Below the pieces are notes generated by a model that saw only the letters and a program-made list of their open reading frames with translations, was not told the origin of the DNA and ran no database searches. Below, one piece after another: positions 1 through 37,382 of a DNA stretch of 37,382 bases. Each line of letters begins with the position of its first letter. The first letter of the stretch is position 1. The DNA lies in contig JABIHA010000093.1 in NCBI GenBank assembly GCA_018649885.1, positions 1-37,382 of the forward strand. The letters are read 5' to 3'. Both the position numbers and the translations under genes were made by a program. Origin of the DNA: Bacteriovoracaceae bacterium (GTDB taxonomy: Bacteria; Bdellovibrionota; Bacteriovoracia; Bacteriovoracales; Bacteriovoracaceae).

Positions 1-2
1 AA

Positions 3-215
3 TCCTTATATAAGAAACAGTATGGACACGATCCAGATGTAAGGGCCATTCATGCAGGTCTTGAATGCGGCATTCTTCTAGAGAAAATTGGCAAAATGGA
101 TTCAATTTCTTTTGGCCCCACAATTACTGGTGCTCATTCTCCGAGTGAGCAAGTCAAAATTGGGGATGTGAAATTAATGTGGGAGCTTTTGCTTTCGCTA
201 CTTGATTCACTCTAG
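3..215 (+). CDS. pepD: 3' end of aminoacyl-histidine dipeptidase (M20 family), truncated by window start
   Basis: Frame 3 reads ...VRAIHAGLECGILLEKIGKMDSISFGPTITGAHSPSEQVKI...*, with the PepD C-terminal IHAGLECG and SFGPTIxGAHSPxE motifs. Stop TAG at 213-215. Not in the ORF track. Confidence 0.88.
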   Translation, partial: SLYKKQYGHDPDVRAIHAGLECGILLEKIGKMDSISFGPTITGAHSPSEQVKIGDVKLMWELLLSLLDSL

Positions 216-217
216 CC

Positions 218-1564
218 ATGTCTGGAAAGCAAAGTCGCCATAGAGAATTTTCTGTATTTCAAATTATTAAATACTCTATCCCGGCATCACTATCTTCTTT
301 AGTCGGTCCACTCGCCTCTGTTGTAGACACATCACTAATAGGACATTTGGGAAGCCATGAGCTTGCTGCCCTATCTTTATGTGTATCGGTGATAGAATCT
401 TTTGGATGGCTTTTAATTTTTCTAGTGCATGGGCCTACAGGAAATATTTCATTTTACCTTGGGCAGAAAAAATATGAAATGGTTGGAAAAACCATAAAGG
501 TCTCACTTTTTTCAGCTCTAAGCACGGGGATACTTGCAAGCATCTTTTTATTTTTCACCATAAATCAAATTTGGGATCTCTATGGTGCTGATTCTCAGCT
601 TAGAAGCCTGGCAACTGATTATATGAATATTCGGCTTTTGGCCCTTCCACTATCAATACTACTTACTTCAATTACTGGAATCCTGAGAGGTCTAGACTTA
701 ATTGTTCGCTCCCTCGTGCTTTCATCAATTACAACAATTTTAAATTTTATCATCTCCTTTATTCTGATTTACCATTTTAAAATGGGACTGGCCGGAGCGG
801 GTCTTGGTACACTGATCTCACTAATCATTGGAGTGGTCTTAGGTTTTGGGCAGTTCTTTATAGGTGAGAGAGCGAGGTTATTTAAATTACATAGTCTGAA
901 CTTTTTTGAGGTAAAAATTTGGAAGAATTTTTCAAAAGATTCCATCTCTCTTTTGGGAAGATCAGCTTTTTTAGTGAGCTCGTTTTTTATTGCCACCATA
1001 GTGGCCACAAGGCTTGGCCATATTCAGCTGGCCACACATCAAATCGTATTACAGCTATGGCTTTTTTCTTCCTATTTTATCGACGGAATAGCCATTACTG
1101 GAAATATACAAGTGGCCTTATTTCTGGGAGAGGGAAATCAGCAAAAATCTATTCACTATATAAAAAAGACATTGGTGATGAGTCTAGGAATAGGACTTTT
1201 CTTTATGCTGGGCTATTTTCTATTTAAGGATTTGCTGGTGGGGATATTTACAACAGATCGTGATATTGCCATATTATTTTCAAATATCTTTTTGCCAGTT
1301 TGTCTTTTCCAGTTTCCCAATGCCTTGGCCTTTGTGACCGATGGGATTGTCTTTGGTCTCAGAAAATTTCATTTGCTAGCTCTTCATATGGGGGTGGGAT
1401 TTGTAATGTTATTTTTACCCTTCACTTACCTGGGTTATTCCAGCAGTAGCCTGACTCTAGTTTGGGTTGCTATGGGAATGTTGAACCTTTTCCGCGCAGT
1501 GTCGGGCTTGTGGATTATTCGTAATTACTTTATCGTTAGTGGTAGTGGTACCAGAAAAATATAA
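218..1564 (+). CDS. MATE family efflux transporter (DinF-like)
   Basis: 448 aa, about 12 hydrophobic segments; PLASVVDTSLIGHLGSHELAAL, GILRGL and GLAGAGLGT motifs typical of MATE/DinF. Confidence 0.9.
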   Translation: MSGKQSRHREFSVFQIIKYSIPASLSSLVGPLASVVDTSLIGHLGSHELAALSLCVSVIESFGWLLIFLVHGPTGNISFYLGQKKYEMVGKTIKVSLFSALSTGILASIFLFFTINQIWDLYGADSQLRSLATDYMNIRLLALPLSILLTSITGILRGLDLIVRSLVLSSITTILNFIISFILIYHFKMGLAGAGLGTLISLIIGVVLGFGQFFIGERARLFKLHSLNFFEVKIWKNFSKDSISLLGRSAFLVSSFFIATIVATRLGHIQLATHQIVLQLWLFSSYFIDGIAITGNIQVALFLGEGNQQKSIHYIKKTLVMSLGIGLFFMLGYFLFKDLLVGIFTTDRDIAILFSNIFLPVCLFQFPNALAFVTDGIVFGLRKFHLLALHMGVGFVMLFLPFTYLGYSSSSLTLVWVAMGMLNLFRAVSGLWIIRNYFIVSGSGTRKI

Positions 1565-2516
1565 AAAGATATTCAAATCCCTGTTAAAAATACCTGTGTA
1601 TTATGGGCGTTCAATTTGGGGAGGGGCATCCATTTTTTTTAAAGAAAATGGTACTTTTTCTTCCGCATCAGTTTCATTTTATATTGTTCTTGGCGCCTTT
1701 CCGTTAGTGCTTCTTGTGATTACTTTGATAGGGGAGGCATTAGGTGACTATAGCTGGGCCCAAACTCAGATTCTCGAGTTACTCGAAATCGGCTTTCCCT
1801 CGTTGGGTGAAACCATTACCGAAAATCTAGCGAAGGTAATGGAGTTTAGGCTTGTTGGGAAAAGTACCTCGAAGATTTTCAATATCTGTATTCTTTGCCT
1901 TTCATCATTCTCTCTTTTTCAGGCCTTTTTTAAAGGGATATTTAATATTACAAGAGATGAGCATTTCAAGCTTGCCTGGTACAACCTTGAGTCCTTGATG
2001 GGCGTGGCCTTGGTCATATTATTTTTAATCGGAATTTTTGTATTTCCGACCTTTTTGGCCTTCTTAGTAAATATTGCTGAAGGAGAGATAATCACATCTG
2101 CTGATTTAGATATTTTGCCCTTTATAGATAGTATTAGATCTTTTACCAGCTGGGTAAATCTGAGTGGAAGTGTCAATTTGTTGGTAAAGGCCAATATCAT
2201 TCACGGTATTTTTAGCCTGCTCTTTCTTATGTACATCTACAAATGGATGTTTAGAAAAAAGATTAAAAATGTTGATGCCTTTTGTGGAAGTATAACCTTT
2301 GTATTCATATTCATTGCAGGCAAGTGGCTCTATTTCTATTACCTGCTTTATGCCAAAGCGAACCTGGCAAGAAATTATGGTGATTTTTATACCTTAATTG
2401 TGGCGATGCTATGGATTTACTTTTTAACCAACTCATTTTTTCTAGGTGCTTGCATAAGTTATTCTTCGTTGCGTAAAAGTTCTGAATTAGAAGAGAAAAC
2501 TAAGGCGTGCACCTAA
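1539..2516 (+). CDS. YihY/BrkB family inner membrane protein
   Basis: SASVSFYIVLGAFP near the N-terminus and YGDFYTLIVAMLWIY..FFLGA near the C-terminus; multi-TM. Confidence 0.85.
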   Translation: MVVVPEKYKKIFKSLLKIPVYYGRSIWGGASIFFKENGTFSSASVSFYIVLGAFPLVLLVITLIGEALGDYSWAQTQILELLEIGFPSLGETITENLAKVMEFRLVGKSTSKIFNICILCLSSFSLFQAFFKGIFNITRDEHFKLAWYNLESLMGVALVILFLIGIFVFPTFLAFLVNIAEGEIITSADLDILPFIDSIRSFTSWVNLSGSVNLLVKANIIHGIFSLLFLMYIYKWMFRKKIKNVDAFCGSITFVFIFIAGKWLYFYYLLYAKANLARNYGDFYTLIVAMLWIYFLTNSFFLGACISYSSLRKSSELEEKTKACT

Positions 2517-2522
2517 ATTATT

Positions 2523-2531
2523 TGCTATATT
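2523..2531 (+). promoter_or_regulatory. Extended -10 element, candidate leaderless start of the yggT-like gene
   Basis: TG-C-TATATT lies 6 nt before ATG 2538, and there is no Shine-Dalgarno. Confidence 0.4.
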
Positions 2532-2537
2532 CTAACA

Positions 2538-2759
2538 ATGATAAGGTTTGTCCTATATATATACATTTTAGTTTTGTTTGTAGACGCAGCTTTAAGCTAC
2601 TTTCCTAGTCTTAATAAAGAGGCGTGGAGACTAAAAATAAAGTTAGTGGCCGACTTCACACTTGATCCCATCAGAAAAGTACTACCAGCGGATCTTCCTT
2701 TTGATATTTCACCTATTATTGCTTTTGTTGTGATTCAACTTATCATGGCACTCTGGTAA
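2538..2759 (+). CDS. yggT: YggT family membrane protein
   Basis: 73 aa with the YggT signature FTLDPIRKVLP...FDISPIIAFVVI. Confidence 0.88.
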   Translation: MIRFVLYIYILVLFVDAALSYFPSLNKEAWRLKIKLVADFTLDPIRKVLPADLPFDISPIIAFVVIQLIMALW

Positions 2760-2833
2760 TCCCAGTTTATACTGATCCCAGTATAGTTTGTCATACAAGC
2801 AGATACATTTTATCATTTAGTGGATGAAAGGAT

Positions 2834-3652
2834 TTGACTATGGATGGTAAACAAATTGACTGGCTATTTAAGATGGTCGACGAGACGCTTGAGCACTCGG
2901 ATATTAGCTCAGGTGAAAACCCTTTTGATGATGATTTGGAGTTTTCGGCAAAGCCACCCAAATCTCCAGGCTATGTCTTTGCCATTGATAAGAAAAAAAC
3001 AACATTTAAAATTCATGGAAAGGTCGTAAGTGATTTAGCGAAGTTCTATGAGTCACTGGATGGCCCCGCAGAAGATCCCTATATTCAAATTGGAATCAAA
3101 AGTCCTGAGAACAAAAACCTTTCAGAAATATTATATTTTCCTACAGAGTATATAGAATTATCTGAGTCGATTCATCAGTGTACTGATAATTACAGATTTA
3201 CTCTATTTGAAGATTGTACTTTTAATATTGGAGACCCCAACGGCTCCTGGTGGCTATTCAAGGGAAAGCAAAAATTTGAGATTCGCTTTGGTTACCCTGG
3301 TGGGCTTGGTGTTGAAAACTATATTAAACTTGGAAAGCTGGGTGACAGCCTGAGCGCGTGCTCTAAGTTCAAGGCCTCAAAGCTGTTTTTTGAAAAATTC
3401 TTTGAGCTAGAAAATTTTGAAATTAGTGAAAGAAAGATTCTTATAGAGTCTAGCTTTGAAAGTCTTGATGGTTTGAATTTACTGTCTGATATACTTGCAG
3501 GTCGAGCAGAAGTGAGTGCAATCTACGAAATGTTTCACGGACAATTAGAGCCAGGACTATATTATTATTTAAGAGAGCTAAAGACTTTGGCCGATTTTTG
3601 GAAAGTTATTGAACCTGCTTTGGACCGCCCGAGGGATCCCTATCTGGCATAA
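2834..3652 (+). CDS. Hypothetical protein, possibly a degenerate GIY-YIG/UvrC-N-like domain
   Basis: 272-aa ORF with AAGGA upstream. PKSPGYVFAID...IHGKVVSDL loosely resembles the GIY-YIG PxxPGVY...YVGKAxNL pattern. Confidence 0.6.
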   Translation: MTMDGKQIDWLFKMVDETLEHSDISSGENPFDDDLEFSAKPPKSPGYVFAIDKKKTTFKIHGKVVSDLAKFYESLDGPAEDPYIQIGIKSPENKNLSEILYFPTEYIELSESIHQCTDNYRFTLFEDCTFNIGDPNGSWWLFKGKQKFEIRFGYPGGLGVENYIKLGKLGDSLSACSKFKASKLFFEKFFELENFEISERKILIESSFESLDGLNLLSDILAGRAEVSAIYEMFHGQLEPGLYYYLRELKTLADFWKVIEPALDRPRDPYLA

Positions 3653-3890
3653 TCGCTGTATATTGGTCTTTACCAAGTAGATATCCAACAACTACAAGCT
3701 GGGCCAGCATTCCCAGTTGATCCTCATCTTCAATGCCGTAGAACTCTTCTATATGTTCAATAAATAATTCGATGGCATCATCTGAGATGTGGGATTCAAC
3801 AATTTTGATAATATCTTCTTGTTCAAGAGAGTTGAAGTGCTCCAAAAAGAGTTTAATTTTTTCAAGGTTTTCTGTTTCATTTATGTCCAT
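3606..3890 (-). CDS. Hypothetical acidic helical protein
   Basis: ORF track gives 3606..4058, but protein-like sequence begins at MDINETENLEK (ATG 3890). The longer version would overlap the sigma54 promoter. Confidence 0.6.
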   Translation of the reverse strand: MDINETENLEKIKLFLEHFNSLEQEDIIKIVESHISDDAIELFIEHIEEFYGIEDEDQLGMLAQLVVVGYLLGKDQYTAIMPDRDPSGGPKQVQ

Positions 3891-4052
3891 AACACCAAAT
3901 ACCATGTGACCAGGGAGACGTAAAATCATAGATGTATGAGGAAGTAGAAAAGATGCCAAATTGGGCCTGATCTTTTGACTCGCGGGGTCAATTATTCCCC
4001 TGCCAAAATGCCTGGAAAGACTATAACTACTTGAAAATATGTACTTTTGTTT

Positions 4053-4068
4053 TGGCACACGGCTTGCT
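4053..4068 (+). promoter_or_regulatory. Sigma54 (RpoN) -24/-12 promoter
   Basis: TGGCAC-ACGGC-TTGCT is an exact match to TGGCAC-N5-TTGCW, oriented toward ORF 4144. rpoN is present in the window. Confidence 0.8.
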
Positions 4069-4143
4069 TTTATAAGAGCAACCCGGCGGACCTTATGGAT
4101 GGGATTCGCTTTTAGCTTTTTATACAGGAAGTAGGAGAAAGGT

Positions 4144-4479
4144 ATGACACTAGGGCAATGTTTAGAAGAAATTAGACACGTTTATCTCGGTGGGAACCTT
4201 GAGAAAATGACCAAGGTTGGGATGTTTCTCATAAGGGATATCAAAAAAAATCATTACCCTGCTGGAGATTTTCCGCGCCATGGATGGCTAGTACGGATAT
4301 GTGACACAGGACCAAGTGTATCAAATGGGGATGTCAGCATCGGGGTCGATTTAAGTCCCAAGAACAAGCATAGGCCCATAGTTAATAAGCCAGCGCCTGA
4401 AGCAAAGGCATTCGATTCAAATTATTATCAAAAAGTTCTTCAGCTTCGGAAAGAAGCCTATCGAAGAGGACTACTCTAA
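4144..4479 (+). CDS. Hypothetical protein (111 aa), putatively sigma54-dependent
   Basis: Strong SD (AGGAG) before ATG; no recognisable domain. Confidence 0.6.
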   Translation: MTLGQCLEEIRHVYLGGNLEKMTKVGMFLIRDIKKNHYPAGDFPRHGWLVRICDTGPSVSNGDVSIGVDLSPKNKHRPIVNKPAPEAKAFDSNYYQKVLQLRKEAYRRGLL

Positions 4480-4546
4480 AAAACCCATATTATTTTATAT
4501 TTCCACGGATGGAACACGAGCTACAAGGATGTGGCTAGCGTATCAG

Positions 4547-4588
4547 TGCACGGAGGATCTTATGATCCTCCTGTGTCCTGTGCATTTT
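4547..4588 (+). terminator. Terminator-like hairpin
   Basis: GGAGGATC-TTAT-GATCCTCC (4552-4571) enclosed by TGCAC/GTGCA and followed by TTTT. Confidence 0.55.
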
Positions 4589-4626
4589 CCAAAATTGTGG
4601 TAAAATATTGAAAAGACAAGAGGTCT

Positions 4627-5337
4627 TTGGATTTAAACAGGACGTTTAATATGGGACTTGGCAGTGGAACTAGCGAAGCCGTTGGAAGTGATGCTCTAAA
4701 AAAGGCCATCGAAAGAAATAGGGCAAAGCGTGCAAAGCGCGACAAGGCTCCTTCAAGTTACAAAAAACAAACTGAGTTAAGCTTATTTTCTCCAAAATCT
4801 AAATCAAAACCTAAGTCGCGACCTAAAGCTAAATTACCACGCTCTCCACTTTCTTTTGATGAAGAAATGGCACCGGTGCCCAGAAAATCAAATCGTTCTT
4901 CTAGGCGCAGTAGACTTGCAGGGATTGAGGATATTGAATTTTCTGGTCCTCTAAGAAAACCGCCTAGAAAGGCACCTGCCTCTATTTCATATCTTGAAAA
5001 GCCAGCTCAAAAGCGAAAGCGAGCGGGTAAATCTGGTTCAAAACTTGAAAAAATATTTGTAAAGCTTGGCTGGGTAAGTTGTCTCGTTTTGGCCTTTCGG
5101 CTGATATTTGCGGGCGGGGGATTACTCGATTTCTACAATATGGATAAAGTTTTAGTTTCAAAGAGTAGGGGACTGGCCAGTATTAAAGAAGAAAATCAAA
5201 ATCTAAAAGATGAAATTATAAAAATACGGACAAATCGCAAGTATCAAAAGAAATTGGCCAGGACTCACTTGGGAGTTATTTCTTCTGAAGAGTACTTGGT
5301 GCTATTTGCAACTGACTCGTCTTTGAAGACCAAGTAA
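4627..5337 (+). CDS. Septum formation initiator (FtsB/DivIC) family protein with long basic N-terminal extension
   Basis: One TM, then GLLDFY, a coiled coil (EENQNLKDEI) and KKLARTHLGVISSEE, matching FtsB/DivIC ExxARxxLGxxxxxE. Extended -10 TGGTAAAAT lies upstream. Confidence 0.75.
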   Translation: MDLNRTFNMGLGSGTSEAVGSDALKKAIERNRAKRAKRDKAPSSYKKQTELSLFSPKSKSKPKSRPKAKLPRSPLSFDEEMAPVPRKSNRSSRRSRLAGIEDIEFSGPLRKPPRKAPASISYLEKPAQKRKRAGKSGSKLEKIFVKLGWVSCLVLAFRLIFAGGGLLDFYNMDKVLVSKSRGLASIKEENQNLKDEIIKIRTNRKYQKKLARTHLGVISSEEYLVLFATDSSLKTK

Positions 5338-5833
5338 GTATATCTCCCACTGCCAATTCTTTTGAGATACTAGAGCCCGCTTTGAGCTCTAGTACATGAG
5401 CGCAATAAATTGTGGGAGTTCTGGCAATGGCCGGGGGTTCAGACTTTCCTGGGTGATGGGCCACATTTCTTTCTATGGCCAAGATTTTTAGCTTAGGGCT
5501 AAGAAAAAATATATCTAAATTAAAATAAGTGTCTGGCATCCAAAAGGAGCGATAGCCTTCAGTAGGGTAGTAGAAAATCATCGCCTGGTTTTCTTTGAAG
5601 CTTTCTGCTTTTACTCCACTTAATCCCTGTGTTTGTTGACTTGCTGTCTCGGCCACTATGGTTTCAATGGTTTTGCTTCTAGGCGTTGTAAGAATTCCTC
5701 TTTGGTAGCTAGCCCCCGGATCATACTTGCTTTGGCACGACGAAAGGCTTGCGAATATTATTAATCCGAAAAACAGATTTTTCAGGACTTTTGGGCCTAA
5801 ATCAAACATATCTGGTATATCCTTATTTTTCAT
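5276..5833 (-). CDS. DUF192 domain lipoprotein
   Basis: QTQGLS...AMIFYY...SFWMPDTYFNLDIFF...VLELKAG motifs; lipobox LSSC. True start may be somewhat downstream. Confidence 0.85.
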   Translation of the reverse strand: MKNKDIPDMFDLGPKVLKNLFFGLIIFASLSSCQSKYDPGASYQRGILTTPRSKTIETIVAETASQQTQGLSGVKAESFKENQAMIFYYPTEGYRSFWMPDTYFNLDIFFLSPKLKILAIERNVAHHPGKSEPPAIARTPTIYCAHVLELKAGSSISKELAVGDILTWSSKTSQLQIAPSTLQKK

Positions 5834-5876
5834 AAAATCATAACCCCAGATGCGGCCCTATGGCGAGGAGTGAAAA

Positions 5877-7652
5877 GTGAGTGTGTTAGAAGGTCTGATG
5901 AGATCTCACAATTGCGGAGAGTTAACAGTAGAGCATGTTGGAGAGGTTGTTACCCTTTGTGGTTGGGTTAATAAGTATCGAGATCTGGGTGGCCTTCACT
6001 TCATTGATGTCAGAGATAAATATGGCCTAACACAACTTGGATTTGATGATTACAAAGGTGATTTGAAAGAATTAAAAAACTGTGCACTAGAGTCAGTTGT
6101 TATGGCGAAGGGACTTGTCCAAAAAAGACCTGATGGTGCCTCAAATAAAAAAATTAAAACTGGTGAAGTTGAAGTTCAGGTAAGCGAATTCAAGCTACTC
6201 AGCCGTGCTAAAGATGTTCCATTTTTTCCTCATGCTGAAGAGATTTTGGCAACAGAGGACTTGCGACTTAAATATCGTTATATAGATCTTAGAACTACAA
6301 AACTTCAAGAAATGCTTACTCTTCGAAGTGATACAGTGATGAAAACAAGAACTTGTATGTACTCAGAAGGCTTTGTGGAAGTAGAGACTCCTATTCTCTA
6401 TAAAACAACTCCTGAGGGGGCCAGAGACTACGTAGTTCCAAGTCGTGTTCATCCAGGCAGAGTTTATGCACTTCCACAGTCGCCACAAACACTCAAGCAA
6501 CTGTTAATGATTGGAAACACAGATAAATATTTTCAAATTTGTAGATGCTTTCGGGATGAAGATTTGAGAGCTGATAGGCAACCAGAATTTACTCAACTTG
6601 ATGTGGAAGTTTCATTTGCCACCGAAGAATATATTAAAAACTTAGTCACAAAGCTTTTAAAAATTTGGTTTAAATTATCTGATGACTTTGTACTGCCTAC
6701 TATGCGCTTTACTGATGCCATGGAGAAATATGGCAGTGATAAGCCAGATACTCGCTTTGGCCTAGAGCACATGATAGTCACTGATGTTTTTAAAGGGTGT
6801 GAGTTTGCTACATTTGCTTCACTTAGCGAAAGTGGTGGGCTTATTAAATCTATGTTTATCCCAGAGTCAGTGGGAAGCTTTAGCCGAAAAATATTAGATG
6901 GGTTTACAACTACTGTGAAGCCATTTGGCGGAAAAGGTGTGGCCTGGTTTAAAGTGTCCGCTGAAGGTAGAACCGGAGGCATATCAAAATTTGTTACCGA
7001 TGAAATATTCTCTAGTCTTGAAGGCCTTGCAAGTGAAAAAGGCAATGGAACTTGGCTATTCTTTGCTGACGGCTCAGAGTCTGTTGCTCATGACTGTGCA
7101 GATGCTGTAAGAAGAGAAATTGGGAAAAAGTTTAATCTATATGGAGATGAGTACAGCTTCTTGTGGGTTAACGAGTGGCCACTACTTGAGCACGATGAGA
7201 AGGAAAATCGATTTGCAGCAAGACACCACCCTTTTACATCTCCTTTTGTCGATGATGTTGATGACTTTTTAAGTCTTGATAATGAAAAACTAAAAGTTGT
7301 GCGAGCGCAAGCCTATGACATCGTTGTCAATGGCCACGAATTAGGTGGAGGCTCAGTCAGAATTTATGACCAGGTTGTACAAAAAGCGATGTTTAAAGCA
7401 CTGGGCATGAGTGAAGAAGAAACTGAGAGGCAGTTTGGGTTTTTCATTGAGGCCTTAAATTACGGCACTCCTCCTCACGCAGGTATTGCTTTTGGAGTTG
7501 ATAGATTAATTATGCTACTTGCAAAAAATGAAAATATTAGAGATGCAATTGCTTTCCCTAAAACAACCTCGGCCACTGATTTGATGGCGCAGGCTCCGTC
7601 CGCTCCAGGAAAGGCCCAGTTAAAAGAGCTAGGTATTTCACTAATAGAATAA
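5877..7652 (+). CDS. aspS: Aspartate--tRNA ligase
   Basis: MRSHNCGEL, RLKYRYIDLR, TPEGARDY, LPQSPQ, CFRDEDLRADRQPEFTQLD and YGTPPHAGIAFGVDR. Confidence 0.98.
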   Translation: MSVLEGLMRSHNCGELTVEHVGEVVTLCGWVNKYRDLGGLHFIDVRDKYGLTQLGFDDYKGDLKELKNCALESVVMAKGLVQKRPDGASNKKIKTGEVEVQVSEFKLLSRAKDVPFFPHAEEILATEDLRLKYRYIDLRTTKLQEMLTLRSDTVMKTRTCMYSEGFVEVETPILYKTTPEGARDYVVPSRVHPGRVYALPQSPQTLKQLLMIGNTDKYFQICRCFRDEDLRADRQPEFTQLDVEVSFATEEYIKNLVTKLLKIWFKLSDDFVLPTMRFTDAMEKYGSDKPDTRFGLEHMIVTDVFKGCEFATFASLSESGGLIKSMFIPESVGSFSRKILDGFTTTVKPFGGKGVAWFKVSAEGRTGGISKFVTDEIFSSLEGLASEKGNGTWLFFADGSESVAHDCADAVRREIGKKFNLYGDEYSFLWVNEWPLLEHDEKENRFAARHHPFTSPFVDDVDDFLSLDNEKLKVVRAQAYDIVVNGHELGGGSVRIYDQVVQKAMFKALGMSEEETERQFGFFIEALNYGTPPHAGIAFGVDRLIMLLAKNENIRDAIAFPKTTSATDLMAQAPSAPGKAQLKELGISLIE

Positions 7653-7665
7653 CAAGAGGTCTAGG

Positions 7666-7968
7666 GTGGAAAAGATTTTTCATATTGCTGATATTGATGA
7701 TTTTAATAAACAAATTAGTAGCGGTCAGTATGTGGCCGCGAGCTTAGAGACGGAGGGCTTTATTCATTGCTCTCAAAAAGAACAACTTCGTTTTGTCAGA
7801 GAAAAATTCTTTAAAGGTGCCACTAATTTACTGCTTTTAGAAATTGACCCCAGTCTTCTTAGCGCAAAGCTTGTCTACGAAACGGCAGATGGTCAGAGCT
7901 TTCCTCATATTTACGGATCTATCAATTCAGACGCTATTGTTAACACTACAAATCTCGATATGGCCTAG
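7666..7968 (+). CDS. DUF952 domain protein
   Basis: IFHI...SLETEGFIHCS...FPHIYGSIN signature. Confidence 0.9.
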   Translation: MEKIFHIADIDDFNKQISSGQYVAASLETEGFIHCSQKEQLRFVREKFFKGATNLLLLEIDPSLLSAKLVYETADGQSFPHIYGSINSDAIVNTTNLDMA

Positions 7969-8576
7969 GATACTTCTTGATTTTGAAAGTCGTAGTCTGG
8001 AGGGCTAAGGTAGATGATATTTGCTGACTGGCTTTCATCCACTCGGTGATCGAGTAATGGTCCATCAGTCGAATAAGTACCCGAAAGAAAATCAGCAACA
8101 CCCAGTCCATCTGATCTAAGTGCAGGAATGATAAATAATAAACCACCCGAGAGCATGCATATGAGATAGCCATAGGTTCTAAGGCACGCCTGAAGTGCTG
8201 TTGGAGCTTCTTCATTTCTCGCAACTACTCTTTGTCCAAAAATAAGCTTGCCCAGCGTTTTTCCCTCTCCCAGAAACATAGTCAAAAAGAAGTAGCTAAA
8301 AGAGACTGCCCAGAATAGGTAGCTTTCAAGGCTTCCAATATTTTTAAGCATAGTGAATTGACTCTTGGGATCTACTTGAAAGAAAAATACCTTCATAAAA
8401 GAGATATAACTTAAAATCAGTGATTTCTTTAAAACCAGTACTGCTATCATATCAACGTAAAATGCATAGACTCTCTTGTTCAACTTAATCTTCTTTCCAG
8501 TGGGCCTAGAATTCTGCCTTACAGGCAAGTGCTCAGAGCTGAGATAGAGAAGATTTTCTTTGTGAGAGCTATTCAT
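7965..8576 (-). CDS. RDD family membrane protein
   Basis: KRVYAFYVD, GKTLGKLIFGQRVV and ADFLSGT motifs. Confidence 0.85.
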   Translation of the reverse strand: MNSSHKENLLYLSSEHLPVRQNSRPTGKKIKLNKRVYAFYVDMIAVLVLKKSLILSYISFMKVFFFQVDPKSQFTMLKNIGSLESYLFWAVSFSYFFLTMFLGEGKTLGKLIFGQRVVARNEEAPTALQACLRTYGYLICMLSGGLLFIIPALRSDGLGVADFLSGTYSTDGPLLDHRVDESQSANIIYLSPPDYDFQNQEVS

Positions 8577-8583
8577 GGAGGAC

Positions 8584-8610
8584 TCATCGGGTATTTAGCT
8601 GAGTCTTTTA
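8584..8610 (-). promoter_or_regulatory. Candidate sigma28 (FliA) promoter for the RDD gene
   Basis: Minus strand TAAA-N15-CCCGATGA versus consensus TAAA-N15-GCCGATAA; 7 nt before ATG 8576. Confidence 0.6.
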
Positions 8611-8653
8611 GTATTATTTTCTGATCAAAGGAATTCTAAGTGATATTAGCAAT

Positions 8654-9601
8654 TTAGTAGAATACTTTTTTCTTGTAGTACTTGGGAGTTGTATTCCATT
8701 TTTGGTTGAATTTTTTGATATGAGCTATGACCGTCAGCATCTGCTCAGCCGTTAACCCCTGGTTGCGAAGTCCACTAGATCCTGGGCATTTCACTTTCCA
8801 GCTTTCATCGAAATAACTGACCTCAATCCCTTGGGAAGTGGCCATAATATTTGTTGAATCATTCTTTGTAGCATTGGGAAAACAAAGGGCCTTTAGTCCA
8901 AAGGCCTTTCCCAATTGTTGGGTGACTAAGTTTTGTGAAGGGTCCATGGCAGACCTGTAGTCAATTACAATTAGTGGTAGAAATTCTCCGTCTGGATTAC
9001 TGCTACCAAGATTGGTTTTAATTTTTTTCTCACCATTAGTGATCAAAATATTAATAGCATTCTTATTTTTGATTTGTTCATTTTCGCAACCATTAAAGGC
9101 ACTTTGCCATGATTTCGAGCTAAGTTTTTTTCTTTCATCTGCAATTTGGAGAAGTTCGCACTCAGAGCCTGAAATGCTCTCGAATTTGTTAAACGATTTC
9201 AGTCTAAAGTGGGCCAATCTCTGTCCCTTAGCACCTTTGAAGTCTTGGTTTAAAGTGGCAATAATTGATTTGTAACGGGCCAATTGCTTTTTACCAACGG
9301 GTACATTTTTTGAAATAACAGTTATATTAACATCAAAAATGAGGCAATATTCGAAGCAACCCTCTTTTAAAAATTGGCCTCTCCAATTATTTTTCTCAAA
9401 ATTATATCCCTTATCACCTATATAGCTGATAGTTCTACCAGTTTCAAAATTTTTAAATGGGTAACCAGGTGATGACCAAGTCATCATGAAGATAAAATAG
9501 AATGCGACAAGACTAAGCCTGGTCTTTATTAGTGCCTCTTTATTTACGGCCCAAATATAATGGACTTCATTCTTTTTATCGGAAATTAAATAAGAAAACA
9601 T
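8654..9601 (-). CDS. Secreted/anchored protein with degenerate metzincin-like motif
   Basis: Hydrophobic N-terminal segment. LNQDF, NAINILI, TQQLGKAFGLKAL and TNIMA parallel the metzincin HExGHxxGLxH plus Met-turn layout. Start uncertain. Confidence 0.6.
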   Translation of the reverse strand: MFSYLISDKKNEVHYIWAVNKEALIKTRLSLVAFYFIFMMTWSSPGYPFKNFETGRTISYIGDKGYNFEKNNWRGQFLKEGCFEYCLIFDVNITVISKNVPVGKKQLARYKSIIATLNQDFKGAKGQRLAHFRLKSFNKFESISGSECELLQIADERKKLSSKSWQSAFNGCENEQIKNKNAINILITNGEKKIKTNLGSSNPDGEFLPLIVIDYRSAMDPSQNLVTQQLGKAFGLKALCFPNATKNDSTNIMATSQGIEVSYFDESWKVKCPGSSGLRNQGLTAEQMLTVIAHIKKFNQKWNTTPKYYKKKVFY

Positions 9602-9636
9602 AAATAAGTTTTATTACTTGAGTCAACAACTAGAGT

Positions 9637-12345
9637 TTAGTGGAAGGCAAATGACTCTTCAAACCCAGTGAGTTGTTTTTTTAGATAGTGAAGCTTTTGT
9701 AATGCCTCTATAGGAGTCATATTGAGCACATCCATCTCTTTTATTGTATCTTCGAGCTCAAGTAAATAAGCTGGAACAATAACCTTAGGTTGTGAAACTT
9801 CTTGCTCTAAAAATGAGAGTTGGATTCCTTCAGGTGACAGCTCTTCTCTATAAACTGTTTGAGATCCATCACTTCGGCCGTGGGCCTTTTCCATTTGGGA
9901 GAGAATTTCACTTGATCTGAGCAAAACGTCATTTGGGATACCCGCAAGCTTTGCAACGTAAATACCAAAACTTTGATCGGTACTCTTTTCTACAAGCCTG
10001 TATAAAAATTCAACATCACCGTTTTGCTCTAGAGTTTCAACGGTTAAGTTTTTGGCACTTTCTAAGTTTTCTACAAGCTCAATGAGTTCATGATAGTGAG
10101 TAGAAAATAGTGTCAAGGCCTTGGTCTTTCTAACGAAGCATTCCACAAGGCTCCAAGCAATAGAAAGTCCATCGTAGGTTGAGGTCCCTCTTCCCACTTC
10201 ATCCAGAACAATTAGTGAGCGAGAAGTTGCATGTCTTAGAATTTCAGCAGTTTCTGCCATCTCAACCATGAACGTACTTTGTCCCTCTAGGATATTATCA
10301 CTTGCTCCCAATCGACTATAAAGGGCGTCACATATACCAAGCTCGGCTGAGTCAGCTGGAACATAACTTCCAATCTGGGCCAAAAATTGGATGATAGACA
10401 TCTCTCTCATAACAGTTGTCTTACCCGCCATATTGGGACCAGTGATCAGTCCGAAATGGCAATCAGAGCTAAGATTTAGGTCATGACAAATAAAACCGTC
10501 TCTAAGACCTGCTTTAATGATAGGGTGAAAGCCACCTTTAACTTTTTGAATTTGCTTATTGGGGTAAATTTTTGGCCTGGTGAAATCTTCTTGAAGAGCA
10601 ACGTGAGTTAGAGATTGGAAAATATCTAACAAGGCCAAAAGTTTTGAGAGTGATAAAATAGCTTCTCGATTCTCTTTTACGCTACCGACAATATCACTAA
10701 AAATAGATCGTTCTAATTTTTCAAGTTTCTCTTCAGCCGCAATGACTTCTTTTTCAAACTCAAGTAACTCTTTGGTTATATACCTTTCTGAGTTGACCAG
10801 GGTTTGCCTTCGATCAAAGGAATTAGGGATTTTGCTTGTCTGAGTTTTAGAAACTTCAATGAAATAACCATTAACACCATTGTGCTTTATTTTGAGCTTG
10901 GATATACCGGTTTTTTTTCTATATTTTTCTTCAAGGTTGAGAATTTCACTGGAACAATTCTGGGAAAGCCTTGCTAGGCGGTCTCTTTTTTTATTGGCCC
11001 CTTTTCTTATAAGGTTGCCTTTTTCAAGAGCTGCGCCTATTTCATCATTTATTGTCTCATCGATTGTAGCTGAAAGTTTTAATAGTCCCGATTTATGAGG
11101 CTTGGTGAGTTCTAATTCTAAATTTTCAAGGCTGAGCTTTTTTAGGGAGCTAATCTTTTTGTCAATTGCAGTATAGCTGGAAACAGATTTTGAAAGATTG
11201 ATTAAATCGCTGGCAGTCACTTTTTTGGTACTGACTTTTGCCATTATCCTTTCTAGGTCTCTCACATTTGAAAGCTCATCTCGCAGGTAATCTTGTAAGG
11301 CTTCGTTGGTAGAAAGAAATTCAACAACACTTTGTCTGCTTGTGATCTCTTTAATATCTCTAAGAGGTGAAGTGAATAATTTAGATAACTCTCTCGATCC
11401 CATAGCGGACCGAGTTTTATCCACAAAACCAAGCAACGAATTTTTATATTCGAGTCTCGACTTTGGATAGATTTCAAGCCCAATTAGTGTTTGCATAGTC
11501 ACTTTCATTTTTTTCTTTGACCCTTCCATTCTAAAGGGTCGCAAGTGTACTAATTCCTCGAGAGGTTGAGTTGAGCAAACATAATATGAGATGGCCGACA
11601 TTGGGCAAAGGATCTCTTTGTGTGATTTTATAGTGTGGTCAAATTTATAAGTGGGAATAAATTTTTCAATATAAATTCCACCTTCTTTGACATTGAAGTA
11701 CTCAATGCTCAAATGAGTTACCAAAATTTGATCATTCTTTTCAATATGCTCAGATATGAGCTTATGTTCATCCCACTGACCTAGAAAAGTAATAAACTCT
11801 TTTGGCCTTGATAATTTTATATATTCTAAGAATTGAGTCTGGGTTTCAAATTTATGACCTACAAAATCACCCGTGGTGAAATCGAGAAGAATCAAATAAA
11901 AGTGACCGCGGTGGTGGTGACCACAAGCAATGTATCTGTGTTCTCTTTGTTCAGCCTTTTCTAAGTCAAATGGCATTCCCGGAGAGACTACTTGAGTGAC
12001 AGCTCTTTTTACTATCCCTTTAGCTTCTTTGGGATTTTCTACTTGCTCGCAAATGGCAACTTTTAGTCCTATGGCCGTTAGTCGATCGATATATGTTGTG
12101 GCTGCATGGTGGGGAATTCCGGCCATGGGGATAGGATACCCCCCCAGTTTTCCTCTATTGGTCAGTGTGATATTTAACAACTTTGAAGCAGATCTTGCAT
12201 CTTCAAAGAAGACTTCATAAAAGTCTCCCATGCGAAAGAATACAATGATGTCCTTGTAATTTTTTTTAATCTCGTAGTACTGGCTCATCATTGGAGTCAG
12301 TTTTACACCAAGGTCTACGACTTCTTGTAAGCTAAGCTCATTCAT
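9637..12345 (-). CDS. mutS: DNA mismatch repair protein MutS
   Basis: TPMMSQY, FFRMGDFYE, ITGPNMAGKTT, STFMVEM, LDEVGRGTST and FSTHYHEL. Confidence 0.98.
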   Translation of the reverse strand: MNELSLQEVVDLGVKLTPMMSQYYEIKKNYKDIIVFFRMGDFYEVFFEDARSASKLLNITLTNRGKLGGYPIPMAGIPHHAATTYIDRLTAIGLKVAICEQVENPKEAKGIVKRAVTQVVSPGMPFDLEKAEQREHRYIACGHHHRGHFYLILLDFTTGDFVGHKFETQTQFLEYIKLSRPKEFITFLGQWDEHKLISEHIEKNDQILVTHLSIEYFNVKEGGIYIEKFIPTYKFDHTIKSHKEILCPMSAISYYVCSTQPLEELVHLRPFRMEGSKKKMKVTMQTLIGLEIYPKSRLEYKNSLLGFVDKTRSAMGSRELSKLFTSPLRDIKEITSRQSVVEFLSTNEALQDYLRDELSNVRDLERIMAKVSTKKVTASDLINLSKSVSSYTAIDKKISSLKKLSLENLELELTKPHKSGLLKLSATIDETINDEIGAALEKGNLIRKGANKKRDRLARLSQNCSSEILNLEEKYRKKTGISKLKIKHNGVNGYFIEVSKTQTSKIPNSFDRRQTLVNSERYITKELLEFEKEVIAAEEKLEKLERSIFSDIVGSVKENREAILSLSKLLALLDIFQSLTHVALQEDFTRPKIYPNKQIQKVKGGFHPIIKAGLRDGFICHDLNLSSDCHFGLITGPNMAGKTTVMREMSIIQFLAQIGSYVPADSAELGICDALYSRLGASDNILEGQSTFMVEMAETAEILRHATSRSLIVLDEVGRGTSTYDGLSIAWSLVECFVRKTKALTLFSTHYHELIELVENLESAKNLTVETLEQNGDVEFLYRLVEKSTDQSFGIYVAKLAGIPNDVLLRSSEILSQMEKAHGRSDGSQTVYREELSPEGIQLSFLEQEVSQPKVIVPAYLLELEDTIKEMDVLNMTPIEALQKLHYLKKQLTGFEESFAFH

Positions 12346-12537
12346 ATACAGGTTTCCTTATAAAACCTTACCCTATTTGTGGGGTATTTTTTCAATGCGC
12401 AAAGCTAACATAGGGAAATGAAAGAGTCATTACTTTCAATGTTATCTAACTGGCCCTTTATTCACATTGCAAAAAAACTTATAAGCCTTATGTCTTTGGT
12501 TTATAATGAATTGGTCTTAAGTACTTGCGGAGAAGCT

Positions 12538-13533
12538 TTGAATTTAATCAATAAACAAAATATCTTAATCTCCAGTTTTTTTCTTAGCTGTTTAGCGTTG
12601 ATGGCCCTGTCCATTAGGTTGGAAAACTTGGTCTCAAATACAGATGATTTAAAAAGTGCAAAAAATGAAAGAAGAAAAGTTCCTTCAATTTTCCACAACG
12701 TGCACTACTACCTCTTATCAGACGGTCAAAACCAGTTGCTTCTTGTAGGCGATAAACTTATGCACTTTGAAGGTACGGGCGAGGTTAACGTAGAGAAGCC
12801 CAGAGGGAAGATTTTCCCACCTGAAAACGCTGCAGTTAGCTACTCAGGCGACTCTGGAAAATTCAATTCCGCAGAGCAGGTAATTAATCTCTATGGAGAT
12901 GTGCATCTAAAAACTGAGCTTGAAGATGTTCAGTCGAGCAGGGGTACATTTTTTGCTAAGCAAAATAAATTTATTGTTGAAGGGGAAGTGAAAACCAAGA
13001 AAATATCTCCAAAAACAGGGGATTTAATCTTTATAGATGCTGATAAGGCCCAAGGTTATAGCACTAAAAAAATTGGTAAATATACGGGAAATGTTAAAGG
13101 AAAAATAGTGAGGGCCAAGCCTTACGAGCCGCCAGTTTATTTTTCCTCGCATTCGCTCAATGTGGATATGGTCCAAAACGTTATTTATTTAGAAGGTAAT
13201 GTGAACCTAATAAAACAGCAATTTTCAGGAGTTGGCATGAAGGCCGAAATATTCCTTGAAAACTATAACAAAAAGCTCAAGTACTATGTGCTTTATGACG
13301 ATGTGAGATTGACGGAGAAGGTGACCTTGAAGAACGGTCGCCAGATAAACAGAATAGCTTACGCTGAAAAACTTGAAGGTTATGTAAGAGAAAAAAGAGT
13401 TCTACTTACAGGAAATCCGAGAGTTATACAGGAAAAAGATGTTATTCGTGGTAATGTGATAACCCTTCTCGAAAACAGCGAAGTGATTGAGGTAAGTAAC
13501 TCAGACTCTAGCTTTATGATTAAAAAGGATTAG
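12538..13533 (+). CDS. LPS export protein, LptC-like N-terminal plus LptA/OstA-like C-terminal part
   Basis: TM anchor followed by a beta-jellyroll-like sequence (INLYGDV, IYLEGNV, VLLTGNPRV..IRGNVI), directly upstream of lptB. Start placed at TTG 12538 after GGAG; the ORF track starts at 12418. Confidence 0.75.
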   Translation: MNLINKQNILISSFFLSCLALMALSIRLENLVSNTDDLKSAKNERRKVPSIFHNVHYYLLSDGQNQLLLVGDKLMHFEGTGEVNVEKPRGKIFPPENAAVSYSGDSGKFNSAEQVINLYGDVHLKTELEDVQSSRGTFFAKQNKFIVEGEVKTKKISPKTGDLIFIDADKAQGYSTKKIGKYTGNVKGKIVRAKPYEPPVYFSSHSLNVDMVQNVIYLEGNVNLIKQQFSGVGMKAEIFLENYNKKLKYYVLYDDVRLTEKVTLKNGRQINRIAYAEKLEGYVREKRVLLTGNPRVIQEKDVIRGNVITLLENSEVIEVSNSDSSFMIKKD

Positions 13534-13536
13534 TTT

Positions 13537-14271
13537 TTGGAGTACTCGCAGACAACATTAAAGGCTACTGGACTGGTGAAATCTTTCGCAGGAAGAAAGG
13601 TTGTAAGTGATGTGAGTCTTGAGGTGAGCAGAGGTGAAGTTGTGGGGCTTCTTGGTCCAAACGGTGCCGGTAAAACAACTTCTTTTTATATGATTGTAGG
13701 ATTAATTAAAGCAGATATGGGAAAGATAGAACTTGTTGGTGAAGACATCACAAGCCTTCCGATTCACGCTAGAGCGCTTAAGGGAGTGGGCTATCTTCCG
13801 CAAGAGGCATCGATATTTAGAGACCTAAGTGTTGAGTCTAATATCTATGCAGTTTTAGAGTGCAGACATATGAAAAAATCAAAGAGAAAAGTACTCCTTG
13901 ATGGTCTCATTAATGATTTTGGGTTGGGACATATTAGAAAATCTAAAGGTGGAGATCTTTCAGGTGGTGAGAGAAGAAGAGTCGAAATTGCTAGAACTCT
14001 TGCACTTGAACCTGGCTTTGTACTTTTAGATGAACCGTTTGCAGGCGTTGATCCTCTTGCGGTTTCAGATATACAAAAAATTATTTCAGGACTTAAACAA
14101 AGAAATATTGGTGTTTTAATTACTGATCACAATGTGAGAGAGACTCTTGGAATTGTTGATCGGGCCTACATTATGAATTCGGGAGAGCTGCTTGTAAGTG
14201 GAAATCCAAGTGACATCATTAATGATGAAAGGGCCAAGAAATTTTATTTAGGAGAAGAATTTCAGATGTAG
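13537..14271 (+). CDS. lptB: LPS export ABC transporter ATP-binding protein
   Basis: GLLGPNGAGKTTSFYMIVG, LSGGERRRVEIAR, LLDEPFAGVDP and ITDHNVRETL. Confidence 0.97.
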   Translation: MEYSQTTLKATGLVKSFAGRKVVSDVSLEVSRGEVVGLLGPNGAGKTTSFYMIVGLIKADMGKIELVGEDITSLPIHARALKGVGYLPQEASIFRDLSVESNIYAVLECRHMKKSKRKVLLDGLINDFGLGHIRKSKGGDLSGGERRRVEIARTLALEPGFVLLDEPFAGVDPLAVSDIQKIISGLKQRNIGVLITDHNVRETLGIVDRAYIMNSGELLVSGNPSDIINDERAKKFYLGEEFQM

Positions 14272-14340
14272 TACAGCTTATGAATGAGCTGACTTATTGG
14301 TCATGGAAGGTTTGTTTCACTAGTTAAAGGGAGCGCTCTT

Positions 14341-15804
14341 ATGGCGATTAAGCTGAGCCAAGGTCTTAAGCAATTACAGAGTCTGACTATGACTCCACAG
14401 TTGCAGCAGGCAATTAAGCTTTTGACTTTAACCCATCTTGAAATGACTCAAGTTATCGCAGAAGAGATGACTGAGAATCCAATGCTAGAAGAAGCTAATA
14501 GTGAAATATCAAGAGATGAATTTTCAGACCAAAGCCAAGACAATTCAAATAAAGAAGCTAAATCAGAAAACTTTGATGCCCCAGATGTAATATCTGGAAA
14601 AGAAGATATTGATTGGAATAAATATATAGAAAATTTTAATTCAACTTCTTCTTCACCGCCTTCAATGGCCAAAAGAGATTCAGAAGATACTCCTAACTAT
14701 GAGAATATGGTCTCAAAGGGAATGAATCTTGCTGAGCATTTAGAGTGGCAGCTTAGGATGGAAAACCTTACAGAAGCCGAGTGGCAAGTTGCCTATAATA
14801 TAATTCACAATATTGATGATGATGGCTACCTTGAGGTTTCAATTGATGAAGTTATTGAGCTAACTGGTCATGATAGAGAAGACTCTCTTGAGCTTCTTAA
14901 TATGATTCAGCAACTTGATCCTGTGGGCTGTGGTTCGCGTGGCTTAGTTGAATGTCTTCTGATTCAGGCCAAAAATTTAGATGAGAGGATGCCACTTGTT
15001 GAACTTCTCATTACTGATCATTTACAAGATTTAAAAAATAAAGATCACGATAAAATTGCAAAAAAATTGGGACTAGATCTTTCACAAGTTAAAGATGCCG
15101 AACTCATCATGATGGAGTTTAATCCCAAGCCTGGTAGGCTCATTTCTCCAGAGGAAACCCATTATATTATTCCCGATATTTTTGTCAGATTTGTAGGCAA
15201 TGAATTATCAGTAGATGTTAATGATGACGGTGTACCCAATCTTCAAATATCAAATCTTTATAAAAGCTTACTTTCTAAAGGTAAGGCTGCAGCTGAGGGA
15301 GACAAAGAGGCCTCAGAGTATGTTCAAGACAAGCTAAGAGCGGCAATGTGGTTGATTAAATCTATTCACAATAGACAAAAAACAATTCTCAAAGTGGCCA
15401 AGGCGATAGTTAAATATCAGCCTGAGTTTTTTAGAAAGGGCCCATCAGTATTAAAGCCAATGATATTAAAAGATATTGCTTATGAAATCGGTATGCACGA
15501 GTCTACGGTTTCTAGGGTTACAACAAATAAGTATATGCACACACCAATCGGGACCTTTGAGCTCAAGTACTTTTTTAACGCGGGCATCGGCGGCGCAAAT
15601 GGTGGTGTGGATATTGCTGCAGAGTCACTAAAGCTTAAAATCAAACAATATGTGGATAATGAAAACTCTGGAAAGCCATTATCTGACCAAAAGATTGCAG
15701 ATTTGTTAAAAAGAGAAGATATTGTTGTGGCAAGAAGAACTATTGCCAAATATAGGGAAATCTTGGGTATACTACCTTCTTCTAAAAGAAAGAAGAAAGC
15801 TTAG
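14341..15804 (+). CDS. rpoN: RNA polymerase sigma-54 factor
   Basis: MTPQLQQAIKLL, HESTVSRVTTNKY, PLSDQKI and the RpoN box ARRTIAKYR. Confidence 0.98.
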   Translation: MAIKLSQGLKQLQSLTMTPQLQQAIKLLTLTHLEMTQVIAEEMTENPMLEEANSEISRDEFSDQSQDNSNKEAKSENFDAPDVISGKEDIDWNKYIENFNSTSSSPPSMAKRDSEDTPNYENMVSKGMNLAEHLEWQLRMENLTEAEWQVAYNIIHNIDDDGYLEVSIDEVIELTGHDREDSLELLNMIQQLDPVGCGSRGLVECLLIQAKNLDERMPLVELLITDHLQDLKNKDHDKIAKKLGLDLSQVKDAELIMMEFNPKPGRLISPEETHYIIPDIFVRFVGNELSVDVNDDGVPNLQISNLYKSLLSKGKAAAEGDKEASEYVQDKLRAAMWLIKSIHNRQKTILKVAKAIVKYQPEFFRKGPSVLKPMILKDIAYEIGMHESTVSRVTTNKYMHTPIGTFELKYFFNAGIGGANGGVDIAAESLKLKIKQYVDNENSGKPLSDQKIADLLKREDIVVARRTIAKYREILGILPSSKRKKKA

Positions 15805-15837
15805 TAGTAATTACTTAAAAGCATTGGGAGAGTTGAA

Positions 15838-16218
15838 ATGGAAATCAAAATATCTTTTAAGCACTTAGAACATACAGAAGCACTCGATGAAAGAATCAAA
15901 GAAAAAACACAGAAATTAGAAAAATGGTTTGAAGGGATGACCTCATCTCATTGGACTTGTTCAGTGGAAAAAGGTGATCATATTGCGGAAGTAAAGATTG
16001 TAGGACCGCACTTTGATTATCACGCAAGCGCAAAGTCTGACTCATTATATAAGTGTTTAGACCTAGCTGTAGCGAAACTTGAAAAGCAGTTGGGAAAGAA
16101 AAAAGACAAATGGAAAAATCATATCCATCATAAGCACGAAGAAAAAACTGAGTTCGTAGATAGTCCAGAAGTTCTTTTTGATGAGCATGACGAAGACAAG
16201 TTCGACGACGTTCAATAA
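15838..16218 (+). CDS. hpf: Ribosome hibernation promoting factor (HPF/RaiA family)
   Basis: Follows rpoN; MEIKISFKHLEHTEAL...SLYKCLDLAVAKLEKQL. Confidence 0.9.
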   Translation: MEIKISFKHLEHTEALDERIKEKTQKLEKWFEGMTSSHWTCSVEKGDHIAEVKIVGPHFDYHASAKSDSLYKCLDLAVAKLEKQLGKKKDKWKNHIHHKHEEKTEFVDSPEVLFDEHDEDKFDDVQ

Positions 16219-16335
16219 ACCTTTTGCGGTAAAACATGCTAGCAGCATGTTTTAGTGCTATGAGGTATGTGACTGAAGGCGACTAACCAGTCGCCTGAGA
16301 ATCAAGCACAAAAACTCAATTACTAATAAAAATAT

Positions 16336-16362
16336 AACCGGGTGAGCATTCACCTGGTTTTT
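16336..16362 (+). terminator. Intrinsic terminator
   Basis: AACCGGGTGA-GCAT-TCACCTGGTT followed by T run. Confidence 0.75.
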
Positions 16363-16381
16363 ACTATTATGGACAACGGTA

Positions 16382-16864
16382 ATGGACTACACCATCAGAA
16401 AATCAAAGATTGAAGACAAAGAGGCCATTAACAAGGCGCATGTACTCTCTATCAGAGAAGTCTGTTCAAAAGATTATACTAGTGAGCAAATTGCCGGCTG
16501 GTCAGCTCTTGTGTACTCAGACGACATCTGGAAGAAAAATGTGGCCCATGATCATCACCTTGTGATTGTTGTAGATAATTCCATCCAAGGCTTTTGCCAC
16601 TCAAAACTACATCCCGAAAACCTAGGCGAAATCATGGGGCTCTACTTAACGCCCATGATGATAGGCATAGGCGCCGGCAGAAAAATATTTGGTGAGTCCC
16701 TAGAGTTTTTAATTCAGGGCGGGGCCAAAAAAATTCACATCGATGCTACTAGAACTGCAAAGGGATTTTATCAAAAAATGGGCTTCAGCATTTCAGGTGT
16801 TGAGCAGTTACATGAAACAAGAGGAATTGCTTTTGAATATATCCCGATGGATATGTTGGTATAG
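16382..16864 (+). CDS. GNAT family N-acetyltransferase
   Basis: LYLTP..IGIGAGRKI (motif A) and TAKGFYQKMGF (motif B). Confidence 0.9.
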   Translation: MDYTIRKSKIEDKEAINKAHVLSIREVCSKDYTSEQIAGWSALVYSDDIWKKNVAHDHHLVIVVDNSIQGFCHSKLHPENLGEIMGLYLTPMMIGIGAGRKIFGESLEFLIQGGAKKIHIDATRTAKGFYQKMGFSISGVEQLHETRGIAFEYIPMDMLV

Positions 16865-16876
16865 TGGGGAAGTGCT

Positions 16877-17314
16877 ATGAGCATAGAGTACAAAGAAGGT
16901 TTTGAAGATTCTTATTTTGAGAGCATTTTAGACTTGTACACCGAGCTTGGCTGGACAAATTATACATCTGAACCTCATGATTTAAAAAAGGCGTTGGAAA
17001 ACTCCACTTATATTGTTCTGGCCTTTTCTTCTGACAAACTTGTAGGTCTTGCCAGAAGTATCTCTGATGAGATCTCAATTCATTATCTACAAGACATTCT
17101 TGTTTCTCCAAAATTTCAAAAAAAAGGAATTGGAAGAGGCTTAATGGACTTGGTTTTGGCCAGGTTTTCTAATGTCAGAACTCATATGATTTTAACTGAT
17201 AATGAACTGAGGCAAAGAAAGTTTTATGAGTCTCTTGGCTATAAGAACCTATCAGACCTAAAAAAAATCCCATTAAATTCATACGTCAAAATGAATGGAG
17301 TTGAACTTAGCTAG
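16877..17314 (+). CDS. GNAT family N-acetyltransferase
   Basis: LVGLARSISD, DILVSPKFQKKGIGRGLM and FYESLGY. Confidence 0.92.
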   Translation: MSIEYKEGFEDSYFESILDLYTELGWTNYTSEPHDLKKALENSTYIVLAFSSDKLVGLARSISDEISIHYLQDILVSPKFQKKGIGRGLMDLVLARFSNVRTHMILTDNELRQRKFYESLGYKNLSDLKKIPLNSYVKMNGVELS

Positions 17315-17337
17315 GTCTTTGACTACTGCACTCAATT

Positions 17338-18057
17338 CTAAATCAATTTCCCTGCACACTTTGGATAGTGACCCATCTGAATATACCTCTTCGCTGGATA
17401 CTCTGGATCTCTTTTAATGGCAAGGCCAAGGCTTTGATACAATTGTTTATAGGTAATTTGGTCTCTACCAATAAGCTTCGAATTGAATTTAATCCCTTCA
17501 ACATAGTTTTTAAACCATGAAGGACTTGCATTCCAAAAATCAAGTTCATTTTTAAATGCTTTACTTTCATCTAGTAGAACTACGTGCTCATACTTATTAA
17601 TACACGACTTAACCATCTCTTTTCTGTGAGGAATGGCATCCTTTAAATCTTTTGAATTAGAAAAATGAGTAATTTCGTGGCTAATGGTTATAAGTAGATC
17701 AGTAATAGGGTAGGCCAGTGAGATTTCAAGTTCAGGTTTTGGGCCTTCTTTTGTGAGGTTCACAAAAAACTCACCTTCTTTTGTTTTATTCTTTGTCAGT
17801 TTAATTGTTAGACCGTGTGGGAACCACTGCTTTGATCCTTCAACAAAAAGATCATTGGAGTTTGCCCAAAGTCTTCCCTTTGTCTGTAAAGCGTCTTTAA
17901 TATTTTTCTTACACTTTTCTTCTGAGAGATTTTTGTAACAATTAATATACATATCAATAAACCACTTAGGGGTTTTTGCTGTGTTTGTTTTACTCGTTGC
18001 ACTTCTGCCTGAAGCTGCCATTAAAATGAGGGCCATAACTAAAACAACTTTTTTCAT
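17338..18057 (-). CDS. Secreted hypothetical protein with HExxH zinc-metallopeptidase motif
   Basis: Signal peptide MKKVVLVMALILMAA; TISHEITHF; downstream DESKAFKNE is a possible third-ligand helix. Confidence 0.65.
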   Translation of the reverse strand: MKKVVLVMALILMAASGRSATSKTNTAKTPKWFIDMYINCYKNLSEEKCKKNIKDALQTKGRLWANSNDLFVEGSKQWFPHGLTIKLTKNKTKEGEFFVNLTKEGPKPELEISLAYPITDLLITISHEITHFSNSKDLKDAIPHRKEMVKSCINKYEHVVLLDESKAFKNELDFWNASPSWFKNYVEGIKFNSKLIGRDQITYKQLYQSLGLAIKRDPEYPAKRYIQMGHYPKCAGKLI

Positions 18058-18240
18058 GACTTAACCTTCCTGTGAGCGAAACCACTGTCGCCCTCAAATT
18101 TTACAAGATAGCGCAATTTGCCATAAGCCTCTTTGTAAACTCTATAGAGGGGTGTCAATATATTAGGCTCCTAAAATCAAAGGGTTATAGGGCATATACG
18201 TGATGTCATTGACTTATCTCTGCCCATTTTATAACACTGA

Positions 18241-18337
18241 ATTGTCGCTTAAAAATGTTAAGGGGGAATCCAGTGGAATTCTGGAACTGTCCCGCAACGG
18301 TAAGTAACTTAGTTACAAGTCCGAGCACCCTGACATT
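18241..18337 (+). promoter_or_regulatory. Cobalamin riboswitch
   Basis: AGGGGGAA-TCCAG-TGGAATT-CTGGA-ACTGTCCCGCAACGGTAA...AAGTCCGAGCACC contains the GGGAA, T-loop stem, CCCGCAACxGT and B12-box elements. It lies directly upstream of a TonB-dependent receptor. Boundaries approximate. Confidence 0.9.
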
Positions 18338-18355
18338 GTAGATTTCTCGAGGAAG

Positions 18356-20251
18356 ATGTTAATGGACGCGTTCAAGCTTATAATTTTCTTTATTTTACCT
18401 TTCAGCCTTATAGCGGGGGATTTAAATCAAACCTATCATATTGATCCCACGAAGAAGTCATTAGGTGAGGTTAAAACTGTGGGCGAAAATGCTTGGAGTG
18501 AAGAACTTGAAAGCGGTGAGAGCTCAAGTTTAAAAAATAAGCTAAAAGAAATTCCAGCACTAAATTTAAAATCTAAAAGCACTGGTAATCACTACCGTAT
18601 GGAAGAATTTTCGATCCAAGGTAAAAATAGTGATACCACCTCACTTAAGTGGGCGGCCCAAAATTTTAGATCGGGATTATCTGGTAGGTCTCAAATGGAG
18701 ATGATTCCCCTAGGGGACTTTAAGTCTGTTGAGCTCTCTTCAGTCGGTGATAGTAGCTCTCCAGGTGGCGAAATAAGGCCTGGTGAGCGCATAAGAAGGC
18801 CTTTCTCTGAAGTTTCTGCCGATGGCCTTGGCCATTATGGGATACGTGCAGGCACTGGAACTGCGGCTGATATTGGTCTTACTATTAATTTAGAGAGAAA
18901 TTTGGCCAAGCAAAAAATTTACGATCATAGGAAAGGTCAAAGAGTTGATCTTGACAATGATAGGGAAGACTTCATTTCATTAAATGGGGTGTGGGAGATT
19001 GAGAAGAATTTAAATTTTGGTTTATTTCATTCAAGGACTAAAAAGGGCATTAGTGGTGATTTTACCCAAAATTTTCAAAATATCGAAGAAGACAAAAACC
19101 TTTCACTGATTTACTTTAATTCTCAAAGAAAAATGGGAGGACTTACCCATGACGTAGTGGTGAGTGGAAAGTTATTTCGTTCTAAAATTTCTGATCCCTT
19201 TAAGGAATCCCAAAACTTTGGCTCTGAGTTTTCACAAAAAGAGCAAAATATTGCTGGCTCCTATGAGTTTGGTTTAAAGAGGTCTTGGGGCGAGATGAGG
19301 CCATCATTTCAATTTGATGGTGGAGAATTCGAAGTTGCAGGAGATGCACGCGCTGCCTCTGTCTATAAAAGAAAGTCTCTTAAGCTAAGACCTCACTACA
19401 AATTCCGTTTTTTTGAAACAAAGCTGTCTTCCAATTTAATCTATGATAACTACCTGCCGAGTTCTAGTCCTGGGGAAAGACACAGAAGTAGAGACTATTC
19501 GGCCATCATTTACGCTTCTCCTAACGTAAAAAAATGGAATATAAGCTTCCCGGTAACTTTGTCTTATGCCGATAGATCACCAACATTGGTTCAAAAATTT
19601 GGGAATAACTCACTTTACCAAGGTAATCCTAATCTTATCAGTGAAAGATACCCCACACTAGAAGCAGGTTTTGAATACAAGAATTCAGGCCAATTCATTT
19701 CACTCATATACTTTCATTCAAGGCCCAAAAATTTAATTAGCTATGAGCAAACATCATTTAATTCTTTTAGGGCGAAAAATATTGGAAAAGTTTGGATTAA
19801 TGGTGGAAGAGTAGAATCAATTTTAAAGGTGAGTGAGTATGGTCTTGCTGCAAAGACCGGCGCGACCTATCAGCAAGTTTTAAACAACACTGATGGCAGC
19901 AATTTAGGAAATAACATTCCCTTTAGACCAAAATATCAAATTTCATCGAAGCTTAGTAAATCGTGGGGTGATATCTTATCAGTCTTTTATAGGTTGGAAT
20001 ATACAGGTCGTTACTTTTCAGATGACTCTAATATTATTGAATATCCAAGCTACCTTGGAAACGACATTGGCTTTGAGTGGAAACCAAACCGCTTATTCAT
20101 CAATGGGGGGATCAATAATGTATTGGATAAACATCGAGGCAAAGTTAGCACAGAGGCGTTACTGGGGTCACAGGAACGCGCCATTAAATCCCCACTAGGT
20201 GAATATAAGAAAGGTCGAAATATTTATATCGGAGCAGGTTATGTATTTTAA
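18356..20251 (+). CDS. TonB-dependent outer membrane receptor, BtuB-like
   Basis: Signal peptide, RSPT...GNPNLISE, GINNVLDK and C-terminal GRNIYIGAGYVF beta-signal; preceded by the B12 riboswitch. Confidence 0.85.
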   Translation: MLMDAFKLIIFFILPFSLIAGDLNQTYHIDPTKKSLGEVKTVGENAWSEELESGESSSLKNKLKEIPALNLKSKSTGNHYRMEEFSIQGKNSDTTSLKWAAQNFRSGLSGRSQMEMIPLGDFKSVELSSVGDSSSPGGEIRPGERIRRPFSEVSADGLGHYGIRAGTGTAADIGLTINLERNLAKQKIYDHRKGQRVDLDNDREDFISLNGVWEIEKNLNFGLFHSRTKKGISGDFTQNFQNIEEDKNLSLIYFNSQRKMGGLTHDVVVSGKLFRSKISDPFKESQNFGSEFSQKEQNIAGSYEFGLKRSWGEMRPSFQFDGGEFEVAGDARAASVYKRKSLKLRPHYKFRFFETKLSSNLIYDNYLPSSSPGERHRSRDYSAIIYASPNVKKWNISFPVTLSYADRSPTLVQKFGNNSLYQGNPNLISERYPTLEAGFEYKNSGQFISLIYFHSRPKNLISYEQTSFNSFRAKNIGKVWINGGRVESILKVSEYGLAAKTGATYQQVLNNTDGSNLGNNIPFRPKYQISSKLSKSWGDILSVFYRLEYTGRYFSDDSNIIEYPSYLGNDIGFEWKPNRLFINGGINNVLDKHRGKVSTEALLGSQERAIKSPLGEYKKGRNIYIGAGYVF

Positions 20252-21356
20252 GTATTGTCTTTTATTAGTAGTTTCAGTTCTTCTTTTTTCATGTGGAAAA
20301 CCACAGAAATCTGATGGGAAGTCTGGTTTAAATAATGTTGATATCTCAAAAATAAAAGATGCTGAAAAAGATGCAGAGCTAGTTTTTCTTTCAACGGATT
20401 ACAAAACTATTACCCATATCCATTTCCTGCTCGCTCAGAAAAGCTATAGTATTGAAGGTGGAGATTTTTATCTGACATCTGTGGGCGACAAAGTCTATCT
20501 TGCTTCAGGTGATGATCGAGGGGAACTCTATACCTTTTCAAATTCGGGTGTATCACTTTTAACAGAGCAATTAGATATCTATAAAAAAACTCAAAAGATT
20601 TTGGAAGTAGATGGTGAAATTTATAGAGTCAATAGAGACAGCTGTACCTTCTCACCTATGAGTGGCCAAAAGGAAATAAATCTATCAACGTATTCTGACA
20701 CAGCTGAGTATTGCAGGCCCGGAAAAATCTATGGTAGCGAAAATGGAGCTGAGGAAAATAAATTATTTGAACTCATTTCTTTTGAAAGTGAAAAACTTGC
20801 CATAACTTTTGATAAAATAATTAAGCTTTCTGGAGAAAACCTTGAACCTGCCCATTTTTCAAATCTTAGCTTTGGTAACCCATATGCCTATGGTGTGACC
20901 CAGTACTTTGATTACCTATTTGTGGCCCAGTCCGGCCCATACCTTGCAAATTGGAATTCAGGGATAGATATTTTTAACAGCATTGGAGAGCTCTCTCTCT
21001 CTTATGATATGGAGTCTCTGGGGCTCAAAGGTCAACGGATATTGGCCCTTGAAATGACTCCACTAAGGGAGTTAATCCTTTTAACTTCAGAGGGCTTTAG
21101 TACTTCACATATTTACCGAATTCTTCCTTTTGATCTGGCCGTAGGGACTGCTAAACTTGAAAAACTTTATTCTCATGCTGGATATATTGGGGCCATTACC
21201 TACTCAAGTAGCTCTGATATGCTCTATATCTCTTCTCCTGATGGGATCATTTTGTATTCCATGGATAAAAGAGAAGTTACAGGTGAGATTCATTCTCTTA
21301 AGTATGGTGAGAGTACTATAGAGCTAAAAAATGTCAGCAAAGCTTTGCTTCTCTAG
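20241..21356 (+). CDS. Lipoprotein, probable beta-propeller (BtuG-like position)
   Basis: ATG 20241 after GGAG gives MYFKYCLLLVVSVLLFSC (lipobox). Repeated short beta motifs (KVYLA, YLFVA, MLYIS). Overlaps the receptor stop. Confidence 0.7.
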   Translation: MYFKYCLLLVVSVLLFSCGKPQKSDGKSGLNNVDISKIKDAEKDAELVFLSTDYKTITHIHFLLAQKSYSIEGGDFYLTSVGDKVYLASGDDRGELYTFSNSGVSLLTEQLDIYKKTQKILEVDGEIYRVNRDSCTFSPMSGQKEINLSTYSDTAEYCRPGKIYGSENGAEENKLFELISFESEKLAITFDKIIKLSGENLEPAHFSNLSFGNPYAYGVTQYFDYLFVAQSGPYLANWNSGIDIFNSIGELSLSYDMESLGLKGQRILALEMTPLRELILLTSEGFSTSHIYRILPFDLAVGTAKLEKLYSHAGYIGAITYSSSSDMLYISSPDGIILYSMDKREVTGEIHSLKYGESTIELKNVSKALLL

Positions 21357-21468
21357 GGTGTTTCATCACATGTGATCCACTTAGGGATCAATTTTGCAGA
21401 TCTTTTGTGAAAAAACTTCAACAATTTAAATTCGCAGCTCCTTAGCGTGGTATATCTGTGGCTCTAGT

Positions 21469-22140
21469 TTGGAGGTTACTATGGGTCGATTATCGGTCAC
21501 GCTTGTTGTGCTTTTTCTTTTCAATTTCTCTGCCTTTTCTCGTGATTCGCTTCAGGAATTGAAAAATTGTCAAAATTTATACTCTGAGTATCGCTCACTC
21601 GTTTATTCTGAGGATGATGAGATGGCGATGGTATTTTCTGGCATGGCCGCCGCCGGCGGAGCTATTATGGTTAATGGAGCCTTAGTCCCTGAATTTGTAC
21701 CAGCTAACTCTAGTCCACAGGAAATGGCAACTCTAGGTGTCGGACTAATGGTCATTGGAGGTTCTGCAATTGGAATTAAGGCCCTGATTAAGGCCAGAAG
21801 ATATGGAAGGATGAGAAGGCTTATAGGTGAAGTGGTTGCTGCAAAAAATGGAGATGCTGGTCCTTTTAAGTTGTCTGAAAAAACAGTGCTAAAATTAAAA
21901 CGAAAGGAAATGACCATAAGTTTGGGTAATTTACATGATCAAATATGGGCGCTAGGCAAAGATCTTTGCAATGGGAAGTTTTTATTTGATAAAGGGATGA
22001 GCAATATTGGAATTGAAAAACCATACAAATGTGATGATCTCTCTAGTGATAAAAATTATGATTGTCAGGGGAATGTACTTAGAATGTACACAAATTCAGT
22101 ACCCTCTTACAGGAAATTTATCAAGGCCTTGGCAAAATAG
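21469..22140 (+). CDS. Hypothetical exported/membrane protein
   Basis: Probable start ATG 21481 after GGAGG; signal peptide ending AFS and two Gly/Ala-rich hydrophobic helices. Confidence 0.65.
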   Translation: MEVTMGRLSVTLVVLFLFNFSAFSRDSLQELKNCQNLYSEYRSLVYSEDDEMAMVFSGMAAAGGAIMVNGALVPEFVPANSSPQEMATLGVGLMVIGGSAIGIKALIKARRYGRMRRLIGEVVAAKNGDAGPFKLSEKTVLKLKRKEMTISLGNLHDQIWALGKDLCNGKFLFDKGMSNIGIEKPYKCDDLSSDKNYDCQGNVLRMYTNSVPSYRKFIKALAK

Positions 22141-22152
22141 TTGTATTTGAAT

Positions 22153-23553
22153 TTATTCAAAATCTAATGTGAAAAAGCAAAGCTCTTTTTGATCACTGCT
22201 GGAGCTACTTTCTCCTGGAGCTCCCTCTTCACAATATCCAGTTGCTTTAACATAGCATTTTTTCTCAAATGGCCTAGTGCCATCATTGGTCACAGTACAT
22301 GTGTAGCGATTATTCTTAACATCGAGCTTTTCTTTTAAATCGTATTTTTGGCAAGTGGTAACCGAGCAGGCTCCACCTATAATATGGTGAGTACTTTTAC
22401 ACTTTGCATTTGATGTCGCCTTGTCATATTTATCTTTTGCCAGTTTTTCACTGCCATACTCAGTCTTTGTATTTGTATAGCCAAGGCTCGCGGCACTTGC
22501 AGAATCGGAGTAGGTGACACACTTAAATCGAACTTTTTTTCCATCGACAATAAAATTGTCTACAAGCTGTCCAGCTTTATCTGTTTCTGGTTTTCCACTT
22601 AAGTTCCCAAAAACCACCCTAGTTTCTTTGACTTCACTATTTTTTATATCCGTATTTTCGATAGTAGTATCTTTTATGGTCCCTCCGGACAAGATGGCCT
22701 CAGTGTTAAGAGTGAGTTTCCCGGCTTCCATAGTGATAACTTTATGGTCGCCATCCAAACTTCGACTTTTCAGCGACCCTTTGTCGATTTTAATTCTTTG
22801 TTTATTTCTATCTCCAGTATTAGTGAATACAGAGTTCGTAATTGTGGCATCGGTGGTAGTACCACCAGTAATGGTCGCATTTTCAATTTGAATATCTTTT
22901 AATGGCCCACATGGCCCGTTACCTTGAAGTGTTGCTCCTGGAAATAGTTCCTCACAAATTGTTCTTCCTGTCTCATCACTGCTAGAGCAATCAACGATTG
23001 CTCCATCTTCTGTTATGTCGAAGTAAATGCTAGGAACTTCAAGTTTTGGGTAATAATCTACTTTTCCAATTTTCTTGGTGACCATCAATCTTAAGGTTCC
23101 TGTGGCACTTTCACTATCTGCAGTTTTATCTATATTAGTAATATATAATTTTACGTCGTTTAGAGTTAGGCCTCCAATTTGGTCCCCCGCCTCATAGGTC
23201 TTGTTACCTAATTCTAATTTTCCTCCAAGTTGAGAAAAACTATACTCCAAGGGCCTATCTTCGCTAACCCAACTGGCTGCTCCCATATCAATACCAGGGC
23301 CATCGATGAGAGATTGCATAGATGCTTCGCAATTTTCGCTATTAGAGAGGAAGTTTGAGAGGTACATAGCAAATTGACGTGCTTCAAAACTGCCTTCATT
23401 TCTTTTACTAGTTGTTGTGAGGTTTTTATTTAAATGCATCATACTGTATGCCAAGACGCCCATCATCCCCATGGCTATCATTACTTCTATCATTGAAAAT
23501 CCCAATTGATTATTGAGGGACTTCTTAGAGAATTTCTTTGAACTAAAATTCAT
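22153..23553 (-). CDS. Prepilin-type N-terminal cleavage/methylation domain protein
   Basis: Basic leader then G|FSMIEVMIAMGMMGVL class III signal; Cys-rich C-terminus. Confidence 0.85.
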   Translation of the reverse strand: MNFSSKKFSKKSLNNQLGFSMIEVMIAMGMMGVLAYSMMHLNKNLTTTSKRNEGSFEARQFAMYLSNFLSNSENCEASMQSLIDGPGIDMGAASWVSEDRPLEYSFSQLGGKLELGNKTYEAGDQIGGLTLNDVKLYITNIDKTADSESATGTLRLMVTKKIGKVDYYPKLEVPSIYFDITEDGAIVDCSSSDETGRTICEELFPGATLQGNGPCGPLKDIQIENATITGGTTTDATITNSVFTNTGDRNKQRIKIDKGSLKSRSLDGDHKVITMEAGKLTLNTEAILSGGTIKDTTIENTDIKNSEVKETRVVFGNLSGKPETDKAGQLVDNFIVDGKKVRFKCVTYSDSASAASLGYTNTKTEYGSEKLAKDKYDKATSNAKCKSTHHIIGGACSVTTCQKYDLKEKLDVKNNRYTCTVTNDGTRPFEKKCYVKATGYCEEGAPGESSSSSDQKELCFFTLDFE

Positions 23554-23619
23554 TAAATCTTCCTCTTCTACATTTTTGAAGATGAGACTATTATATTACA
23601 GTTACTCTGCGTTTACCTA

Positions 23620-23646
23620 TTTTCGGCAAGTTGAGCTCAAACCTTG
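23620..23646 (-). promoter_or_regulatory. Candidate sigma28 (FliA) promoter for the prepilin-like gene
   Basis: Minus strand CAAG-N15-GCCGAAAA, 66 nt upstream of ATG 23553. Confidence 0.5.
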
Positions 23647-23717
23647 TGCCTTTTAATTTAGGCACATTTGTTTGAATTTTCTTGTCAAACTCTGGCCTAA
23701 AATCTAAAAAGGCAGAT

Positions 23718-24071
23718 ATGAAAACAATTCTTGTCATAGAAGCTCAAGCATTACTCCAACACACAATTACACTAGTGGCTGAGGAGCTCGACCTAAAAAC
23801 TTATACGATCAGCTCTGAGACTCTTGATACGCTATTTTTTCAAAATCTCATGCCCGATTTGATCATCCTCAATCCAAACTCCTATCCAGGTGGGACTCAG
23901 TCATTTTTAGACCTCTATCACGGCCTAGAGGCTCCTATGAAAGCACCAATGTGGATTATTGGAAGCGGTGATGAATACTCAGATAGCAGTGCATTTAGTA
24001 AGTGTTGGTCGCTACCTATAAGTCCCGAGAAAATAAAAAACGATCTTTGCCAGTTATTTCCTTCTAATTAG
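23718..24071 (+). CDS. Single-domain pseudo-receiver (CheY-like) protein
   Basis: MKTILVIEAQ...PDLIILNP...LPISPEKI follows the REC fold pattern, but the phospho-Asp is Asn and the conserved Lys is Leu. Start placed at ATG 23718. Confidence 0.7.
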   Translation: MKTILVIEAQALLQHTITLVAEELDLKTYTISSETLDTLFFQNLMPDLIILNPNSYPGGTQSFLDLYHGLEAPMKAPMWIIGSGDEYSDSSAFSKCWSLPISPEKIKNDLCQLFPSN

Positions 24072-24076
24072 GTTAC

Positions 24077-24242
24077 ATACTCACGTGATTAAGGTTTTCA
24101 AGTAATCTTTGATCCAATTTGATGGCATCTTCGCATTCAAAATCCTTCAACTTGCCTAAGGCAAGCCTTCAGGAGCTTTGAAAGCGAAGATGCCATCAAA
24201 TTGAACCAAATATTTACTTGAAAACCTTAATCACGCGAGTAT
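24077..24242. repeat. 166-bp imperfect palindrome (ERIC/MITE-like)
   Basis: Arms of about 70 bp (ATACTCACGTGATTAAGGTTTTCAAGTAA...GATGGCATCTTCGC / GCGAAGATGCCATC...TTACTTGAAAACCTTAATCACGCGAGTAT) flank a central CTTGCC-TAA-GGCAAG hairpin. Confidence 0.9.
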
Positions 24243-24251
24243 AATTTGTTT

Positions 24252-24350
24252 ATGAGAAATCGCGACGTCATGTTTTTTGCAGCAGCCTTTTTATTAGCCG
24301 CTATCGTCTTTGGCCTAACCCTTTACTTTCGAACAACAACCTTTTCTTAA
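24252..24350 (+). CDS. Small single-TM peptide (32 aa), not in ORF track
   Basis: MRNRDVMFFAAAFLLAAIVFGLTLYFRTTTFS*; ATG lies 6 nt after TATAAT (24240-24245). Confidence 0.5.
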   Translation: MRNRDVMFFAAAFLLAAIVFGLTLYFRTTTFS

Positions 24351-24514
24351 ATTTAAATAAATTCTATTTAGTTAGAGGCCCGTTAATTGAAACATAGTTA
24401 TCAATATTTCTTAAACCCGCGTAGAGATTGTTATTTGTCATGTTATTGTTAGAAGTAGACGAGAGGGTTGGGTGCAGAGAAAGGGGAGTTCCCACATAAA
24501 AATAGGAGTGTGGA

Positions 24515-25540
24515 ATGACTTTTCGGATTAAAAATATACATATCTTTACAGTTGTAATGGTATACATTTCAATCTTTGGCTATCTTTTTTACGCCAAAAA
24601 TCTTCAAACTGAAAAAGTCGCAGAATTAAGCTCACAAAAAAGGGCGCTCTCAGAGTTGTCTGAGAACTTTGCACTTGTTCAAGGCGCTCACCATAAGACC
24701 TTAATGGGAAGCTTCTATAGAGTTACAATGCTCGCACCTTCTCAGCAATTAATGGGGGGTGAGTTACTTAGCGATATTGGGGTAAGTAATCCCTATCGAC
24801 TGACAAGAGTTTCTCCTCTTTTTCCAAAACTAAAAGAGCTATTTTCTGGCTTTAGAACACTAGCAAAAGAAAAGCTTCCTCTAATAAAAGGACTAGAAGC
24901 TCAGAGCTCTTTACTTAGTAGTGATATAGAAAAGCAGGTGGCAAAAATTAAAAGTGGTCAAAGTGAGCGAAATATTAATTTTTTACAAGTGGCTTCAAGT
25001 CTTGGAAAACTTCAAAACCAAGTGAATTTAAATTTTCTCAGTGCTTCACTTGTAATGAAAAACATTACTTACTTTATGTTTTTATTAAAAGGTCTCATTT
25101 TTTCAAGTTTAACTTTTTGGGTATTGCTACTTAGTTTTAATTTTAGAAGAGCTGAAGACGGTAGTGTTTCTATGGATACTACAAAATCTAAAGTGGCCTT
25201 AATTGTGGATGATGAAGAGTCGGTATGGGATACATTTGAAGTACTACTCGATGAAGTAGGCTATAAGTGTATTTTTGCCAAAGACGGTGTTGCCGCTCTT
25301 GATGTTCTAGAAGGAAGAGATGTCGATATTATTTTCTCCGATATATTCATGCCTAATATGGGCGGTGACGTTTTACTTCAAAAGTTACATGAAAGGGGAA
25401 TTAATATTCCAGTTATCCTTATGAGCTGTGATCCTAAGAGACCCAAGTCTTTAGAGGGAGAAGAGGCTGGAAAGATTTTTACAAAATCAGAGCTTCTTAC
25501 ACTTCTGAGCGCTGGAAGTCTTCAAGGTATTGCTGCTTAA
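24515..25540 (+). CDS. Membrane-anchored protein with C-terminal response regulator receiver domain
   Basis: SD AGGAG; TM-periplasmic-TM, then LIVDDE...DIIFSDIFMP...VILMS...IFTK. Confidence 0.8.
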   Translation: MTFRIKNIHIFTVVMVYISIFGYLFYAKNLQTEKVAELSSQKRALSELSENFALVQGAHHKTLMGSFYRVTMLAPSQQLMGGELLSDIGVSNPYRLTRVSPLFPKLKELFSGFRTLAKEKLPLIKGLEAQSSLLSSDIEKQVAKIKSGQSERNINFLQVASSLGKLQNQVNLNFLSASLVMKNITYFMFLLKGLIFSSLTFWVLLLSFNFRRAEDGSVSMDTTKSKVALIVDDEESVWDTFEVLLDEVGYKCIFAKDGVAALDVLEGRDVDIIFSDIFMPNMGGDVLLQKLHERGINIPVILMSCDPKRPKSLEGEEAGKIFTKSELLTLLSAGSLQGIAA

Positions 25541-26850
25541 AATGGCGAAGGCATATCTGGTGAGAGAAGGTACTCTTTCAAGTTCAATGAGTTAAAAATA
25601 AAAACAGGGATTCTTATTCGGTAGAATATTCCATTTTCATGGTGATGCTCGTTAATGATATTTGTATTAGCTCTTACTGTGGATTGCACTTTGGCATCTT
25701 CATACGGGATGAAGAGATCATAGTGATCTTGTTTTTCTAAAAAGTAATTTAGGATATAGTTTCTGAGAGTTGAAATATCCTCTTCAGAGTGAGAGCTTGT
25801 CAAAAAACTGTCTTTATAAGACCTCAGGGCCAATTTTGAGACAAATTTTCCTTCAAGTCGATCACTTTTATTAAATACAATAATCTTCTCTTTATTTTTA
25901 ATATTGAGCTCTTTTAGTACCTGCTCTGTCACCTCTATATGCTTCTTGTATTGTGGGTCTGATACATCTACTACAATTATTAGAAGGTCTGCCTCAAGCG
26001 CCGACTCAAGGGTCGTTTTAAAGCCATTTATGAGAGAAGTTGGTAAGTTTGATATAAATCCAACTGTATCAATGAGAATCATTGGGGGTTTGGTGTCAGG
26101 GTTAAGCATTCTGTAGGTTGAATCAAGGGTTGCGAATAATTTATCCTCTGCAAGGATATTAACTTTGCACAATTTATTCATCAGTGTGGATTTACCTGCA
26201 TTTGTATAACCCACAAGGGCAGCTGTAACAGCTTTTTCCTTTCTTTTCTTTTTTTGCTCTTTTCTCGATTTGGCCACTTCTTTTAGTTGGCGCTTGAATG
26301 ACTCTATTTTTTTTCTAATCATTCTTCGATCGAGTTCAATCTGCTGCTCGCCCTCGCCACCTCTTACTCCAATGGCACCTTTTTGCCTTGAAAAGTGAGT
26401 CCAAAGGCTGGTCAGTCTAGGAAGTAGGTATTCGAGTCTTGAAATTTCAATTTGAATTTTGGCCTCTGCTGTTTGTGCATGCTTGGCAAAGATTTCCAAA
26501 ATAACAGTATTTCTGTCTATGACATCCATATCGGTTAGAGCTTTTATATTTCTAACTTGGCTTGCTGTAAGCTCAAAATCAAAGACGAGTATGGTAGAGC
26601 CTTCAGATCTTGCTCTGTCAGCTATTTCACCTAGTTTTCCTGAACCTAAAACAGTGGCCGCTTCAGGGGTTTTCTTATTTTGGACATATTCATTACCTGG
26701 TTCGAGCCCAAGGGTTCTAAGGAGCTCATTAAGCTCTTTAAGTGAAGCCTGGGTCTGGTCCTCAGTTTGATGCCCTTTAAATGATTCACAAACAATACTG
26801 ACAAGGCTTGCCTTACCCTCTGTTTGTAATTGATAGTCGTCAAAATTCAT
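25537..26850 (-). CDS. hflX: GTPase HflX
   Basis: GEQQIELDRR, LVGYTNAGKSTL, DKLFATLD, DTVGFI and NKSD. Confidence 0.97.
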   Translation of the reverse strand: MNFDDYQLQTEGKASLVSIVCESFKGHQTEDQTQASLKELNELLRTLGLEPGNEYVQNKKTPEAATVLGSGKLGEIADRARSEGSTILVFDFELTASQVRNIKALTDMDVIDRNTVILEIFAKHAQTAEAKIQIEISRLEYLLPRLTSLWTHFSRQKGAIGVRGGEGEQQIELDRRMIRKKIESFKRQLKEVAKSRKEQKKKRKEKAVTAALVGYTNAGKSTLMNKLCKVNILAEDKLFATLDSTYRMLNPDTKPPMILIDTVGFISNLPTSLINGFKTTLESALEADLLIIVVDVSDPQYKKHIEVTEQVLKELNIKNKEKIIVFNKSDRLEGKFVSKLALRSYKDSFLTSSHSEEDISTLRNYILNYFLEKQDHYDLFIPYEDAKVQSTVRANTNIINEHHHENGIFYRIRIPVFIFNSLNLKEYLLSPDMPSPF

Positions 26851-26858
26851 ATTGTGTC

Positions 26859-27692
26859 TTATATTTCAATGTTATCAATGAGTCTAGTTTTGCCAACTTT
26901 AAGGGCCCCAAGGGCCACTATTTTGGAGTCACTTGCCGTTACTGGCAAAAGCTCTGAAGCGCTGTAGATTTCCAGGTATTCCCAACCAGGTTGTCCACAA
27001 TATCTAAATTTAAATGATTCAAAATCAAAATCACTGCTGTAGTTTCGTTTTAATTCGACAAGTGTATTTCTCAGCTCTAGGGCCTGTGCTCTCTGGCCTT
27101 CGCTTAGGTATTGATTTCGACTTGAGAGGGCCAGGCCATCTTCTTCTCTAATAATCTCCATTCCAACAATTTCTATGGGGAGCTCTAAATCAGAGACCAT
27201 TCGCTCGATTGTCTTAAGTTGCTGGTAATCTTTCTTTCCAAAATAGGCCCTTTTTGGTGACACCAAATTAAAGAGTAAACTCACAACTGTAGTTACACCT
27301 TCAAAATGTGAAGGCCTAGTTTTTGCACAAAGTATCTTTGTTAAATGGGAGTTTACTACCACCTTTGTTTGAAAATCGTTTTCATAAATTTCTTCATTTG
27401 TTCTGGGAGCAAAAACAACTAGGTGCTTATCTTTAAAGTTAGCAGCTAGCTCATCTAGTATTTGAAGGTCTCGTTCTAATGTTCGGGGATATGAGCCGTA
27501 GTCTTCTCCCGGGCCAAACTGAGTGGGGTTGATGAAAATCGAAACAACAGTGGTATCATTGTCTGACATTGAGCGTTCAACAAGGCTTAAATGACCTCGG
27601 TGCAAATTACCCATAGTAGGGACAAAGCCGACTTCGTCTGCAGAGCTTGCTCTCCACTTCTGCAAACTTTCTTTATTGTCTATGACCTTCAC
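26859..27692 (-). CDS. panC: Pantoate--beta-alanine ligase
   Basis: GFVPTMGNLHRGH, SIFINPTQF, HFEGVTTVV, FGKKDYQQ, GLALSSRN and TRLIDN. Confidence 0.97.
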   Translation of the reverse strand: MKVIDNKESLQKWRASSADEVGFVPTMGNLHRGHLSLVERSMSDNDTTVVSIFINPTQFGPGEDYGSYPRTLERDLQILDELAANFKDKHLVVFAPRTNEEIYENDFQTKVVVNSHLTKILCAKTRPSHFEGVTTVVSLLFNLVSPKRAYFGKKDYQQLKTIERMVSDLELPIEIVGMEIIREEDGLALSSRNQYLSEGQRAQALELRNTLVELKRNYSSDFDFESFKFRYCGQPGWEYLEIYSASELLPVTASDSKIVALGALKVGKTRLIDNIEI

Positions 27693-28911
27693 TTCCTACC
27701 ACCTCTAGATAAATTTTTTGTGCCAATTGCATTTTACTCAATTGTCCCTCAAATGACTTCCCCAATTTTGTTAAAAAGATATAGGAGCCTGTATCAACTT
27801 CAAAGCCGCTGGTTTCACCATTTCCCGAATATCCATGATCCACACGGTTTCCAATGAGTAGATCAACTGGTTTAGAACTCATTTTCTCTGTAAGGACTTT
27901 TTCACTTATTTGGCTTTCGGCTGCAAACCCAACAATTTGTTGTGATTTTGACCTTTGTTTTAATACTTCACTTAAAACATCACAGCTTTTGGTATAATCT
28001 AGCTTCCCGTCTAGGCTCGATTTTTTTAGCTTACTACCATGATATTCGAATTCGATATCATTGATAGCGGCAGACGAGATGAAAACATCACAATCTTTTA
28101 GTTGCTTCAAGGTTTCTTCTTTAATTTCTGAGCTAGTGATTACACGCGAGAGAGAAAAATTGGGAAGTGGGAGTAGAGCTTCTAATTTTGAAGTTGCTTT
28201 TTTTCCCGCAATAACACTAACCTTGTGACCACCTTTTAAAAATGCTTTGGCCAGCTCATAACCTGTTTTTCCACTTGATGAGTTTGTAAGGTAGCGCACA
28301 GGGTCCAGAGGACTGATTGTTGCTCCGGCAGATATCAGGATTCTTTTAGACTTATTTTTTGCAGTGACAAAGCAAGTTGCTGACTCACAAACCGTATCAA
28401 CTTCTGGGAGCTTTCCAATTTCACGATCACCACAAGCGAGTTCCCCTACATCAGGGGGATAAATGAAAATATGTGAAAGTGCACTAAGCGTGTCCATATT
28501 TTTTTGAACAAGTGGATTTTGGTACATTGAGGTATTCATGGCCGGGTAAATTACACACGGCTTTGATAAATTTGTTAGGAAAATACTGGTGAGAAGATCA
28601 TATGCACTTCCATGGGCCAACTCTTTTATGGTATTGGCCGTTGCGGGAGCAATAACAAGCCTGTCCATCCATTTGCAAAGATCAACATGTCTAACAGTAT
28701 TTTTTTCGCTCAGACCCTCTACTTCGAAATCTGAATCAAAGCTATAGGAAGCTTTGGCACCAAGATAACAAAAAGTTTGAGGGAGGATAAATTTAGTAGC
28801 TCCTTTAGTAAGGACAACTACTACGCTGTGACCATCTTTGATAAAATTTCTGCAAATATCATAAGCTTTATATGAAGCAATAGATCCACAAACGCCTAGA
28901 ACGATATTCAT
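27673..28911 (-). CDS. coaBC: Bifunctional phosphopantothenoylcysteine decarboxylase/ligase
   Basis: GSIASYKA, APATANTI, PAMN, GELACGD, DPVRYLTNSSSGKTG and VGFAAE. Confidence 0.96.
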   Translation of the reverse strand: MNIVLGVCGSIASYKAYDICRNFIKDGHSVVVVLTKGATKFILPQTFCYLGAKASYSFDSDFEVEGLSEKNTVRHVDLCKWMDRLVIAPATANTIKELAHGSAYDLLTSIFLTNLSKPCVIYPAMNTSMYQNPLVQKNMDTLSALSHIFIYPPDVGELACGDREIGKLPEVDTVCESATCFVTAKNKSKRILISAGATISPLDPVRYLTNSSSGKTGYELAKAFLKGGHKVSVIAGKKATSKLEALLPLPNFSLSRVITSSEIKEETLKQLKDCDVFISSAAINDIEFEYHGSKLKKSSLDGKLDYTKSCDVLSEVLKQRSKSQQIVGFAAESQISEKVLTEKMSSKPVDLLIGNRVDHGYSGNGETSGFEVDTGSYIFLTKLGKSFEGQLSKMQLAQKIYLEVVGSEGHRQ

Positions 28912-29720
28912 GTTACTGACCTAAGTTCTCCCAATTTAACTGTATTGTGCATATTAGAAGTAGTTTGACTTATGACTTGATCAATAAAGGCCAGCGAGTA
29001 GTGGATTAGATCGGGAACAATTTCACACTCTAATTCAGAATCGAGGGATAGGTTATTTTTAAATAATGAATAGATGTCTAGGCCTTGACCACCAGTGATA
29101 ATCACTTGATCGAATGGTCCATAAATTTTAAAAAAGTTAGCAAAGGTTGATACTAACATCAGCTTTGTGGATTCAAGTAGTGCTTGCTCTGTATTTTCTG
29201 GAAGGTTAACGTGTGTTCCAAGTTTTAAGAGAGACTGGTTAATGCAGGGAAGGTTGGCACCTTTTTTAAAGGTATCAAGTAGTGCCTGTGTTCCTGGAAA
29301 TATGAATCCCCCGAGCATGCCATCACTTGTTACAATATCTGCCGTAATATATGTTCCTGCATCAATGAGGGCGATTCTTTTTTGGTTTTCTTTTTCGAGA
29401 GTTTTTTTCTTGTAGATATAATAGCTTTGAAAAAGTCTATCATCTCCAATCCCTTCACTATAGTTATAGGGCATGTCTATAAATAGACCATCATTTTTAT
29501 ACTGAGTCAGATCAATTGATTTTAGTATTAACTCTTTTAAGAGCTCACATGTTTCACCGACATTTGAGACTAAAACTTTAAACTTATTTTCGTTTAAAAA
29601 TTCATCTTTATAAGGAGCAAAATCTTTAAAATTGATAATTGCATCTAGGAGACCATTTTGAAAAATCCCAACATGTGGGTTTGAATTTCCGTTATCGACT
29701 GTAATTAGACCATTGCTCAC
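28908..29720 (-). CDS. coaX: Type III pantothenate kinase
   Basis: VDNGNS, GIGDDR, IDAGTYITAD, GGFIFPG and IITGG. Confidence 0.92.
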   Translation of the reverse strand: MSNGLITVDNGNSNPHVGIFQNGLLDAIINFKDFAPYKDEFLNENKFKVLVSNVGETCELLKELILKSIDLTQYKNDGLFIDMPYNYSEGIGDDRLFQSYYIYKKKTLEKENQKRIALIDAGTYITADIVTSDGMLGGFIFPGTQALLDTFKKGANLPCINQSLLKLGTHVNLPENTEQALLESTKLMLVSTFANFFKIYGPFDQVIITGGQGLDIYSLFKNNLSLDSELECEIVPDLIHYSLAFIDQVISQTTSNMHNTVKLGELRSVT

Positions 29721-29733
29721 AGGTTAATACTCC

Positions 29734-30603
29734 CTATTGTGTGATTGTGGGTTGTTCATTAGAGGGAGTAACCTCTCTGATTAATTCTTTATTCAATAAA
29801 TTGACTAGCTTTTCTTCTTCTCTTTCATCTGGCTGAGAATTGCTGCCAAGGTAATTTAGAATTAGCTCTTTTTTCAAATTGTATAAATCAGCAATTGGGG
29901 TAACAAAACTAGGGGCGTCGCTATTTCCCATGCCTAAGAGATCGTTGATAACGAGCACTTGCCCATCTACATCTTCTCCCGATCCAATTCCAATAGTTGG
30001 AATATCTAGAGAAGCGGAAATTTCTTTTGCCAATGTCTTATCTACGCACTCTAGGACAATGGAAAAAACACCGGCACTTTCTAATTCATAAGCTTGTTTA
30101 ATTAGTTTTTCTTTAGATTCTTGGTTTTTCCCATGAGTGAAATAGCCACCTTGCTCGTGAACACTTTGAGGAGTCAGACCAATATGTCCCATAACTGGAA
30201 TTCCGATATGAGTGAGGTTTTTAATCAGCTCAAGTTGAAGAGGAAATGCTCCCTCTATTTTTACTGCTTCAACACCAGATTCTTTAAAAATTTTAGTTGT
30301 ATTTTTTATACCTTCATAGACATTTGAAAAACTGCCAAAGGGAAGGTCTGCTATAATAAATTTTTCAGGTGCACCTCTTTTTACTGCACTAGAAAAAGTT
30401 ATCATTTCCTCAAGAGTCACACGAATTGTATTTTCATAACCAAGAACTACATTGCCGACACTATCACCAACTAAGATCAAATCAACTGGTGTTTCACTGA
30501 GCATAAGCGCTGTTTGATAGTCATAGCAGGTAAGCATCTGAAGCTTCTTGCTATCATGACCTTTTTTCCAATTTCTAAGCATCCGTGTATTGAGTTTTTT
30601 CAT
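29734..30603 (-). CDS. panB: 3-methyl-2-oxobutanoate hydroxymethyltransferase
   Basis: MLTCYD, ILVGDSVG, ADLPFGS, AVKIEG, GHIGLTPQ and TIGIGSG..DGQVLV. Confidence 0.97.
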   Translation of the reverse strand: MKKLNTRMLRNWKKGHDSKKLQMLTCYDYQTALMLSETPVDLILVGDSVGNVVLGYENTIRVTLEEMITFSSAVKRGAPEKFIIADLPFGSFSNVYEGIKNTTKIFKESGVEAVKIEGAFPLQLELIKNLTHIGIPVMGHIGLTPQSVHEQGGYFTHGKNQESKEKLIKQAYELESAGVFSIVLECVDKTLAKEISASLDIPTIGIGSGEDVDGQVLVINDLLGMGNSDAPSFVTPIADLYNLKKELILNYLGSNSQPDEREEEKLVNLLNKELIREVTPSNEQPTITQ

Positions 30604-31538
30604 TTAAACAATCCCATTTCATTGTGAGTTGTAGATAACTCTTGTTTCTTCCAAAAACTTTTCACTCTTTTTCTAGTCATTTCGATGTTTTGTCCAGAAG
30701 CTTCTTCGAAAAACTTATCACTCCATATGTCATCCAAAATTCTATCTAAGTTCATTTCAAATTTTTCATCAAAAATCAATTCTCTTCCTTTCTCGGAGCC
30801 CAGCAATGCATTGGGGCTAATAAGGTCGAAAAAGTCTACAGGCCCGACTTTCATCAGAGCGTCAACGATCAGCTTTATTTCAAACCAACACTCTAAGTAG
30901 GCGAGTTCAGTTCCTATGCCACGCTGTCTTAATTTTTGGTAACACTTTAATCCCGCGTATGGAATCAGTGAGCACAGCAGGCTTTGCTCGGAAAATAAGT
31001 CAGCTTTTGTTTCTTCTTCCATACTTACGCGGTATGGACCGTGAGTTATGCCTATGGCCGTAGCAAGCTCTGTAAGCAGCTTGTCAGCTGCCTGTATATC
31101 CTTTGAGTTTTCTGAACTCATTACTGCGGCAATATTTCCTTTGGTCTCAAACTGAAACCTAAGCTCACTTGCAATGGCCTTAGGGGCCAAAAGAAGATGC
31201 TCTAATTTGGGGAACTTTTTTTTCAGTCCCATAGCGGCTAAGCTAAAGCCATGTGCATAAATGACAGAGCTACCCTCACTTAAATAAGGATAGATAACCT
31301 CCAAGCATTTAGCGTGGGCCTCATCTGGGATCAACATTAATATTTCTTTAAAGTCTTCGAGCTCAGTGAGTTTATCTTGAATATACTCAAAACCGCACGC
31401 CACAACACTCGACACGCTTGTGCTGTCTTTTCTCAAATAATGAACTGGTGTGAAGCCTGAATCCCGTAGGTTAAAGGCCCAAGCTTTTGCTTGATTTCCA
31501 AATCCAATAATTAATTTTCTATTAGTTGTCTCTTCCAT
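30600..31538 (-). CDS. ilvC: Divergent ketol-acid reductoisomerase (IlvC-like), probable ketopantoate reductase
   Basis: IIGFGNQA..NLRDSG, LIPDE, AHGF, EETKADLFSEQ and LAYLEC..EIKLIVD; first gene of the pan/coa operon. Confidence 0.8.
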   Translation of the reverse strand: MEETTNRKLIIGFGNQAKAWAFNLRDSGFTPVHYLRKDSTSVSSVVACGFEYIQDKLTELEDFKEILMLIPDEAHAKCLEVIYPYLSEGSSVIYAHGFSLAAMGLKKKFPKLEHLLLAPKAIASELRFQFETKGNIAAVMSSENSKDIQAADKLLTELATAIGITHGPYRVSMEEETKADLFSEQSLLCSLIPYAGLKCYQKLRQRGIGTELAYLECWFEIKLIVDALMKVGPVDFFDLISPNALLGSEKGRELIFDEKFEMNLDRILDDIWSDKFFEEASGQNIEMTRKRVKSFWKKQELSTTHNEMGLFK

Positions 31539-31626
31539 AACGCTTGGCTTGATCTATAATCCATTATCAATACGAGTTAATTTGGGATACCATGTGCTCT
31601 CTAGCTTAGCAATTGTGTGAAGTAGT

Positions 31627-32550
31627 GTGGACCAAACGCGGTGCATCCGGGTGGAGAATTTTGTGGAGAAATCATTTTCTTTTGATCCCGCTGCCAGCAG
31701 AGCATTTTTGTTCGGAGAGGCGTTCTTCACAACCATGCTTTATAAAGATGGCCGCTTCCTTTTTTTGGAAGATCACTGGCAAAGAATTTCTAAGTCGTGG
31801 TGTTATCTTTTTTCAGCAGATCAGATTCACACTGTGCTTGATCTCTGGGCCGAAAAACTAGAACTTACATTACAGCAACTGCAGGAGAGCTCAAAACGCA
31901 AGGCCATCTGCCGCTTTACCTTCAGCATGGACACAGAAGGCTCAAGCCTTTTTTCTGTTGGGGGAACCCCTAGCATAGAAATAAAAATAAGAGACTATCC
32001 CTCAATTGCCAGTGAATATCTCGATGTTCAACTATCCTTTCAAAAAAAATGCCCCAAAACATTGATTCCATCTTTTTTTAAGAAAACATTCTACCTAGAT
32101 TCGATTTTAGAAAAAAGACAGGCCAGCTCACAAGGTTGGGATGACGTGGTATTTTTAGATACGAGTGATAATTTTGCAGAAGCTACTACTAGTAATATTT
32201 TCTTTATAAAAGGTAGTACTCTCGTGACGCCCAAATTGTCATCATGTGTACTCGATGGAATTACTAGAAGAAAAATTATTGAATCCGCTGAAGAAATTGG
32301 TCTGCTCGTTGATGTTAGAAATATCCATAAAAGTGAAGCTGACTCTTTTGAATTTGGATTTCTCAGCAACAGTATTAAGAAATCTGTTCCCATCAGAAAA
32401 ATGGGTGTGGACGCTTCTCACTTTGAGTTTTCTCATTTTAGTGAGATCTACAATTCTATCGTCACCCAACACGATAAAAAAATTGATAATTATGTGAGGG
32501 AAAGTGAAAAAGTTGATCGTCAAATGCGCTCATTGCAAGAAGAAATTTGA
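31627..32550 (+). CDS. Aminotransferase class IV (IlvE/PabC-like)
   Basis: FLFGEAFFTTM, DHWQRI, FKKTFY (PLP lysine region), EATTSNIF and LDGITR. Confidence 0.9.
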   Translation: MDQTRCIRVENFVEKSFSFDPAASRAFLFGEAFFTTMLYKDGRFLFLEDHWQRISKSWCYLFSADQIHTVLDLWAEKLELTLQQLQESSKRKAICRFTFSMDTEGSSLFSVGGTPSIEIKIRDYPSIASEYLDVQLSFQKKCPKTLIPSFFKKTFYLDSILEKRQASSQGWDDVVFLDTSDNFAEATTSNIFFIKGSTLVTPKLSSCVLDGITRRKIIESAEEIGLLVDVRNIHKSEADSFEFGFLSNSIKKSVPIRKMGVDASHFEFSHFSEIYNSIVTQHDKKIDNYVRESEKVDRQMRSLQEEI

Positions 32551-32737
32551 ATACTACAAAAGTGAATTTCGACCATTTTGTACTGAGAGATGTAAAATGG
32601 TGGATCTAGGTATGTGGCTCGATGAGAGTTACAATATTGCTTCGACACATACTCCCCTAGAAGGCGAGAGTGATATAGAAGTAAGTGACGATTTTTTTAT
32701 AGTTTCTAAAGACTTGGAAGATAGTAATGAAAGTTAA
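32504..32737 (+). CDS. yacG: DNA gyrase inhibitor YacG family zinc-binding protein
   Basis: VKCAHC...FRPFCTERCKMVDLGMWLDESY. Confidence 0.93.
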   Translation: MKKLIVKCAHCKKKFEYYKSEFRPFCTERCKMVDLGMWLDESYNIASTHTPLEGESDIEVSDDFFIVSKDLEDSNES

Positions 32738-33578
32738 TGAGCAGTCTTATCTTGGGCATTTAAAATTTGCAAAACAAGCAGCTATTAGTGCTGGAAAAAT
32801 TTTACTGAGATATGAGAAAAAAATTGAAAGCCTAAGTGTTAGCTATAAAGATGCTGAGGGTTTGGCCAGCACGGCGGACGTGGCAAGTGAACAATTCATC
32901 ATTAAAGAAATACAAAAAAAATATCCAGGCCATTTTATCTTGGGTGAGGAAAGCTCTTTTGAGCAAGCAGGTACCAACAAGATAGAGTTATTTGAGAGGT
33001 GTAAAAAAGAGCCGTTTTCATGGATTATAGATCCTCTCGATGGAACTAATAACTATCTCAATCGTCTTCCTTTTTACGCTGTATGCATCGCTTTGGCAGT
33101 CAAAGGAAACCCTGTGATGGGTGTTGTTTATGTGCCCTCGACAGGAGAGATGTATGAAGCCGTCAAAGGAGGGGGAGCTTTTTTCCGCAAGGCGCCAGGT
33201 GAACGAAGGCAGCGGATGACTTGCAAAGGTTTTAAAAAAGATCTGGGGCAATGCATATTGGCCACAGGATTCTCCTCTGAAAAAGGCAAGGTATTTGATA
33301 AGGAATTCACAATTTTTAAAAAAATGTTAGAAAATACCCGTGGAATTAGAAGATTTGGAAGTGCGGCCCTCGACATGTGTTGGAGTGCCCGTGGAATTAT
33401 TGATGGTTTTTGGGAAAAAGGTTTGGCCCCCTGGGATATGGCAGCTCCAGGTATTATTTGTAAGGAAGCTGGACTAGTGTTATCAGATTTCAGCGGTGGG
33501 AAATTTGACCCATTTGTGCCCAATGTTATTGCTGCTCCCAGAAGAATCCAGACAAAACTGACTAAGATTCTAGGTTAA
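32727..33578 (+). CDS. suhB: Inositol monophosphatase family protein
   Basis: ILGEE, WIIDPLDGTNNY, RRFGSAALD and WDMAA. Confidence 0.9.
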   Translation: MKVNEQSYLGHLKFAKQAAISAGKILLRYEKKIESLSVSYKDAEGLASTADVASEQFIIKEIQKKYPGHFILGEESSFEQAGTNKIELFERCKKEPFSWIIDPLDGTNNYLNRLPFYAVCIALAVKGNPVMGVVYVPSTGEMYEAVKGGGAFFRKAPGERRQRMTCKGFKKDLGQCILATGFSSEKGKVFDKEFTIFKKMLENTRGIRRFGSAALDMCWSARGIIDGFWEKGLAPWDMAAPGIICKEAGLVLSDFSGGKFDPFVPNVIAAPRRIQTKLTKILG

Positions 33579-33609
33579 AACGACTTTTTGAAGTGCCCCT
33601 CCTAAATTA

Positions 33610-33618
33610 TGCTATAAT
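33610..33618 (+). promoter_or_regulatory. Extended -10 promoter element
   Basis: TG-C-TATAAT upstream of an AGGAGG SD (33642-33647). Confidence 0.55.
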
Positions 33619-33655
33619 ATAGATGTACGACTTTGCGTTCCAGGAGGGGACAATC

Positions 33656-34648
33656 TTGAGCTTCTTTAGACTTTCAGAAACATTTAAACTTTGGGTTACA
33701 AAATTTGATGATGTGACGTTAGTTGTGACAATGAGTTTTTTATTTATTGTGACAGTTTCTTTCGTTGTTTATTGGATTTATAACAAGAAAAAATATCATC
33801 AGCTGGGACACCAAATTCCCGCTTCAGTGGTTAAAAATTATCTTGATTCAATAATTCAAAACTCCACTTCGCTTAAGTCTTCTCTTTTTCGAGGAGGAGG
33901 TCTTGATGTTGATGGAGCTGGAATTCCCTCAGTGCTACCACTATCTGGATTAGGTGGTGATCAGGTCAGTGCTGGTGGCGGCGGAAACCCAGAAGAACTG
34001 GCCCAAAAAAATGCACAAATAAATCAATTAAATGCTCAATTGACAGAGAAGCTTAGCCTTATTGCTCAACTAGAAGCAAAGATAGCTGAACTTGAAAAAG
34101 GCTTAGCAGCAGCAGCTGCCTCAGGTGGTGGTGATTCTGCTGAGGTTCCAGGGCTTAAGGCCCGCGTTACAGACCTAGAGGCCCAACTCGCGAAAGCACT
34201 TGAAGATCTGGCCAATGCGCCTGCTGCAGGTGATGGTGGTGGCGGTGATGAGGCCCTTAAATCAGAACTAACTGCAACTGCAAAAGAGCGTGATGACTTA
34301 AAAGAGCGACTGCAAGAATACGAAATAATCGAAGATGACTTGGCCAACCTGAAAAGACTTCAGCAAGAAAATGAACAGCTTAAAAAATCTCTTGCTGATG
34401 GGGGAGGAGCACCTCCACCTGCTGCTGAGCCAGCGCCTGAACCAGAACCAGCAGCGGCAGCTCCAGCAGTAGAGCCTGAACCAGAGCCTGAGCCGGAAGC
34501 ACCTCCAGCAGAAGCTCCACCAGAGCTCGAGACAAAAGCTGAAGCAGAAGATGCACCGGCGCCTGAGGATGTTCCCGATTTAAGTAGTGATGATTCTAAA
34601 TCGGCAGAAGATCTACTCAATGAATTCGAAAAAATGCTAGGATCCTAA
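33656..34648 (+). CDS. Hypothetical single-TM coiled-coil protein with Pro/Glu-rich linker
   Basis: TM, heptad segments, PEPEP repeats and C-terminal SAEDLLNEFEKML. Start placed at TTG 33656 after AGGAGG; the ORF track starts at 33623. Confidence 0.75.
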   Translation: MSFFRLSETFKLWVTKFDDVTLVVTMSFLFIVTVSFVVYWIYNKKKYHQLGHQIPASVVKNYLDSIIQNSTSLKSSLFRGGGLDVDGAGIPSVLPLSGLGGDQVSAGGGGNPEELAQKNAQINQLNAQLTEKLSLIAQLEAKIAELEKGLAAAAASGGGDSAEVPGLKARVTDLEAQLAKALEDLANAPAAGDGGGGDEALKSELTATAKERDDLKERLQEYEIIEDDLANLKRLQQENEQLKKSLADGGGAPPPAAEPAPEPEPAAAAPAVEPEPEPEPEAPPAEAPPELETKAEAEDAPAPEDVPDLSSDDSKSAEDLLNEFEKMLGS

Positions 34649-34669
34649 TAAATATATAAAGAGGAAATT

Positions 34670-35539
34670 ATGAATCAATTCATAAGAGCTATGGTTTTAC
34701 CCATTGGGCTGTTGTTGCCCCTATCTACTGCACTTTCAAGTAAGTGGGTCCCGAAATATCTAGAAGGGGACGCTAGTACGAAAAAAAACAAGCAGCAGCT
34801 AAGGCCATCCGTGACCGCTATACCAAAAATCAAAACTAAAAAAGCGCCAGATGGGAAAGTTGCGGTGAAAAATGAATCAAAATTACCAAGTGATCCTATA
34901 GAGAAGCGTTTTCTAAAAGAGCTGAAAGATAAAAATGAAATCATTGCTCTAAAAAAAGAAGTTCTGGCTATTGGTCCCAAGGCAGTGCCTGTGCTCGTTC
35001 GAATCATGAAGGGAGGCAATTTTCCTATTAAGAGTCGCTGGATTGCAACCTTTTTGCTGGGAAGAATTATGGGAAAGAAATCATCTGGTTTTATCAGTAA
35101 GTTTGCCTCGCATCCTCACTATGTTCTTCGTATGGCCAGTTTAAAGACTCTGCTAGCTATTAAAGAAGATAAAAAAGTGGGCATTTATCAAAATGCCCTA
35201 ACTGACAAATCCATGCTCGTCAGGTTTCAGGCCCTCGAAAATATTTCGAAAATGGGGCTGACTAATCTTGGGCCTAGTGTTTGGAAGATGATTTTTGAAA
35301 AAGAAAATTACAACGGTAAGAAGGGGAAACTCAAAAGAACTGCTATTATAAAAAAAGTGGTCAGAACACTGGGTGATATTAAATTTGCAAAAGTAAAAGC
35401 CCCTCTTTTAAAAATGATTAAAAAGAAGAGCTACAATGATATCTTCAAAGATCTAGACTATAGTCTGTCAAAACTTACAGGCAAGAGCTCTCCAAAGGGC
35501 GGAAGAGATCTCAAAAGATCCTTTTGGGGAAAACTCTAA
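34670..35539 (+). CDS. HEAT-repeat domain exported protein
   Basis: Signal peptide; IGPKAVPVL and ALTDKSMLVRFQALENI HEAT-like repeats. Confidence 0.75.
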   Translation: MNQFIRAMVLPIGLLLPLSTALSSKWVPKYLEGDASTKKNKQQLRPSVTAIPKIKTKKAPDGKVAVKNESKLPSDPIEKRFLKELKDKNEIIALKKEVLAIGPKAVPVLVRIMKGGNFPIKSRWIATFLLGRIMGKKSSGFISKFASHPHYVLRMASLKTLLAIKEDKKVGIYQNALTDKSMLVRFQALENISKMGLTNLGPSVWKMIFEKENYNGKKGKLKRTAIIKKVVRTLGDIKFAKVKAPLLKMIKKKSYNDIFKDLDYSLSKLTGKSSPKGGRDLKRSFWGKL

Positions 35540-36099
35540 AAATTACCAATTTGTTCACGCTCACGGGCCTTCTCTATGGCCTTGAGCTGATTGTCCATTG
35601 TGATAATTCTATCTAGACGATAGAGAAAGACTTTTTCTTGGGTTCCGTCTGTTCTTATTTCTTTCCAGCCTTGTAAGAAGTCTTGCTCAATCAGCTGACG
35701 CTTATAAATTGTAACTTTTGCGACTTCCCTGCTAAACCTGTGTCCCTTGACGACATTAATCACCAATTTGAATTTTGCGGCCTTAATTTTATCTGCACTT
35801 CCAAAAGAGTCAGCGAAGTTTAGCTCCCTGGTGTTATCGATCCACCTGGTCTTTATGACTCCTGCCTCTTGGTTTTGCTTCTCAATATCATATTTTCTCA
35901 TTACCTGAAGCACGGCCTGCCAGGTTTGGTTGAAATCTGACTTGAAGACCTTGGATGGAATTTCAAAGTCTTGGGTAATATATTTAAAGTTTTCATAGCT
36001 TGAGCAGGCTGAAAGTATCAGTACGAACAGCGTTACATGAATAATTTTTGCTGCACCACATGTGCGATGGACGTAAAAAACTTTGCCTAGTATTCTCAT
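35536..36099 (-). CDS. Outer membrane lipoprotein, BamC/NlpB-like domain
   Basis: Lipobox LSAC; FNQTWQAVLQVM...AGVIKTRWI resembles the BamC helix-grip motif. Confidence 0.65.
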   Translation of the reverse strand: MRILGKVFYVHRTCGAAKIIHVTLFVLILSACSSYENFKYITQDFEIPSKVFKSDFNQTWQAVLQVMRKYDIEKQNQEAGVIKTRWIDNTRELNFADSFGSADKIKAAKFKLVINVVKGHRFSREVAKVTIYKRQLIEQDFLQGWKEIRTDGTQEKVFLYRLDRIITMDNQLKAIEKAREREQIGNF

Positions 36100-36126
36100 A
36101 GGCTAATTTTAGCACACCAGAATTTA

Positions 36127-37137
36127 TTGGCCAATGAAAGGTCAATTGGGAGCAAACCAGTGGCCAACTATAGTGAGATATTTAAAGACGTCTTAAGGCA
36201 AGAATCGGAAGCGATCGCCAGGGCGATAACCAAAGTTGATGGTGTCAGCGTTGATAGTGTTGTTCCCTTATTAGAGGATTTAAAAAGAAATGGTGGCTGC
36301 CTTGTATTTTGTGGAGTCGGCAAGTCAGGCTTTGTGGCCAGAAAGCTCGCCTCAACATTTTCTTCCCTAGGTCTTGGATCATTCTTTTTGCATCCAGTAG
36401 AGGCCCTTCACGGAGACCTGGGTAGGGTTAGAAAGCAAGACGTAGTAGTGCTATTAAGCAAGTCTGGGACCACTGAAGAGGTTTTAAAGCTGCTTCCCTA
36501 TCTTCCTATGGGATCACAGCGCTTAATAGGCATGTTGGGCAATACCAGCTCTCCCATTGCTGAAAAATGTGACATTGTCTTTGATTGTAGTGTGGAAAAA
36601 GAGGCTTGTTTAAATGATCAAGCACCCACAACAAGCTCCACCGTGGCCATGGCCGTAGGTGATGGGCTTGCAGTTATTTTTGAAAAACTCGTAGGTTTGT
36701 CGAAAGAGGGATTTGCCATTTACCATCCAGGTGGAAGGCTAGGCAAAACTCTTCGTCTCAAAGTCGACTCCCTTATGATAAAAAAAGAAGATTGCGCTAT
36801 GGTTGGAAAAGACGCCAGCCTCCAAGATGCATTGATGGTTATGACCAAGCATCCCGTTTCACTTTGTGCAGTTGTTGATGAGAGTGAGAAATTACTGGGC
36901 ATAATTGTTGAAGGTGATGTCAGAAGGGCATTACTCGAAAATGAGAAAGGCCTAATGTGCAAAGTAAGCGAGATTATGAATAAAACCCCTGCAAAAATCC
37001 ACAGTAAGGATTTGGCCAGTGTTGCACTTGAAATGATGGAAAAAAGAAAAGGGGGCTGGAATGTCTTACCTGTTCTCGAAGAAGACGGCACTTTTGTTGG
37101 TGTTATTCGGCATCATGAGTTGTTTAAAGAGTTTTAG
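36127..37137 (+). CDS. kdsD: Arabinose-5-phosphate isomerase (KpsF/GutQ family)
   Basis: GVGKSG, HPVEALHGDLG, SKSGTTEE, APTTSST and HPGGRLG, plus a C-terminal CBS pair. Confidence 0.93.
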   Translation: MANERSIGSKPVANYSEIFKDVLRQESEAIARAITKVDGVSVDSVVPLLEDLKRNGGCLVFCGVGKSGFVARKLASTFSSLGLGSFFLHPVEALHGDLGRVRKQDVVVLLSKSGTTEEVLKLLPYLPMGSQRLIGMLGNTSSPIAEKCDIVFDCSVEKEACLNDQAPTTSSTVAMAVGDGLAVIFEKLVGLSKEGFAIYHPGGRLGKTLRLKVDSLMIKKEDCAMVGKDASLQDALMVMTKHPVSLCAVVDESEKLLGIIVEGDVRRALLENEKGLMCKVSEIMNKTPAKIHSKDLASVALEMMEKRKGGWNVLPVLEEDGTFVGVIRHHELFKEF

Positions 37138-37204
37138 AATATAAACCCTTTTCCCTGCCCTTCCCGTTGACCTTTCCCTTATACCTCGCCGTCGCTAATA
37201 AATA

Positions 37205-37267
37205 GTAAAGTATGTGTCGAGAATGGACCGAATGGACCGAATGGTCCATTCTCGACACATACTTTAC
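37205..37267. repeat. Perfect 25-bp inverted repeat with internal 9-bp tandem units
   Basis: GTAAAGTATGTGTCGAGAATGGACC (37205-37229) / GGTCCATTCTCGACACATACTTTAC (37243-37267), with spacer GAATGGACCGAAT. Confidence 0.95.
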
Positions 37268-37382
37268 ATTTTATTCTCGATACATGGTTTACACTTTTTA
37301 AGGTACTGCAAACAAAGGGGGTTGCATGCCTTGGAAGGAATCTTCGGTTATGAATGAAAGAATGAAATTCGTTATGAGAGCA
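37243..37382 (+). mobile_element. Left end of IS481-family insertion sequence (runs out of window)
   Basis: Two tandem end motifs, ATTCTCGACACATACTTTACA and ATTCTCGATACATGGTTTACA, precede the transposase start. Confidence 0.7.
37326..37382 (+). CDS. N-terminus of IS481-family transposase (partial)
   Basis: SD AAGGGGG then MPWKESSVMNERMKFVMRA, the MPWKE..VM.ER..FV start typical of IS481-family transposases. Only 19 codons visible. Confidence 0.75.
   Translation, partial: MPWKESSVMNERMKFVMRA

Follow-up and report, generated by a model that had tools for sequence, protein, structure and literature searches.

Marine Bacteriovoracaceae are predatory bacteria. Here we describe a locus from one member of this family that combines a sigma-54-type promoter with hairpins of the kind bound by the RNA-binding regulator CsrA. 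The locus lies on a contig of 37,382 nt (JABIHA010000093.1 of assembly GCA_018649885.1; contig C128 in our numbering), the whole of which we call the window, in a 5.45-Mb genome with 38% G+C. Reading along the forward strand, it comprises the promoter, a short predicted leader, a gene for a 111-aa protein, two hairpins presenting GGA behind the stop codon, a terminator-like hairpin and, further downstream, an ftsB/divIC-like septum gene.

The promoter, TGGCAC-ACGGC-TTGCT at 4053–4068, is an exact −24/−12 motif of the form TGGCAC-N5-TTGCW, with GG at −24, GC at −12 and the fixed spacing between them, as the first-pass annotation of this DNA had claimed. Across the 5.45 Mb of the genome we count 32 copies of the motif with the N5 spacer; spacers of N2–N4 and N6–N9 give 2–13, and base composition would by our estimate yield roughly 3. 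Because the N5 count exceeds that of the other spacers, most N5 matches should be functional, and for the majority of the 32 a ribosome site and start codon follow some tens of nucleotides downstream. Here, a gap of 75 nt follows the motif, with the ribosome site AGGAG at 4133–4137 and the ATG at 4144. The gene for sigma-54 itself, rpoN (15316–15795; PF04552, 205 bits), is also within the window, about 11 kb from the promoter. A search of the upstream region, 3860–4070, for an activator site found no inverted repeat.

The open reading frame at 4144–4479 (111 codons) had been called an orphan; our data indicate instead a small conserved family. A survey of 236 further genomes of the Bacteriovoracaceae turned up homologues in 6, and 24 representative proteins among 1.84 billion match the 111-aa protein at E ≤ 1e-10; scans of genome contigs and metagenomes gave no further relatives beyond the same loci or the same organism, and widening the survey to the class reproduced the family-level result. 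Closer relatives are P0002 and P0003, at about 60% identity. Conservation spans the N-terminal 75 residues, in which Cys6, Pro44 and Trp48 are invariant. The AlphaFold2 model is confident (mean pLDDT 88.8), and the predicted layout comprises two helices, three strands, a disordered stretch and a C-terminal helix. Neither Pfam, NCBIfam nor PHROGs contains a matching family, and we found no fold match in the PDB (best Foldseek E value 1.2, best VIA Z score 4.5). A resemblance to HK97-gp10-like phage proteins (Atlas score 0.94) was rejected, as the 143 shared features fall short of the 170 usual among genuine relatives and the assignment has no Pfam or PHROGs backing. One weak hit, L008 (E = 0.00175), was spurious, with stop codons and the wrong frame, and is excluded from all counts. 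The 111-aa ORF is thus a real, conserved protein-coding gene of no known family.

The predicted 5′ leader of this gene (4080–4143, about 64 nt), whose start near 4080 is predicted from the promoter geometry, is rich in GGA. It holds 5 GGA in 64 nt, a count reached by 0.13% of genome windows and by 1.1% of 2,500 sampled genome leaders, and 2 of them lie in hairpin loops of the minimum free energy (MFE) fold, which 16 of the 2,500 leaders attain; these leader backgrounds, like the trailer background below, come from this genome only and are based on our own rough gene calls. A hairpin at 4085–4110 with the loop UAUGGAU forms the predicted upstream CsrA site: it appears in every fold, full-length and leader-only alike, and its GGA at 4097 has an unpaired probability of 0.99. 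Closer to the start codon, a TAC-AGGAA-GTA mini-hairpin (4123–4133) abuts the Shine–Dalgarno sequence AGGAG (4133–4137), and the GGA motifs at 4123–4137 are predicted CsrA sites overlapping the ribosome site. This mini-hairpin, of 3 pairs only, appears when the leader is folded alone, the two GGA motifs then having unpaired probabilities of 0.75 and 0.66, and is absent from the full-length fold, in which AGGAAGU pairs with GCUUUUU. The ACAGGAAGU motif of 4123–4137 recurs in flagellin leaders of the same genome.

A CsrA-controlled leader is recognizable by a loop GGA and a Shine–Dalgarno GGA separated by 10–63 nt, the range over which a CsrA dimer bridges two sites (PMC7652899, which also sets out the model of glgC repression). 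The GGA at 4097 and those at 4127 and 4134 show this arrangement, with spacings of 30–37 nt. The proposal that the 111-aa ORF is gated by CsrA is therefore borne out at the level of prediction: the leader carries a canonical upstream GGA hairpin and a Shine–Dalgarno GGA 37 nt apart, and the layout recurs at three orthologous loci with sigma-54-like motifs.

These three loci, out of six, are L006, L007 and L022. Upstream of the orthologue they carry TGGCAT-N5-TTGCT, TGGCCT-N5-TTGCT and TGGCAC-N5-ATGCT, respectively, and in each the leader is predicted to fold with GGA in loops, on stems of different sequence; the L006 leader contains a perfect CAACCACA-AGGA-TGTGGTTG hairpin. Together with the window's, the leaders are 51–143 nt long and unalignable in sequence. 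In these four, 11 of 20 GGA fall in MFE hairpin loops, compared with 1.7 ± 1.2 in GGA-preserving shuffles and 1.0 ± 0.9 in dinucleotide shuffles, and 0 of 200 shuffles reach 11; L007 and L022 belong to the same genus and are not independent, so that the four leaders represent about three independent lineages. The remaining loci, L004, L005 and L021, are without a sigma-54 motif, and in their leaders loop GGA is confined to the ribosome site or to a single weak GGGA. Seven apparently compensatory pairs between the L007 and L022 leaders were discounted, as the sequences are too diverged and their alignment contains a 32-column gap. Among 15 sequencing runs, no RNA run was listed as containing the stretch; comparison of four DNA runs with 3950–4750 listed no difference, apart from a single letter in one contig, and population variants were therefore unusable for covariation. 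A GGA-loop leader is not a general trait of sigma-54 transcripts: loop GGA is absent from 26 of the 32 sigma-54 leaders of the genome, and two loop GGA occur only in the window leader and in that at C5:3572.

The CsrA presupposed by the first-pass annotation is encoded in the genome, by csrA at C57:29483–29638 (PF02599, 90.2 bits), and fliW adjoins it on the same contig. Among the relatives carrying the 111-aa gene, csrA was found in four of five and rpoN in all five. In several flagellin leaders of the genome (among them C73:36461, C35:4802 and that of a minus-strand gene on C57), short A(N)GGA hairpins can be seen by eye 5′ of a ribosome site that itself contains GGA; together with the csrA–fliW pair, this is the classical FliW–CsrA–flagellin layout. 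Of the papers listed for CsrA and Bdellovibrio, none reports targets of CsrA in such predators, and B. bacteriovorus CsrA has been reported to repress B. subtilis hag through its leader (PMC13443453).

Comparison with characterized targets places the window leader among known kinds. As in the leaders of E. coli glgC and B. subtilis hag, an upstream loop GGA is paired with a second GGA over the Shine–Dalgarno sequence and, as in B. subtilis, csrA is paired with fliW. The window gene differs in encoding a small protein, neither a flagellin nor a glycogen gene, in its sigma-54-type promoter, in having predicted rather than established sites, and in carrying a second pair of sites 3′ of the stop codon. 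Another parallel is offered by C. jejuni, also an organism with FliW and CsrA, where CsrA represses the RpoN-dependent flaB and flgI (Dugar et al. 2016, PMC4894983); these messages, like that of the window, join sigma-54 dependence with CsrA sites in the leader, although for the window both are predicted. The SELEX consensus for CsrA is RUACARGGAUGU, and the loop motif ACA(A)GGAUG found at our locus is its core (PMC7652899).

Because of the csrA–fliW pair, the flagellin leaders, the SELEX-core loop, the bridging spacings and the precedents of hag and flaB/flgI, we read the leader as a CsrA-gated start. In our judgement the transcript is probably the sigma-54-driven mRNA of a conserved small-protein gene whose translation is repressed by CsrA, with binding predicted from sequence. 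Transcription would begin near 4080 in response to an enhancer-binding activator. As in the glgC and hag leaders, a CsrA dimer would hold the 4097 loop together with the 4127/4134 sites and keep the ribosome out, and FliW, or a decoy RNA encoded elsewhere, would relieve this repression. A further dimer may bind the two hairpins of the trailer, where it would most likely affect what becomes of the message or how far transcription reads through into the neighbouring ftsB/divIC-like gene.

The two trailer hairpins, TTCCA-CGGA-TGGAA (4501–4514) and AGCTACA-AGGA-TGTGGCT (4519–4536), follow an AU-rich single-stranded stretch. The former is present in the MFE fold and gives way to an alternative long-range pairing in one local fold; the latter forms in all folds and contains the best CsrA-consensus match, CUACAAGGAUGU (4521–4532), which agrees with RUACARGGAUGU at 11 of 12 positions, reproducing the match claimed earlier. 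Genome-wide, 16 CA(N)GGATG hairpins, this one included, have stems of at least 7 pairs, where we estimate about 6 by chance pairing. The trailer (111 nt) contains 5 GGA, 2 of them in MFE hairpin loops, a number reached by 2 of 1,997 sampled trailers; GGA-preserving shuffles place 0.18 GGA in loops on average (P = 0.005). The two loop motifs, at 4507 and 4527, are 20 nt apart and thus inside the 10–63-nt bridging range. Behind the pair, a terminator-like element (4540–4588) combines a stable hairpin (4540–4583, −25.9 kcal/mol, inner stem GGAGGATC/GATCCTCC) with a weak U tract of only four U (4585–4588); the terminator scan does not list it.

Hairpin presentation of GGA is thus a property of the two flanks of the gene. 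The first-pass annotation had counted at least six A(N)GGA stem-loops and listed six; four of these flank the coding sequence and are non-random, the one at 4123–4133 being fold-dependent, whereas the two inside the coding sequence are not above chance. The predicted transcript as a whole (4080–4590) has 20 GGA, where 511-nt genome windows average 6.4 (s.d. 3.0) and 142 of 214,944 reach 20, and its fold is unremarkable (z = −1.57). The coding sequence contributes 10 GGA against 6.3 ± 2.0 expected from its amino acids and codon usage (P = 0.05), and orthologous coding sequences show no GGA enrichment. The hairpin GCCA-TGGA-TGGC (4277–4288) does form, but it encodes a conserved His-Gly-Trp in which Gly and Trp are (nearly) invariant, and besides the window only one orthologue, L006, uses a GGA codon for that Gly; the other, GTA-CGGA-TAT (4291–4300), is weak and outside the MFE fold. 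Since the GGA count largely follows the protein sequence and GCCA-TGGA-TGGC encodes His-Gly-Trp, we set both coding-sequence hairpins aside. The non-coding parts of the transcript hold 10 GGA in 175 nt, 4 of them in loops. Leader and trailer are both in the top 1% of the genome for loop GGA, and their predicted folds expose GGA in loops at a frequency far exceeding that of the genome's other genes or of shuffled versions.

These comparisons bear on one alternative, that the GGA hairpins have no CsrA role and are purine-rich, ribosome-site-like sequence or ordinary stabilizing stem-loops arising by chance, or else sites of another RNA-binding factor. Crude stem matching (at least 4 closing pairs) does not separate GGA hairpins from background: by this test 31% of genome GGA lie in a ‘loop’ compared with 10 of 20 here, and loosely defined hairpin pairs number 685 genome-wide. 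Ribosome sites in this genome are, moreover, often AAGGA and so match the GGA motif, and the GGA of the coding sequence is largely accounted for by the protein. Against such an origin stand the GGA-preserving shuffles, which place far fewer GGA in loops (none of 200 reaches the observed number), the top-1% rank of both flanks of the small gene, the recurrence of loop presentation in relatives with different stems, and the identity of the ACA(A)GGAUG loop motif with the SELEX core. We regard an explanation without CsrA as improbable. A different alternative gives CsrA a role but moves its target downstream. The next gene (4651–5337) is ftsB/divIC-like: it scores 31.3 bits with Pfam DivIC (cut-off 28.9) and 21.6 bits with NCBIfam FtsB, which is below the cut-off of that model. 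At each of the six loci for which downstream sequence is available, a long gene on the same strand comes after the small gene; its likeness to the ftsB/divIC-like gene of the window was judged by eye, for L005 and L006 alone, and includes a common N-terminal KAIERN motif. If the terminator leaks and the two genes are co-transcribed, CsrA bound at the trailer hairpins could uncouple the septum gene's translation or shut it off, a form of discoordinate operon control. The four-nucleotide U tract and the silence of the terminator scan are compatible with this, and C. jejuni CsrA binds between genes of operons (PMC4894983), a placement also predicted here. L005, L007, L021 and L022, furthermore, have the AACAGGA ribosome site of the downstream gene in common, and in each a GGA hairpin lies 20–24 nt in front of it; 4 of 6 ftsB/divIC-like leaders have at least one loop GGA, against 274 of 2,500 background leaders; hairpin plus AACAGGA in these four is the predicted two-site layout of a CsrA-repressed leader for the ftsB/divIC-like gene. 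The window's own copy reads differently. Its leader has GGA at 4629 and 4640 (the latter in the AACAGGACG ribosome site, with the ATG at 4651) and no loop GGA in the MFE fold, and a candidate extended −10 (TGGTAAAAT, 4598–4606), noted by eye, could give the gene its own start. Because 113–133 nt, beyond the 63-nt range, and a strong hairpin separate the trailer pair from the ftsB-like ribosome site, the pair cannot act there by simple bridging. Control of the septum gene by the window's trailer hairpins is in our judgement unlikely.

The first-pass annotation had gone further and proposed that the RNA is a CsrA sponge or a dual-function transcript. On such a reading, the message or a 3′ fragment of about 90 nt (about 4495–4588), protected by the terminator hairpin, would accumulate under sigma-54 control and draw CsrA off its other targets, as C. 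jejuni flaA mRNA does. Several features are in keeping with it: the stop codon is followed by two good sites, 20 nt apart and directly 5′ of a stable hairpin, trailers with 2 loop GGA are rare, an AU-rich single-stranded stretch precedes the sites, and the density of the non-coding parts is comparable to that of a GGA array elsewhere in the genome (below). A precedent for a dual-function mRNA is the flaA message, at once a target and a titrant of CsrA in a bacterium that also has FliW (PMC4894983); in flaA, however, titration depends on the leader and on the great abundance of the message, whereas the proposed decoy part here is the 3′ trailer of a non-flagellar gene. The wider comparison is less favourable. 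Like CsrB/CsrC and RsmX/Y/Z, the window RNA presents A(N)GGA in hairpin loops, with its best site at 11 of 12 to the SELEX consensus; unlike them it encodes a conserved protein, has some five sites in its non-coding parts arranged in two clusters, and shows no repeated unit, so that its capacity would be only 2–3 CsrA dimers. The marks of a sponge RNA, namely a non-coding transcript with many repeated GGA units and a match to a curated Csr/Rsm family, are absent: Rfam gave no match to the locus at gathering score or at E ≤ 1, and blastn found no related copy elsewhere in the genome. Conservation of the hairpins is divided: the GGA-loop leader recurs at three of six loci, but the trailer pair is found behind the stop codon of no orthologue. 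L004 and L006 have no hairpin there, and L005, L007, L021 and L022 have one each, which sits as the leader of the next gene; among the loci compared, the trailer pair appears specific to this genome. GacA/UvrY-type promoters, as of the CsrB/Rsm kind, are anti-correlated with fliW (PMC7652899), and none would be expected here; the listed titles and abstract openings on CsrA, sigma-54 and sponges contain no sigma-54-driven CsrA decoy. A far better candidate lies at C83:63,690–63,940, where a tandem GGA array of about five units holds 10 GGA in 252 nt, 5 of them in loops, in a region with no long ORF. It shares the genome and the hairpin motifs of the window RNA (GAGC-AGGA-AGCTC, CCAAGGATGA), and differs in being tandem and free of a long ORF where the window RNA is unique sequence with a conserved one; its RsmY-like score is weak (18.3 bits, E = 0.46). 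From its sequence, the C83 array would fit a CsrA decoy far better than the window RNA. The relaxed match CGGCAA-N5-TTGCT at C83:63669–63684, ahead of the array, is not counted as a sigma-54 promoter, its motif class showing no spacer enrichment (120 against 78–130). The sponge claim rests on the trailer pair and is not supported by our data; titration of CsrA by this RNA or its 3′ fragment seems to us distinctly unlikely. We hold the composite version to be similarly unlikely, in which the leader is CsrA-gated and the trailer, its two consensus GGA hairpins fixed 5′ of the stable terminator hairpin, would survive as a short 3′-derived RNA that soaks up CsrA whenever the sigma-54 activator fires.

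We therefore return to the CsrA-repressed, sigma-54-driven mRNA as the preferred reading. Both of its parts, the sigma-54 promoter and the CsrA-controlled leader, are of known kinds; for this clade, the papers listed on CsrA and Bdellovibrio report no earlier CsrA target. The locus is a concrete candidate for a non-flagellar CsrA target in Bacteriovoracaceae, with predicted joint control by sigma-54 and CsrA, next to a candidate septum-gene neighbour, which in four relatives carries a GGA hairpin and a GGA ribosome site of its own and thus a leader with CsrA-type sites. Should the trailer prove to be a decoy, CsrA would have an RNA antagonist in a fliW genome, a setting in which none is expected, and a dual-function RNA, if true, would constitute a signal-controlled CsrA antagonist in a FliW-bearing predator, coupled to the adjacent septum gene. 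On the reading we prefer, the GGA sites shift place between genera while the gene pair stays marked for CsrA, which would make this locus a small, clear case of regulatory turnover.

A far stronger candidate for a CsrA-titrating role than the window's RNA, the message of the small gene with its predicted CsrA sites in leader and trailer, lies elsewhere in the same genome. At C83:63,690-63,940 on the plus strand (locus L009), about five tandem units each consist of a GAGC-AGGA-AGCTC hairpin and a CCAAGGATGAA spacer. The array contains 10 GGA motifs in 252 nt, five of which fall within hairpin loops of the minimum free energy fold, and no long ORF runs across it; its score against the RsmY model is weak (18.3 bits, E 0.46). 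A second repeat region, at about 14,730-15,130 of contig C137 (plus-strand coordinates; locus L010), is made up of G-rich direct repeats in which GGA is abundant, and it too is without a long ORF.

GGA hairpins were also found outside these arrays. Besides the promoter of the small gene, the only strict sigma-54 promoter of the genome with two hairpin-loop GGA motifs in its first 120 nt is that at C5:3572 (+), behind which lies an ORF of 76 aa. At C21:111596 (+), a sigma-28-like -10 box (GCCGATAA) is directly followed by an 8-pair hairpin, TGGTAACA-AGGA-TGTTACCA, that overlaps an ATG, and this hairpin is a strong candidate for a further CsrA site. Inspected by eye, the leaders of four flagellin genes (C73:36461, C35:4802 and genes on C134 and C57) show between one and three short hairpins of the A(N)GGA type, followed by a GGA ribosome site, the layout that would be expected of a FliW–CsrA–flagellin circuit; sigma-28-like -10 boxes were recognized, likewise by eye, in three of the eight flagellin leaders (C94, the minus-strand gene of C57, and C73:36461).

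The sigma-54 gene itself, rpoN, is encoded in the window (15316-15795, +), 11 kb away from the studied promoter, and in two relatives' genomes (G018 and G056) the small gene and rpoN share a contig at a separation of 12-18 kb. The window additionally contains a cobalamin riboswitch (18212-18348, +; RF00174), which at 43.1 bits exceeds the gathering score. The three orthologues without the sigma-54 motif (L004, L005 and L021) have in common GGGAAT-N5-TTGA (TTTT replacing TTGA in L021), located 30-65 nt 5′ of the small gene, where the motif stands in other loci. The element has -24/-12 promoter geometry, yet the -12 C is replaced by A, and it may represent either a sigma-54 site that has decayed or an element of another kind.

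In four of the orthologous loci (L005, L007, L021 and L022), the intergenic region 5′ of the ftsB/divIC-like septum gene that follows the small gene holds a GGA hairpin, in L021 for example GTTTCGACA-AGGA-TGTTGAAAC. This hairpin lies 20-24 nt from a conserved AACAGGA ribosome site, an arrangement suggesting that in several genera CsrA may also target the septum gene.
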